Shown here one piece after another: positions 1 through 64,000 of a DNA stretch of 64,000 nucleotides. The notes beneath the pieces are model-generated. The model saw nothing but the letters and a program-made list of their open reading frames with translations. It searched no databases and was not told where the DNA came from. A program made the translations under genes and the position numbers. The DNA comes from Thalassobaculaceae bacterium (GTDB lineage: Bacteria; Pseudomonadota; Alphaproteobacteria; Thalassobaculales; Thalassobaculaceae): contig OZ245843.1 of NCBI GenBank assembly GCA_965228875.1, positions 4,260,616 through 4,324,615 of the forward strand, read 5' to 3'. How positions within the stretch are numbered: the first letter of the stretch is position 1; each line of letters opens with the position of its first letter.

Positions 1-1
1 G

Positions 2-33
2 AAAAAAAGACCGGGCCGTTTCCGGCCCGGTCT
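2..33 (-). terminator. Rho-independent terminator of ahcY
   Basis: 11-bp stem agaccgggccg (8-18) / cggcccggtct (23-33), 4-nt loop, A-run at 2-8 (U-tract on the minus strand), just downstream of the ahcY stop. Confidence 0.9.
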
Positions 34-60
34 CCCGTCACAGCGATCGATAGTGTTCGA

Positions 61-1356
61 TCAGTAGCGGTAGGCTTCCGGCTTGAACGGACCTTCCGTG
101 GTCACGCCGATATACGCGGCCTGCTCCTCGGAGAGCTTGGACAGCGCGGCGTTGATCTTCTTGAGGTGCAGTTCGGCCACCCGCTCGTCCAGCTTCTTCG
201 GCAGGACGTAGACCTGGCGATCGTACTTGTCGTGGTTCTTCCACAGCTCGATCTGCGCCAGGGTCTGGTTCGAGAACGAGGCGCTCATCACGAAGCTCGG
301 GTGGCCGGTGGCGCAGCCGAGGTTCACCAGCCGGCCCTCGGCCAGCAGGATCATCCGCTTGCCGTCCGGGAACACGATCTCGTCCACCTGCGGCTTCACG
401 TTCTCCCACGTGTAGTTGCGCAGGCCGTCCACCTGGATCTCGTTGTCGAAGTGGCCGATGTTGCAGACGATCGCCCGGTCCTTCATCGCCCGCATGTGGT
501 CGACGGTGATGATGTCCTTGTTGCCGGTGGCGGTGACGAAGATGTCGGCGCGCGGCGCGGCGTCGTCCATCGTCACGACCTCGAAGCCCTCCATCGCCGC
601 CTGCAGGGCGCAGATCGGGTCGACCTCGGTGACCACGACCCGGGCGCCGGCGTTGCGCAGCGACTGGGCCGAGCCCTTGCCGACATCGCCATAGCCGGCG
701 ACGCAGGCGACCTTGCCGGCGAACATCACGTCGGTCGCCCGGCGGATGCCGTCGGCCAGGCTCTCTCGGCAGCCGTACAGATTGTCGAACTTCGACTTGG
801 TGACGCTGTCGTTCACGTTGATGGCCGGGACCATCAGCGTGCCCTTCTTGGCCATCTCGTAGAGACGATGCACGCCGGTGGTGGTCTCCTCCGACACGCC
901 CTTCACGTCCTTCATGAGCTCGGGATAATCCTCGTGCATCATGACCGTGAGGTCGCCGCCGTCATCCAGCAGCATGTTCGGGCGCCAGCCGTCCGGACCC
1001 TCGATGGTCTGGCGGATGCACCACTCGTACTCCTCCTCGGTCTCGCCCTTCCAGGCGAAGACAGGGATGCCGGCGGCGGCGATGGCGGCGGCCGCCTGAT
1101 CCTGGGTCGAGAAGATGTTGCACGACGACCAGCGGATCTCGGCGCCGAGCGCGATCAGCGTCTCGATCAGCACGGCGGTCTGGATGGTCATGTGCAGGCA
1201 GCCGGTGATCCGCGCGCCCTTCAGCGGCTGCGACGGACCGTATTCCTCGCGGATCGCCATCAGGCCCGGCATTTCGGTCTCGGCGATCGCGATCTCGCGA
1301 CGGCCCCAGCCGGCCAGCGAGATGTCGGCGACCTTATAGTCGGTGAAGTCGGCCAT
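61..1356 (-). CDS. ahcY: adenosylhomocysteinase (431 aa)
   Basis: [15 protein letters not shown] start; [46 protein letters not shown] motifs; GGAG/GAGGA upstream of ATG 1356. Confidence 0.98.
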
Positions 1357-1450
1357 GGATGTCCTCGTCTCCTGTCTAACGGAGCTGCCCCGGACGGCTT
1401 CGGTGCCCGCGCCCGGGAAGCTAGCTCGCATGGATGTCGGCCTCGGGGCG

Positions 1451-1479
1451 CGTATAGCAAGGCGGGGGTGGAACGGCAA
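1451..1479 (-). promoter_or_regulatory. candidate sigma70 promoter of ahcY
   Basis: Minus strand reads TTGCCG-N17-TATACG (GCTATA extended -10), about 95 nt upstream of the ATG. Confidence 0.55.
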
Positions 1480-1549
1480 GGCGAGGGGCGGGCCCGAGGC
1501 CAAATGCCGGACGCCTGCCGCCCGGTCCCGGACCGGCGCAAACGCCGCG

Positions 1550-1572
1550 CCCGGCCCCTTTCATGGGCCGGG
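1550..1572 (-). terminator. GC hairpin downstream of the multiheme cytochrome gene
   Basis: cccggccc / gggccggg 8-bp stem 17 nt after the stop; no clear U-tract. Confidence 0.4.
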
Positions 1573-1589
1573 AGACCGCATCCTGCGGG

Positions 1590-4500
1590 CTACTGAAGCT
1601 CGAGCGGCTTGACGTCCGAACCGATCTCGATCCGCCAGCCGTCCATCATCGTCCCCGCCAGGTTCAGGTGGGAGGTCAGGTAGAACAGCCGGTCGGTCTC
1701 CGGCGTGTCGTAGCCCATCTGCTTGGCCTTGTTGGCGAGTTCGAAGCGCTCGAAGAACCAGGACGGCTGGAACGACTGGTAGTAGAAGCGGGCTGTGACC
1801 GACTCCACCGGCTTGTCGCCGAGCGTTCCGCCCGCGATGCGGTACCGCAGGCGGTCGGTGCCGGTGTTCGGGCTCGCCGCGAACTCCGGATCGTCGCCGG
1901 TGCCGTAGGGCTCGGTCGCCTGCATGAACTCGAACAGCAGGTCGCCCTGGTCGGCGATGTCGGAATCGGGCGACTTGCCGGCGAACTCCGCCGCCGTCAC
2001 CCAGCCGGCCGGCAGCAGGCGGTTGTCCTTGATGTGGGTCACCCGGTGGACGAAGGACGTGGTGAAGTCGCCCGACGCGTTCTGCACCAGTTCCTCGTAG
2101 ATCTGCACCTGGTCGTCGTCTGTGATGACCTCGTAGTGCGGCTGATAGGCGGTCCCGCGCAGCAGCTCGGTCGCCAGGACGTTGCCGGTCGTATCGGTGA
2201 TCAGGCCGCCGGCGTTGGGACGGCCCGAGGCCCAGAGCAGGGTGCCGTCCTTGGCGTGGACCTCGAGCGAGACCCAGGCCCGGCGGAAGGCGACGCCGCT
2301 CGGCAGGCGGTGGCCGGTGGTGTTGGCCACCTCGACCTCGACCTCCAGATCGCCGGACGCGTTCACGGCGGCCGACCTGACCGTCACCGTGCCGACCCGA
2401 CCCTCCTTGATGGACGCGTGCATGGAGTTGACGGCAAGGTCCGGCCCGGTCTCGGCGCCGGTCTCGTAGTCGCTGCTGTCGACGCCGAGCACGTCCGGGA
2501 ACTGCTTGACCATCTCGACCATGAAGCCGTTCAGGCCGACCAGTTCGTGGCGGCTGTAGTCCGCCCGGTGCGGAACGTCGATGTCCTCCGCCGGAAGCTG
2601 ATGGTCGGCGGCGCCGTAGTCGGCGTCCTGGATCGTCGCGATCTGGCTGACCAGCGGCTTGATCTCGTCGGTCAGGTTGCCGTCGCCGTCGACGGTGACG
2701 AACCGGTTGGGCATGTGGCAGTCCTGGCAGCTCGCGAAGTCGGGGCCGTTCTTGTTGTACTTGCCGGGGCCGAACTTCGAGTTGACCCACTCCAGGTAGG
2801 TCGCCTGCTCGATGCTGTGCGGAATGCCCTTGAAGTGCGGGTTCGCCTCCAGCGCGGTGAGGATCGGGAACTCGTCCTCGGTTGCCCCGATGTTCGGCAG
2901 GTTGATGGTGTGGCAGGTGCCACACATCGCCGAGTCCTTGGTGAAGGGCGGCTTGTCCTTGGCCATCGGCGGCGCGACCACGGGCGTGATGCCCATGGCG
3001 TGGATCATCGGTTTGGGCGCGATGTCCGCAAGCGGACCCAGGAGGAGATCGGCCTCGGATCGCTCGTACAGACCGGTGTTGTTGTTGGCCGTGAAGTACA
3101 GGAAGGCGTCGGTCCACAGGTTGTCGGTCCGGCTCCCGAGCCAGGCCGGGTGATCCTTCTCGATCTGTTTGCTCCAGGCATCGACCTGATCCTTGGTCGC
3201 CGGCGCGATGTGGTGGCAGACCGCGCAGCTGATCCCCTCGCGGGCGAGCTCGCCGTACTCCGCGTCGGCTATCGGATGATAGGGCGTCGGCGGGATCGGC
3301 TGGTTCGGGTACGGCGTGAACGGCGGGGTCCGCTCCTGCTCCCTGGTCAGCGGCTCGGTCAGGTAGAAGATCTCGGGATTGAACTTCGGATCGAGGATGC
3401 CGTCATGGGGTAGGGCGGGCTTGCCTTCGGCGATCCGTTTGGCGTTCTCGTCGAGGCCCATCTGGCGCAGGCCCATCGCGCCGTGGCAGCGCAGGCACGT
3501 GTCGGCCAGCGCCTGCTGGGTGTCCTGAACGGCCTGCGGACCCGGCTTGCCGCCCTTCAGCGCCCCGTTCTCCTCCAGCAGGATGATCATCTCGCTCTCG
3601 AGCTGGGCATGGAAGATCGGGTCGCGCCCGGCCAGCCCCATCGGCGACCAGCGCCACTCGCCATACGGGGAGACGTTGTAGCCGTCGCCGTAGCCCGATC
3701 CGGTGGAGACGAACATGGACACGCCCGACGGCGCGCCGCCGAGGCCGCCGTGGCAGCCCATGCAGTTCGACGAGGTGATGTAGTGCTGCGGATCGGTGCT
3801 CGGATAGACGTTGTCGGAATACTCCGACGGCAGGGCGAAGCGCTCGATCGCCGTGGCGCCGGGATCGGCGGCCATCAGCGACAGATCGAGATAGGCCGCC
3901 AGGAAATCCGCGTTCGGCGCCGGCAGCGGCGCGTCGTGCGGGGCATCGGCCGCGCTCGCCGGTGCCGGGGCGTGCTCGTTGCGGACCGGTGTCTGCGTGG
4001 CCTCCTCCGGCGAGAAGAACGGCCGCTGCTGGGGCGGCAGGTTCAGCTTGGCGAACAGCGCGTCGCGCTCGGCCTTGGGGGCGGGCTGCATGTAGCTGTC
4101 GATGATGTCCCAGACGGCCTTGGGCTTGCCGCCGTCCTTCACCGCGCCGACCTTGGCGTGCGTCGTCAGGTAGTCCTTGGAGCGCCAGGAGTTGTCGACC
4201 TTGAACTGCAGCGGGATCTTCTTCGGGTCGTAGTTGCTGTCGGACGCGAAGGTGTTGCCGTCCTCGGCCGAGGCGTGGCAGCGGATGCAGGTGCCGACGC
4301 CGAATCCGGAGACCGGAACGGCGTCGCCGTTGTCCACGTTGGAGTTGGCGCCGGGCTTGTCGAAGGACGACCCCTTGAACGGCCCGGCCCAGAACCAGCC
4401 GTCCTTGGACTTGCCGCCCTCGTCCTGGATCATGATCGTCCAGCCGACCAGCAGGTCCGCCAGAAGCGCTTCGTAAATCTGGGGATTGTTCTTCAGGTAC

Positions 4501-4892
4501 GGCGTCTGGGACAGCGTTTGGTAGAGCGCCGCGGGCGGGTTGAACATCTCCTTGATGAGGATCGCGCCCTGGGGCACCGGGCCCTGGCGGCCGCCGTCGA
4601 CCCAGGCCGCGGCCTCGGGCGAGTAGTGAATGCGCACGGCCGGATGGGTGCCGTAGTAGTCGGCGCGGATGAAGGGGCCGGTGTCGCGGATCTTGACGTC
4701 GACCTTCCAGCCCTCGAGGCCGGCATAGCTTCGGTCGAGGACCCAAGGGTAGAGAACCTCGAGTTCGTAGTCCTGCAGCGGCATCGAACTCGGCATCGCC
4801 GGCAGCTTCTGGGGGTCGGCCGCAACCGGGGCGGAGTTCAGGCCCATGAGCGTGGCAGCGGCCACGATCATCGCCTTAAGCGCATTCCTCAT
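1590..4892 (-). CDS. exported multiheme c-type cytochrome (6 CXXCH) with N-terminal cytochrome P460-like domain, 1100 aa
   Basis: Signal peptide MRNALKAMIVAAATLMGLNSAPVAA; CIRCH, CMGCH, CLRCH, CAVCH, CGTCH, CQDCH; GAILIKEMF...IMIQD...DGWFW...CIRCH pattern; C-terminal GHRLPSGVAFRRAWV motif; GGAGAGG RBS. Confidence 0.85.
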   Translation of the reverse strand: MRNALKAMIVAAATLMGLNSAPVAADPQKLPAMPSSMPLQDYELEVLYPWVLDRSYAGLEGWKVDVKIRDTGPFIRADYYGTHPAVRIHYSPEAAAWVDGGRQGPVPQGAILIKEMFNPPAALYQTLSQTPYLKNNPQIYEALLADLLVGWTIMIQDEGGKSKDGWFWAGPFKGSSFDKPGANSNVDNGDAVPVSGFGVGTCIRCHASAEDGNTFASDSNYDPKKIPLQFKVDNSWRSKDYLTTHAKVGAVKDGGKPKAVWDIIDSYMQPAPKAERDALFAKLNLPPQQRPFFSPEEATQTPVRNEHAPAPASAADAPHDAPLPAPNADFLAAYLDLSLMAADPGATAIERFALPSEYSDNVYPSTDPQHYITSSNCMGCHGGLGGAPSGVSMFVSTGSGYGDGYNVSPYGEWRWSPMGLAGRDPIFHAQLESEMIILLEENGALKGGKPGPQAVQDTQQALADTCLRCHGAMGLRQMGLDENAKRIAEGKPALPHDGILDPKFNPEIFYLTEPLTREQERTPPFTPYPNQPIPPTPYHPIADAEYGELAREGISCAVCHHIAPATKDQVDAWSKQIEKDHPAWLGSRTDNLWTDAFLYFTANNNTGLYERSEADLLLGPLADIAPKPMIHAMGITPVVAPPMAKDKPPFTKDSAMCGTCHTINLPNIGATEDEFPILTALEANPHFKGIPHSIEQATYLEWVNSKFGPGKYNKNGPDFASCQDCHMPNRFVTVDGDGNLTDEIKPLVSQIATIQDADYGAADHQLPAEDIDVPHRADYSRHELVGLNGFMVEMVKQFPDVLGVDSSDYETGAETGPDLAVNSMHASIKEGRVGTVTVRSAAVNASGDLEVEVEVANTTGHRLPSGVAFRRAWVSLEVHAKDGTLLWASGRPNAGGLITDTTGNVLATELLRGTAYQPHYEVITDDDQVQIYEELVQNASGDFTTSFVHRVTHIKDNRLLPAGWVTAAEFAGKSPDSDIADQGDLLFEFMQATEPYGTGDDPEFAASPNTGTDRLRYRIAGGTLGDKPVESVTARFYYQSFQPSWFFERFELANKAKQMGYDTPETDRLFYLTSHLNLAGTMMDGWRIEIGSDVKPLELQ

Positions 4893-4948
4893 CAGTCGAC
4901 CCTCTCCGAAGCATTGATCTTGTTTTTTCGGTAAGGGCAACAGGTAGG

Positions 4949-4962
4949 TTAAGGGATGTCAA
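4949..4962 (-). promoter_or_regulatory. candidate Fnr/NnrR/FixK-family box
   Basis: TTAAG-GGAT-GTCAA (minus strand TTGAC-N4-CTTAA) inside a GGTT..AACC dyad, about 57 nt upstream of the cytochrome start. Confidence 0.4.
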
Positions 4963-5015
4963 CCATAACGGTTGTCATGGGGCGTGAAATAACACCGTGG
5001 TTCGAGGGTCAGCGG

Positions 5016-5048
5016 CCCGGCGGCAACCCCGGCGGCAACCCCGGCGGC
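5016..5048. repeat. 12-nt tandem repeat (cccggcggcaac x2.75)
   Basis: Read directly in the intergenic region. Confidence 0.85.
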
Positions 5049-5095
5049 GGTCGCCTCGCGCCCGCGTTCCGACGGGAGGCGGCGGGCGGACGCTG

Positions 5096-6268
5096 TCAGA
5101 CCGCGCCGCGCAGCCGATCGCCCAACTCGCCCATGCGCTCGGCCTCCAGATTGGCGAAGGCGAGGCGGAGATACGGATCCTGACCCGGGCCGAAGACCGT
5201 TCCGGGCAGCGAGAGGACGCCCTGTTCCTGCGCCAGGCGCCGGGCCACCGTGTGGGCCGTCTCGCCGTCGAAGGGATGGCGCACGTAGGCGAAATAGGCG
5301 CCGGTCGAGACCAGGTCGAAGCCCAGGTTTCCGGACGAGAACACGTCGAGCAGCGCCTGGCGGCGGCCGGCCATCATCTCGCGTTTCCCGGCCGCCCAGG
5401 GCCAGAGATGCTGAAGCGCGTACAGCGCGCCGTCCTGGCCGATTCGGGCGGCGCAGATCGACATGGTGTCCATCAGTTTCGCCACCTGCTCGATGAAGGC
5501 CGCTCCGGCCACGATCGAGCCGACCCGGTAGCCGGTCAGGCTGAACGCCTTGGAGAAGCTGTAGAGCTGGATCACCGTCGCGCCCCAGAGCGGATCGGAG
5601 AACAGGGAATGGCGCGGCTCCGCCGGGTTGACGAAGTCCTTGTAGGTCTCGTCCAGGATCAGCGCGATTCCCCGCTCGGCGCAGAGGTCGCGGAACCGGG
5701 CGATCACCTCCGGCGGAATGACGGCGCCGGTCGGGTTGTTCGGGGTCACAAGCAGCAGGGCGCGGGTGCGCTCGGTGATGAGGGTCGCCGCCTCGTCCGG
5801 GTCCGGCACGCCGCCGCGGTCGGCGCGGAACGGCAGGTGGACGGCGTCGATGCCGAGGGAGTCGAGCCACATCTGGTGATTGAAGTAGTACGGCAGCGGC
5901 AGGATCACCTCGTCGCCGCGCCGGGCCAGCGCCATGATCGTCAGGCAGTAGGCCTGGTTGCAGCCGGCCGTGATCTGCACGTTGGCCGGCGCGATCCCGC
6001 CGCCGTAGAAATCGCTCATGTGCTCGGCCAGCGCCTGCTTCAGCGCCGGGGTGCCGGTGATCGGCGCGTACTGGGCCGCCTCGAAGGTCAGCGCCCGTTC
6101 GGCCAGATGGGCGCGCAGGCCCTCCTCCGGCGGATAGCTCGGCACCGCCTGGCAGCAGTCGAGCAGCGGCTTGCCGGGGATCGGCGGGCGGCCGTCGACC
6201 CAGGACCGGGCTTCGGCGATCGGCGGCTCGACGACGGAAACGACGTCGGGATTGACGGAAAAGGTCAT
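5096..6268 (-). CDS. class I/II PLP-dependent aminotransferase
   Basis: VTPNNPTG, LILDETY, SFSKAFSLTGYRVG (PLP lysine), LRLAFA motifs. Confidence 0.93.
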   Translation of the reverse strand: MTFSVNPDVVSVVEPPIAEARSWVDGRPPIPGKPLLDCCQAVPSYPPEEGLRAHLAERALTFEAAQYAPITGTPALKQALAEHMSDFYGGGIAPANVQITAGCNQAYCLTIMALARRGDEVILPLPYYFNHQMWLDSLGIDAVHLPFRADRGGVPDPDEAATLITERTRALLLVTPNNPTGAVIPPEVIARFRDLCAERGIALILDETYKDFVNPAEPRHSLFSDPLWGATVIQLYSFSKAFSLTGYRVGSIVAGAAFIEQVAKLMDTMSICAARIGQDGALYALQHLWPWAAGKREMMAGRRQALLDVFSSGNLGFDLVSTGAYFAYVRHPFDGETAHTVARRLAQEQGVLSLPGTVFGPGQDPYLRLAFANLEAERMGELGDRLRGAV

Positions 6269-6334
6269 GGCAGGGCGTCCAAGGCTGCAGTCCCGACCGT
6301 TTAGCACGGCGCGGGCCCGGCTCGAAGAGGCGGA

Positions 6335-8020
6335 CTACTCGGCCGCGAGCGGTTTACCGCGACAGCAGCAGGCGGCGGTGACCGGGACGTCGGTGCGGGC
6401 CTGGGCCAGGGCGAGGCGCGGGCGCAGAATGTCCGCCTCCGCCTGGCCGCCGCGGCGCTCGACGCATTCGAGCAGGCCGTGCAGCGCCCAGACGTTGTCG
6501 GGGTGCCGGCACGGGCGCGGCACGCTCGGATCGAAGCCGAGATCGGCGCGGTAGACCGCTTCCGCCTCCTCGTGGTGTCCCTGCTCGGCCAGCAGCGCGC
6601 CGAGCGCGTGGCGCGGCGGGTGCATCCAGGCCCAGGGCTCGGTGTAGTTCAGGGCATCGTGGCGCGCCACGGCGAGACGCAGCGCGTCGAATGCCTCGTC
6701 GAAGGCGCCGCGCCGATAGGCGATCTCTCCGGCCTGCATGGCGACGCCGATGTCCAGGGTGTCGCGGACAGTGTTGGACAGGAAGACTGCGTCCTCGGCA
6801 AATGCGTCGCGGGCGGCCCGGAATGCGTCCGCCTCCCGCTCCGCCGCGTCCAGCTCGCCGAGCGCGGCATGGCCCACCCCCTTGGCGTAGTGGTGCATGG
6901 CGGCGCGGATCGGCGCCAGGTCCGGATCCGGCGGCGGCTGTTCGACGGTGAGGTCGCGCCATCGGCCGAACCGCACCTGCACGTGGCTGTGCATGCCGGA
7001 ATAGCCGTCCAGGATCGAGCGCATGAACGGCGCGCTCGCTTCCAGCAGGTCGCGGCGGGCGAAGCCGCGGATGCGCGCGGCGGCCCGCAGCGCGGTGCGG
7101 TACTGCCCGAGCAGCATGGCCGCGTAGATGTAGAGATGCAGGTCGTGGCAGCGGGCGGTGGTGTAGAAGTTCCCGTCGCCACCGAACGCGAGGTACCCGT
7201 CGTCGGCCGCGACCGCGCGGCGGCTCTGCTCCACCGCCTCGCTGTAGCCGCCGCAGAGCACGTAGATATGAGCCGGCATGTGCTCCAGGTGGCCGGCATC
7301 GGGGATCAGTCCGCGCAGGGTGTCGGCGCTGGCCAGCGCCCGTTCCGGTTCGGGCGACATCTCCAGCGCGTGGATATGCATGTGCAGCAGGCCCGGATGG
7401 ACGACGCCATCCCGCCGGCAGCGGGCGAGGGCGTCCTCCAGGGCGCCCAGCGCCTCTTCGGCCAGGCTCTCCGGGTTGGGGCGGCCGGTGCGCAGGTCGA
7501 ACAGCATGCGCGGCGTGCAGGTGACCGCCGCCTCGGCGAACAGGGCGGCGATGTCCGGGTCGTCGCGGTGGTCCCGATGAACCTCGCGCATGGCATCGGT
7601 GAACTCCCGGTGCCAGCGGTTGAGGGTGGTCCGGTCGCGTTCGTCCGGCCTCCGATAACGCAGGGCGATGGCGGCGATCAGCGCCGCCTCGGCCGGGGTC
7701 GCGCCGTCGGCCCTGGCGGCCGCCTCGCGGGCCGCCCGGTGGCAGGCCGGCAGGGTCTCGGCGATCTCGTCGTCGGAGAAGCGGATCCAGGCCCGGTTGT
7801 AGAACGGGCCGCCGGCATAGGCGACGCCCCACCAGGCCATGGCGCAGGCCGGATCCTGCGCCAGCGCCCGGTGGAAGCAGGCGACCGCCTCCTCGTGGTT
7901 ATAGGCGAACAGCCAGTTCAGGCCGCGGTCGAACCAGCGCTGGCACGCCGGCGATGTCGTGGTGACGGGGCGGCTCCAGGTCCCGAGATCGAACGGATAG
8001 TCCGGCGCCGCCCGGTCCAC
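6335..8020 (-). CDS. TPR-containing protein with conserved His motifs (about 561 aa)
   Basis: FDLGTWSRPVTTTSP..WFDRGL..YNHEEA N-terminus, HPGLLHMHIHALEMS, GHLEHMPAHIY, LNYTEPWAWMHPPRHALGALL; GTG 5 nt after the EI stop (start approximate). Confidence 0.8.
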   Translation of the reverse strand: MDRAAPDYPFDLGTWSRPVTTTSPACQRWFDRGLNWLFAYNHEEAVACFHRALAQDPACAMAWWGVAYAGGPFYNRAWIRFSDDEIAETLPACHRAAREAAARADGATPAEAALIAAIALRYRRPDERDRTTLNRWHREFTDAMREVHRDHRDDPDIAALFAEAAVTCTPRMLFDLRTGRPNPESLAEEALGALEDALARCRRDGVVHPGLLHMHIHALEMSPEPERALASADTLRGLIPDAGHLEHMPAHIYVLCGGYSEAVEQSRRAVAADDGYLAFGGDGNFYTTARCHDLHLYIYAAMLLGQYRTALRAAARIRGFARRDLLEASAPFMRSILDGYSGMHSHVQVRFGRWRDLTVEQPPPDPDLAPIRAAMHHYAKGVGHAALGELDAAEREADAFRAARDAFAEDAVFLSNTVRDTLDIGVAMQAGEIAYRRGAFDEAFDALRLAVARHDALNYTEPWAWMHPPRHALGALLAEQGHHEEAEAVYRADLGFDPSVPRPCRHPDNVWALHGLLECVERRGGQAEADILRPRLALAQARTDVPVTAACCCRGKPLAAE

Positions 8021-8025
8021 GGCCG

Positions 8026-9819
8026 TCAGAGCCCGTCGTTGAAGTCGTCGAGCAGGACGGCGATCCGCCCCTCGTCGACCTGATCCATGATCGCCCGCGC
8101 CCGCTGGGTCGCCGGACCGAAGGACAGACGGCGGATGCGCTGCTTCACCCGGGGCAGGGCGGTCGCCGACATCGACAGCTCTTTGACCCCGAGGCCGACC
8201 AGCAGTGGCGCGTAACGCGGGTCGCCGGCGATCTCGCCGCAGATGCTGACCGGCAGGCCGCGCCGGTTGGCCGCCTCCACGGTGAACTGGATCAGCCTCA
8301 GGATCGCCGGGTGGAGCGGGTTGTAGAGATCGGCCACCTGCTCGTCGCCGCGGTCGATGGCGAGCGTGTACATGGTCAGGTCGTTGGTTCCGAGCGCCAG
8401 GAAATCGCACTCCATCGCCAGCGCGTCGGCGGCAAGCGCGGCTGCCGGCACCTCGATCATCGCGCCGAGCGGCGGTACCGGGTCGGCGATCCGCACCTTG
8501 CGGCGCTTCAGCCGGCGGACGACCTTGTTCAGGATCGTGCGCACCGCCCGGACCTGGGACGTCGAGGAGATCATCGGCAGCAGGATGCGGACCGGGCCGT
8601 GGGCGCCCGCGCGCAGGATCGCCGCGAGCTGGGTCTCCAGCAGCTTCGGCTCGCGCAGCGACAGGCGGATGGCGCGCAGGCCGAGCGCCGGATTGGCGCT
8701 GTCGGCGATGCGGTCGCCCAGCGCGGTCGCCAGTTTCTCGCCGCCGACGTCGAGGGTGCGGACGGTCACGGGCTTGCCCGCCATGCCATCGACCACCTGG
8801 CGCAGGGCGGCATATTGCTCGTCCTCGTCGGGCAGCACGTCGCGGTTCATGAACATGAACTCGGTGCGGAACAGGCCGACCCCCTCGGCCCCGCGGTCGG
8901 TGGCGATCTCCAGGTCGCGCGGCAGTTCGAGGTTGGCCATCAGCGCGATGGGCACGCCGTCCAGGGTCACCGCCGGCAGGGCGCGCAGGCGCGTCAGTTC
9001 GCGCTCGAGCCTTTCCCGCGCCGCCGCACGGCGCCGGTAATCGGCCAGCGCCTCCTCGTCGGGGTCGAGCACGATGCGTCCGGTGTCGCCGTCGACGACG
9101 ATGGTCTCGCCCGAGCGGATCGCGGACGGCGCGGCGGTGGCGCCGAGCACCGCCGGCAGGCCCATGGAGCGGGCCATGATCGCCGTGTGACTGTCGGTGC
9201 CGCCGAGCGCGGTCACGATCCCGCCGATCCGCGTCGGGTCGAGCAGGGCGGTGTCGGCCGGGCTCAGTTCCTCGGCGACGACGATGGCGCCTTCCGGCAC
9301 ATGGGAGAACGCCTGGTAGGGTGTCTCGGTGAGCTGGCGCAGGATGCGGTCGCCGACCTCCCTCACGTCCTGGCCGCGGGCCGACAGGTAGGCGTCGTTG
9401 ACGGCGGCCAGGCCCCGCACGATGTCGCCGACCACGCTCTGCACCGCCGCCTCGGCGTTGATGCGACGGTCGCGGATCATCCGGGTGACGCCGCCGGCGA
9501 GGCGCGACGATCCCAGCATCGCGGCATGGGCGTCGAGCAGTGGACCGAGTTCGTCCAGCACGCCGGCGGGCAGGGCCTCGGCCTTGCGCTGCAGCTTGCG
9601 CACCTGTTTGTCGGCGCGGGCACGGGCGGCCTCGAAACGGGCCAGTTCGGCGTCGATCCGCGACGACGGTACGGTGTATTCGGGGACCTGGATTGCCCCC
9701 GCGTCGACGACGTGGGCCGGCCCGATCGAGATCCCGGCGGACACCCCGATCCCCTCCAGCAGCCCCCGCTTTCCGCCCTTCTCCTGGCGCTTGCGGGACG
9801 TGCGGCTAGCTGTCTTCAT
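8026..9819 (-). CDS. ptsI: PTS enzyme I (PEP-protein phosphotransferase), no GAF domain
   Basis: GGTDSHTAIMARS phospho-His motif, GVGLFRTEF, RTLDVGGEK, NPALGLRAIR, LGTNDLTMY, SICGE. Confidence 0.95.
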   Translation of the reverse strand: MKTASRTSRKRQEKGGKRGLLEGIGVSAGISIGPAHVVDAGAIQVPEYTVPSSRIDAELARFEAARARADKQVRKLQRKAEALPAGVLDELGPLLDAHAAMLGSSRLAGGVTRMIRDRRINAEAAVQSVVGDIVRGLAAVNDAYLSARGQDVREVGDRILRQLTETPYQAFSHVPEGAIVVAEELSPADTALLDPTRIGGIVTALGGTDSHTAIMARSMGLPAVLGATAAPSAIRSGETIVVDGDTGRIVLDPDEEALADYRRRAAARERLERELTRLRALPAVTLDGVPIALMANLELPRDLEIATDRGAEGVGLFRTEFMFMNRDVLPDEDEQYAALRQVVDGMAGKPVTVRTLDVGGEKLATALGDRIADSANPALGLRAIRLSLREPKLLETQLAAILRAGAHGPVRILLPMISSTSQVRAVRTILNKVVRRLKRRKVRIADPVPPLGAMIEVPAAALAADALAMECDFLALGTNDLTMYTLAIDRGDEQVADLYNPLHPAILRLIQFTVEAANRRGLPVSICGEIAGDPRYAPLLVGLGVKELSMSATALPRVKQRIRRLSFGPATQRARAIMDQVDEGRIAVLLDDFNDGL

Positions 9820-10081
9820 CGAACTTGGACTCCACCAGATGGGCGATGGCGTCGACCGCCGCCTGGGCATCGGCGCCGCTGGCCCGCACCTGGATCGAGC
9901 AGCCCGGCGCGGCGGCCAGCATCATCAGCCCCATGATCGAGCGGCCGGAGACCGCCTGGCCGTCCTTCTCCACCTCGATCTCGGCCTTGAAGGACCCGGC
10001 GCACTTGACGAATTTCGCCGCGGCGCGGGCATGCAGGCCGCGCTTGTTGGTGATCAGGAGCTTGCGTTCCAGGGTCGACAT
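9806..10081 (-). CDS. ptsH: HPr/NPr phosphocarrier
   Basis: NKRGLHARAAAKFV (His15) and RSIMGLMML (Ser46) motifs; alternative GTG start at 10096. Confidence 0.95.
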   Translation of the reverse strand: MSTLERKLLITNKRGLHARAAAKFVKCAGSFKAEIEVEKDGQAVSGRSIMGLMMLAAAPGCSIQVRASGADAQAAVDAIAHLVESKFDEDS

Positions 10082-10092
10082 CGCGGCCGGCC

Positions 10093-10500
10093 TCACGCTC
10101 CGGTGGCGCCCAGCACCTCGGAGGCGATCGAGATGTATTTGCGACCGGCGTCGCGGGCCGCCTCGCTCGCCTGTTTCAGGGTCGCTTCGCTGCGCACACT
10201 GGCGAGCTTGATGAGCATCGGCAGGTTGACCCCGGCGATCACCTCGACCCCCGATTGGTCGATGATCGATATCGCCAGATTGGAGGGGGTGCCGCCGAAC
10301 ATGTCGGTCAGGACGATGACGCCGTCGCCGCCGTCCATCTCCCGGGCCCGGTCCATGATCTCGCTGCGGCGCTGCTCCATGTCGTCGTCCGGGCCGATGC
10401 AGACCGTCGCCAGCGCCGTCTGCGGCCCGACCACATGTTCCATCACCGCCCTGAGTTCGTCCGCGAGGCGCCCGTGGGTCACCAGAACAATGCCGATCAC
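10093..10500 (-). CDS. manX: PTS mannose-family EIIA
   Basis: [31 protein letters not shown] overlap with the rapZ stop. Confidence 0.93.
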   Translation of the reverse strand: MIGIVLVTHGRLADELRAVMEHVVGPQTALATVCIGPDDDMEQRRSEIMDRAREMDGGDGVIVLTDMFGGTPSNLAISIIDQSGVEVIAGVNLPMLIKLASVRSEATLKQASEAARDAGRKYISIASEVLGATGA

Positions 10501-11402
10501 GATGGTATCCGTGCTTTTTCGTTCATACCGACCGCGCCCCCCGGCTCGCGGGGCAGATCGCGATGGCGGAGCGTGACAGGAGTCCCGGCACTCTTCAACC
10601 ACCCGGCCAGCCGTTCGGCAACGTGGACCGAGCGATGCTTTCCCCCGGTGCAGCCGATGGCGACGGTGAGGTAGCTCTTGCCCTCGCGCTCGTAGCGCGG
10701 AAGCAGCGGGCCGAGCAGTCCGGTCAAGGTGTCGAAGAACGCCGCGAAGGCGGGGTCGCCGGCGACGAACGCGCCGACTTCCGGGTCGCGGCCGTCGCGC
10801 GGACGCAGGGCCTCGACGTAGTGCGGATTGGCGAGAAAGCGGACGTCGAAGACCAGGTCCGACTCCCGAGGCAGGCCGTTGCGGAAGGCGAAGGAGACTA
10901 CGGTGACCGTCATCGCCCGCTGCCGGTCGAGCGACAGCGCCGAGATCAGACGCTCGCGGAACTCGCCGAGGCTGGAGGAACTGGTGTCGATCGCCGCCGT
11001 CGCCAGGTCGCGCACGGGCTCCAGCATCCGGCGCTCTATGGCGATGCCGTCGGCGACCGGGCGGTCCGTCGCAAGCGGGTGGCGGCGTCGGGTCTCGGTG
11101 AACCGGCGGATCAGCACGTCGTCGTCGCAGTCGAGGAAGACCACGCGCAGATCGATGTCTCCGCGCGCCTTCAGAGTGGCGATGGTGACGGCGAGCGGTT
11201 CGGAGGCGAAGCCGCGGGTGCGCGGATCGACGCCGACGGCGATCCGGCCCGGCGCGTCGCGCGGCGCCAGGAGCGCCGGCAGCAGGCCGAGCGGCAGGTT
11301 GTCCACCGCCTCGTAGCCGAGATCCTCGAGAACCTTGAGGGTTGAGGTGCGCCCGGCGCCGCTCAGGCCGGTGACGAGGATGACGGAAAGCGGTGCCGTC
11401 AT
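10497..11402 (-). CDS. rapZ: RNase adapter / P-loop protein RapZ
   Basis: [42 protein letters not shown]. Confidence 0.95.
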
Positions 11403-11818
11403 GGGGTGGATACCTGGCGGACCGCGATCCGGATCTTGGCCGCCGCCGAGGCTTCCAGGGCATGGAGGGAGATCAACGGCACCGAAACGCCGAGATGGCT
11501 CCAGCGGCCGGGATCGGGCATGCGGGGAACCTGCTCCGCCGGTACCAGGTCGACGACCAGGATCAGCGACACGCGCTGCACGGCCGGTACCGCGACGATT
11601 CCGATGCCGCGCACCTCGAGCTTGCCGGCAAGCATCTCCGGGGCCCGTGCGATCAGGCTGTCGCCCTCGCGCGAGATCTCCGCCCGGTCGTCGGCGACCA
11701 GGCTGGCGCCGCTGTCGATCAGGCGGAGCGCCAGGTCCGATTTGCCACTGGCCGACGGTCCGCGCAACAGCACGCCGCGCCCGTCAATCGACACTACGCT
11801 CCCCCAGATCGTCTCCAT
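11399..11818 (-). CDS. hprK: short alphaproteobacterial HPr kinase/phosphorylase
   Basis: [34 protein letters not shown] overlap with rapZ. Confidence 0.9.
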
Positions 11819-12111
11819 GGCGCGAGAATGGGTGCGGCGGGGCGGCAGGGCAATCCCCGATCGGGCTCGTCGTCGCGAGGATGCCCCGTCAGCCTGGCAG
11901 ATGGCGGCCGCGGTCCCGCCACGGGACGTCCGTTCCCTTGGCGTCGGCGGATGGCGACACTATATCGGCGGAAACGAAGACGGGCGCGATCCCGCATATA
12001 GCCGACCGGGCCGAGGCGCACCTCGGACGGCCGCGCAGTCTGGAGACTTCTTTCAGTCGCAAGACTCCGCCGCCATTGGCTGCAGCCATCAAATCGAGGA
12101 GAGACATCCAC

Positions 12112-14796
<2,685 letters not shown>

Positions 14797-14825
14797 TCGC
14801 GGCGAAGCGACCGCGGACCTGACGA

Positions 14826-14870
14826 CGGGCGCTCCCTCGGGAGCGCCCGCTCTCGGTCTCCCGAGCGGGC
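14826..14870. terminator. overlapping GC hairpins between convergent acnA and mipA-like genes
   Basis: cgggcgctccc / gggagcgcccg inverted repeat (14826-14849) plus a second imperfect one to 14870. Confidence 0.55.
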
Positions 14871-14871
14871 A

Positions 14872-15690
14872 TCAGAAGGTATAGGTAAGGAACACGCCGC
14901 CGGTCCCCTGGGTGGCGGAGCCGCGCTCGTCGACAATCGGGTTGTCGGCGAAGTCGCCGAGCAGTCGAGATACGCCGAGGAATGCCCCCAGACCGACCGA
15001 CCGGGTGACCGCATAGCGCCCGGCGACCCGCAGCCCGACGTCACGCACGCCACTGCCCGCCGCATAGGTCGACAGGCCGCTGGCCGAGGCTCCCGCCGCG
15101 GTCACCGAGAAATAGGTCTCGGCATAGTCGGAGTCGGCGTAGGTCGCGGACGCGCCGATCGACAGCGACAGCCGGTCGCTCGCCTGACGGGCGTATTCCA
15201 CGCCGATGGTGGCGGTCGTCCCGTCATCGCCGTTCAGCGCCTGAACCGCCTCAAGCGACAGACCGAGGGAGTCGCGGTCATTGAGGATCCCGGGTGCGGA
15301 GAACCCGGCAAACAGCCCGATCCAGAACGAGTCGTCGATCTCCGGCAGCCGATCGACAACGGCGTCCTCCACGTCGGACCGGCCGCCGCCGTAGCGCAGG
15401 ATCGGGCCGAACTCGAACAGGTCGTGGGCCATGATGTTGGCGCGCACCCCGGGGCCGTCGGTCTCCAGATAGAACGTGTCCTTCTGCACGCGCAGCACGG
15501 GAAACGGCAGCGGCGCGTACTCGTCGGAACCGGTGTAGTCGGGCGTGTAGACGGCCCCTGCGCCGAGCGTGAAGGACCAGCCGTCGGCGGGAGGCGGGCC
15601 GTCGGCCCGAACCGGTCCGGCGAGCAGTGTCGTCGTCAGGGCGATGAGCGCGGCGGCTGCCGTCGCCGGTCTGCGTGCGGTCACGGGCAT
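14872..15690 (-). CDS. MipA/OmpV family outer-membrane protein
   Basis: Signal peptide, LGAGAVYTPDYTGSDEY, YAETYFSVT, terminal aromatic TYTF; GGAGGAG RBS. Confidence 0.88.
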   Translation of the reverse strand: MPVTARRPATAAAALIALTTTLLAGPVRADGPPPADGWSFTLGAGAVYTPDYTGSDEYAPLPFPVLRVQKDTFYLETDGPGVRANIMAHDLFEFGPILRYGGGRSDVEDAVVDRLPEIDDSFWIGLFAGFSAPGILNDRDSLGLSLEAVQALNGDDGTTATIGVEYARQASDRLSLSIGASATYADSDYAETYFSVTAAGASASGLSTYAAGSGVRDVGLRVAGRYAVTRSVGLGAFLGVSRLLGDFADNPIVDERGSATQGTGGVFLTYTF

Positions 15691-15709
15691 GTCAGCTCCT
15701 CCGGAAGCA

Positions 15710-15773
15710 ATATTGACAATGGAAATATGCCGCGCTTCAGACGCTGTCAAACCAAAATTGACGACGGAAACAT
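15710..15773. promoter_or_regulatory. two related candidate TetR operators in the divergent promoter region
   Basis: ATTGACAATGGAAATAT (15712-15728, in the imperfect palindrome 15710-15728) and ATTGACGACGGAAACAT (15757-15773); the second overlaps TTGACG-N17-TATCTA. Confidence 0.55.
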
Positions 15774-15792
15774 TCGGGGGTTATCTAGCCCC

Positions 15793-16428
15793 ATGGCCTA
15801 TCATCACGGCAATCTGCGCGATGCGCTGGTGCAGGCGGGGGTCGACATCCTGGCCGAACAGGGGCTCGACGCGCTGACCCTGCGCGGGTGCGCCGCCCGG
15901 GCGGGGGTGTCCCACGCAGCACCCAAGAACCATTTCGACAATCTGGAAGGGTTGCGGGCCGCCATCATCGCCGAAGGCTTCCGCCGGCACCGGGCCGCCA
16001 TGCGCGCGCGGATGGCGGACGCGGCGGCCGATCCCCGGGCACAGCTCCTCGCCGCCGCCCGAGGCTATGTCGATTTCGCGCTGAACAGCCCCGACCTGTT
16101 TCGGCTGATGTTCTCGACGGCACGCTGGAACACCGGCACGGAGGAACTGAACGCGGCGGCAGACGGATCCTACGCGGTGCTGCGCGAGATCTGCGCGCCG
16201 CTGGTGCTCGACCCGGACGGGGCCGGGGCGCCGGCCAGTGTGGTCGAGACGATGGTCTGGAGCAGCATTCACGGATACGCGTCGCTGCTTGTCACCACCG
16301 GCTTCCGACGTGCGGAGAGCGCGATCGGCCGAGTGCCGGACATCAGCGAGGTGATGCCCCGACTCTGGCTGTCCGGGACGACGGGCCCGTCCGAGGGGCA
16401 CGCGACGGATCGACGGCGCCCGGAATGA
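15793..16428 (+). CDS. TetR/AcrR regulator with WHG-type C-terminus
   Basis: YHHGNLRDAL, LTLRGCAARAGVSHAAP HTH, WSSIHGYA. Confidence 0.92.
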   Translation: MAYHHGNLRDALVQAGVDILAEQGLDALTLRGCAARAGVSHAAPKNHFDNLEGLRAAIIAEGFRRHRAAMRARMADAAADPRAQLLAAARGYVDFALNSPDLFRLMFSTARWNTGTEELNAAADGSYAVLREICAPLVLDPDGAGAPASVVETMVWSSIHGYASLLVTTGFRRAESAIGRVPDISEVMPRLWLSGTTGPSEGHATDRRRPE

Positions 16429-16513
16429 TGGTAATCTTGGAGCCTGTCGGAGCGGACGCGACCCTGTGGGGCGGCTGTCCATCCGGCGCGGACCAGAAGG
16501 GCGGTGGCAGGTC

Positions 16514-17209
16514 ATGGCAACCCGTAGTCTGAAGCTCGGTCTCTTCGTTGCGGCGGCCGTTGTCGCGGTCGCAATGGCCCGGCCGGTGGCGGCGCAGTTG
16601 CGGCAGCCGGCCAGCGGTTCCCCCCAGATCGAACTGCAACAGCCCGTGCAGCGTCTTGAGGCACCCGCGCCCGGATCGTCCCTGGCCAACCCGTCCCCGG
16701 CCAGTCCACCTGTCCCCGATGGTCCCGGCGCCGCCGCGCCGCAGACCAGGGAGCGACCGGCGCCGTGGCGGCGGGCATTGTACAAGACCATCACCTTCCA
16801 GGCCGTGGCCAACGCGACCGACCTGCTGGTCTTCGAGACCCTGATCGGCGGGCACGCGCTGGTTCTCGGTGGCTTCGTCGTGGCCAACGCGGCGACGGCG
16901 GCCGGGCTCTACTACGGCTTCGAATACCTCTGGCAGAGGGATGGACCGTCGCTCGATGAGACGACGGAACTGACCATCGCCAAGAAGTCGCTGCTGTTCC
17001 AGGCGGTGAACAGCGGCCGCATTTTCCTGCTGGGCTACAGCCTGGGGGCCAGCGCCGCCGCCGCCTCGGTGCTCGCCGGCACGGTGTTCGTCACCGATAC
17101 GGCGGTCTATTTCGGCAACGAGTACGTCTGGGACATTCTGCGACCGACCGTGCCGGACATCGCCGAAGTGCCGCTCACGCGCTCTTCAGTTCCGGTGAGC
17201 ATGAACTAG
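16514..17209 (+). CDS. membrane protein with two DUF2061-like repeats, signal peptide and Pro-rich linker
   Basis: Internal repeats KTITFQAV...YYGFEYLW and KSLLFQAV...YFGNEYVW. Confidence 0.65.
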   Translation: MATRSLKLGLFVAAAVVAVAMARPVAAQLRQPASGSPQIELQQPVQRLEAPAPGSSLANPSPASPPVPDGPGAAAPQTRERPAPWRRALYKTITFQAVANATDLLVFETLIGGHALVLGGFVVANAATAAGLYYGFEYLWQRDGPSLDETTELTIAKKSLLFQAVNSGRIFLLGYSLGASAAAASVLAGTVFVTDTAVYFGNEYVWDILRPTVPDIAEVPLTRSSVPVSMN

Positions 17210-17226
17210 GGCGTACCCTCTGCGGC

Positions 17227-17985
17227 ATGATCACGCGCCGCTCCTTCGCCGTCTCCGCCGCCCTGACCGCCGTCGGTTCCGTCGCCGCCGCTTCCTGGCC
17301 GCGCCCGAGCCTTGGAGCCGGGGGGGCGGTCCGACCCGTGGTGGCGGAGCTCTTCACCAGCCAGGGCTGCAACTCCTGTCCGCCGGCCGACGCCTTCCTC
17401 GGCGTGCTGGCCGGGCGCAGCGACGTCATCGCGCTCGCCTACCACATCGACTACTGGGACCGTATCGGTTGGCCCGATCCGTTCGCCGATGCGGCTTTCA
17501 CCACGCGACAGCGCGGCTATCGCCCGCGGCTCGGCAACCACAGCATCTATACCCCGCAGATCGTCATCGACGGCGAGGAGGATGCCATCGGGTCGCGAAC
17601 GCGGCAGGTCGAGAACATGATCGCCCTGCGCCTGGACGCGAGGCCGGCGGAGCGACCGAGCGTGCCGGTGCATGCCGCGCTGGTTGGCGGCGCCCTGGAG
17701 ATCGAGATTCCGGACGCCGCCGTCACCGGCGCGGCGGAGGTCGTCATGGTCGCCTACGACGCCCGTCATGAGACCGAGGTGCGTCGGGGCGAGAACGCCG
17801 GGCGGACACTTGTCGATCACAACGTCGTGCGGGTCCTGCGCACCGTCGCCCGCTACGACGGGACCGGCGGGGCCGTCAGCGTTCCGCCCGGTCCCTGGTC
17901 CGAGCGCGACGGTGGGGTGGCGGTGCTGCTCCAGGCGACCGACCACGGTCCGATCTGGGGGGCGACGCAACTCGGCCTCGGCTGA
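17227..17985 (+). CDS. DUF1223 thioredoxin-like exported protein
   Basis: Tat-like TRRSF signal; ELFTSQGCNSCPPAD, HIDYWD, YTPQIVIDG, RGENAGR. Confidence 0.9.
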   Translation: MITRRSFAVSAALTAVGSVAAASWPRPSLGAGGAVRPVVAELFTSQGCNSCPPADAFLGVLAGRSDVIALAYHIDYWDRIGWPDPFADAAFTTRQRGYRPRLGNHSIYTPQIVIDGEEDAIGSRTRQVENMIALRLDARPAERPSVPVHAALVGGALEIEIPDAAVTGAAEVVMVAYDARHETEVRRGENAGRTLVDHNVVRVLRTVARYDGTGGAVSVPPGPWSERDGGVAVLLQATDHGPIWGATQLGLG

Positions 17986-17992
17986 TCGGCGA

Positions 17993-18775
17993 TCAGCCGC
18001 GGGCCTGAATGAAGCGCATGCGATCGTTGCGGATCTGAATCGCGGTCAGGACACCGGTGAAGAACGCGCCTGTGTCCAGGTTGATCCGGTGTTTGCGTAC
18101 CGTCGGTTCCTCGTAGGGCGATTCCGGCGTGTGGCCGTGCACCACGACGACGTCGAACGGCCAGCCGTCGCTCGGTTCCAGGAAGGCCTGGCGGATCCAG
18201 GTGACGACTTCGAGCGGCTGATTGTCGAGCGGCCGATGCGGGTCCAGGCCGGCATGCACGAACACCCAGTCGCCGATCCTGTGCATCGCCACCATGCGCT
18301 CCACCGCCTCGGTCACGATCTCCGGCATATTGCGCCGCAGGGTGTCGACGATCCGGTCCGGCCGGTCGGAGGCGGCGACGGCGAAGTCGTGCCAGGTCTC
18401 CACCGCGCCGTTGGCGGACCAGACGTGAAGCTGGTCCATGTGCAGACGCTCCTCGAGGGCTGCCTTGAGCCAGACGTCGTGATTGCCGAGCAGCAGGACG
18501 TCCTCGACCGGAACGCGGCCGTTGCAGAACATGGCCAAGCCTCCGGCGGCCAGGCCCAGCGTATCCCTCACCGCCGGACCCCGGTCGATCAGATCGCCAA
18601 GGAAGATGTTGGTCACCCGTTCGACCCCCGGACCCGACGTGTCCTCGGCCAGCGCCTCCAGCAACGCCTCCAGGAGATCGGCCCGCCCGTGAACGTCGCC
18701 GATGGCGCTGATGAGGTGGTCGGCGGCCGCCGGCTTCGGCGCGTCCATCCATTCGCCGCGGGAAATCGAGATCAT
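17993..18775 (-). CDS. metallophosphoesterase (Ser/Thr phosphatase family)
   Basis: GDVHG, GDLIDRG, GNHD, FVHAG, VHGHTP, LDTGA motifs. Confidence 0.92.
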   Translation of the reverse strand: MISISRGEWMDAPKPAAADHLISAIGDVHGRADLLEALLEALAEDTSGPGVERVTNIFLGDLIDRGPAVRDTLGLAAGGLAMFCNGRVPVEDVLLLGNHDVWLKAALEERLHMDQLHVWSANGAVETWHDFAVAASDRPDRIVDTLRRNMPEIVTEAVERMVAMHRIGDWVFVHAGLDPHRPLDNQPLEVVTWIRQAFLEPSDGWPFDVVVVHGHTPESPYEEPTVRKHRINLDTGAFFTGVLTAIQIRNDRMRFIQARG

Positions 18776-18851
18776 CGCCTAGCTGAACACGCCCGCGCCT
18801 CGGATGTGAAGCTTTGTTGAAGATCGCACAAGGTGGTTGCGCCGTCTTCGC

Positions 18852-18863
18852 TGCACTGCACAA
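18852..18863 (+). promoter_or_regulatory. candidate PhaR (AniA) binding site
   Basis: TGCACTGCACAA, a TGC-N3-GCA dyad, 56 nt upstream of the fabI ATG. Confidence 0.55.
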
Positions 18864-18919
18864 ATACTGTCGACATGGCGACGTTCGGCGTCGGTGCGGT
18901 GTCGGGAGGGGGCTGGATC

Positions 18920-19687
18920 ATGGGTTTCTCGCTGGACGGCAGGAAGGGACTGGTGGTCGGCATCGCCAATGACCAGTCGATCGCTTACGGCTGCGCGCGG
19001 GCGTTCCGCGAGGCCGGGGCCGATCTCGCCGTGACCTATCTGAACGACAAGGCCAGGCCCCATACCGAGCCGCTGAGCGCGGCACTCGGCGCCGACCTCT
19101 TCCTGCCCTGCGACGTGCGCGAGGAGGGGCAGACCGAGGCGCTGTTCTCCGCCATCCGTGAGCGCTGGGGCCGTCTCGACTTCCTGCTGCACTCGATCGC
19201 CTTCGCCCCGCGCGAGGACCTGCACGGCCGGGTGACCGACTGCTCGCGCGACGGGTTCGACATGGCGATGAACGTGTCGTGCCATTCCTTCATCCGCATG
19301 GCACGCCATGCCGAGCCGCTGATGGTCGACGGCGGCGCGCTGATGACGATGAGCTATTACGGTGCCGACAAGGTTGTCGACCGCTACAATCTGATGGGGC
19401 CGGTCAAGGCGGCGCTGGAGGCGAGCGTGCGGTATCTGGCCTCCGAGTTGGCCCCGAAGGGCATCCGGGTCTACGCCGTGTCGCCGGGGCCGCTGAAGAC
19501 CCGGGCGGCCTCGGGCATCGACCGCTTCGACGAGTTGATGGAGCAGGCGGCGGCGCGGGCGCCGCGCCACGCGCTGGTGACCATCGAACAGGTGGGCAAC
19601 GTCGCCGCCTTCCTGGTGTCGGGCGCGGCCGACGGGATGACCGGCAACACGGTCTTCGTCGACAACGGCTACAACGTGGTGGGATGA
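18920..19687 (+). CDS. fabI: enoyl-ACP/CoA reductase (NADH)
   Basis: GIANDQSIAYG, HSIAFAP, YNLMGPVKAALE, SPGPLKTRAASGI; GGAGG RBS. Confidence 0.93.
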   Translation: MGFSLDGRKGLVVGIANDQSIAYGCARAFREAGADLAVTYLNDKARPHTEPLSAALGADLFLPCDVREEGQTEALFSAIRERWGRLDFLLHSIAFAPREDLHGRVTDCSRDGFDMAMNVSCHSFIRMARHAEPLMVDGGALMTMSYYGADKVVDRYNLMGPVKAALEASVRYLASELAPKGIRVYAVSPGPLKTRAASGIDRFDELMEQAAARAPRHALVTIEQVGNVAAFLVSGAADGMTGNTVFVDNGYNVVG

Positions 19688-19691
19688 TGGC

Positions 19692-21014
19692 ATGAGCTAC
19701 GATTCAGATCTCGCGGCGAAGACCGTCTCGGCCCGGGATGCGGCCGACAGCGTCGATGACGCGAGCAATCTGGTCCTCGGCATGGGCGTGGCGATGCCGC
19801 CGGCCTTCATGGCGGCGCTGGCCGAACGGGTGCGGGCGCGGCGCGGGCTCGGCCGGCTGAACGTCTATTACATGCATGGCAGCAAGGCGACGGCGGAGAC
19901 CATCCTGAAGCCGGACCTGATGGACGTGCTGCGGCTCAACATCCTGTTCATGAGCGGCCACGACCGGGCCTTCGCCGAGGAGGGGCGGAAGCGGGGCGAG
20001 ACCTGGGTGCACTTCGTCCCCGCCATGTTCCACCAGGTCGGCCGGCTGCTGACCGAGCAGATCCGCCCGGACTGTTTCGTGACGACGGTCTCGCCGATGG
20101 ACCGTTCGGGCCATTTCAGTCTCGGCACCAACCCGGACTACGGGGCGGAACTGGTACGCAAGGCCCGCCGGGTGATCGTCGAGGTCAACCGCAACATGCC
20201 GCGCACCTTCGGCGAGAACCTCCTGCACATCAGCCAGGTGGACGCGGTGATCGAGCATGACGCGCCGTTGATGGAGCTGCCGTCGCACGCGCCCGGCCCG
20301 GAGGATCTCGCCATCGCCCGGGCGATCGCGCCGCTGATCCCGGACGAGGCGACGCTGCAGATGGGGGTCGGCGGCGTGCCCGAGGCGGTGCTGGCGGAGC
20401 TTCGGGGGCACCGGCGTCTCGGGTTGCATTCGGAGCTGCTGTCGCCGCCGATGATCGACATGATCCGTCGCGGCGTCATCACCGGCGAGGCGAAGAGCCT
20501 GATGCGCTACAAGCACGTCTTCACCCTCGCGCTCGGCAATGCCGACATGTACGACTTCATGGACGACAACCCGTCCATCGTCGGCTATCCGGCGACCTGG
20601 GTGAACAACCCCGCGGTCATCCGCAAGAACCGTAACATGATCTCGGTCAACGCCGCTCTTCAGGTCGACCTGACCGGCCAGGTGAACTCGGAGGCGCTGA
20701 ACGGCCGTCAGTTCAGCGGCACCGGCGGTCAGCTCGACTTCGTGCGCGGCGCCTATCTGGCCCCCAACGGGAAGTCGTTCATCGCCCTGCATGCCACCGC
20801 CAGGGGCGGTACCGTCAGCCGGATCGTCCCGCAACTCGCCAACACGACGATCACCGACCCGCGCGTCGATACCCAGTTCATCGTGACCGAGTTCGGCATG
20901 GCGGACATGAAGGGGAAGTCCCTGTCGGAGCGGGCCGAGGCCCTGGTGGCCATCGCCCACCCCGACTTCCGCGACTCGCTCGCCGCCGAGGCGAAGGCGG
21001 CCGGGCTGACCTGA
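19692..21014 (+). CDS. acetyl-CoA hydrolase / CoA-transferase (4-hydroxybutyrate CoA-transferase-like)
   Basis: VIVEVN, LQMGVGGVP, GLHSE, VDLTGQ, SGTGGQLDFVRGA, VTEFG. Confidence 0.92.
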   Translation: MSYDSDLAAKTVSARDAADSVDDASNLVLGMGVAMPPAFMAALAERVRARRGLGRLNVYYMHGSKATAETILKPDLMDVLRLNILFMSGHDRAFAEEGRKRGETWVHFVPAMFHQVGRLLTEQIRPDCFVTTVSPMDRSGHFSLGTNPDYGAELVRKARRVIVEVNRNMPRTFGENLLHISQVDAVIEHDAPLMELPSHAPGPEDLAIARAIAPLIPDEATLQMGVGGVPEAVLAELRGHRRLGLHSELLSPPMIDMIRRGVITGEAKSLMRYKHVFTLALGNADMYDFMDDNPSIVGYPATWVNNPAVIRKNRNMISVNAALQVDLTGQVNSEALNGRQFSGTGGQLDFVRGAYLAPNGKSFIALHATARGGTVSRIVPQLANTTITDPRVDTQFIVTEFGMADMKGKSLSERAEALVAIAHPDFRDSLAAEAKAAGLT

Positions 21015-21017
21015 CTC

Positions 21018-21926
21018 CTACCTCATTCCGTCGCTCAGGCCGCGCAGCAGGGTCAGCAGGATGCTGTTGGCGGGCGTGGGGATGCCGAGCCGGGCGCCGG
21101 CATCGACCACGGCGCCGGTTAGCGCGTCACCCTCGAGCGGCCGCCCGGCCATCACGTCGAAATACATCGAGGTGCCGGCCTCCGGCGGGAATTTCATCAG
21201 CCGCGCCATGATCAGCTCGGCGTCGTCCTCCCCGACCTGCGCGCCGCTGGCCCGCGCGACCGCGACGCCCTCCTCCAGCAGGGTGGCGGCCAGCGCCTTG
21301 GCGTCGTCGCGGCGCAGCACGGCCTGGCGCTGACGGGTCAGGGCGGTGATCGGATTGGCGACGATGTTGATCAGCAGCTTACGCCACGCCTCGGTGACGA
21401 AATCCGGGTTCCGCTGGCAGGTGATCGGCGTGCCGGCCAGCAGGTCGGCGAAGCGCCCGGCCGCCGCGCTGTCGGGCAGCGATATGTCGGCCGTTCCCAC
21501 ATGGCGCATGCGTACGTGGTCGGCGGCGATGCGTTCGCCGTTGTAGTAGACGATCGTCGGCAGCACCTCGGCTTCTCCGACATAGGGGGCGACGCGCGCG
21601 GCATGGTCGATCCCGTTCTGCAGCACCGCGACGGTCGTCCAGGGCCCGCAGAGCGCGCGCAGCCAGGCCCCCGCGCCGTCCGTGTCCTGGGCCTTGGTGG
21701 TGAGCAGCACCCAGTCGACGGGGGAGGCGTCGCCCGGGTCGGTCAGCACGTCGAGGGACACGACGGCGCTCTCGTCCGGCAGGTCCACGGTCAGGCGCTC
21801 GATGGGCCGGCGGGCGCAGGCGATCACGTCATGGCGGCCGGCAAGGGCGAGGGCGCCGGCGGCGACACCGCCGATCCCGCCCAGACCGATGACGGCGACC
21901 CGCTGGCGGTCGGATGAATGGGGCAT
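21018..21926 (-). CDS. panE: 2-dehydropantoate 2-reductase family
   Basis: IGLGGIG, TTKA, LQNGI, WRKLLIN..N, TSMYFD, GRPLE. Confidence 0.85.
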   Translation of the reverse strand: MPHSSDRQRVAVIGLGGIGGVAAGALALAGRHDVIACARRPIERLTVDLPDESAVVSLDVLTDPGDASPVDWVLLTTKAQDTDGAGAWLRALCGPWTTVAVLQNGIDHAARVAPYVGEAEVLPTIVYYNGERIAADHVRMRHVGTADISLPDSAAAGRFADLLAGTPITCQRNPDFVTEAWRKLLINIVANPITALTRQRQAVLRRDDAKALAATLLEEGVAVARASGAQVGEDDAELIMARLMKFPPEAGTSMYFDVMAGRPLEGDALTGAVVDAGARLGIPTPANSILLTLLRGLSDGMR

Positions 21927-22115
21927 GCGGCGGCCTTGCTGTCGGGTTCAGGGTGCGCCCAATTGACGGCACGAGCATGCGCCTGCGCAACCCGCAAAGC
22001 GCGGCGGTGGGGCAGAGGTCCGATCGACGGGCGTCGTTCCGGGGCTTTCTCCGGGACGGGGCTGCGCTACTCTCGCGGCGGCAACCGCCAGAACGCGATC
22101 CAGGAGGAGACGACC

Positions 22116-22439
22116 ATGCTGTTCGACGTGCGCAAATACACCTGCCGACCCGGCACCATCGCCAAGCACCTCGAGCTCTACGAGAAGATGGGCAAGGAGC
22201 CGCAGGCCAAGCATCTCGGCCAGCCGGTGCTCTACGCCAAGTGCGAGACCGGCGATCCGAACTGCTACATCCACATCTGGGCCTACGACAACGCCGGTGA
22301 CCGCGAGGCCAAGCGCGCCGCCATGTGGAAGGACCCGGACTGGCTCGCCTACACCCAGGAGAGCGCCCGGCTCGGGGCCCTGGAGAAGCAGGAGAACACC
22401 CTGTTCAACGACGTGAGCTTCTATCCCTTCAAGCGCTGA
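22116..22439 (+). CDS. NIPSNAP family protein
   Basis: VRKYTCRPG, HIWAYD, REAKRAAMWKDPDW; AGGAGG RBS. Confidence 0.9.
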   Translation: MLFDVRKYTCRPGTIAKHLELYEKMGKEPQAKHLGQPVLYAKCETGDPNCYIHIWAYDNAGDREAKRAAMWKDPDWLAYTQESARLGALEKQENTLFNDVSFYPFKR

Positions 22440-22446
22440 CCCGACG

Positions 22447-23619
22447 CTACATCAGCGCGCCATCCCGCGCGACGACCCGCCCGCCCTTGACCACCAGCGC
22501 CCGGGGCGGGCGGTTCACCACCGCCTCGGCCAGGGTCTCGGCCTCGACGGCGACGAAATCACCCCGCGCTCCGACCTCCAGTCCGTAGGGACCGTAGCCG
22601 AGGGCCTGCGCCGCCGCGCCGGTGGCGAGATCGAAGGCCCGGGCCAGTCCGGTATCGGTGCGCAGTCCGGCGCGATAGGCCACCAGCATCGCCCGCTCCA
22701 GCATGTCGCCATTGCCGAAGGGCGACCAGGCGTCGCGCACGTTGTCGGAGCCGGCGAACACCCGCACGCCGGCCTCGCGCAGCGCCTCCACGGGGATCAG
22801 GTTCCCGGTGCCGGGGGCGCTCGTCAGGATCGCGACGTCGGCCCGCGCCAGATCGGCCATCGTCAGCGCAAGGGTACGGTCGTCGACGGTGGCGAGCGCG
22901 AAGGCGTGGCTGACCGTCACCCGTCCGTGCATGCCGAGGGCCGCCGTGCGGTCGGCGATGGCCCGCAGCTCCAGCGCCCCCCGGTGGCCCGGGTCGTGGA
23001 GGTGGATGTCGACGCCGACGCCATGCTTGCCGGCGAGGGCGAAGATCAGGTCGAGATGGCTGTCCATGTCGCCGTCGATGCCCGCCGGATCGAGGCCGCC
23101 GATCAACTCGGCTCCCTCGGCGAGGGCGGCATCGAGAAGGTCGGCGACGCCCGGCGCCGTCAGCACGCCGGATTGCGGGAAGGCGACGAGCTGGACGTCG
23201 ACGCGGTCCGCGAACGCCTCGCGCGCCGCCATCACCTGGTGCAGGTGGTCGAGCCGGCTGTCCGGGTCGATATCGACATGGCTGCGCAGGGCGACGGTGC
23301 CCATGGCGAGCTCGCGGGCGAGGAAGTTCCGGGCGCGCTGTTCGACCGGGAGGCTCAGGTCGGCCCGCCCGGTCTTCTCGGCGGCGATCCGGTCGACCAC
23401 CGTCGGGCCGGCGCGATGCGGACGCCACGGCAGGCCGAGAAAGGTTTTGTCCAGGTGGATATGACCGTCGATCAGACCGGGCAGAACCAGCTTGCCGCCC
23501 AGATCCTCCGCGTCGCTCCGCGACGGCGCCTCGAAGGCGGAAAACAGGCCGTCGGCTATGGCGATGTCGACCGTTCGGCCGTCCGGCAGCCTGGCATTGC
23601 GGAAGCGGGTCGCGGTCAT
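22447..23619 (-). CDS. amidohydrolase (cytosine deaminase-like)
   Basis: DGHIHLDK, RSHVD, VAFPQSG, DIHLHD, VSHA, GSDNVRDAWSPFGNGD. Confidence 0.92.
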   Translation of the reverse strand: MTATRFRNARLPDGRTVDIAIADGLFSAFEAPSRSDAEDLGGKLVLPGLIDGHIHLDKTFLGLPWRPHRAGPTVVDRIAAEKTGRADLSLPVEQRARNFLARELAMGTVALRSHVDIDPDSRLDHLHQVMAAREAFADRVDVQLVAFPQSGVLTAPGVADLLDAALAEGAELIGGLDPAGIDGDMDSHLDLIFALAGKHGVGVDIHLHDPGHRGALELRAIADRTAALGMHGRVTVSHAFALATVDDRTLALTMADLARADVAILTSAPGTGNLIPVEALREAGVRVFAGSDNVRDAWSPFGNGDMLERAMLVAYRAGLRTDTGLARAFDLATGAAAQALGYGPYGLEVGARGDFVAVEAETLAEAVVNRPPRALVVKGGRVVARDGALM

Positions 23620-24455
23620 CCGTTGGGTCCTTTCCCGGGGTTCGGCTCGCGAAGATAGCGGGTCGGCGAGGCACCGAGGGTGCGGCGGAACATGGCGATG
23701 AAGGCGCTGGGACTGGCGTAGCCGAGGTCGAGGGCGACGGTTGTCACCGGCTCGTCCGCCGCCAGCCGCTCCAGCGCCGCGAGCAGCCGGCGGCGCTGGC
23801 GCCAGCGTCCGAAGGACAGCCCGGTTTCGGTCTGGAAGAGCCGGGCCAGGGTTCGGGCGCTGGCGCCGACGTCGCGGCCCCAGTCGGCGAGGTCGCGCCC
23901 GTCCGCCGGGTCGGCGATCAGCGCCTCGGCCACGGCCAGCGCCCGACGGTCGCGCGGCAGCGGCAGGTCGAGCGGTGCGGTCGGCAGGTCGGCCAATTCG
24001 TCGGCCAGGACCGCGACGATGCGCGCTTCCGGACCGGTCTCCGGGTACTCCCGTGGCAGGGCCGTGACCCGGGCGATCAGTTCACGCACCAGGGCGGGCA
24101 CGGCGACCACACGACACCGGTCGGCAACGGCCACGCCGGCGTCGCGGCGCAGGTACAGCGTACGCATGGCCACAGCCGAGGCGGCCCGGACCTCATGCAC
24201 CACGCCGGCCGGCACCCAGACGGCGTAGCCCGGCGGCACGATCCAGGCACCGTCATCCGTGCGCACCGCCATCACCCCGCGCTCGCCGTGGACCAGCTGG
24301 TCGCGGTCGTGGTGATGCCAGCCGGTGGAGTGTCCCGGCACGTAGTCGACCGCGTAGCCGACGATCGCCTTCGGCCAGTGCTGGCGGTCGCGGACATCCG
24401 CACTGCCGCCGCCGACGGAGACCAGGTTTCGGGAGGGGTGGCCGGATTGCAACAT
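23616..24455 (-). CDS. AraC family regulator (cupin + HTH)
   Basis: WHHHDRDQL cupin; SARTLARLFQTETGLSF, LGYASPSAFIAMFRR; ATGA overlap with the amidohydrolase; start approximate. Confidence 0.9.
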   Translation of the reverse strand: MLQSGHPSRNLVSVGGGSADVRDRQHWPKAIVGYAVDYVPGHSTGWHHHDRDQLVHGERGVMAVRTDDGAWIVPPGYAVWVPAGVVHEVRAASAVAMRTLYLRRDAGVAVADRCRVVAVPALVRELIARVTALPREYPETGPEARIVAVLADELADLPTAPLDLPLPRDRRALAVAEALIADPADGRDLADWGRDVGASARTLARLFQTETGLSFGRWRQRRRLLAALERLAADEPVTTVALDLGYASPSAFIAMFRRTLGASPTRYLREPNPGKGPNG

Positions 24456-24528
24456 CGATTGACGGTCTATCGAAAGACGGCAAGTCGGACAAGGCGGATA
24501 ATCCTCGAGACCAGTCTTGGAGGATCCG

Positions 24529-25743
24529 ATGCGTCTCGATGCCCGCTTCCTGTTCCTGAACGTCGGCCACGCGGTCGACCATCTCATGATGCTGCTGTTC
24601 CCGACCGCGGTGATCCTCATGGCGCACGAGACAGGAGCGGATTACGGCGAGCTTCTGGCGCTCTCGACATTCGGCTTCATCGCCTTCGGCGCGTTCTCGC
24701 TTCCGGCGGGATGGCTCGCCGACCGCTGGAACCGGGAGAACATGATCTCCGTGTTCTTCATCGGGATCGGCGCGGTCACGGTGCTGACCGGGTTCGCGCG
24801 GGAACCGTGGCACTTCGCGGTCGCGGTGTTCCTCATCGGCGTGTTCGCGGCGATCTATCACCCGGTCGGGATCGCCATGGTCAGCCAGGGCGCCGCCGCC
24901 AGCGGCAATATCGGGCGCCGCATGGGCATCAACGGGGTGTGGGGCAACATGGGGCTGGCGGCGGCCCCGATCGTCGTCGGCGCTCTGGCGGACTACGCCG
25001 GCTGGCGCTACGCGTTCTTCGTGCCGGGCGCGGCCTCCATCGTCATCGGCCTGTTGTGGATCGCCCATTGCCGCAGCACCGCCGGGCGCGCCGCGATCGA
25101 GTCGGCGGCCCAGTCGACGGCGGCGGCGCGCAAGGCCAAGTCGGGTCCGGCGGCGGACTGGAAAACGGTGCTGGTGGTCGTCTTCATCGCCACCGCGTTC
25201 GGCGGTTTCATCTTCAACGCATCGACGATCTCGCTGTCCAAGGTGTTCGACGAGCGGGTCGCCTCCTTCGCGGTCAGCGGCATCGCGGCCGGCTCGATGG
25301 TGGCGATCGTCAAGGCGCTCGCGTCGCTCACCCAGATCGCGGTCGGCTACCTGATCGACCGCTACTCGACGAAGATGGTCTTCCTGATCCTGGCGCTCGG
25401 CGACGTGGCGGTGTTCCTCGCCGCCAGCGGGGCGACCGGCTCGACCATGCTGGGCCTGTCCCTGGCGATGATGATGCTGGTTTTCGGCCAGATTCCGATC
25501 ACCGACACGCTGGTCGCCCGCAACACGCCGGAGCACTGGCGGGGCCGGGCCTACGCGATCAAGTACGTGGTCTCGTTCGGCGTGGCGGCGACGGCGGTGC
25601 CGACGATCTCCTGGCTCCACCTGTACGGCGGCGGATTCTCCAGTCTGTTCCTGGCCTGCGCCGCCTGCGCGGCGGTGATCGCGACCGCGGTGGCGTTCCT
25701 GCCGCGCCTCAGCCCCGCTCCGGCGGTTCAGCCGGGCGAGTGA
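24529..25743 (+). CDS. MFS transporter
   Basis: GWLADRW motif A, AIYHPVG, about 12 hydrophobic segments; GGAGG RBS. Confidence 0.92.
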   Translation: MRLDARFLFLNVGHAVDHLMMLLFPTAVILMAHETGADYGELLALSTFGFIAFGAFSLPAGWLADRWNRENMISVFFIGIGAVTVLTGFAREPWHFAVAVFLIGVFAAIYHPVGIAMVSQGAAASGNIGRRMGINGVWGNMGLAAAPIVVGALADYAGWRYAFFVPGAASIVIGLLWIAHCRSTAGRAAIESAAQSTAAARKAKSGPAADWKTVLVVVFIATAFGGFIFNASTISLSKVFDERVASFAVSGIAAGSMVAIVKALASLTQIAVGYLIDRYSTKMVFLILALGDVAVFLAASGATGSTMLGLSLAMMMLVFGQIPITDTLVARNTPEHWRGRAYAIKYVVSFGVAATAVPTISWLHLYGGGFSSLFLACAACAAVIATAVAFLPRLSPAPAVQPGE

Positions 25744-25749
25744 GGCCCG

Positions 25750-26109
25750 CTACCGCGCGAACCCGGCGATCGGTGTCATGTAGACCGCCCCCATGCGGTC
25801 GAGCGCCTTGCGCACGGCGTCGTCCGGCGTGCCGTACACGGTGATCCTGCGCGGCTCGCATACGGCCATGAAGCGTTCGGCGCACTCCTTGCCGAACCAC
25901 TTCAGGTGGGTCATCACCGCCGCCGAGTCCCGGTAGCGCTCGTGGATGTGGCAGGTCCCCAGATCCTCGGAGACCGTCCACTCGTAGGCCAGGGCGCCCG
26001 GCTCATTGGCCTCGGTCGCCGCGACCATCTCCACCATGAGCGTCTTGAAGGCATCGAACCGGCCTTCCCGGATCGCGACCTGCAGGATCCAAGAAACGTG
26101 TTCGGACAT
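25750..26109 (-). CDS. antibiotic-biosynthesis-monooxygenase (ABM) family protein
   Basis: EPGALAYEW, HERYRDSAAVMTH, VYGTP. Confidence 0.85.
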   Translation of the reverse strand: MSEHVSWILQVAIREGRFDAFKTLMVEMVAATEANEPGALAYEWTVSEDLGTCHIHERYRDSAAVMTHLKWFGKECAERFMAVCEPRRITVYGTPDDAVRKALDRMGAVYMTPIAGFAR

Positions 26110-26152
26110 GGGCCGAGCCCTCCCTGTGCTTGGTCGTACCGGCTGGCGGCGG

Positions 26153-27607
26153 TCAGGCGCCGTAGAAGATCTTACCGGGATTCATCACTCCGGTCGGATC
26201 GATCGCCGCCTTGATGGCCCGCATCAGGGCGATCCGGCTCTCCGGCGTGTAGCGCAGGAAATCGTCGCGCTTCAGCCCGCCGATCCCATGCTCGGCCGAG
26301 AAGCTGCCGCCGAACTCGGCGCAGAGCGCGCTGATCCGGTCGGACAGGTCGCCCTTGCGCTGGGTCCAGGCCTCCGGCGACATGCCGTCCGGCCGGTACA
26401 TGCCGTAGTGAATGTTGCCGTCGCCCATATGGCCGAAGGCGTTGATGAACAGGTCCGGCTGCTCGGCCAGCAGCATGGCCTCGGCCCTGGCCAGAAACTC
26501 GGCGACACGGCTGACGGGAACGGAGACGTCGCAGGAGATCTGCCCGCCCTGACGCCTGCCGGCCTCGGCCTGCTCCTCGCGGATGCGCCAGATCTGCGCG
26601 CGCTGCGTCTCGCTCTCGGCGATCGCCCCGTCGGTGACGGTGCCGTTCTCCATCGCCTCGGAGAAGATCGCCTCCAGCTTGCCGCGCAGGTCGTCGATCT
26701 CCGACGACGTGGCCATCTCCATCAGCACGTACCAGGGCGACGGCTGCGCGATCGGATCGACGATCCCTTCGATGTGCTTGAGAGCCAGGTCGAAGCAGCT
26801 CCGCGGCATCAGTTCGAACGCGATCACGGTGTCGCCGGACAGCTCGCGGGCGCGCGACAGCAGGATCTGGGCCGCTTCCGGGTTGGGCACGGAAAGCATC
26901 GCCGTCTCTCGGACCTTCGGTCCGGGCATCAGCCGCACGGCGGCCGCGGTGATGATGCCGAGCGTGCCTTCGGCGCCGATGAACAGGTGCTTCAGGTCGT
27001 AGCCGGTGTTGTTCTTGCGCAGGGTGTTGAGGCCGTCGAACACGGTACCGTCCGGCAGCACCACCTCGAGGCCGAGCACCTGCTCGCGGGCGTTGCCGTA
27101 GCGGATCGTGTTGTTGCCGCCGGCATTGGTCGACAGCGTCCCGCCGACCGTGGACGACCCTTCGGAGGAGAGCGACAGCGGGTACAGCCGGCCGGCCTCT
27201 GCCGCCGCCTGCTGCAGGTTCTGGATGATACAGCCGGCCTCGGCCACCATCGCGAAATTGTCGGCGTCCAGCGCGCGGATCCGCGTCATGCGGTCCAGCG
27301 ATACGATGACGGTCGGGACAGCCTCGGTCGGGATCGAGCCGAGCACCAGTCCGGTGTTGCCGCCCTGGGCGGTCACCGCGATGCCGGCGCCATGGCAGAG
27401 GCGAACAACCTCCGAGACCTGCCCGGTGGAGTCGGGCCGCGCCACCAGCAGCGCATCGCCCACCACGCCGCCGCGCCAATCGGTGCGGTACTTCAGGGTG
27501 TCGCCGGCCTCTTCGAGCCAGCCCTTGTCGCCGACGACCTGCTTGATCGCCGCGATTGCCTCGGTGACCGCCTGCGCGGGAACGGACGACGGTGCGTCGA
27601 CGTTCAT
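26153..27607 (-). CDS. FAD-linked oxidoreductase (D-2-hydroxyacid dehydrogenase/GlcD family)
   Basis: QGGNTGL, STNAGG, LRKNNTGYDLK, GAEGTLG, GHMGDGNIH, SAEHGIG, MNPGK. Confidence 0.93.
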   Translation of the reverse strand: MNVDAPSSVPAQAVTEAIAAIKQVVGDKGWLEEAGDTLKYRTDWRGGVVGDALLVARPDSTGQVSEVVRLCHGAGIAVTAQGGNTGLVLGSIPTEAVPTVIVSLDRMTRIRALDADNFAMVAEAGCIIQNLQQAAAEAGRLYPLSLSSEGSSTVGGTLSTNAGGNNTIRYGNAREQVLGLEVVLPDGTVFDGLNTLRKNNTGYDLKHLFIGAEGTLGIITAAAVRLMPGPKVRETAMLSVPNPEAAQILLSRARELSGDTVIAFELMPRSCFDLALKHIEGIVDPIAQPSPWYVLMEMATSSEIDDLRGKLEAIFSEAMENGTVTDGAIAESETQRAQIWRIREEQAEAGRRQGGQISCDVSVPVSRVAEFLARAEAMLLAEQPDLFINAFGHMGDGNIHYGMYRPDGMSPEAWTQRKGDLSDRISALCAEFGGSFSAEHGIGGLKRDDFLRYTPESRIALMRAIKAAIDPTGVMNPGKIFYGA

Positions 27608-27696
27608 CGGTTTCCTCCGGACCTTGATCTTGATTGTTGGCGCGATCATGCGGCGGCGGGGCGCGGTGGGCAAGCCACAGACATTGCGGCGCGCCC

Positions 27697-28461
27697 TCAG
27701 GCCGCGGCCCCGTGGCAGTGCTTGTAGCGTTTGCCCGAACCGCAGGGGCAGGGCGCGTTGCGCGCCGGCGTCTCGCGCAGGGACAGGTCGGCGAACTCGA
27801 CGCGTTCCGCTTCGGCGGCGATCTGCGACAACAGGTCGGCGCTCCGATCGGCACCCCGATCGGCGCCGGCGGTGCGCATATGGAAGCTCCTCAGCATACC
27901 GGCCACCGCCGTGTTGAATGCCGTGTCGGCGCTCGACGCGACCGCTGCCAGCGGCCCGCGCTCCAGTTCGATCAGGCCATGACACAGGGCGAACAGCGCG
28001 TAGGCGTCGGCGGTGGCGGTCTCTTCGCCGACCATGGCGGCGACCTGGCGTCGCAGCAGCGTCCAGAAGTCCCGGGCGCGCTGCTCGGCGAGATCGCTGC
28101 GGGAATGGCCGTCGGGCGGGGAGCCGAACATGACCCGGTAGTGATCGCCGTGGGTGCGCGCGAAGCCGCGAAGCGTGCGGCAGACCGCCGAGATCCAGCT
28201 CGCCGGCCGGTCCGGCGCGGCGGCCAGGGCCTGTCGGCAGGCCTCGTTGAGCACGTCGAACCCTTCGCGGTTGATCGCGTCGAGCACGCCGTCCTTGCCG
28301 CCGAGCCGGCTGTAGATCGCCATCGTCGTGGTGCCCGCTTGCTTGGCGATGGCGCGCACGGTGAGGCCATCCAGCCCGTCGCGGGCGAGGACGGCGCCGG
28401 CGGCGGCCAGAAGGGCGGTGGCGTCAGGGGTGGGTCTGGTTGTCGGCGACACGGTCTGCAT
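27697..28461 (-). CDS. TetR family regulator with C-terminal SEC-C motif
   Basis: HTH LTVRAIAKQAGTTTMAIYSRLGGKDG; CHG helix; ends [18 protein letters not shown]; alternative GTG start 28470. Confidence 0.88.
   Translation of the reverse strand: MQTVSPTTRPTPDATALLAAAGAVLARDGLDGLTVRAIAKQAGTTTMAIYSRLGGKDGVLDAINREGFDVLNEACRQALAAAPDRPASWISAVCRTLRGFARTHGDHYRVMFGSPPDGHSRSDLAEQRARDFWTLLRRQVAAMVGEETATADAYALFALCHGLIELERGPLAAVASSADTAFNTAVAGMLRSFHMRTAGADRGADRSADLLSQIAAEAERVEFADLSLRETPARNAPCPCGSGKRYKHCHGAAA
27710..27764. repeat. 55-nt direct repeat, copy 1 (SEC-C coding DNA of TetR)
   Basis: 49/55 identical to 28587-28641 by manual alignment. Confidence 0.9.
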
Positions 28462-28485
28462 CCCATTCACGGCGGAACGGGCGGT

Positions 28486-28506
28486 ATCATAACCGCGTTA
28501 TATGAT
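28486..28506. promoter_or_regulatory. AT-rich palindrome, candidate TetR operator
   Basis: ATAAC-cgc-GTTAT (28489-28501) flanked by ATCAT/ATGAT, immediately upstream of the TetR gene. Confidence 0.5.
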
Positions 28507-28573
28507 GGTTACATCCCTTTTCGCCGCAGATGGCCGTGCCGGGGAGCGCCGTCCGCTGCCGTCGGCCGACGGG

Positions 28574-31348
<2,775 letters not shown>

Positions 31349-31490
31349 GGATGGTCCCCGAATTGAGCGCGCGCCAGCCGACGCGGCGGTTCGAGCAGGA
31401 CATGTAGGGGGAGCGCGGAGCCCTGTCAACGCGCGGGGCCCCGGTCGCCCGCCGCGGCAAATCGGCGGATTCATTGCGCTCGAGAGAAGG

Positions 31491-31506
31491 TTAACGCATT
31501 CTTAAC
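31491..31506. promoter_or_regulatory. CtrA binding site
   Basis: TTAA-cgcattc-TTAAC on the plus strand; the minus strand reads TTAA-gaatgcg-TTAACC. Exact TTAA-N7-TTAAC consensus in a GC-rich background. Confidence 0.75.
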
Positions 31507-31511
31507 AGATC

Positions 31512-32366
31512 ATGGTCGACGGTATTGATCCTCCCAGCCAATCCCGCCCCGTCTCGGTGTCCACCGTCGTCGGCGCACCGTCCGTCAACGTGCGTCGACG
31601 CGGCGAGCGTCCGCACGATCCAACCCAGCTCTACGATCGGGGCGGCGATCCGGAGGCGGATGACGACGGTCCGTCGGTTCCGGCTTCTCACCGGGCTGCC
31701 CTCGGTCGCGCCAGCCGGGCCTACGGCGGCGCCGGGGCAACCGTCGGTCAGCCTGAGGTGGTGATGTCGCGCGCCGCCGCCATTCTGGGAGGCGGCGACC
31801 TGCGGGCGATCCTCCGCCGGGCCGGCCAGGCGCTGCGACAGATGGCGGAGACCCTGCTCGGCGTGTCGCCGGAGAGCACCGAAGGCCTGGTCGAGGCGTT
31901 CACCGTGGAGGCGCTGGAGTGGGTTCGCGTTGCCATGGCCCAGTACCGGACCTTCGCCGCCGACCATGCGGGGCTGCCGGTGGGTCTGTCGTTCGAGGAC
32001 GTGCGCATCACGGTCGACGCCGGGCATGGCGGGCTGTCGATCGAGGTCGGCAGCGTCCATTTCCGCCGCTCGTTCGGTTTCCGAACCAAGGGGGTCGTGT
32101 TCGATATCCGCGCTTCGGGCGCGGTGAACCGGCCCGCTCCCGGTTTCTTCGTCGCGTCGGGGGAGACCGAGTACCACGCCGAGACCGCCACCGCGATCGT
32201 CCAGAAGGTGCGCATGGACCTGCCGCGGTTCGGCATCAGCGAGGATACCGAGGGCGTCTGCGTCCTGATCCGCTCCGAGGGTAGCGACTATGATCCGGCG
32301 CGCGACGGCGGCTGGGTGATCGACCTCGACGTCCACGTGCCCTTCGACCCGACCTGGAGCGGTTGA
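31512..32366 (+). CDS. hypothetical protein (284 aa)
   Basis: Fills the secA-PPIase gap with host-like GC-ending codons; no motif recognised; start uncertain. Confidence 0.7.
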   Translation: MVDGIDPPSQSRPVSVSTVVGAPSVNVRRRGERPHDPTQLYDRGGDPEADDDGPSVPASHRAALGRASRAYGGAGATVGQPEVVMSRAAAILGGGDLRAILRRAGQALRQMAETLLGVSPESTEGLVEAFTVEALEWVRVAMAQYRTFAADHAGLPVGLSFEDVRITVDAGHGGLSIEVGSVHFRRSFGFRTKGVVFDIRASGAVNRPAPGFFVASGETEYHAETATAIVQKVRMDLPRFGISEDTEGVCVLIRSEGSDYDPARDGGWVIDLDVHVPFDPTWSG

Positions 32367-32540
32367 GCCGGTGGCGTTCGGGTCCGCGTGCAACCCCCTC
32401 GGCACTCATCATAGCGCCGCATTTCCGTGCGACGGCGGTTCCTTGTGACTCCCCGGGCGATCTGATACGCCTCGCGTCGGCGGGTCGCGACGGGCCTGTG
32501 AGCCAGTGCTTCGATCCAAAGAGCCTCGAAAGGACGTTCC

Positions 32541-33446
32541 ATGCATTCCCTGCGTCTCATGACCGCCGCCGCCACGGTGGCGCTCAGTCTCTCGCTCGCC
32601 GGTCCGGCCGCCGCGCAGACTGCCGCTCCCCAAGGGACTGATTCCCAGGGGACTGATTCCCAGGGCGTCGGCGCGGCGAACGTGGATCCGTCGCTGGTCG
32701 TGGCCCGGATCGGCGATCAGGAGGTCACCCTCGGCCAGATCATCGCCATGCGCAGCCAGCTTCCGGCGCAGTATCAGCAGATGCCGCTCGAGGTGATCTT
32801 CGAGCCGATGCTGAACCGCGCGATCGACCAGATCCTCATCACCCGTGCGGCGCGCGACAGCGGCCTTGCCGACCGGGACGACGTCAAGGCTCGCGTGCAG
32901 GAAGCGGCCGATCAGGTTGTCGCCGAGGTCTACCTGACGGAGACCATCGCCTCCGAGGTGAGCGAGGAGGCGCTGCGCGCGCGCTATCAGGAGTCGATCG
33001 CCGGTCAGTCCGGCGAGGAGGAGGCGCGGGCCCGTCATATCCTGCTGGAGAGCGAGGACGATGCGCGCGCCGTGATCGACGAGCTGGACGGCGGCGCCGA
33101 TTTCGGCGGGCTTGCCGAGCAGAAGTCGACCGGGCCGTCGGCCGCCAAGGGGGGCGACCTGGGCTGGTTCAAGGCCGGTCAGATGGTACCGGAATTCTCG
33201 GCTGCGGCCTTCGCGCTCGAGCCGGGGACGTACACGGCGGACCCCGTTCGGAGCGATTTCGGCTGGCACGTCATCCTGCTTGAGGAGAAGCGGGTGGCCG
33301 ACGCCCCGCCGTTCGAGCAGATGCAGGAGCAGCTGGCGGCGGAGATGACCCGCGAGCTGATCCAGCAACGGCTGACCGACCTGCGCGGCGCCGCCGAGAT
33401 CGAGCGGTTCGGCCCGACCGGCCAGCCGCTTCCGGCGCCGGAGTGA
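32541..33446 (+). CDS. PpiC/parvulin peptidyl-prolyl isomerase
   Basis: Signal peptide; ARHILL, GGDLGWF, MVPEFSAAAF, FGWHVI; conserved position before argJ. Confidence 0.93.
   Translation: MHSLRLMTAAATVALSLSLAGPAAAQTAAPQGTDSQGTDSQGVGAANVDPSLVVARIGDQEVTLGQIIAMRSQLPAQYQQMPLEVIFEPMLNRAIDQILITRAARDSGLADRDDVKARVQEAADQVVAEVYLTETIASEVSEEALRARYQESIAGQSGEEEARARHILLESEDDARAVIDELDGGADFGGLAEQKSTGPSAAKGGDLGWFKAGQMVPEFSAAAFALEPGTYTADPVRSDFGWHVILLEEKRVADAPPFEQMQEQLAAEMTRELIQQRLTDLRGAAEIERFGPTGQPLPAPE
32634..32663. repeat. 15-nt perfect tandem duplication (GTDSQ x2)
   Basis: gggactgattcccag twice, in frame after the signal peptide. Confidence 0.9.
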
Positions 33447-33490
33447 CTGCCGCCGCCTGATCCGATGGAACCCTTGACGGAACGAAGACG

Positions 33491-34729
33491 ATGAAGCCGC
33501 TCCCGGTCTCTCCCCTGGCGCCCACCACCCGGCAGGTCCTGCCTCCGGTTGCCGGTTGCCGCATTGCAGCGGTCGAGGCCGGGGTGCGCTATCAGGGACG
33601 CCGCGACGTTCTGCTGATGGAGTTCGCGCCGGGCTCGACCGTTGCCGGCGTTCTGACCCGCAACCGCATGCCGGGCGCGCCGGTCGACTGGTGCCGGGCG
33701 CGTCTGCCGGCGGGGACGGCACGGGGCCTGGTGGTCAACGCCGGCAACGCCAACGTGTTCACGGGCGCGCATGGGGTGCGCGCCTGTGCCGAGACGGCGA
33801 AGGCGGCGGCGGCGGCGATCGGATGCGCGCCGGAGGAGGTTCTGCTGGCCTCGACCGGCGTGATCGGCGAGCCGCTGCGCTACGAGCGGATCGTCGACTG
33901 CCTGCCGTCGGCCCACGCCGCGCTGACCGGCGACGCGTGGGAGGCGGCGGCGGCGACGATCATGACCACCGACACGTTCGCGAAGACCGCGACCCGCACC
34001 GCCAACATCCGCGGCGTCCCGGTGACGCTGAACGGCATCGCCAAGGGCTCCGGCATGATCGCGCCGGACATGGCGACCATGCTCTCCTTCGTCGTCACCG
34101 ACGCCAGGCTGCCGGCACCGGTCCTGCGCGCGCTACTGACCCGCGGCGTGAACCGCAGCTTCAACGCGGTGACGGTCGACAGCGACCAGTCGACCAGCGA
34201 CGCCGTTCTGCTGTTCGCCACGGGACGCGGGGAGTCCCACGTCACCGTCGACGGCCCGGGAGATCCCGCGCTTCGCGATTTCCGCGCCAAGCTGGAGGAC
34301 CTGCTGCACGACCTGGCGATGCAGGTGGTGCGCGACGGCGAGGGAGCGAGCAAACTGGTGCGTATCTCGGTGACCGGTGCCGCGTCCGAGCGCGCGGCCA
34401 AGCGCATCGCCATGGCGATCGCCGACTCGCCCCTGGTGAAGACGGCGATCGCCGGCGAGGATGCCAACTGGGGACGGATCGTCATGGCGGTCGGCAAGTC
34501 CGGCCAGAAGGCGGATCGCGACCGGCTGGCGATCTCCATCGGCGGCGTCGAGGTGGCACGCGACGGCGTGCGGGTCGAGGGCTACGACGAGGCACCGGTC
34601 GCCGCCCACATGAAGGGGCGGGAGATCGATGTCGAGGTGGATGTCGGCGTCGGCCGCGGTCGGGCGGTGGTGTGGACCTGCGACCTGACCCACGGCTATA
34701 TCGACATCAACGCCGACTACCGCAGCTAG
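33491..34729 (+). CDS. argJ: ornithine acetyltransferase ArgJ
   Basis: NAGNAN, STGVIG, IMTTDT, KGSGMIAPDMATML, DGEGA, DANWGR, INADYRS. Confidence 0.98.
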   Translation: MKPLPVSPLAPTTRQVLPPVAGCRIAAVEAGVRYQGRRDVLLMEFAPGSTVAGVLTRNRMPGAPVDWCRARLPAGTARGLVVNAGNANVFTGAHGVRACAETAKAAAAAIGCAPEEVLLASTGVIGEPLRYERIVDCLPSAHAALTGDAWEAAAATIMTTDTFAKTATRTANIRGVPVTLNGIAKGSGMIAPDMATMLSFVVTDARLPAPVLRALLTRGVNRSFNAVTVDSDQSTSDAVLLFATGRGESHVTVDGPGDPALRDFRAKLEDLLHDLAMQVVRDGEGASKLVRISVTGAASERAAKRIAMAIADSPLVKTAIAGEDANWGRIVMAVGKSGQKADRDRLAISIGGVEVARDGVRVEGYDEAPVAAHMKGREIDVEVDVGVGRGRAVVWTCDLTHGYIDINADYRS

Positions 34730-34736
34730 ACGCCCG

Positions 34737-35153
34737 ATGGTCGAGAGGGCCCTGCCGATCGTCCTGGTGGTCGCGGTCGCCCTGGTCGATGTCGACGGTC
34801 GCGTGCTGATCGCCAGACGGCCGGAGGGCAAGAAGCTCGCGGGCCTGTGGGAGTTTCCCGGCGGCAAGGTCGACCCCGGGGAAAGCCCGGAGGCGGCCCT
34901 GATCCGCGAACTGCGCGAGGAACTGGGGATCGACACCCACGAGAGCTGCCTCGCGCCGCTGACCTTCGCCAGCCATGCCTACGACGACTTCCACCTGCTG
35001 ATGCCGCTCTACGTCTGCCGTCGCTGGAAGGGCGAGGTGCGGGCGCGGGAGCACTCGGAACTCGCCTGGGTGCGGCCGGTCCGCCTCGGGGACTACCCGA
35101 TGCCGCCGGCCGACGCCCCGTTGATTGCGATGATCCACGACATCATCGGCTGA
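34737..35153 (+). CDS. mutT: 8-oxo-dGTP diphosphatase (Nudix)
   Basis: WEFPGGKVDPGESPEAALIRELREELG Nudix box; conserved position after argJ. Confidence 0.93.
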   Translation: MVERALPIVLVVAVALVDVDGRVLIARRPEGKKLAGLWEFPGGKVDPGESPEAALIRELREELGIDTHESCLAPLTFASHAYDDFHLLMPLYVCRRWKGEVRAREHSELAWVRPVRLGDYPMPPADAPLIAMIHDIIG

Positions 35154-35160
35154 CCGCTCC

Positions 35161-35334
35161 TCAGAACGGGTTCCAGATCCGGCGACGGGCGCTGCGCCTG
35201 CCGTCGGCCGGATGAAGGTCCGGCTCCGGCCGGCGGCCCGAGACGTGGTGGTTCTGTCGGATCAGACGCTCGACGTGGTCGCCGGCGGCGCCGGTGGCGG
35301 CGTGGGCGAGCAACAGCAGATGGTTTCCGGTCAT
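35161..35334 (-). CDS. 57-aa small protein (absent from the ORF track)
   Basis: Manual translation MTGNHLLLLAHAATGAAGDHVERLIRQNHHVSGRRPEPDLHPADGRRSARRRIWNPF; AAGGAGA 6 nt before the ATG; fills the gap divergent from LysR. Confidence 0.65.
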   Translation of the reverse strand: MTGNHLLLLAHAATGAAGDHVERLIRQNHHVSGRRPEPDLHPADGRRSARRRIWNPF

Positions 35335-35437
35335 CTTATCTCTCCTTGACTGAACCGGACGGCCTCGGTGCCGTTCCGTTGCTTGAAGATGTGCGTGATT
35401 CCGGGTTATCTCAAACGATGCTTTCTCACCTGATATG

Positions 35438-35450
35438 TTAGGAAAATTTA
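35438..35450. promoter_or_regulatory. LysR T-N11-A box
   Basis: TTAGGAAAATTTA in an AT-rich stretch abutting the LysR ATG. Confidence 0.5.
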
Positions 35451-35453
35451 CGT

Positions 35454-36485
35454 ATGGCTCGTCGCCTTCCGCCTCTCAACGCGCTGCGCGCCTTTGAAGC
35501 GGCCGCCAGGCTGGAGAGCATGAGCCGGGCCGCGGATGAACTGTCGGTGACCCATGCCGCGGTCAGCCACCAGGTCAAGGCGCTGGAGGAATGGATCGGC
35601 CTGCCGCTGTTCCGACGGGAGCATCGACGGATCCGTCTGACCGAGGCGGGCGCCGACCTGCTGCCGGTGCTGGCGCAGGCGTTCGACGCGATCGATGCAC
35701 GGCTGGCCGATGTCGCCGCCGCCGGCGGCCGCCGTACCCTGACCATCACCGCCGCCCCTTCGGTCGCCTACCGCTGGATCGTTCCGCGGCTTCCGAAGTT
35801 CAGCACCCTGCATCCGGAGATAGATGTGCGGATCGAGCACTCGACCCGGCTCGTCGACCTGCGGCGGGAACGGGCGATCGATGTCGGTCTGCGCTACGGT
35901 CGGGGCGACTGGGACGGACTGGCGCAGCACTGGCTGATCAGCGGCCACGCGCGGCCGATCGCCTCGCCTGCCCTGCTGGAGCGGTACGGGCTGTCGGCGG
36001 CAGACCTGCCTCTGCCGGTGGAGACCATCGCCAGCCTGCCGCTGCATCACGAGGAAACGCGGTTGTGGTGGCGCCGGTGGTTCGAGCACAACGGGCTGCC
36101 CGACGCCGACGTCTCGGCCGGCGCGGTCCTGTACGACGCCGGCTCTATTCTCGACCTGGCGCTGGCCGGCCACGGCGCCGTGCTCGGCCGTTTCGCCCTG
36201 GCGCAGGAGGCGATGACCGCCGGCCTGCTGCTTCCGCTGCACGACTCCTACTTCGACGAGGATGCCGGTTACTGGTTCGTCTACGATCGAGCCCGGGCGC
36301 AGGAGCCGCAGATCGCCGCTTTCCGCGACTTCGTCCTGGCCGAGATCGAGGCCGACGACTGGCAGGATTGGCAGGCCTCGGACCGGGATGCGAGCGCCGA
36401 TCCGTCCGGCGCGCGCCGAACCGCGATTCCTTCCGGCGACGTCCGGCACAACCGTCGCCGCCGAGGGGCCGCCGACGAGCCGTGA
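35454..36485 (+). CDS. LysR regulator, GcvA-like
   Basis: RRLPPLNALRAFEAAAR, AADELSVTHAAVSHQVKALEE; low-complexity C-terminal extension. Confidence 0.95.
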   Translation: MARRLPPLNALRAFEAAARLESMSRAADELSVTHAAVSHQVKALEEWIGLPLFRREHRRIRLTEAGADLLPVLAQAFDAIDARLADVAAAGGRRTLTITAAPSVAYRWIVPRLPKFSTLHPEIDVRIEHSTRLVDLRRERAIDVGLRYGRGDWDGLAQHWLISGHARPIASPALLERYGLSAADLPLPVETIASLPLHHEETRLWWRRWFEHNGLPDADVSAGAVLYDAGSILDLALAGHGAVLGRFALAQEAMTAGLLLPLHDSYFDEDAGYWFVYDRARAQEPQIAAFRDFVLAEIEADDWQDWQASDRDASADPSGARRTAIPSGDVRHNRRRRGAADEP

Positions 36486-36522
36486 TCCGCCCGCCGGGGA
36501 GGCCGGAGAGCGGACGCCGCGT

Positions 36523-37452
36523 CTATCCGCCGCCCGGCGTCTCTCCGGCGGCGACCTCCGCGCTGCCGAGGGCGGTGGCCAGCCGCGTGCGCGCCGCGCC
36601 CGGGCGCAACGCTTTCGGCTGGCTCGCCGCCGGGGCCCAGCCGGTCAGGTACAGAACCTGGAACCGGGCCGGGATGCGCCCGTCGGGGCCGGCGAAGCGC
36701 GCCGCATAGATCTCCGCCACCCGGGTGAGCAGGCGGCGGGTCGTGGGCGTGCGCCGGCGCTCCAGGACCAGGTTGGTTTCGCCCATGCCCCGCAGGTCGG
36801 CCATCAGGTGCAGGGCACTGTCATAGGTGACGGTGACGGTGTCGGCATCGACCACGGGCAGGGCGAACCCGGCCCGCTGCAGCAGACCGCCGGCGTCGCG
36901 CAGGTCGGCGAAGGGAGAGACCCGCGGACTGATCCCGCCGGTGACGTCGATCTCGGCCTCGGCGAAGGCGTCGCGCAGCTCCACGAGGGTCTCGCCGCCC
37001 AGCAGCGCCGTCAGCAGCAGCCCGTCGGGCTTCAGCGCGCGGCGGATCTGCGCGAGCGCGCCCGGCAAGTCGTTGATCCAGTGCAGGGACAGCGCGCCGA
37101 ACACGGCGTCCAGCGACCCGTCGGCGACCGGCAGCGCTTCCTCGTCGAGCGCCAGGGCCGGCCCGTCCTCCGCGCGCTCCCGCGCCCAGCCGGGTGCCAG
37201 GTCGCTCTGAATCAGCGTGTCGATCCTGCCGCTGTCCCGCAGTGCCCGTCCCAGCGCGCCCGAGCGTGCGCCGAGCTCCAGCGCCAGCGGGAAGCGCCGG
37301 CGGATGTCCTCAAGCCGCTCGGCGACCCGGACGGCGACCTCCTCCTCGAGGAAGGAGTAGGCGCCGTAGCCGGGGCGCGCTCGTTCGCGTCGGCGCCGCA
37401 GCAGCGATCGGTCGAAGACGCGCATGGCGTCGTGTGGGACGGATGGAGCCAT
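36523..37452 (-). CDS. SAM-dependent methyltransferase (BioC/NDUFAF5-like)
   Basis: VFDRSLL, LELGARSG, LHWINDLPG, GGETLVELR, SPRVSPF, QPKALRPG; conserved divergent partner of comF; start approximate. Confidence 0.9.
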   Translation of the reverse strand: MAPSVPHDAMRVFDRSLLRRRRERARPGYGAYSFLEEEVAVRVAERLEDIRRRFPLALELGARSGALGRALRDSGRIDTLIQSDLAPGWARERAEDGPALALDEEALPVADGSLDAVFGALSLHWINDLPGALAQIRRALKPDGLLLTALLGGETLVELRDAFAEAEIDVTGGISPRVSPFADLRDAGGLLQRAGFALPVVDADTVTVTYDSALHLMADLRGMGETNLVLERRRTPTTRRLLTRVAEIYAARFAGPDGRIPARFQVLYLTGWAPAASQPKALRPGAARTRLATALGSAEVAAGETPGGG

Positions 37453-37521
37453 GGCCGCCATATGGCGCAGTCTAACCATCGGGGAAAGGGAAAACCCCGC
37501 CGGGTCTGCCATGACCATGCC

Positions 37522-38256
37522 ATGACCGATCTGCGCCTTCTGCCCCGCCGCCTGCTCGACCTCGTTCTGCCGCCGCGCTGCGGTCTGTGCGGCGTCGATG
37601 TGCCGGCCGACGGGGTCCTGTGCCTGGCGTGTTGGCAGTCGGTCCGGTTCCTCACCGAGCCGCTCTGCGAGGTCTGCGGGATCCCGTTCGAGGTTCGGCC
37701 GATCGGCCGGGCGGTCTGCGGCGACTGCCTCGCGTCTCCGCCGGTCTTCGCGCGCGCCCGGTCCGCAGTGCTGTACGACGATGCGACCCGCCCGCTGGTC
37801 CTGGCGTTCAAGCACGCCGACCGGTTGACCCTGGCGCCGCTGTTCGCCTCCTGGATGCGCGGCGCCGGTGCCGACCTGCTCGCCACCGCCGACGTGATCG
37901 TGCCGGTGCCGCTGCACCGGTGGAGACTGTTGGCGAGGCGATACAATCAGGCCGCGATATTATCTTATGCTATTGCAAAGCAATGCGGGATTCCCGTTGC
38001 CGACGATCTGTTGCTCCGGGTCCGCCGAACGCCGAGTCAGGGGCGCCGCACGGCCGCACAACGGGCCCGAAACGTGCGCGGAGCATTCGCGCTACGGAAT
38101 AACTGCGGTGGAAAGGCGGAAGCGATCGAGGGTCGCCGGATCCTGCTCGTGGACGACGTTTTCACAACGGGATCCACGGTTTCCGCCTGTGTGCGGGTGC
38201 TCGCGCGGGGTGGCGCCCGATCGGTCGATGTCCTCACTTTGGCGCGTGTGGGCTAA
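37522..38256 (+). CDS. comF: ComF family protein (double zinc ribbon + PRTase)
   Basis: Four CxxC pairs, VPVPLH, RRYNQA, LLVDDVFTTGST. Confidence 0.93.
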   Translation: MTDLRLLPRRLLDLVLPPRCGLCGVDVPADGVLCLACWQSVRFLTEPLCEVCGIPFEVRPIGRAVCGDCLASPPVFARARSAVLYDDATRPLVLAFKHADRLTLAPLFASWMRGAGADLLATADVIVPVPLHRWRLLARRYNQAAILSYAIAKQCGIPVADDLLLRVRRTPSQGRRTAAQRARNVRGAFALRNNCGGKAEAIEGRRILLVDDVFTTGSTVSACVRVLARGGARSVDVLTLARVG

Positions 38257-38276
38257 CTCACCGAAATCAGACCGCT

Positions 38277-38304
38277 TTGCAGGAAGACCCCAATTTTCTT
38301 ATCT
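38277..38304 (+). promoter_or_regulatory. candidate RpoH-type promoter of grxC
   Basis: TTG-N18-CTTATCT about 38 nt upstream of the ATG. Confidence 0.4.
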
Positions 38305-38341
38305 ACTGCGCAGCGACGTGTGCATCACAGGAGGGACCAAG

Positions 38342-38617
38342 ATGGCCAAAGAGGCCAGGGTTGAAATCTACACGACCATGTTCTGTCCGTACTGCTACCG
38401 TGCCAAGTCGCTACTGGCGAACAAGGGGGTCGACTACGTCGAGTACGATGTCGGCGGTTCGGCCGAGGCGCGTCGCAAGATGAGCGACCGGGCCGAGGGC
38501 CGTCACACCGTGCCGCAGATCTTCATTTCCGGCGAGGGGATCGGCGGTTCCGACGAGCTTGCGGAACTGGAGCGGACCGGTAAGCTGGACCACCTGCTCG
38601 GCGTTTCGCTGGTCTGA
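38342..38617 (+). CDS. grxC: glutaredoxin 3
   Basis: CPYC, TVPQIFI, IGGSD; AGGAGG RBS. Confidence 0.96.
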   Translation: MAKEARVEIYTTMFCPYCYRAKSLLANKGVDYVEYDVGGSAEARRKMSDRAEGRHTVPQIFISGEGIGGSDELAELERTGKLDHLLGVSLV

Positions 38618-38697
38618 CGGTTCCGTCGGACCGCGGCCGAGCGAGCGTTTTTCTCGGCTGAATAGCCTGCGCCGAGTATCCAGCCCGGAGGTCCGCG

Positions 38698-39555
38698 ATG
38701 ACGCGTCTGACTGTCGCCTGCGTTCAGACCAACACAACCCGCGATCCGCTCGAGAACATCGAGCGGGTGAGCCCGCTGATCCGCGAGGCGAAGGACCGGG
38801 GCGCGCAGCTGGTCACCACGCCGGAAATCGTCGGCATGCTGGAGCCGAAGCGGGATCTGGCGCTCGCCAAGGCGAGGCCGGAGGAAAGCCACGAGGTTCT
38901 GGCAGCCTTTCGCGGACTTGCCGCCGAACTCGGCATCTGGCTGCTGGTGGGATCGATCTCCATCAAGGTCTCCGACGACAAGCTCGCCAACCGAAGCTTC
39001 CTGCTCGACGACCAGGGGCAGATCGTCGCCCGGTATTCCAAGATCCATATGTTCGACGTCCAGGTCGGCGACGGCCAGACCTACCGGGAAAGCAACACCT
39101 ACCGGGCCGGCGACGAGGCGGTGATCGCCGAGACGCCCTGGGGCCGGATGGGCATGACCATCTGTTACGACATCCGCTTCCCGTACCTCTACCGCAAGCT
39201 GGCGCAGGCCGGAGCCGAGGTGATCTTCGCGCCGGCCGCCTTCACCAAGGTCACCGGTGAGGCGCACTGGCACGTGCTGCAGCGCGCCCGGGCGATCGAG
39301 ACGGGCTGCTACATCGTTTCCGCCGCCCAGACCGGCGAACATGCCGAGGGACGCCGTACCTACGGCCATTCGGTCGTCGTCGGCCCCTGGGGCGAGGTTC
39401 TGGCCGATGCCGGCGAGGATGTCGGCGTGATCACCGCCGAGATCGATCTGGCGCGGGTGGCCGAGGCGCGGGGCAAGGTGCCGTCGCTCACCCATGATCG
39501 CGTGATCGGCGACCCGGCGGTCTACGGCGCCGCCCTCCGCCAGGCCGGCGAATAA
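38698..39555 (+). CDS. carbon-nitrogen hydrolase (Nit1 / deaminated glutathione amidase-like)
   Basis: TPE, YSKIHMFD, ICYDIRFP catalytic triad motifs; ARAIE, TYGHS. Confidence 0.93.
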   Translation: MTRLTVACVQTNTTRDPLENIERVSPLIREAKDRGAQLVTTPEIVGMLEPKRDLALAKARPEESHEVLAAFRGLAAELGIWLLVGSISIKVSDDKLANRSFLLDDQGQIVARYSKIHMFDVQVGDGQTYRESNTYRAGDEAVIAETPWGRMGMTICYDIRFPYLYRKLAQAGAEVIFAPAAFTKVTGEAHWHVLQRARAIETGCYIVSAAQTGEHAEGRRTYGHSVVVGPWGEVLADAGEDVGVITAEIDLARVAEARGKVPSLTHDRVIGDPAVYGAALRQAGE

Positions 39556-39584
39556 ACGCCGGCCGGGGGTCGGAAAGGTAAGAT

Positions 39585-40109
39585 TCAGACCGGCCGGACA
39601 GCCACCACCCGCTGTTTCGCGGCGGGGCGCGGTACGCGCTCCTCCAGGTCCTCGAAGGCCACGACCTGAAGTTCCGGGCGCACCGCGATCAGCAGTTCCT
39701 CGCGGTGCAGCAGGAAGTTGGGGTTGCTCGGTCTGCCGAACCGCTCGTTGCCGACGGCGAAGGTCTCGTAGATCAGAACGCCGCCGGGCGCCACCGCGCC
39801 GACCAGCGCGTCGAACAGCGGCCGATGCAGGTAGTTGACCACCACGACCGCCGCGAAGACCCGATCGCCCAGCGGCCAAGGCCGGCCGTTCTCCAGGTCC
39901 CGGGCGACGATCTCCACGCCCTCGTCGACCGACATGTCGCTGACCCCCGACACGTCGCGGTCGAGGACGACGACCGGATGCCCGCGGTCGCGGAACATGC
40001 GGGCGTGCCGGCCGTCGCCGCAGGCGACGTCGAGGACCGTCCCGCCCTCCGGGACCATCGGGGCGAACCGCGCCACCCAGGCCGAAGGGTCGACCGGCGG
40101 CACCGCCAT
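39585..40109 (-). CDS. class I SAM-dependent methyltransferase
   Basis: VLDVACGDGRH, VVVNYLHRPL, PGGVLIYETF, GRPSNPNFLL. Confidence 0.88.
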   Translation of the reverse strand: MAVPPVDPSAWVARFAPMVPEGGTVLDVACGDGRHARMFRDRGHPVVVLDRDVSGVSDMSVDEGVEIVARDLENGRPWPLGDRVFAAVVVVNYLHRPLFDALVGAVAPGGVLIYETFAVGNERFGRPSNPNFLLHREELLIAVRPELQVVAFEDLEERVPRPAAKQRVVAVRPV

Positions 40110-40111
40110 GC

Positions 40112-42226
40112 TCAGACCTCCACGCTGGCCGGCACGCGCGCGCCGGTGAAGCCGCAGGCCGGACTGGCAAGACGGACGAAGACGCCGGCGATCTCCTCCG
40201 GCGTCGGCAGCCGGTTCGGATCCTCGTCGGGGAAGGCGGATGCGCGCATCCCGGTCCGCACCTCCCCGGGGTCGACCAGGTTGACCCGGACACCGCTAGA
40301 GCGGGTCTCGGCGGCATAGGCCCGCGCCAGGGCCTCCAGCCCCGCCTTCGACGCGGCATAGGCGCCCCAGTCCGCCATCGCCCCCAGCGCCGCGCCCGAG
40401 GTGACCAGGATCGCCCGGCCCGACGGAGAGGCGCGAAGCAGCGGATCGAGCTCGCGCAGCAGCCGCCATGTCCCGGTCAGGTTGACGGCGATCGTCTGAT
40501 CGAACGCGGCGTCGGGCGCGTCGGCCAGGGGCGCTATCGGACCCAGAAGTCCATGATTGGCCACGACCACGTCGAGCCTGCCGAGCTTGTCGCCGAGGCG
40601 TTTGGCCAGCCCTTTCGTCGCCATCGGATCTCCAAGGTCCAGCTCCATCGTCGCCGCCTGTCCGCCGGCCCTGCGAATACGATCGGCGACGGCGTCCAGC
40701 GCCGGCTGCGAGCGCGCGGCCAGCACCACGCGCGCGCCCTCCGCGGCGTAGCGTTCGGCGACGGCGGCGCCGATCCCCCGCGATGCGCCGGTGACGAGGC
40801 ATGTCAGCCCCTTGAGCGCGCCGCCGCCGGCGGTCAGCTCGGCCAGCGCCCGATCGTCGCCGACCACCTGGATCTGCTGCAGGATATCGTCCAGCACGGC
40901 GCGCAGGGTCCCGGCGATGCGGTCGATCTCGCCGTGGGTGACGACCAGCGGCGGCGCGATCACCAGGGCGTCGCGCACCGCACGCAGGATGATCCCCCGG
41001 GCCTGCATCTGGTCGCGTACGACCGCGCCGACGATGCCTTCCGGATCGAAGAGCATCCTGGGCTCGCGCTGCTGAACCAGTTCGACCGCGCCGATCAGGC
41101 CAAGGGTGCGGACCTCGCCGACCATGGGGTGGCCGCCAAGCGCGGCGAGCGCGTCGGAGAAATGCGCCGCCAGGTCGTCGCGCACCCGCGCCACGAGTCC
41201 CTCGCGCTCGACGATCTCCAGGTTGGCCAGCGCCACCGCCGCCGCCACCGGGTGTCCGGCATAGGTGAACCCGTGGGCCAGACCGCCGCTCTTCTCGATC
41301 AGGACTTCGGCGACCCGGTTGCCGACCATCACCGCCGAGATCGGCTGGTAGCCGGAGGACAAGCCCTTGGCCAGGGCGATGAAGTCGGGCGCGAGCCCGA
41401 ACAGTTCGGCCGCCGTCCAGGCGCCGAGCCGGCCGAAGGCGCTGACCACCTCGTCCAGTGCGAACAGGACGTCGTGTCGGCGGCAGATCTCCTGCACCCG
41501 TGCCAGATAACCCGGCGGCGGGATGATGACACCGCCGGCCCCCTGCACCGGTTCGACAACGACGCCGGCGACGGTGTCGGCCCCCAGCTCGAGGATCTTG
41601 GCCTCGATCCAGCCGGCCGCCCGCTCGCAGAAGGCCTCTTGGCTCTCGCCGGTCTGCGCATGGCGGAAGGCGTAGGGTGCGCCGACATGGACGAAGCCGG
41701 GCAGCGGCAATCCGCCCTGGGCATGCATGGCGACGGTGCCGCCGAGGCTTATCGTCGCCAGGGTCGAGCCGTGATAGCCCTCCTCCCGGCCGATCATCAC
41801 CGTCTTCTCCGGCCGGCCCCTGAGCTCCCAGTAGAGCCGGCAGAACCGCACGATGGTATCCAGTGCCTCGGAGCCGGAATTGGCGAAGACCACATGGTCG
41901 AGGCCGGACGGCGTGAGGTCGACGAGTTTCGCGGCGAGGGCGGCGGTCGGTGCCGTCGTCGTCTTGAAGAAGGTGTTGTAGTAGGCGAGCCGCTCGACCT
42001 GATCGGCGGCGACCTTGGCCAGTTCGGTGCGGCCATAGCCGATGTTGACGCACCACAGGCCGGCAAGGGCGTCGAGGTACAGCTTGCCGTTCTCGTCCCA
42101 CAGCGTGCTGCCCCGGCCGCCGGCCATGACGATGGGCGCGTCGTCCTGCAGGACCTTCGGGTCGGTGAAGGGGTGGAGGTGGTGGTCGCGATCGAGGCGC
42201 GCCAGATCGGACGGTGTCTCGGGCAT
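40112..42226 (-). CDS. class III aminotransferase fused to a short-chain dehydrogenase (704 aa)
   Basis: N-part: YLDALAGLW, SGSEA, YHGST, EPVQG, DEVVSAFGRLG, AKGLSSGY, HGFTYAGHP. C-part: TGASRGIG, YAASK, VDPGEVRT. No stop between the parts. Confidence 0.9.
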   Translation of the reverse strand: MPETPSDLARLDRDHHLHPFTDPKVLQDDAPIVMAGGRGSTLWDENGKLYLDALAGLWCVNIGYGRTELAKVAADQVERLAYYNTFFKTTTAPTAALAAKLVDLTPSGLDHVVFANSGSEALDTIVRFCRLYWELRGRPEKTVMIGREEGYHGSTLATISLGGTVAMHAQGGLPLPGFVHVGAPYAFRHAQTGESQEAFCERAAGWIEAKILELGADTVAGVVVEPVQGAGGVIIPPPGYLARVQEICRRHDVLFALDEVVSAFGRLGAWTAAELFGLAPDFIALAKGLSSGYQPISAVMVGNRVAEVLIEKSGGLAHGFTYAGHPVAAAVALANLEIVEREGLVARVRDDLAAHFSDALAALGGHPMVGEVRTLGLIGAVELVQQREPRMLFDPEGIVGAVVRDQMQARGIILRAVRDALVIAPPLVVTHGEIDRIAGTLRAVLDDILQQIQVVGDDRALAELTAGGGALKGLTCLVTGASRGIGAAVAERYAAEGARVVLAARSQPALDAVADRIRRAGGQAATMELDLGDPMATKGLAKRLGDKLGRLDVVVANHGLLGPIAPLADAPDAAFDQTIAVNLTGTWRLLRELDPLLRASPSGRAILVTSGAALGAMADWGAYAASKAGLEALARAYAAETRSSGVRVNLVDPGEVRTGMRASAFPDEDPNRLPTPEEIAGVFVRLASPACGFTGARVPASVEV

Positions 42227-42320
42227 CGCGGGCCTCTCATCTCATGCGCCGGCGCCGTTGGATGGTGGAACGGCCTGACATGACGGCTATATTACCGGCT
42301 CAGAGAAGTTTGGGTGACCG

Positions 42321-42779
42321 ATGATCCGCTATCGCCTGCGCTGCGCCGCCGAGCATGAGTTCGAGGCCTGGTTCCAGAGCAGTTCGGCCTACGAGAAGCA
42401 GGCCGAATCGGGCCTGCTGTCCTGTCCGCACTGCGGCTCGTCCGAGGTGTCGCGCGCGCTGATGGCACCGGCCCTCCAGGGCACCCGCAAGGAGAGCGCA
42501 CCGGTCCCCGTCGAGCCTTCGCCGGAGCAGAAACAGGTCGTGACCCAGGCCCAAGCGGAGGCGCTGGCCCTCAAGCAGCAGCTTCTCGGCCTGCGCCGGA
42601 AGATCGAAGAGAACTTCGACAATGTCGGCAACCGCTTCGCCGAGGAGGCGCGCAAGATCCACTACGGCGACAGCGATGCCCGCGGGATCTACGGCGACAC
42701 CACGCCCCAGGAGCGGGAGGCGCTGGCCGAGGAGGGGATCGAGGTCGGAACCATCCCCTGGCTGCGCGACGATGCCTGA
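42321..42779 (+). CDS. DUF1178 family protein
   Basis: MIRYRLRC..HEFEAWF, CPHCGS, VGNRFAEEARKIHYG. Confidence 0.93.
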   Translation: MIRYRLRCAAEHEFEAWFQSSSAYEKQAESGLLSCPHCGSSEVSRALMAPALQGTRKESAPVPVEPSPEQKQVVTQAQAEALALKQQLLGLRRKIEENFDNVGNRFAEEARKIHYGDSDARGIYGDTTPQEREALAEEGIEVGTIPWLRDDA

Positions 42780-42795
42780 CCGCCGGGACTGAACG

Positions 42796-44217
42796 GTGTC
42801 CGGCGACCCGCTGATCGACGGTCTGCGCCGCGATCTCGGCGACGACGCGGTCCTGACCCGACCCGACGACCGCACCCGCTACGAGACCGACGTTCTGCAA
42901 ACCCGTACCGGCCGGGCCCGCGCGGTGCTGCGTCCGCGCACGACGCGGGAGGTGGCGCAGGCGGTCCGGCGCTGTGCCGCGGCCGGTGTCGCGATCGTGC
43001 CCCAGGGCGGCAATACCGGTTTCTGCCAGGGCGCCACGCCGCCGGACGACGGCGCGGCGGTGGTCCTGTCGACCGAGCGGTTGCGGGCGATCCGGGACGT
43101 CGATCCGACCGGCTCGACGATGATCGCGGAGGCGGGGGTGACCCTGGCCGACGCGCGGACGTGCGCGGCGACCCATGGCCGGCAACTGGCGATTCACCAC
43201 GGCGGCCTGTCCTCGACCGTCGGCGGCAACGTGTCGACCAATGCGGGCGGCAACAACGTCCTGCGCTACGGCATGGCGCGGTCGCAGATCCTCGGGCTCG
43301 AGGCGGTGCTGGCCGACGGGCAGATCTGGAACGGCCTGCGGGCCTTGGCCAAGGACAATGCCGGTACCGATCTCAAGCAGCTCTTCATCGGCACCGAGGG
43401 GACGCTCGGCATCGTCACCGCCGCGTGTCTGCGGCTGCACCCCGCCGCCGGCCGGACGGCGACGGCCCTGGTCGCGGTGCCCTCGCCGGCGGCAGCGCTG
43501 GCGCTGCTCGCCCGTCTTCAGGATGCCGCCGGCGACGCCATCACGGCAGCCGAACTGATCCCCCGGACCGGCCTCGACCTGCACTTCGCCCACGCCGGGG
43601 CCCGGCGCGAACCCTTCGCCGGCCTTCATCCCTGGCAGGTGCTGGTGGAGCTGGCCTCGGCCAGCCGGTACTTCGATCTGGACGCCGCGCTGGAGGCCGC
43701 CGTCGGCGCGGCACTCGAGGCGGGCGAGGCAGTCGACGCGGTGCAGGCCCGCTCGGAGGCGCAGCGCGCCGGACTGTGGAGCCTTCGGGAGGGGCTGGCT
43801 GTCGCCCAGGTGGACACGCCCGGAAACCTGAAGAACGACACGTCGGTCCCGGTGTCGGCGATCCCGAATTTCATCGCCCGGGCGAGCGCCGCCGTCGCCG
43901 CCGTCGTCCCGGACGCGGTGCCGATCCCGTTCGGCCACCTCGGCGACGGCAACATCCATTTCAATGTCAATCCGCCATCCGGCGGCGACGGGGCCGCCTT
44001 CCGGGCGCACTGGCCGGCGCTGATCGCGACGATAGACGGCGAAGCGACGGCGCTCGGCGGGTCGATTGCCGCCGAGCACGGGCTCGGTCGGACCAAGGTA
44101 TCGGCTGCGGCGCGGTTGAAACCGGGGCTCGATCTCGATCTGATGCGGCGGCTGAAGCGGGCCCTCGACCCGGGTGGGCACCTCAATCCCGGGGTGATGC
44201 TGGAACCGGAGCGATGA
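42796..44217 (+). CDS. FAD-linked oxidoreductase (GlcD/D2HGDH family)
   Basis: PQGGNTG, STNAGG, GTEGTLG, GHLGDGNIH, AEHGLG, LNPG. Confidence 0.92.
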   Translation: MSGDPLIDGLRRDLGDDAVLTRPDDRTRYETDVLQTRTGRARAVLRPRTTREVAQAVRRCAAAGVAIVPQGGNTGFCQGATPPDDGAAVVLSTERLRAIRDVDPTGSTMIAEAGVTLADARTCAATHGRQLAIHHGGLSSTVGGNVSTNAGGNNVLRYGMARSQILGLEAVLADGQIWNGLRALAKDNAGTDLKQLFIGTEGTLGIVTAACLRLHPAAGRTATALVAVPSPAAALALLARLQDAAGDAITAAELIPRTGLDLHFAHAGARREPFAGLHPWQVLVELASASRYFDLDAALEAAVGAALEAGEAVDAVQARSEAQRAGLWSLREGLAVAQVDTPGNLKNDTSVPVSAIPNFIARASAAVAAVVPDAVPIPFGHLGDGNIHFNVNPPSGGDGAAFRAHWPALIATIDGEATALGGSIAAEHGLGRTKVSAAARLKPGLDLDLMRRLKRALDPGGHLNPGVMLEPER

Positions 44218-44218
44218 C

Positions 44219-44539
44219 ATGCATGTGGTGATCTTCGAAGTCGAGCCCAGGGAGGGGTGTGAGGACACCTATTTCGAGATCGCGGCTTCCCTGCGGGCGG
44301 AGCTCGAGACGATCGAGGGTTTCATCTCCGTCGAGCGGTTCGAGAGCCTGGTGACGCCGGGCAAGATTCTGTCGCTGTCGACCTGGGAGGACGAGGCGGC
44401 GATCGCCCGCTGGCGGGAACGCGCCGGTCATCGCGACGCCCAGACCGCCGGCCGCGACAGTCTGTTCGCCCGCTACCGCATCCGGGTCGCCGAGGTGCAG
44501 CGCGATTACGATCTGGATACGTCGCCGTGGAGGAGCTGA
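44219..44539 (+). CDS. ABM family monooxygenase
   Basis: VIFEV, GFISVERFES, LSLSTWEDE, YRIRVAEV. Confidence 0.9.
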   Translation: MHVVIFEVEPREGCEDTYFEIAASLRAELETIEGFISVERFESLVTPGKILSLSTWEDEAAIARWRERAGHRDAQTAGRDSLFARYRIRVAEVQRDYDLDTSPWRS

Positions 44540-44672
44540 CCGGCAGCGCTCCCAGCCGGTAACCGTCAGCCTGACGACGGTCGCGGAACCGGGACCGCCC
44601 CTTCCCGGGGTGTCGACGACCCGCGTATGAATCCGCCTTTCCTTTCCCCGCCGGAACCTTATCTATCCCCCC

Positions 44673-46031
44673 ATGACAGACACCGATTCCGAACGCAATT
44701 CGCTGGGCGGGCGCATGCGCCGCTACGCCCGCGTCGGCTCCGCGGTGGGCGGACTTGCCGCCCGACTGGCTGGCGAGCGCTATCTCGGCCTTTCCGTCGA
44801 CAAGGCGGAGCACGCGGCCGACCTGAAGGCCGCGCTCGGCGGGCTCAAGGGGCCGCTGATGAAGGTGGCGCAGATCCTGTCCACCGTGCCCGACGCGCTG
44901 CCGAAGGAGTATGTCGACGAACTGGCCCATCTGCAGGCGAATGCGCCGGCGATGGGCTGGCCGTTCGTGAAGCGGCGGATGACGACGGAACTGGGTGCGG
45001 GCTGGCAGAAACGGTTCGCCGAGTTCGAGCGCGAGGCCGCCTCGGCCGCGTCCCTCGGCCAGGTGCACCGTGCCACTCTGCATGACGGGCGCAGGGTCGC
45101 GGTGAAGCTGCAGTATCCGGACATGTCCTCGGCGGTGGAGGCGGACCTGCGGCAGCTGGACTGGGTGTTCAAGCTGTACCGCCGGTACGATACCGCGATC
45201 GACCCGTCGCTGATCCACACCGAGCTGTCGGCGCGGCTGCGCGAGGAGCTGGACTACGCGCGCGAGGCCCGACACATGGCGCTGTACCGCCACATGCTGG
45301 CCGGCGAGCCGGCGGTGCACGTCCCGGACGTGGCCGACGACCTGTCGACCGGCCGGCTGATCACCATGACCTGGCTGGACGGCACGCCGTTCATGAAGTT
45401 CCTGGAGGAGCACCCGGATCTCGAGACCCGCAACCGGGTCGCCCACAACATGTTCCGCACCTGGTACGTGCCGTTCTACTTCTTCGGCGTGATCCACGGC
45501 GATCCGCATCTCGGCAACTACACGATCCGCGACGACGGCTCGATCAACCTGCTCGACTTCGGCTGTATCCGGGTGTTCCACCCACCCTTCGTGAAGGGCG
45601 TGATCGACCTCTATCGCGCGCTCGTCCACGACGACGAGGACCTTGCCGTATCGGCCTACGAGAGCTGGGGCTTTCATGATCTGGACCGCGAAACCATCGA
45701 GGTTCTGAACGTCTGGGCGCGGTTCCTCTACGGTCCGCTCATGGAGGACCGCACCCGGAAGATCCAGGAGAGCGGCACCGGCCTCTACGGCCGCGAGATC
45801 GCCGAGAAGGTGCATGGCGAGCTGCGCCGCCTGAGCGGCGTGCGCCCACCGCGCGAATTCGTGCTCATGGACCGTGCCGCCCTCGGTCTCGGCTCCGTCT
45901 TCATGCATCTGAAGGCGGAGGTGAACTGGTATCGCCTGTTCCACGATCTGATCGGCGATTTCGACGCCGACACGCTGGCGGACCGCCAGGAGCGGGCGCT
46001 GGCGGCTGTGGGGTTGGAGCGGCCGGAGTAG
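44673..46031 (+). CDS. AarF/ABC1/UbiB kinase family protein
   Basis: LKGPLMKVAQ, AASLGQVH, AVKLQYP, HGDPHLGN, LLDFGC. Confidence 0.93.
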   Translation: MTDTDSERNSLGGRMRRYARVGSAVGGLAARLAGERYLGLSVDKAEHAADLKAALGGLKGPLMKVAQILSTVPDALPKEYVDELAHLQANAPAMGWPFVKRRMTTELGAGWQKRFAEFEREAASAASLGQVHRATLHDGRRVAVKLQYPDMSSAVEADLRQLDWVFKLYRRYDTAIDPSLIHTELSARLREELDYAREARHMALYRHMLAGEPAVHVPDVADDLSTGRLITMTWLDGTPFMKFLEEHPDLETRNRVAHNMFRTWYVPFYFFGVIHGDPHLGNYTIRDDGSINLLDFGCIRVFHPPFVKGVIDLYRALVHDDEDLAVSAYESWGFHDLDRETIEVLNVWARFLYGPLMEDRTRKIQESGTGLYGREIAEKVHGELRRLSGVRPPREFVLMDRAALGLGSVFMHLKAEVNWYRLFHDLIGDFDADTLADRQERALAAVGLERPE

Positions 46032-46076
46032 CAGGACATACTCCCCGCCGATGTGCCTCCCACAAGAGCGGACCAG

Positions 46077-47180
46077 ATGCAGGGATCCCTGAAGATCGAC
46101 CTCAGGAACGGCGTGATCGACGGCGCCGCCATCACCAAGGTCGTTACCGCCTTCCGCGGGATCGCCGCAAAGGGCCTGGCGGTCGACATCCCGGGCGAGG
46201 CCACGGCCCACCGGTATTTCAACGTGATGGTGGAGTGCTACAAGAGCGGCCGGTTCGACGACGTTCTCATGCTGTGGACGTGCCTGCGCCGATCGCGCAG
46301 TCCGGTCATGGATCGCTTTCTCGACGCCAACGCCCATTTCTTCGAACGTGCCTACTTCGAACACTGCGTCAGGCGGCGCGCGCAGGAGTGGCGGGACGCG
46401 TTTCTCGAGGAGCATCTCGACCTGACGCCCGGATCGGTGCCGGACGGCGCGGCGGCGCCCGTCGTGATCTGCGCGTCGCCGCGGTCCGGCAGTACTTATC
46501 TTGGCATGATGCTGTCCATGTATCTGGATCGGCCGCATGTCTCGGCTCACGGGCGCAACGCGGTCGATCCCGGCGTGCACGTCGACTTCGATGTCCATAC
46601 ATGGCGGACGATGCTTCGCGACGGTGCCGTGATCCAGACGCACATCGTGCCGGGGCTGCCGTTCCTTTCCATGCTGCACGCGCTCGGGATCAGGCCCATC
46701 GTCGTGTTCCGCAACATCTTCGAGGTGCTGACGTCGAAGGCGAACCGTACCCGCGCCGCCTATGCCGACAACCTGTTCGGCCTCGGCAGAGGAATGACAG
46801 CGGAGGATAGCCTGCGTTTCACCGCGGACCGGTACGCCGTCAGGATTTTCGAGTTCGCCCACGCCTGGCAGCGCGCCGCCGACATGGTCGACTGTCGGAT
46901 CTACGATTTCCGCGACATCAAGGGCCGTTGGCTGGAGGCCCTGGAATCGATGGTTCGATACCTCGGACACACTTGGGATCCGGCGAAGGGCGGACGGGTC
47001 GTCGACGACCTGGATGACCTTTCGAACCGGAACCCGACTTCGTTCAACCGGATGACGAGTGCGTCGAAAGAGGCCATGCCGGCAATGAGCGAGGAAACCA
47101 AACGCGAGATACGCCGGATCAGCGCCGCTTTCGATGAGCGGGCCGTCCGCCGGCTGGTCTCGGACGAGTTCGCGGTCTGA
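46077..47180 (+). CDS. sulfotransferase-like protein
   Basis: ICASPRSGSTYL (5'-PSB-like), VFRNIFEVLTS (3'-PB-like); alternative GTG start 46053. Confidence 0.6.
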   Translation: MQGSLKIDLRNGVIDGAAITKVVTAFRGIAAKGLAVDIPGEATAHRYFNVMVECYKSGRFDDVLMLWTCLRRSRSPVMDRFLDANAHFFERAYFEHCVRRRAQEWRDAFLEEHLDLTPGSVPDGAAAPVVICASPRSGSTYLGMMLSMYLDRPHVSAHGRNAVDPGVHVDFDVHTWRTMLRDGAVIQTHIVPGLPFLSMLHALGIRPIVVFRNIFEVLTSKANRTRAAYADNLFGLGRGMTAEDSLRFTADRYAVRIFEFAHAWQRAADMVDCRIYDFRDIKGRWLEALESMVRYLGHTWDPAKGGRVVDDLDDLSNRNPTSFNRMTSASKEAMPAMSEETKREIRRISAAFDERAVRRLVSDEFAV

Positions 47181-47200
47181 GGCGCCGGCCTCAGTCCGTC

Positions 47201-48154
47201 TCAGTATCCCCGGCCCAGGTCGACCAGCCCGGTGGGATCCTCGCCGGCGCGGAGCCGGCGGATGTTCTCGGCGAAGACGATGGCGGCGGTGGGCGGGTTC
47301 ACCTCGGCGGCGATGTGCGGGGTGACGTAGATCCGCGCGTCGTCCCAGAACGGATGGTCGGCGGGCAGCGGCTCCTCGCGGAACACGTCGAGGGCCGCGG
47401 CGGACAGCCGTCCGCTGTCGAGCGCCGGGATCAGGTCCGCCTCCACCAGATGGCCGCCGCGGCCGACATTCACCAGAAACGCGCCCTCGGGGAGTTTGGC
47501 GAAGAGTTCGGCCGACAGGACCCCCTCGGTCCGCTCGGTCAGTGGCAGCAGGCAGACCACGACGTTGGAGCGGGCCAGCAGGGCGTCCAGCGCCTCGGGC
47601 CCGGACGCCGTCGCGACGCCGTCCACGGTACGCGGCGAGCGGGTCCAGCCGGTGCAGGCGATCTCCAGTGCTGTGAGGGCGCGGGCCAGGTGCTCGCCGA
47701 GCGCGCCCAGGCCGAGGATGGCGACATGCAGCCGGCGATGGTCGAACGCCTCGCTCATGGGCCAGTGGTGCTCGCCCTTGTAGCGCTCGAACTTGTCGGC
47801 CTGGCGGTGCCAGCGCAGGATCTGCAGGATGATGTGATGGGTCATCGACACGGCCATGAACGGGTCGATGAGGCGGGCGACCGGCACATGGGTCGGACGC
47901 TCGGGGTCTTCCAGGATGTGGTCGACCCCGGCACCGATCGACTGGGCCAGCCGGAGGTTCGGGAAGCGCGCCAGGACCCCGTGCGGCAGGCGCCAGGAGA
48001 TCGACACGTCGACCCGCGCCAGATCGTCGCCGGCGATCTCCAGGGCCGGTCGGGCGTCAACGCCCGGCAGTTCGTCCTTCAGTGCGGCGATCCAGGCCGA
48101 CGGCCCGTCGCCGGTGCTGTGGACGGCGACGATCGGACCCTCTTCCCGCGCCAT
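47201..48154 (-). CDS. glyoxylate/hydroxypyruvate reductase A family, paralog 2
   Basis: GAGVDH, ILGLGALG, LLPLT, NVGRG, LDVF..EP, TPHIA, VDLGRGY. Confidence 0.92.
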   Translation of the reverse strand: MAREEGPIVAVHSTGDGPSAWIAALKDELPGVDARPALEIAGDDLARVDVSISWRLPHGVLARFPNLRLAQSIGAGVDHILEDPERPTHVPVARLIDPFMAVSMTHHIILQILRWHRQADKFERYKGEHHWPMSEAFDHRRLHVAILGLGALGEHLARALTALEIACTGWTRSPRTVDGVATASGPEALDALLARSNVVVCLLPLTERTEGVLSAELFAKLPEGAFLVNVGRGGHLVEADLIPALDSGRLSAAALDVFREEPLPADHPFWDDARIYVTPHIAAEVNPPTAAIVFAENIRRLRAGEDPTGLVDLGRGY

Positions 48155-49086
48155 CAGTATTTCCGCTCGCGGCTGACGGTGTTGAACGGTTCTTCCCCGG
48201 CGAAGACCCGACGGATGTTCTCCGCCACCTGGTCGGCGCCGCTCTCGGCATTGGTCTGGGCCGAGACGTGCGGCCAGACCTGGACCTTCGGATGGCCCCA
48301 GAACGGATGACCGTCGGGCAGCGGTTCGACCCGGAAGACGTCGAGCGAGGCGCCGGCGATATGGCCGCTGTCCAACGCCGCCAGCAGGTCCTCCTCGACC
48401 AGCTGTGCGCCGCGGCCGGAGTTCACCACAAAGGCGCCCTTCGGCAGCTTGGACAGGGTCTCGGCGTCGATGATGTCCGTGGTCTCCGGCGTCAGCGGCA
48501 GCAGGCAGCACAGGATATCGGTCCGGTTCAGGAAGGCGTCGAACTCGGCCTCGCCGGCGAAGCTCGTCACGCCGTCGATCTCTTTCCTCGTTCGCGACCA
48601 GCCGGCGGTGTCGAATCCGAGGGCGGCGATGGTGGTCGCCGCCTCCGCTCCCAGCGCGCCGAGGCCGAGGATGCCGACCCGGCGGGTGGAGGTCTCCGGC
48701 GCCGGCAGCTTGACCCAGCGGCCCTCGCGCTGGAACCGCTCGTACTCCATGCCTTGGCGGTGGAAGCGCAGCACCTGCAGCAGCACCCACTCCGCCATGG
48801 CCCGGCCCATCCACGGATCGACGATGCGCAGGATCTGCGCGCCCCGGGGCAGGTTCGGCTCGGCGAAGATGTGGTCCACGCCCTGACCGAGGGAGCAGAT
48901 CGCCTTCAGGTTCTCCAGCCCCGTGTAGGCGCCGGCCGGCGCTTTCCAGACCAGAGCGAACTCGATCTCCGTCGGGTCGCCGACCTCCGGCCAGACCCGG
49001 AAATCGAGATCGGGCATGCGCTTCGACAGGGCGTCGCGCCATTCGTCGGGATTGTCGTTGTCGCTGCGGAACAGGACGGCAGGCAT
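48154..49086 (-). CDS. ghrA: glyoxylate/hydroxypyruvate reductase A family, paralog 1
   Basis: GQGVDH, ILGLGALG, GWSRT, LLPLTPET, NSGRG, LDVFRVEP, PHVS. Confidence 0.9.
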   Translation of the reverse strand: MPAVLFRSDNDNPDEWRDALSKRMPDLDFRVWPEVGDPTEIEFALVWKAPAGAYTGLENLKAICSLGQGVDHIFAEPNLPRGAQILRIVDPWMGRAMAEWVLLQVLRFHRQGMEYERFQREGRWVKLPAPETSTRRVGILGLGALGAEAATTIAALGFDTAGWSRTRKEIDGVTSFAGEAEFDAFLNRTDILCCLLPLTPETTDIIDAETLSKLPKGAFVVNSGRGAQLVEEDLLAALDSGHIAGASLDVFRVEPLPDGHPFWGHPKVQVWPHVSAQTNAESGADQVAENIRRVFAGEEPFNTVSRERKY

Positions 49087-49220
49087 GGGCGATATCCTTG
49101 CGGCGAGGGTCGTCGGGAAAGGCGATGGCAGGACCATATTCACCACACCCGCCCCTGTCGACCGCCGCCCGCACCATGTGTGGGACCGGGCAGTGGGCGA
49201 GGAAGATCTATGGCGGGGCG

Positions 49221-50858
49221 CTACGTCCTGACCGCCCCGTCCTCGCTCGCTTCGAGGTCGAAGGCGGCGGCCATCAGCGCTTTCGTGTAGTCGCGCTGCG
49301 GGGCGTCCATGACCTGTTCGACCGGCCCGTGCTCGACCACCACGCCGTCGCGCAGGACGAAGACCCGGTGCGACATGGCCCGCACCACCTTGAGGTCGTG
49401 GCTGATGAACAGGTAGGCGAGGCCGTGGCTGCGCTGCAGGTCCCGCAACAGGTCCACGATCTGCGCCTGCACGCTCATGTCCAGTGCCGAGGTCGGCTCG
49501 TCCAGCACCACCAGTTTCGGGCGCAGCACCATGGCGCGCGCGATGGAGATCCGTTGGCGCTGGCCGCCGGAGAACTCGTGCGGGTAGCGGTCGCGCATGG
49601 ACGGGTCGAGCCCGACCTCGCGCAGCACTTCGTCGATCCGGCGGTCCTTGTCCGCCTGGGTCGGCAGGCCGAGCTCCTCCGGATCGTGCACGCCCAGCCC
49701 CTCGCCGACGATCTCGGCGATCGACAGCCGCGGCGACAGGCTGCCGAACGGGTCCTGGAACACGATCTGCATGTCGCGGCGCAGGGTGCGGAGATCGGAC
49801 TTTCCCATTCCCTGGACCTCGCGGCCGAGAAAGGTGACCCGACCGGTGCAGGCCTGCAGACGCAGCAGCGCCATGGCGAGCGTGGTCTTGCCCGACCCCG
49901 ATTCGCCGACGATGCCGACCGTCTCGCCGGCCTTGACGCCGACGGTGACGCCGTCGACGGCTTTCACATGGCCGACCGTGCGTTTCAGGAATCCGCGCTG
50001 GATCGGGAACCAGACCCGCACGTCGGAAGCCTGGAGAACGGTGGGCGCTCGGGGGTCCACCGGTTCCGGCGCACCCTTGGGCTCGGCGGCCAGAAGCTTG
50101 CGGGTATAGGCGTGCTCGGGGGTCGCGAACACCCGCTCGGTCGCTCCGTGCTCGACGATCTCGCCGTCGGTCATCACGCAGACCCGGTCGGCCACCTTGC
50201 GCACGATGCCGAGGTCGTGGGTGATCAGCAGGATCGCCATGCCGAGCTCGCGGCGCAGCCGGTCGAGCAGGGCGAGGATCTGCGCCTGGATGGTGACGTC
50301 GAGGGCAGTGGTCGGTTCGTCGGCGATCAGCAGGTCAGGCTCGTTGGCCAGAGCCATGGCGATCATCACCCGCTGGCGTTGGCCGCCGGAGAGCTGGTGC
50401 GGATAGGACTGCAGCCGGCTCTCCGGGTCGCGGATTCCGACCAGGTCCAGCAGCTCGAGAACGCGCGCCCGCGCGGCCGCGCCATGAAGGCCCTTGTGAA
50501 GCGCCAGGGACTCGCCGATCTGCCGCTCCACCGTGTGCAGCGGGTTCAGCGAGGTCATCGGCTCCTGGAAGATCATGGCGATCTCGTCGCCGCGGATGTC
50601 CATCAGAGTGGTCTCGTCCGCGCCCACCAGCTCGCGGCCGTTCCATCTGACGCTCGACGCGGCGCCATGGCGGGCCAGCGGGTAGGGCAGCAGCTGCACC
50701 GCCGACAGTGCCGTCACCGACTTGCCGGAGCCGGACTCGCCGACCAGCGCGAGGGTCTCGCCCTTGCGGATGTCGAACGACACGCCGCGGACGGCGGGCT
50801 CGTTGCGGCCGAAACTGACCGAGAGGTCGCGGACCTGAAGCAGCGGCGGTTCGGACAT
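49221..50858 (-). CDS. yejF: peptide ABC transporter, double ATPase
   Basis: Two GESGSGK and two SGGQRQR motifs; follows yejE. Confidence 0.93.
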
Positions 50859-50863
50859 CGCGC

Positions 50864-51928
50864 TCACGAGGTGAAGGTCTTTCGCGGATCGAAGGCGTCG
50901 CGCACCGCCTCGCCGACGAAGATCAGCAGGGTCAGCATGGTGGCGAGGGTCAGGAAGCCGGTGATGCCCAGCCAGGGGGCGTCGACGTTGTTCTTGCCCT
51001 GCTGCAGAAGCTCGCCGAGCGATGGCGATCCCGGCGGCAGGCCGAGGCCGAGGAAGTCCAGGCTGGTCAGCGAGGTGATGCCGGCATTGAGCAGGAACGG
51101 CAGCATGGTCAGCGTCGCCACCATGGCGTTGGGCAGAACGTGGCGGAACATGATGGTGCCGTCGTCGACGCCGAGCGCGCGGGCGGCGCGGACATAGTCG
51201 AAGTTCCGCGCCCGCAGGAACTCGGCCCGCACCACGCCGACCAGGGCGGTCCAGCCGAACAGCAGGAGGATCAGGAGAATCGTGAAGAAACCGGGCTCGA
51301 ACAGGCTCGCCATGATGATGAGGATGAACAGGACCGGCATGCCGGACCAGACCTCGATCGCGCGCTGGAAGATCAGGTCGATCGTCCCGCCGTAGAAGCC
51401 CTGGATCGCGCCGGCGGCGACACCGAGGATCGAGGACAGCACGGTCAGCGCCAGACCGAACACGACCGACAGCCGGAAACCGTAGATGACCCTGGCAAGC
51501 ACGTCGCGCGCCTGGTCGTCGGTGCCGAGCCAGTGCCGGGCGTCGGGGGCGGACGGCGCCGGCTGGCCCAGCGCCAGGTCGATGGTGTCGTAGCTGAAGC
51601 GGATCGGCGGCCAGACGATGCTGCCCTTCTCCTCGATCAGCTCCTGCACCACCGGGTCGCGGTAGTCGGCCTCGGTCGGGAAGAATCCGCCGAATTCCGT
51701 CTCGGCGTAGACCCTGACGACCGGCGTGTACAGCGCCCCGTCGTAGACGACGAGCAGCGGCTTGTCGTTGGCGATCAGCTCGGCGAACAGGCTGAGACCG
51801 AACAGGAAGAGAAAGATCCAGAGGCTCCAGTAGCCCCGCCGGTTGCGCCTGAAGTTGTCCAGTCGGCGCCGGTTCAGAGGGGTTAGCGTCCAGCGCGACC
51901 GGGTCGGTACGGCGGCGGTCCCGATCAT
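50864..51928 (-). CDS. yejE: peptide ABC permease
   Basis: NRRRLDNFRRNRRGYWSL, IANDKPL, LGTDDQARD, LDFLGLGLPPGSPSLGE. Confidence 0.93.
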   Translation of the reverse strand: MIGTAAVPTRSRWTLTPLNRRRLDNFRRNRRGYWSLWIFLFLFGLSLFAELIANDKPLLVVYDGALYTPVVRVYAETEFGGFFPTEADYRDPVVQELIEEKGSIVWPPIRFSYDTIDLALGQPAPSAPDARHWLGTDDQARDVLARVIYGFRLSVVFGLALTVLSSILGVAAGAIQGFYGGTIDLIFQRAIEVWSGMPVLFILIIMASLFEPGFFTILLILLLFGWTALVGVVRAEFLRARNFDYVRAARALGVDDGTIMFRHVLPNAMVATLTMLPFLLNAGITSLTSLDFLGLGLPPGSPSLGELLQQGKNNVDAPWLGITGFLTLATMLTLLIFVGEAVRDAFDPRKTFTS

Positions 51929-51931
51929 CGC

Positions 51932-53038
51932 TCAGCCCTCCCGCGTCTCGAAGTCGATGCGGGGGTCGACCACCACGTACATCAGGTCGCCGACCAGGTT
52001 GAGCAGCAGGCCCAGCAGGCTGGCGATATAGACCGTTCCGAAGATCACGGGATAGTCGCGGTTGATCGCCGACTCGAAGCCGAGCAAGCCGAGGCCGTCG
52101 AGGGAGAAGATCACCTCGATCAGCACCGAGCCGGTGAACAGCACGCTCACGAAGGTCGCCGGGAAGGCGGCGATCACGATCAGCATGGCGTTGCGGAAGA
52201 TGTGCCCGTACAGGACCCCGCGCTGCGACAGGCCCTTGGACTTGGCGGTCAGGACATACTGTTTGTTGATCTCGTCCACGAACGAGTTCTTGGTCAGCAT
52301 GGTCAGGCTCGCGAAACCGCCGATCACCATGGCCGTGACCGGCAGGACCATGTGCCAGAGGTAGTCCAGGACCTTGTCCACCGGGGACAGGTCCTGCCAG
52401 TTCGTCGAGACCAGTCCGGTCAGCGGAAACAACTGCAGAAAACTGCCGCCGGCGAACAGCACGATCAGGAGGACGGCGAACAGGAAGCCGGGAACGGCAT
52501 ATCCGACGGCGATGGCGGCGCTGGTCCACACGTCGAAACGCGATCCGTCACGCACGGCCTTGCGGATGCCCAGCGGGATGGAGACGAGATAGACGATCAG
52601 CGTGGTCCAGACCCCAAGAGAGATCGATACGGGCATCTTCTCCAGGATCAGGTCGATCACCGGGACGTCGCGGTAGAAGCTCTCGCCGAAGTCGAACCGC
52701 AGATAGTTCGTCACCAGCTGCAGGAAGCGCTCGTGCATCGGCTTGTCGAAGCCGTACTGGCGCTCGAGGTCGGCGATCAGTTCCGGCCGCAGGCCGCGGG
52801 CGCCCCGGTAGGTCGAGCTTCCGCCCTCGGCTCCCGAGGCCTGGGCGGCGTCCCCCGAGGTGAGGTCGCCGCGCCCTTCGATCCGCGCGGTCGCGCTGAC
52901 GGCGGTGCCCTGGATGCGGGCGATCGCCTGCTCCACCGGGCCACCCGGTGCCGCCTGCACGATGACGAAATTGATCGTCATGATCGCCAGGAGAACCGGC
53001 GGGATCAGCAGCAGCCGTCTGAGGATGTAGGCGCCCAT
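51932..53038 (-). CDS. yejB: peptide ABC permease
   Basis: [34 protein letters not shown]. Confidence 0.95.
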
Positions 53039-53056
53039 CGCGACCGTTCCCCGTCG

Positions 53057-54898
53057 TCAGTTCTGGCCGCGCGCGGCGGCCAGCGCCGCTTCCTTCTCCG
53101 GGTCGATCCACCACGTCGACGGAAAGCCGATGCCGTATTCCGGCGGCTCGGCCGGCTTGCCGAACTTGTCCCAGTAGGCGATGCGGTGCACGCCGGTGTG
53201 GAAGTGCGGGATCACGTAGTGGCCCCAGAGAAGCACCCGGTCGAGGGCCTTGGTGCGGGTGACGAGGTCCTTGCGGGTCGGGGCGGCGATGACGAGGTCG
53301 ATCAGCGTGTCGATCGCCGGATCCTTGATGCCGATCAGGTTGCGGCTGCCCGGACGGTCGGCATTGTCCGATCCCCAGAACTCGCGCTGTTCGTTGCCGG
53401 GCGAATCAGACTGGCCGAACACCGCGATGGTCATGTCGAAGTCGAAATCCTGCAGACGGTTGATGTACTGCGAGGTGTCGACGGTGCGCATGTTCATGTC
53501 GATGCCAAGACGCTCCAGCGACTGCTGCATCGGCAGGGCGATGCGCTCGAACGCCGGGTCGCGCAGCAGCAGCTCGAACGCGAACCTCTCGCCCTCGGCG
53601 TTGACCAGCTTGCGGTCCGGTCCGACCGACCAGCCGGCCTCGCGCAGCAGGGTCAGCGCGGTGCGCAGGTTGTCGCGGTTGTTGCCGGAGCCGTCGGTCG
53701 ACGGCGTGCGGTAGGGGGTGGTGAAGACCTCGTCGGGGATCCGGCCGCGCAATGGCTCCAGGACCTCCAGTTCAGCCTCGCTCGGCAGGCCGGTGGACGC
53801 CAGGTCGCCGCCGGAGAAATAGCTCTCGCTACGGATCAGGTTGCCATCCGACAGGGTCTTGTTCACCCACTCGAAGTCCCAGACATAGGTCATGGCCTCG
53901 CGGACCTTGCGGTCCTGGAAGGGCGGTCGGCGCAGGTTCATCACGAACCCCTGCATGCCGCGGGTGCGGCGGTCGGGGATGACCTCGCGCTTGACCCAGC
54001 CCTTGTTCACGGCGGGGAAGTCGTAGCCCGTCGCCCAGTTGCGCGAACTGAGCTCCCGGTTGAAGTCGAAGCGCCCGGCCTTGAACGCCTCGCGCTCGAC
54101 GGTGATGTCGCGGTAGTACTCGTAGCGGATGGTGTCGAAGTTGTACCGACCCCGGTTGATCGGCAGATCGGCACCCCACCAGTCGTCGACCCGCTCGTAC
54201 TCGATGAACCGGCCCGGCTCGAAGGTCTTCACCCGATAGGGGCCGCTGGCCAGTGGCGGCTCCAGGGTGGTCGGGCCGAACGCGCGGGTTTCCCACCAGT
54301 GCTTGGGAAGCACCGGCACCTGGCCGAGGATCATCGGCAGCTCCGGGTTCGACCCGTCCTTGAACACGAAGCGCACGGTCCGGTCGTCGAGGGCCTCGAC
54401 CGCGGTCACGTCGGCCCAGTACGCCCGATACTGCGGGGCGCCGTCCGTCGTCAGGGTCTCGAAGCTCCACACCACGTCCTCGGCGGTGATCGGCGTGTCG
54501 TCGTGCCAGCGGGCCCGCGGGTTCAGGTAGAACGTGACCGACGCCTTGTCGTCGGCGACCTCGATGGCCTCGGCGACCAGCGCATACTCGCCGGTCGGCT
54601 CGGAATCGACGTTGGCCAGGAGGAACTCGTACACCAGTCCGATGCCGACGGCCGGCGTTCCCTTGAGCACGAAGGGGTTCAGGCTGTCGAACGTGCCGTT
54701 CGCCGAGAGAACCACCGTGCCGCCCTTGGGGGCCGCCGGATCGGCATAGGGCAGGTGGGGAAAGTCGGCCGGCAGCTCGGGCGCCCCGTGCGTCGTGATC
54801 CCGTGCATCCGCTCGGAGGCCGATGTCGGATCGGAGACGGCCGCGAGGACGAGGGTGGCGGCGACGGCTACGGGGACGGCGAAACGGGCGATCGTCAT
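53057..54898 (-). CDS. yejA: peptide ABC substrate-binding protein
   Basis: Signal peptide; APKGG, FDSLNPF, GRYNFD, SPGNEQREFWGS, ALDRVLLWGHY. Confidence 0.93.
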   Translation of the reverse strand: MTIARFAVPVAVAATLVLAAVSDPTSASERMHGITTHGAPELPADFPHLPYADPAAPKGGTVVLSANGTFDSLNPFVLKGTPAVGIGLVYEFLLANVDSEPTGEYALVAEAIEVADDKASVTFYLNPRARWHDDTPITAEDVVWSFETLTTDGAPQYRAYWADVTAVEALDDRTVRFVFKDGSNPELPMILGQVPVLPKHWWETRAFGPTTLEPPLASGPYRVKTFEPGRFIEYERVDDWWGADLPINRGRYNFDTIRYEYYRDITVEREAFKAGRFDFNRELSSRNWATGYDFPAVNKGWVKREVIPDRRTRGMQGFVMNLRRPPFQDRKVREAMTYVWDFEWVNKTLSDGNLIRSESYFSGGDLASTGLPSEAELEVLEPLRGRIPDEVFTTPYRTPSTDGSGNNRDNLRTALTLLREAGWSVGPDRKLVNAEGERFAFELLLRDPAFERIALPMQQSLERLGIDMNMRTVDTSQYINRLQDFDFDMTIAVFGQSDSPGNEQREFWGSDNADRPGSRNLIGIKDPAIDTLIDLVIAAPTRKDLVTRTKALDRVLLWGHYVIPHFHTGVHRIAYWDKFGKPAEPPEYGIGFPSTWWIDPEKEAALAAARGQN

Positions 54899-54997
54899 CG
54901 GTCTGGCTCTCCCGAAGGGCGGTGCGTCATGCACCAATAACATCCCGGACTTGGCGGAAACATGGCAGTTCGACGGCCAAAGTCGAGCGCGGGGTGT

Positions 54998-55780
54998 CTA
55001 GCGGGCGGAGAGAACCGCAACGGCGGCGGCGTGGAGGGCCGGATCGCGGGCGGCGACGATGCGCGAGGTCGAGCCCAGCGCGACCGGCGCGCCGTTCCAG
55101 TCCGTCAGCAGGCCGCCGGCACCGGCGATCACGGCAGCTGGCGCCAGATAGTCGTAGTCGCTGAGGCTGGCCTCGACGACGAGATCGATGGTGCCCAGCG
55201 CCAGCAGGCCGAAATTGTGGCAGTCGCCGCTGAACAGGGTCAGCCCGACGGAGTCCTGCAACGCCTTGAACTGGGCCGCTTCCCAGCTGTCGAACATGTC
55301 CGGCGACGTCGCGGTCAGAACGGCCCTGTCCAGCGGCTTGGACGCGGGGGCCATCATCGGTCCGCCGTTCAGGGTCGTCGCCACATCGGGGCCGCCGATC
55401 CAGCGTTCATCCAGGATCGGGCAGTCGATCATTCCCAGAACCGGCGTGCCGCGGTGAAGCAGGCCGACCAGGGTGCCGAAGGTCGGGCGGCCGGTGATGA
55501 AGGCCTTCGTGCCGTCGATCGGATCGAGCGACCAGACGTATTCGGCGTCCAGATTCTTCGGCCCGAATTCCTCGCCGGCGATACCATGGTCGGGAAAGCG
55601 ATCCTCGATCAGCGCGCGAAGGGTCTTTTCGACCGTGCGGTCGGCGATCGTCACCGGGCTGTCATCGGCCTTGCTGTCGACGACGACGCCGGTGCGGAAA
55701 TACTGCCGGATGACCGGTCGAGCCGCCTCGGCCAGCTCGGCGGCGAAGGCCGCCGCCGCATCAAGCGAGAAACCGCTCAT
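54998..55780 (-). CDS. hisN: inositol monophosphatase family, probable histidinol-phosphatase
   Basis: SPVTIAD, GEEFG, LDPIDGTKAFITG, TDWNG. Confidence 0.8.
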   Translation of the reverse strand: MSGFSLDAAAAFAAELAEAARPVIRQYFRTGVVVDSKADDSPVTIADRTVEKTLRALIEDRFPDHGIAGEEFGPKNLDAEYVWSLDPIDGTKAFITGRPTFGTLVGLLHRGTPVLGMIDCPILDERWIGGPDVATTLNGGPMMAPASKPLDRAVLTATSPDMFDSWEAAQFKALQDSVGLTLFSGDCHNFGLLALGTIDLVVEASLSDYDYLAPAAVIAGAGGLLTDWNGAPVALGSTSRIVAARDPALHAAAVAVLSAR

Positions 55781-55801
55781 CCCAGCGTCCCGGATCGGCG
55801 G

Positions 55802-56404
55802 TCAGCCGCCGATCGCCGCCTGATAGGCGTCCTGCGCCGCCTGGATATCGTCCGGCGACGGCAGCGGCGCCGGCTCGGCGCTCAGGGACCGCAGATAGGC
55901 GACGATGTTCGCGCGGTCGTCCGCCTTCTTGAGGCCGGCGTAGTTCATCTTCGTGCCGGCGATATAATCCTTCGGGTTCCGCAGGAACTTGTTCAGCGAC
56001 GAATAGGTCCACTCGGCCGGGTCGGCATACGACGCCATGGCGTCGGAGTAGCTGTACCCGTCCTTGCCGCCCTTGGCCGCGTTGACCACGCCCCACAGGT
56101 TCGGGCCGACCTTGTTGGCGCCGCCCTCGTCGAACGTGTGGCAGGCCGAGCACTTCTTCGACAGCTTCTCGCCGGCGGCGACGTCGGCGGTCGCGAGCAT
56201 GGCGAGGATCGGTTCCACCGGCGCCGGACCGGCGGGCACCGCCGACTGCGACGACGCGCCTTCGGCGACCTCGATCTTGAATGCGTTCTCGTCCAGATCC
56301 GTCGGGTGGACCAGCGCGTCCGAGATCTTCCCGGTTACCATCGCCAACAGTCCCGCGCACAGGATGCCAGCGATGATCTTGTTGCTTTCGAGCGACGTCG
56401 CCAT
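55802..56404 (-). CDS. cycM: membrane-anchored cytochrome c (cM/cy type)
   Basis: N-terminal anchor NKIIAGILCAGLL, CSACH, VGPNLWGV, GTKMNYAG. Confidence 0.9.
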   Translation of the reverse strand: MATSLESNKIIAGILCAGLLAMVTGKISDALVHPTDLDENAFKIEVAEGASSQSAVPAGPAPVEPILAMLATADVAAGEKLSKKCSACHTFDEGGANKVGPNLWGVVNAAKGGKDGYSYSDAMASYADPAEWTYSSLNKFLRNPKDYIAGTKMNYAGLKKADDRANIVAYLRSLSAEPAPLPSPDDIQAAQDAYQAAIGG

Positions 56405-56623
56405 GGTGTCCAGCCCTCTTCGTATCCGACCGGGATCCGGTGCGACGCACCGACCTCCCCCGCGAAATCCCTTCGCGCGATAACATACTGACAGGCTCCG
56501 CCACTGTCGACCGTGGCAAAGCCGCGCGGGGAACGACTTACCGCCGCCCGCGCGCTTGCGCAACCGCGCGGGATCGGCGTATCACCGCAGGCTCGCGTGG
56601 CATATCGCCGCAAAAGCCCGAAT

Positions 56624-56673
56624 GCGGCTCCGGATCGGAGCCGCGGACCCGAAATCCGGAGCCGAAATCCGGA
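56624..56673. repeat. hairpin plus 13-nt period tandem repeat upstream of kdsB
   Basis: gcggctccg/cggagccgc inverted repeat 56624-56644; ccgaaatccgga at 56649 and 56662. Confidence 0.75.
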
Positions 56674-56730
56674 CCCTAGATCCGGGCCGGACCATCAGAT
56701 GCAGACCGACAGAGGCGCGCGGCGGACCCG

Positions 56731-57483
56731 ATGAACCCGATCCTCATGATCCCGGCCCGCATGGCGTCGTCCCGCCTGCCGGACAAGCCGCTGGCGGACA
56801 TTCACGGCGCGCCGATGATCGTGCACGTCTGGCGCCGGGCGATGGAGGCGGATCTCGGTCCGGTCGTCGTCGCCGCCGGGGATCGGGCGATCGTCGATGC
56901 CGTCGAGGCGGCGGGCGGTCGTGCGGTGATGACCGACCCGGCGCTTCCGTCCGGCACCGACCGCATTCATGCGGCGCTGCGGACCGTCGACCCCGACGGC
57001 CGTCACGACCTGGTGGTCAACGTCCAGGGCGACCTGCCGGTGCTCGAGCCGAAGACGGTGCGCGCGACCCTGGAAGCGCTCACGCGAACCGCCGACGCCG
57101 ACTGGGGCACGGCCGCCTGCCCGATCGACGACCCGCAGGATCTGGAGCCGACCAGTGGCGTCAACAAGGTGGTCGCCGCCTGGGAGCGGGACGGCAGGTT
57201 CGGTCGCGCCCTGTACTTCTCGAAATACCCGGTGCCCTGGGGCGAGGGTGCCGTGTTCCACCACATCGGTCTCTACAGTTACCGGCGCGCCGCCCTGGAT
57301 CGCATCGTGACCTTGCCGCCGTCGCCGCTGGAGCTGCGCGAGCGCCTGGAACAGCTTCGCGCCCTGGAGGCCGGGATGCGGATCGAGGTCGCCCGGGTCG
57401 AGACCATTCCGCTCGGTGTCGACACGCCGCGCCAGCTCGAACAGGCCCGTGCCCTGCTCACCCCCACCGGAGGGACGTCATGA
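56731..57483 (+). CDS. kdsB: CMP-KDO synthetase
   Basis: IPARMASSRLPDKPL, SGTDR, VNVQGD, ALYFS, HHIGLY, LEQLRALE. Confidence 0.96.
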   Translation: MNPILMIPARMASSRLPDKPLADIHGAPMIVHVWRRAMEADLGPVVVAAGDRAIVDAVEAAGGRAVMTDPALPSGTDRIHAALRTVDPDGRHDLVVNVQGDLPVLEPKTVRATLEALTRTADADWGTAACPIDDPQDLEPTSGVNKVVAAWERDGRFGRALYFSKYPVPWGEGAVFHHIGLYSYRRAALDRIVTLPPSPLELRERLEQLRALEAGMRIEVARVETIPLGVDTPRQLEQARALLTPTGGTS

Positions 57484-58349
57484 CCGATCAGCCGAAAGTC
57501 GCCTATCAGGGGCAGCCGGGCGCCTATTCCCATCTCGCCTGCATCGCGGCGGCGCCGGACTTCGATCCGATGCCCTGCTACAGCTTCGAGGACATGCTCT
57601 CGGCGGTGCAGGACGGCACGGCCGAACTGGCCATGGTGCCGGTGGAGAACTCGGTCGCCGGCCGGGTGGCCGACATCCACCACCTGCTGCCGGAGTCCGG
57701 ACTGTTCATCATCGGCGAGCATTTCCAGCGGGTGAACCACATGCTGCTGGGCCTCAAGGGCGCGACGCTCGAGGGACTGACCGAGGTGCACGCCCATCCC
57801 CAGGGGTTGGCCCAGTGCCGCAGGCTCATCAACAGGTATGGCCTCAAGCGCATGCAGCACGCCGACAACGCGGGCGCGGCCAAGGACGTGGCCGCATGGG
57901 GCGACCCGAAGATCGGCGCCATCGCCTCCTCGCTGGCCGCCGAGGTCTACGGCCTCGACATCCTGGCCGACTCGGTCGAGGACGCGGAGCACAACACCAC
58001 CCGCTTCCTGGTCATGGCGCGCCAGCCGAAGCTGCCGCCGGTGACCACGGAAAAGGTTGTGACCACGATCATCTTCCGCGTGCGCAGCGTGCCGGCCTCG
58101 CTCTACAAGGCGCTCGGGGGCTTCGCCACCAACGGCATCAACCTGACCAAGCTGGAGAGCTATCTGGTGGGCGGATCGTTCGACGCGGCGCAGTTCTACG
58201 TCGACGCCGAGGGCCATCCCGAGGAGCGCCACATGGCGTTGGCGCTGGAGGAGCTGAAGTTCTTCTGCCCGAAGGACGCGGTGAGCATCCTGGGCACCTA
58301 TCCGATGAGCCCGTTCCGCGCCAGCGCCGAGCGCCCCGACGCGGACTGA
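57480..58349 (+). CDS. pheA: prephenate dehydratase
   Basis: YQGQPGAYS, PVENS, HNTTRF, GINLTKLES; ATGA overlap with kdsB. Confidence 0.95.
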   Translation: MTDQPKVAYQGQPGAYSHLACIAAAPDFDPMPCYSFEDMLSAVQDGTAELAMVPVENSVAGRVADIHHLLPESGLFIIGEHFQRVNHMLLGLKGATLEGLTEVHAHPQGLAQCRRLINRYGLKRMQHADNAGAAKDVAAWGDPKIGAIASSLAAEVYGLDILADSVEDAEHNTTRFLVMARQPKLPPVTTEKVVTTIIFRVRSVPASLYKALGGFATNGINLTKLESYLVGGSFDAAQFYVDAEGHPEERHMALALEELKFFCPKDAVSILGTYPMSPFRASAERPDAD

Positions 58350-58409
58350 TCGGGCGCCCGATGGCCGTCCTCCCTTCCGGCGCGATCACCCACAACCCGG
58401 GAGACGCAC

Positions 58410-58781
58410 ATGTTCGGGCCCTGTGAGTGCGGGAGCGCGAAGAGCTATGTCGCCTGCTGCGGCCGGCTGCATTCCGGTGCGCCCGCGCGGAACGCCGAGG
58501 AGCTGATGCGCTCGCGCTACAGCGCGTTCTGTCGGGGAGACACGGCTTATCTGCAAAAGAGTTGGGCGGTGGAGACGCGCCCGCTGACGCTGACCCTGGA
58601 CCCGGAACAGGAATGGACCGGACTGACGATCCGGAGCCACGAACCGACCGGACGCGATACCGCCCGCGTGCGCTTCACGGCGACGTGGCGCAAGGGAACC
58701 CGAACCGGCAGCCTGAGCGAAACCAGCCGGTTCCGCCGCGACGGGGCAGGGTGGGTCTATATCGACGGCACGACGGACTGA
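58410..58781 (+). CDS. YchJ family protein (SEC-C-like + NTF2-like)
   Basis: CECGS...CC, AEELMRSRYSAF, ETSRF, WVYIDG. Confidence 0.9.
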   Translation: MFGPCECGSAKSYVACCGRLHSGAPARNAEELMRSRYSAFCRGDTAYLQKSWAVETRPLTLTLDPEQEWTGLTIRSHEPTGRDTARVRFTATWRKGTRTGSLSETSRFRRDGAGWVYIDGTTD

Positions 58782-58793
58782 GCGGGGGGCCGG

Positions 58794-59963
58794 CTACTCC
58801 TCGGCCGCCGCCAGACGCGGTTTCGGCGGAGCGGCGTCGGCGATCTGGCCCGGCTGTTCCAGCTCGATCTCCTGAATGCGGTCGCCGCGCTTGGTGACCT
58901 TGTCGGTGGAGATGCGGATCTGGCGGATATCGTCGGTCGCCTGCGAGAAGTGGCGGTCGAGCTTGGATACCCGCTCGTCGAGCCGGCCCACATCCTCCAG
59001 CAGCTTGCCGACCTCGGCCTGGATCACGTGCGCCTGCTCGCGCATGGAGGCGTCCTTGAGCACCGCGCGCACCGTATTCAGTGTCGCCATCAGCGTAGTC
59101 GGCGAGACGATCCACACCCGGCGGCGGAAGGCGTCCTGCACCACCGACGGCAGGTTGGCGTGCAGTTCGGCGTAGACCGCCTCCGACGGCAGGAACATCA
59201 GGGCCGATTCCGCCGTTTCGCCCGGCACGATGTATTTCTCGGCGATGGCGCGCACGTGAACGCCGACCTCCTGCGCCAGCCGGCGGCGGGCCACGGTGCG
59301 TTCCTCGTCCGTCGCCGCGGCCTGAAGCGCGTGATAGGCCTCCAGCGGAAACTTGGCGTCGATGGCGATGGCGCCCGGCGGGTTCGGCAGGGTGAGGAGG
59401 CAGTCGACCCGACGGTTGCCGCCCACCGTCGCCTGGAAACTGTAGGCGCTCGGCGGCAGGGCCTGAGTCACGAGGTCGTTGAGCTGGATCTCGCCGAAGG
59501 CGCCGCGGGCCTGCTTGTTGGCCAGGATCGACTGCAGCCCGTCGACCTGGGTGGAGAGCTCGGTGATGTTCTTCTGCGCCCGGTCGATCACGGCGAGCCG
59601 CTCCTTCAGATCGCCCATGGTCGCCTCGGTCGATTTCGACGACTTCTCCAGCCCCTCGCCGACCCGCTTGGTGACGTCGGCCAGACGCTCCTCCAGTTTG
59701 CGGGCGATCTCGCGCTCCTGGGTCTGAAGCGCTTCGGCCATGCGGGCCTGGGCGGCGGCCTGGCTCTCGGCCAGTTGGGCCAGCCGGCCGGCGAGCTGTT
59801 CCTGGCTGGCGGCCAGCTTCTCGGCCAGTTCGCCCTGGCGGCGGTCGCGGTCGGCCAGCGTCTCGTCGAGGCTTGAGCCCGCCCGCAGGCGCCAGGCGAT
59901 CAGCCCCGCTCCCAGCACAACAGCGACGACGAGGACGGCGAGAAGGAGTTCGATTCCGGTCAT
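58794..59963 (-). CDS. rmuC: DNA recombination protein RmuC
   Basis: N-terminal TM, coiled coil, RGAFGEIQL, IDAKFPL, MFLPSEAVY, VSPTTL. Confidence 0.95.
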   Translation of the reverse strand: MTGIELLLAVLVVAVVLGAGLIAWRLRAGSSLDETLADRDRRQGELAEKLAASQEQLAGRLAQLAESQAAAQARMAEALQTQEREIARKLEERLADVTKRVGEGLEKSSKSTEATMGDLKERLAVIDRAQKNITELSTQVDGLQSILANKQARGAFGEIQLNDLVTQALPPSAYSFQATVGGNRRVDCLLTLPNPPGAIAIDAKFPLEAYHALQAAATDEERTVARRRLAQEVGVHVRAIAEKYIVPGETAESALMFLPSEAVYAELHANLPSVVQDAFRRRVWIVSPTTLMATLNTVRAVLKDASMREQAHVIQAEVGKLLEDVGRLDERVSKLDRHFSQATDDIRQIRISTDKVTKRGDRIQEIELEQPGQIADAAPPKPRLAAAEE

Positions 59964-60095
59964 GGACGCCACGCTAGCACGTTGGTCGTCGGGCTCGCTG
60001 CCGGGCGCGGCAACCCATCGAAATCTTGACGATTTCGCACGTTTCACCTAACTCCAGGTGATTCCGACAGCAGCGAATCGACCCGACAGTCCGCA

Positions 60096-60623
60096 ATGGC
60101 AAAGCAGCCGATCATCTGGGCGCCCGACCCTGTTCTGAAGACCAAGTGCGAGCCCGTGGCCGCGGTGGACGATGCCGTTCGCGCGCTGATGGACGACATG
60201 CTCGACACCATGTACGCCGCCCCCGGGATCGGCCTCGCCGCGCCGCAGATCGGCGTGACCAAGCGGGTGATCGTCGTCGACGTGTCCGACAAGGACGAGC
60301 CGCGCAACCCGATCTGTCTCGCCAATCCGGAGATCCTCTGGAAAGCGGAGGAGACCGCGCCGCACGAGGAGGGGTGCCTGTCGATCCCCGATCTCTACGC
60401 CGACGTGGAGCGGCCGGTCGCGGTCAGGGTCGCCTATCTCGACCGTGACGGCGAGAAGCGGGAGATCGAGGCCGACGGGCTGCTCGGCATCTGCCTGCAG
60501 CACGAGATCGACCATATCGACGGCGTCCTGTTCGTTGATCACCTGTCGTCGCTGAAGCGCAACATGATCATGAAGAAGATGGTCAAGGCGAAGAAGGCGC
60601 GCGCCCGCGAGCAGGCGGCCTGA
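60096..60623 (+). CDS. def: peptide deformylase
   Basis: [21 protein letters not shown]. Confidence 0.98.
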
Positions 60624-60642
60624 CGGCCGTGGCCGCCGCATC

Positions 60643-61593
60643 ATGAGTGCCGCCGGTTCCTCCGGCCTCCGGGTCGCCTTCATGGGCAGCCCGGACTTCG
60701 CCGTGCCGTGCCTGCGGGCGCTGGTCGATGCCGGCCACGACGTGGTCTGCGTCTACGCCCAGCCGCCGCGTCCGGCGGGCCGCGGCCAGAAGCAACGCCT
60801 GACGCCGGTCGACGAGGCCGCGATCGAGCTGGAGATCGAGGTCCGCACCCCCCGCTCCCTGCGCGATCCCGAGGAACAGGCGCGGTTCGCCGCCCTCGAT
60901 CTCGACGTGGCGGTGGTGGTCGCCTACGGACTGATCCTGCCGCGCGAGGTCCTGGCCGCGCCCCGCCTCGGCTGCGTCAACGTCCACGCCTCGCTGCTGC
61001 CGCGCTGGCGCGGAGCGGCGCCGATCCAGCGGGCCATCCTGGCCGGCGACAGCGAGTCGGGCGTCACCATCATGCGCATGGACGAGGGCCTCGACACCGG
61101 CGCCATGCTGCTCAGCCGCGCCGTCGAGATCACCGACGAGACCACGGGCCAGAGCCTGCACGACGGGCTGAGCCGGTTGGGGGCGGACCTGGTCGGGCCG
61201 GCGCTGGCCGGGCTCGCCGACGGCTCCCTCACCGGGACGCCGCAGCCGGACGAGGGCGTCACCTACGCGAAGAAGCTGGAGCGCGACGAGGGCCGGCTCG
61301 ACTTCAGCCGGTCGGCCGTCGAGCTGGAGCGCCTGGTCCGCGCCTTCGACCCCTGGCCGGGCGCGTTCTTCGAGCATGAGGGCACGCGCATCAAGGTGCT
61401 GGCGGCGGAGGCGTTCGACATCGGTCCGGTCTCCAACCTGCCGGGAACGGTCCTGGATCCGGAACTGACCATCTCCTGCGCCGACGGAGCGTTCCGGCCG
61501 GTCCGGGTGCAGCGACCGGGCAAGGGACCGATGGATACCGACGCCTTCCTGCGCGGTTTCCAGATTCCGCCGGGAACCGTGCTGGGCGGGTAA
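60643..61593 (+). CDS. fmt: methionyl-tRNA formyltransferase
   Basis: [37 protein letters not shown]. Confidence 0.98.
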
Positions 61594-61597
61594 GCCG

Positions 61598-62347
61598 GTG
61601 CCGCGCTTCAAGCTGACGATCGAATACGACGGCGGACCCTATGTGGGCTGGCAGCGCCAGGCCAACGGCCCGACTGTCCAGGAGTGCCTGGAGGATGCGG
61701 TCACGGCGTTCTCCGGCGAGCGGGTCGAGGTCGCCGGCGCCGGACGCACCGACAAGGGGGTGCACGCCACCGGCCAGGTCGCCCATATCGAGCTCGCCAG
61801 CACCAAGTTCGATGCGAACACGGTGATGAAGGCGATCAACGCCCTGATCCGTCCGGAGCCCATCGCGGTGATCGCGGCGGAGGCGGTCGCCGACGACTTC
61901 CATGCCAGGTTCTCCGCGATTGAGCGGCGCTATCGCTACGTGATCCTGAACCGCCGGCCGCCGGCCGCGCTTGACGCCGGCCGCGCCTGGCATGTGGCGG
62001 TAGCGCTCGACGCCGACGCCATGCACGGGGCCGCCCAGCGGCTGGTCGGCCATCATGACTTCACCACCTTCCGCGCCACCCAGTGCCAGTCGGCGTCGGC
62101 GGAGAAGACGCTGGATCAGCTCGACGTGGCCCGCGACGGCGACCGGGTCGTCGTCATCGCCCGCTCGCGCTCCTTCCTGCACCATCAGGTACGCAACATG
62201 GTCGGCACTCTGAAGCTGGTCGGTGAGGGCAAATGGAACGCCGACGACGTCTCGGCGGCCCTAGAGGCCCGGCGCCGAGCGGCGGGTGGACCGACCGCGC
62301 CGGCCGACGGCCTGTATCTCACCGATGTGATCTACCCGCAGGCGTGA
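61598..62347 (+). CDS. truA: tRNA pseudouridine(38-40) synthase
   Basis: EYDG...[34 protein letters not shown]. Confidence 0.97.
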
Positions 62348-62438
62348 TCTCCCACGCATGTGACCGCCGTCGACGCGCCGGCGCGTTACCTTGGCCGCTG
62401 CATCCAAGAAAGTGACCCAATTCCACGGCGGCGCGGCG

Positions 62439-63368
62439 ATGACCGGATCGAGAGCAGGCTTCAGGGTGACCGGCGACGTCAGCCGGCGCGGCGTGATCGC
62501 CGGGATTGTCGGTCTGACCCTGTCGGGATTTCGCAGTCTGGAAGGCTGGCTCGCGCCGTCGGCAAGCCCCTGGCCCCGCTGGGAGGCGCACGATCCGGAA
62601 AGCACGCGCCGCCTGGACTGGGAACCCCTCGATCGCTGGCTGTCGACGCACGTCCAGGCCTCGAGCGATGGCGTGAACCGGGTCGACTACGGCGGCGTCA
62701 GCGCGGCGGAGCGTGCGGCGCTCGCCGGCATCGTCGACACGCTCGCCGCGACGGCGGTCTCGGAACTCCCCAGGGACGAGCAGTTCGCCTACTGGATCAA
62801 CCTCTACAACGCGGTCACCCTCAAGGTCGTGCTCGACCACTATCCGATCGACAGCCTGCGCGCGCTCGATCTCGGCGGCGGATTCGCCTCGAGCGGGCCA
62901 TGGAAGGCGGATCTGGTGGAGGTCGAGGGCGAGCCGCTCAGCCTCAACGATATCGAGCATCGCATCCTGCGGCCGATCTGGCGGGACAACCGGATCCACT
63001 ACGCGGTCAACTGCGCTGCGATCGGGTGCCCGAACCTGCGCCGCGCGGCGTGGCGGCCGGAAACACTGCAGCGGGACCTGGACGCGGCGGCGCGCGCCTA
63101 CGTCAACCACCCGCGCGGCGTCGAAGTCCGGGCGAGGGGCGGGGCGCCGCACCTGGTCGTCTCGAAGATCTACGACTGGTACGCGGAGGATTTCGGCGGA
63201 AGCGAGCCGGCGGTGCTGGACCACCTGCGGCGGCATGCCGACGGGGCGACCGCGGACGCGCTGGCCGGACTGAACCGCATCCACGCTACCGCCTATGACT
63301 GGACCTTGAACGACGTGAAGCCGCCGCGTTCCAAGCCTCTGAAGCCCAAGCCTCTGAAGACAGAGTAG
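62439..63368 (+). CDS. DUF547 domain exported protein
   Basis: Tat-like SRRGVI; AYWINLYNA, LSLNDIEH, RIHYAVNCAAIGCP, SKIYDWY..DF, YDWTLN; start approximate. Confidence 0.88.
   Translation: MTGSRAGFRVTGDVSRRGVIAGIVGLTLSGFRSLEGWLAPSASPWPRWEAHDPESTRRLDWEPLDRWLSTHVQASSDGVNRVDYGGVSAAERAALAGIVDTLAATAVSELPRDEQFAYWINLYNAVTLKVVLDHYPIDSLRALDLGGGFASSGPWKADLVEVEGEPLSLNDIEHRILRPIWRDNRIHYAVNCAAIGCPNLRRAAWRPETLQRDLDAAARAYVNHPRGVEVRARGGAPHLVVSKIYDWYAEDFGGSEPAVLDHLRRHADGATADALAGLNRIHATAYDWTLNDVKPPRSKPLKPKPLKTE
63331..63359. repeat. 15-nt period tandem duplication at the DUF547 gene 3' end (KPLKP KPLK)
   Basis: ccaagcctctgaagc followed by ccaagcctctgaag. Confidence 0.85.
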
Positions 63369-63423
63369 AGTCACACATCAGAGGTTTCCGTCTGATCGTG
63401 ATCCGCTCTCCGACTCCGGAGAG

Positions 63424-64000
63424 CTACCCCTCGAGCAGGTCGGCCACGGCCTGGCGAAGCACCGCCTCGTCGGCCGGGTTCAGGTTGGGGTTGCCCGCCC
63501 GGTGACCCCAGTCGGAGACGATGGGGCGGAACTCGGCGTTCGGCATCTGCGCCGTCTCGCGCTCGCTGTCCAGCGCGGTGAAATAAAGGTCGGTGGTCGA
63601 CGGCATGACGATGCTCCTCGCCGTGATCGAGCCCAGCGCCTTGGCGAGATCGCCGTTGTGGACGGGGTTGTCCGAGATGTCCGAGCGCATCCAGGTGTCG
63701 AGGCTGGCCAGCAGGTCGTCGCCGTCGCGGCGCAGGAAATTGCCTTCCCAACTGCGGACCAGCCAGTCTTCCAGCGAACTGAATCCGGCGCCGCGCCACA
63801 GCTCTTCGCGGTAGAAGGTCTGACTCATCGCCCAGCCGGCATAGACCCGGCCCATGGCCCGAAGTCCGGCCACCGGGCGGGCGCGGAAATGGGTGCCGGC
63901 CCAGGCCGCGTCTGCGGTCAGGGTGGCCCGCACGCCTTCGAGGAAGACCTTGTTGTGCGGCGAGGTCCGGGCGCTGGTGCAGACCGCGCAGATCCGTTCG
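63424..64000 (-). CDS. alpha/beta hydrolase, homoserine acetyltransferase-like (5' end outside the window)
   Basis: PHNKVFLEG, GRVYAGW, TDLYF, SDWGHRAG (catalytic Asp/His region). Confidence 0.8.
   Translation of the reverse strand, partial: ERICAVCTSARTSPHNKVFLEGVRATLTADAAWAGTHFRARPVAGLRAMGRVYAGWAMSQTFYREELWRGAGFSSLEDWLVRSWEGNFLRRDGDDLLASLDTWMRSDISDNPVHNGDLAKALGSITARSIVMPSTTDLYFTALDSERETAQMPNAEFRPIVSDWGHRAGNPNLNPADEAVLRQAVADLLEG

Follow-up and report, generated by a model that had tools for sequence, protein, structure and literature searches.

A conserved omega-transaminase–SDR fusion in one alphaproteobacterial family, with a candidate polyamine-type amine-to-alcohol reaction

The fusion gene and its two halves

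The window, a stretch of 64,000 nucleotides from a Thalassobaculaceae genome, carries on its reverse strand a gene (40112..42226, with its TGA stop codon at 40112-40114) in which an omega-transaminase, a connector, and an SDR are encoded in one frame of 704 aa, as seen from the ORF, its domain matches, and its conservation. The initial annotation had described an ORF of this length with a complete class III aminotransferase, a linker, and a complete SDR, and both the ORF listing and the Pfam searches bore this out. Aminotran_3 covers residues 30-444 of the fusion protein (E 1e-84) and adh_short residues 476-668 (E 3e-46), while the motifs TGASRGIG and YAASK and the text of the linker all read in the translation as described.

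The first half (residues 1-455; 40862..42226, reverse strand) is a class III (fold type I) omega-amine:pyruvate transaminase domain by its Pfam, NCBIfam, and PDB matches. PF00202 aligns to it over profile positions 9-402/403 with 285 bits (cut-off 30.5), and the NCBIfam model PRK07480 (‘aminotransferase,’ NF005682) reaches 603.4 bits where its cut-off is 510, placing it in the omega-amine:pyruvate subgroup. In the PDB, putrescine and polyamine:pyruvate transaminases match it best (E 1e-144 to 1e-133). W58, Y151, E225, D258, K287, T321, and R415 are invariant in an alignment of 45 fused proteins; K287, D258, and R415, the same in all 45 of these sequences, are also identical in unfused relatives. 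Carrying residue roles over from the Chromobacterium violaceum enzyme, we take K287 to be the PLP Schiff-base lysine, D258 the aspartate at the pyridine nitrogen, and R415 the carboxylate-binding arginine. SpuC-type and related amine transaminases (PDB 6gwi, 6hx9, 9j4z, 4a6r) match this half over its full length; they are standalone proteins of about 455 aa, whereas the fusion protein continues into a C-terminal SDR and its gene is not part of a polyamine gene cluster.

The second half (residues 473-704; 40115..40810, reverse strand) is a classical SDR domain, YciK-like in its Pfam, NCBIfam, and PDB matches. PF00106 scores 157.8 bits over the adh_short span given above. The residues T479-G480-A481-x-x-G484, S610, Y623, K627, and R505 are invariant among the 45 fused sequences, in keeping with classical SDRs, and 90% or more of the fused sequences retain G486 and N582. 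The Rossmann glycine motif TGxxxGxG and the catalytic Ser-Tyr-Lys set with its Asn are thereby accounted for. The YciK equivalog model NF006509 is the best NCBIfam match, but at 184.5 bits it falls below its cut-off of 269, and we class this half as YciK-like rather than as a YciK equivalog. Among proteins of known structure, the YciK family, namely Escherichia coli YciK (PDB 3f1k) and an alphaproteobacterial homologue (4z0t), is nearest to the C-terminal 235 residues (4z0t, E 2.9e-58; YciK entries, E 1e-36). These proteins share the glycine motif and the Ser-Tyr-Lys triad with the fused SDR, which differs from them in scoring below the curated cut-off, in being fused, and in falling outside the standalone clade. 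No assigned function or substrate of YciK-type SDRs was found in the accessible text of the literature on YciK. The combination of TGASRGIG with R505 after strand beta-2 corresponds to the NADP(H) signature of classical SDRs by the rule of Kallberg and Persson, and such a signature would favor reduction in vivo.

Between the two domains lies a connector of about 25 residues (approximately 445-472; 40811..40894, reverse strand), delimited by regional conservation and by AF2 secondary structure. It is the least conserved region of the protein, with a mean column identity of 0.53, and the three strain differences listed within it are all synonymous. In the AF2 model of the fusion protein (mean pLDDT 83.3, pTM 0.77), a helix at residues 431-465 runs through the ‘linker,’ so that the connector forms the end of one long helix, and pLDDT is 84-95 in the blocks covering residues 431-470. 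The connector is thus predicted to be structured and mostly helical. Docking of residues 1-446 against residues 468-704 returned a score of 0.00 in a run without controls, which is evidence neither way.

Conservation and origin of the fusion

Both Aminotran_3 and adh_short are found in about 60 clusters of proteins, near 700 aa in length, at 55-87% identity. The fusion gene is present in 34 of 63 genomes, from nine of 17 genera, of a single family; 32 copies are full length and two are cut by contig ends. Thalassobaculum and Nisaea are public names within the fusion-bearing family, and Thalassobaculum litoreum and T. fulvum (loci L002 and L009) are examples of culturable carriers. K287, D258, S610, Y623, K627, and R505 are invariant in a 45-sequence and in a 56-sequence alignment of the fused proteins, and 27 of the 33 strain differences listed for the fusion ORF are synonymous. 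The gene is under purifying selection.

Among the genomes examined, the fusion is limited to one subclade of one alphaproteobacterial family. In a scan of 301 genomes of the class, the fused frame was recognized solely in two members of this family (G000 and G030). Of the long frames that overlap SDR matches elsewhere, the four checked (G071, G344, G249, G243) all proved to be purF followed by a separate SDR gene; eight others were listed (G222, G138, G098, G153, G306, G102, G184, G242), five of them with a stop inside the match.

The initial annotation had allowed that the fusion might be a chance loss of a stop codon, and had called for checks of the junction, of split genes in relatives, and of an inactive domain. 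Contigs from three other studies bridge the linker, two of them also bridging the junction between the fusion stop and the next start codon, and no indels are reported at either place. The split form, with two separate genes, was not seen in any close relative among the protein clusters, the 63 family genomes, and the standalone SDRs compared, and neither domain has lost its catalytic set. With the same continuous frame kept throughout the family sample and so little protein-level change among strains, a sequencing error, a recently lost stop codon, or a decayed domain has a negligible chance of accounting for the gene.

In phylogenetic trees, a branch with SH-aLRT 100 sets the fused transaminases apart from the other sequences (113 rows), and the fused SDR domains are set apart in the same way in their own tree (SH-aLRT 100, 169 rows). 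These topologies are consistent with a single origin of both halves, the fusion having arisen once. A tree of the neighboring methyltransferase and DUF1178 genes placed the fusion-bearing loci in one clade (SH-aLRT 90, inner node 98), with the fusion-less lineages of the family outside.

On sequence evidence, the transaminase half descends from polyamine:pyruvate (SpuC-type) transaminases and has retained their candidate active-site positions, which do not differ between the fused, sister, and paralogue clades. Once rooted, the transaminase tree gives the fused clade a sister group of unfused transaminases with SH-aLRT 92, a value below the 95 mark. These unfused sisters adjoin Gln-synt_C genes in all four annotated loci, with arginase-family, DAO, or amidohydrolase genes close by. 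The window’s genome also encodes a standalone paralogue (57% identity) beside a glutamine-synthetase-like gene; descent of the transaminase half from this paralogue by recent duplication was not supported by the rooted tree. An SDR gene was found near unfused relatives in two of 55 loci, both times divergent, by a tblastn survey (E 1e-3) whose sensitivity is limited, since it missed an unfused transaminase and SDR lying co-directionally 17 nt apart in the ORF listing (L027). That pair was considered as a distant fused form and rejected, being two separate ORFs. As SDR genes rarely accompany unfused relatives, the transaminase–SDR pairing has no wider operon precedent.

In the SDR tree, which has no settled root, 56 standalone SDRs form a clade (SH-aLRT 100) that excludes 19 fused domains, and the closest true standalone SDRs are 53-60% identical to the fused one. 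The standalone YciK-like gene comes after purF. A placement outside the standalone clade suggests that the fused domain may have changed its role. This half, too, was considered as a recent duplicate of the genome’s own paralogue, a reading that the SDR tree does not support.

The insertion site and its resident genes

Downstream of the fusion gene on the same strand lies a small class I SAM methyltransferase gene of 174 aa (39585..40109), recognized through weak Pfam matches to Methyltransf_23/25 and MetW (E about 1e-5); its best PDB match is Slr1183 (E 1e-4). Its start codon follows the fusion TGA by 2 nt, as first described, and a GGAGG at 40117-40121, within the end of the fusion ORF, precedes it. 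Beyond it, the convergent gene of a carbon-nitrogen hydrolase of the nitrilase family (CN_hydrolase, 38698..39555, forward strand; PF00795, E 3.3e-64) is part of an older comF-grx-nitrilase block. On the other side, a divergent intergenic region of 94 bp (42227..42320) separates the fusion gene from a DUF1178 gene (42321..42779, forward strand; PF06676, E 1.8e-53). Pfam matches confirm these neighbors as originally listed, together with a glutaredoxin gene and a ComF-like gene upstream. A search of 39400-42900 gave neither a sigma-70-like promoter nor an intrinsic terminator, and at E up to 0.1 nothing in Rfam matched 38000-44000.

The DUF1178 gene adjoins the fusion gene in all 11 fused loci and is its conserved divergent neighbor; the nitrilase gene is adjacent in only the six closest of them (L001-L006). 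The methyltransferase has exactly one copy in 55 of the 63 family genomes, with or without the fusion, and is present in 61 of 201 sampled genomes of the class. Its position divergent from DUF1178 recurs where the fusion is absent, namely in 27 of 28 loci from other families and in nine of 14 loci from within the family; the nitrilase gene lies beyond it in 12 of the 28 methyltransferase-centered loci from other families. Among 29 sampled alphaproteobacterial DUF1178-centered loci, ten show the methyltransferase in this divergent position, and 12 show the nitrilase gene followed directly by DUF1178 on the same strand with no methyltransferase.

The initial annotation had regarded comF-grxC-nitrilase-DUF1178 as a normally contiguous block, split here by the joint insertion of the fusion and methyltransferase genes. 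Contiguity of nitrilase and DUF1178 is borne out in part, by the 12 of 29 loci above, but the methyltransferase is not foreign to the site: its presence there is a native variant. Since the methyltransferase is a widespread resident, independent of the fusion, only the fusion gene is the insert, and joint insertion of the two as a pair did not hold up. The fusion gene entered on its own, landing in the spacer between the divergent residents DUF1178 and methyltransferase, and the 94-bp region is the former methyltransferase-DUF1178 spacer. The methyltransferase stands beside the fusion gene because of where the latter landed; it is probably co-transcribed with it but is not a dedicated pathway partner.

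Candidate reaction, alternatives, and related systems

We favor a reading, at a probability of roughly 0.55, in which the protein is a bifunctional enzyme that joins a SpuC-type transaminase to a YciK-like, NADP(H)-type reductase and converts a polyamine-type amine by way of the aldehyde to an alcohol. The transaminase would move the amino group of a polyamine- or diamine-type primary amine to pyruvate, yielding alanine and a reactive aldehyde, which the fused SDR would reduce with NADPH to the alcohol. The cell would gain nitrogen, the toxic aldehyde would never be released, and the reduction step would draw the reversible transamination forward. We infer the substrate class from the putrescine and polyamine relatives in the PDB, the context of the sister clade, and the shared active-site positions, and we infer the direction likewise from sequence. 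The polyamine context is that of the unfused relatives; the fusion gene’s own neighbors, DUF1178, methyltransferase, and nitrilase, are uninformative on amines. A channelled two-step amine-carbonyl-alcohol enzyme had been suggested at the outset. Such an enzyme stays the best reading, with channelling as a predicted property and a polyamine-type amine as the putative substrate.

The same pair of domains might run the opposite way, with the SDR oxidizing an alcohol and the transaminase aminating the resulting carbonyl with alanine, for the biosynthesis of an amine or amino alcohol. In principle either reaction can run backwards, the domain, family, and PDB matches leave the direction unfixed, and biosynthetic pathways commonly install amino groups through a dehydrogenase–aminotransferase pair. 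We consider this direction unlikely, as the invariant motif of the NADP(H) type agrees, by the rule applied above, with a reductive role in vivo, the transaminase lineage and its unfused sisters occur in catabolic polyamine contexts, and no biosynthetic cluster surrounds the fusion gene. The two domains could also act on unrelated substrates, the fusion serving co-expression or stability alone with the chemistry uncoupled; the YciK-like SDR does occur elsewhere as a standalone, housekeeping-type gene after purF. We give this marginally less weight than the reversed direction. A fusion retained across nine genera at about 55% identity, with a structured connector, would usually join consecutive steps, and the position of the fused SDR outside the sampled standalone clade suggests a role of its own.

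More improbable is a three-step module in which the transaminase, the SDR, and the methyltransferase act jointly in the synthesis or breakdown of a methylated amino alcohol or polyamine derivative. All 11 fused loci do have the methyltransferase downstream of the fusion in the same orientation, and in the window the 2-nt gap and the ribosome-binding site in the final stretch of the fusion ORF fit such a unit. However, it predates the fusion and does not depend on its presence, and the methylated product proposed in the initial annotation has lost most of its basis, the methyltransferase being an old resident that was not co-inserted.

A further alternative concerns DMSP. In the accessible text of the source, the bacterial pathway proceeds from an aminotransferase through an NADPH reductase to a methyltransferase, and a Thalassobaculum strain makes DMSP (PMC5395565). 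The fusion could then supply the first two steps upstream of DsyB, as a methionine aminotransferase and an NADPH-dependent 4-methylthio-2-oxobutyrate reductase. A single protein would take methionine to 4-methylthio-2-oxobutyrate and on, with NADPH, to 4-methylthio-2-hydroxybutyrate, the DsyB substrate. The available portion of PMC11306096 names these early steps without enzymes and reports a predicted reductase as inactive when tested, and no enzymes for them were identified in the accessible text of the literature found. If the idea were true, it would put enzymes on two pathway steps that have no assignment in that portion. The window’s genome encodes a DsyB homologue (E 4.5e-99 to 7wdq), and 29 of the 34 fusion-bearing genomes encode both; among the 63 family genomes, five have the fusion only, seven have DsyB only, and 22 have neither. 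However, this co-occurrence is at the clade level, with discordance in both directions within two genera (g12 and g16), complete genomes included, and dsyB lies about 360 kb from the fusion gene and is not linked to it. The transaminase retains the candidate active-site positions of polyamine transaminases, and enzymes of other types than class III omega-transaminases and YciK-like SDRs would be expected to act on an alpha-amino acid and a 2-oxo acid. Moreover, as far as the accessible text of PMC5395565 goes, dsyB alone conferred DMSP synthesis on a Rhizobium, so generic enzymes suffice for the early steps. The link between the fusion and DMSP synthesis is weak. We regard the assignment of both steps to the fusion protein as very improbable, and the methionine-to-hydroxybutyrate route through it as equally so.

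In the accessible text of the sources, natural bifunctional transaminases are few (PMC10829540), and the characterized ones pair with an acyl or thioester reductase, as in the transaminase–acyl-ACP reductase PP_2782 and its homologues (PMC10829540) and the transaminase–thioester reductase PtTamH (PMC9594044). Like the present protein, these combine an N-terminal PLP transaminase, a linker, and a C-terminal nicotinamide-dependent reductase, and handle an aldehyde within one protein. In them, however, as described there, the aldehyde comes from reduction of an activated acyl group and is then aminated by the transaminase, the reverse of the order put forward here. Their type is further marked by an acyl-ACP or thioester reductase of about 400 aa, with acyl-carrier or ketosynthase genes, in fatty-acid or polyketide-type clusters (PMC10829540), whereas the fusion ends in a 235-aa classical SDR and neighbors DUF1178, methyltransferase, and nitrilase genes. 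The ESM Atlas contains Aminotran_1_2 plus adh_short clusters of similar size (a bacterial one of 676 aa and one from Nucleocytoviricota of 622 aa), which likewise pair an aminotransferase with an SDR. Their aminotransferase is of class I/II and that of the fusion of class III, and the likeness rests on language-model features alone (score 0.90). No Aminotran_3 plus adh_short cluster appeared among the ESM Atlas matches, which covered clusters of at least 50 members. Engineered alcohol dehydrogenase–transaminase fusions for alcohol-to-amine cascades put the same chemistries in one chain, according to the available text of a review (PMC6563810). Those are man-made; the present fusion occurs in nature, and selection has maintained it across a bacterial family.

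The fusion is a new form among known natural transaminase fusions. The conclusions of PMC10829540, in the text available, hold that an efficient alcohol–amine route would require a carbonyl-reductase partner instead. The fusion family is such a pairing made by evolution, an omega-transaminase with a classical SDR across a connector predicted to be structured, in dozens of natural variants from culturable marine bacteria. It offers a template for amine–alcohol cascade biocatalysts and a test case for aldehyde channelling. For annotation, the locus shows a tempting operon inference corrected, the downstream methyltransferase being an old resident of the site and not a pathway partner. For the wider SDR family, the fusion could give YciK-like SDRs their first substrate clue.

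The fused gene and its conservation

Pfam places an Aminotran_3 domain (residues 30-444, E 1e-84) and an adh_short domain (residues 476-668, E 3e-46) in a single minus-strand ORF of 704 aa (40112-42226), which also scores above the cut-off of NCBIfam PRK07480 'aminotransferase' (603 against 510 bits). Two bases beyond its TGA stop is the ATG of a 174-aa minus-strand ORF (39585-40109) with weak class I methyltransferase matches in Pfam (E ~1e-5) and Slr1183 as its closest solved structure (E 1e-4); a GGAGG lies at 40117-40121, within the 3' end of the fusion ORF. Pfam also identifies the neighbours, namely a nitrilase-family gene (38698-39555) and a DUF1178 gene (42321-42779), both on the plus strand, together with an FAD-linked oxidase, a glutaredoxin and a ComF-like gene. 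The ORFs, domains and neighbours described in the initial annotation are all present. The FAD-linked oxidase gene (42796-44217), between DUF1178 and the next small gene, is a presence/absence difference between close relatives: it occupies this site in the window and in three extracted loci (L001, L003, L005) and is absent from three others (L002, L004, L006).

In a large protein collection, we found around 60 clusters of ~700 aa carrying both domains, with identities from 87% down to ~55% and source names of Thalassobaculum and Nisaea; standalone transaminases of ~455 aa came next. The public database label of the fused proteins is simply 'aminotransferase'. Within Thalassobaculaceae, the full-length frame was present in 32 of 63 genomes and interrupted by a contig end in two more, spanning 9 of 17 genera. 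Four of these alignments ran past a stop at their extreme end (query to residue 701), which we read as the natural stop because 700-aa homologues exist. The fusion is missing from two 1.5-Mb genomes of the genus to which the window belongs (G041 and G042; single-contig, 99% complete). Both also lack the methyltransferase and DsyB, and look like products of genome reduction, the genus otherwise having genomes of 4.6-5.6 Mb. Across a class-wide sample of 301 genomes (including two unpublished, G102 and G301), scanned with the linker plus SDR as query, the fused frame occurred only in the two family members it included, the window's genome and G030. Four long frames from outside the family each resolved into purF and, after it, a separate SDR gene; the scan gave eight further long frames.

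Transaminase residues K287, D258, E225, Y151, W58, T321 and R415 and SDR residues T479, G480, A481, G484, R505, S610, Y623 and K627 were invariant when 45 fused sequences were aligned, and a 56-sequence alignment agreed on the catalytic residues. Our searches for a split form found none: the nearest true standalone SDRs were just 53-60% identical, and short matches scoring above them appear to be pieces of fused proteins truncated at contig ends. The junction was checked against contigs of three other studies, all of which bridge the linker and two of which also bridge the stop/start junction, with no insertions or deletions reported. Among the 33 differences listed inside the ORF (39 further exist), 27 were synonymous and none created a stop; all three in the linker were synonymous. 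The conserved frame, intact catalytic residues and independent assemblies therefore exclude a sequencing error, a dead domain and the chance loss of a stop codon that had been entertained at first, and the gene stands as a natural transaminase-SDR fusion, found in 34 of the 63 family genomes.

The insertion site

The fusion and the methyltransferase had been proposed to have entered a comF-grxC-nitrilase-DUF1178 block together, as an antisense pair. This is contradicted by the distribution of the methyltransferase, which is single-copy in 55 of 63 family genomes, fusion-less genera included, and was found in 61 of the 201 genomes sampled across the class. Among 28 loci sampled in other families (L093-L120), it stood next to DUF1178 in divergent orientation in 27, and the nitrilase lay on its other side in 12 of the same 28, often with glutaredoxin and comF. 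Fusion-less loci of the family itself carried the divergent pair in 9 of 14 cases, with a spacer of ~100-270 bp; the remaining five had no DUF1178 within 6 kb. Because it is single-copy and divergent from DUF1178 in genomes without the fusion, the methyltransferase is far older than the fusion. The supposed contiguity of nitrilase and DUF1178 was correct for 12 of 29 DUF1178-centred loci (within L127-L156), where the nitrilase leads directly into DUF1178, but 10 carried the methyltransferase divergent from DUF1178 and seven had neither arrangement. Both forms of the block thus occur in the class, and the form inherited by this family is the one with the antisense methyltransferase. More generally, the head-to-head methyltransferase/DUF1178 pair is conserved across many alphaproteobacterial families, often abutting comF-grx-nitrilase, and this arrangement suggests that the two genes are regulated together or functionally connected.

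The insert is accordingly the fusion gene alone, which came to lie in the spacer between the two divergent genes, 5' of the methyltransferase and in the same orientation as it. The order DUF1178, fusion, methyltransferase held in 11 of 11 fused loci from named genomes, of which just the six closest retain the nitrilase side. A tree built from the resident methyltransferase and DUF1178 genes (a 316-column proxy, not a species tree) placed the 12 fusion-bearing loci and one fusion-less locus (G052) in one clade (SH-aLRT 90, inner node 98), with the other fusion-less lineages of the family outside it. Read most simply, this is one gain followed by later loss.

Origin of the two halves

The 56 fused SDR domains fell on one side of a branch (SH-aLRT 100) in a tree with 113 standalone SDRs, as did the 56 fused transaminases in a tree with 57 standalone ones, consistent with one origin for both halves. 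The window's genome has a separate paralogue of each: a YciK-like SDR (54% identity) whose gene immediately follows purF, and a transaminase (57%) adjoining a glutamine-synthetase-like gene. With more distant paralogues as outgroup, the clade of fused transaminases was sister (SH-aLRT 92) to 13 unfused proteins of other bacteria and not to the family's own paralogue clade. Sampled standalone SDRs formed a clade excluding the fused domains (SH-aLRT 100; root of this tree unresolved). A recent copy of a resident gene was considered as the source of either half and is not supported by these trees.

Immediate placement of the standalone SDR 3' of purF recurs in the window's genome (G000:C1:648790-652479, L068) and in all four of the other alphaproteobacterial genomes examined (L123-L126), a pairing that might hint at the role of this SDR family. 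In an unrelated uncultured bacterium (L027:5911-8197), a transaminase with 50% identity is followed on the same strand, after a 17-nt gap, by a separate 274-aa SDR gene; this unfused pair may perform similar two-step chemistry.

Proposed reaction and its alternative

The nearest known structures to the transaminase half are putrescine and polyamine:pyruvate transaminases and related amine transaminases (E 1e-144 to 1e-133). Its unfused sisters adjoin a glutamine-synthetase-type gene in 4 of 4 annotated loci, with arginase-family, DAO-type oxidase or amidohydrolase genes nearby, a neighbourhood typical of polyamine and agmatine catabolism. Candidate active-site positions, chosen from what we take to be those of the Chromobacterium enzyme, were identical across fused, sister and paralogue clades; only seven positions were specific to the fused clade. 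The SDR half is YciK-like: the YciK model was its best match, with a score below the cut-off, and 4z0t its closest solved relative. An arginine lies within its glycine motif, and another, invariant one follows strand two; by the Kallberg-Persson rules we take these to mark NADP(H)-dependence and therefore an enzyme that works as a reductase in vivo. The structure model was rated confident (mean pLDDT 83.3, pTM 0.77). In it, the linker forms the last part of a single long helix spanning 431-465, which suggests a fixed rather than floppy domain connection; the transaminase has low-confidence stretches (residues 1-37, 261-268 and 288-293), as would be expected when one subunit of an obligate dimer is folded alone.

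Our best reading of these features is a two-step enzyme, as initially suggested. The transaminase half would convert an amine and pyruvate to an aldehyde and alanine, and the SDR half would reduce the aldehyde with NADPH to an alcohol, harvesting nitrogen and trapping a reactive aminoaldehyde. Substrate, direction and any channelling are inferred. The methylated product once proposed does not survive, the methyltransferase being an older resident of the site.

We also weighed whether the fusion supplies the front end of DMSP synthesis. The accessible text of PMC5395565 ties Thalassobaculum to a route of aminotransferase, NADPH reductase and then the DsyB methyltransferase. That of PMC11306096 mentions the first two steps but attributes them to no enzyme, and it describes a predicted reductase as inactive; our literature search found no identification of enzymes for either step. 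The window's genome encodes a 342-aa homologue of DsyB-type MTHB S-methyltransferase outside the window (G000:C1:4661195-4662220; L121:1432-2460, minus strand), matching the solved enzyme (PDB 7wdq) at E 4.5e-99, and production of DMSP is therefore predicted for the organism. DsyB matches at orthologue level occurred in 36 of 63 family genomes, 29 of them with the fusion. However, the overlap is partial (fusion only, 5; DsyB only, 7; neither, 22), with discordance in both directions in complete genomes and inside two genera. Moreover, dsyB and the fusion are unlinked in the window's genome, methionine and a 2-oxo acid would be expected to call for other types of transaminase and reductase, and dsyB alone sufficed for DMSP synthesis in a Rhizobium (PMC5395565, accessible text). 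We consider this role highly improbable and retain the amine-to-alcohol reading.

Bifunctional transaminase fusions are called few in the available portion of PMC10829540, where the characterised natural examples have an acyl-ACP or thioester reductase as partner, inside acyl-carrier clusters, whereas here the partner is a classical SDR. Fusion clusters in the ESM Atlas, from bacteria (93 members) and giant viruses (Nucleocytoviricota; 105 members), provide independent instances of this domain combination, but with a class I/II aminotransferase. Our literature search, with most subscription journals outside its reach, turned up no report in which a class III omega-transaminase and a classical SDR are joined in one protein. 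The fusion is a clean, conserved and experimentally accessible candidate as a natural template for amine-alcohol chemistry, and may offer a first functional handle on YciK-like SDRs.
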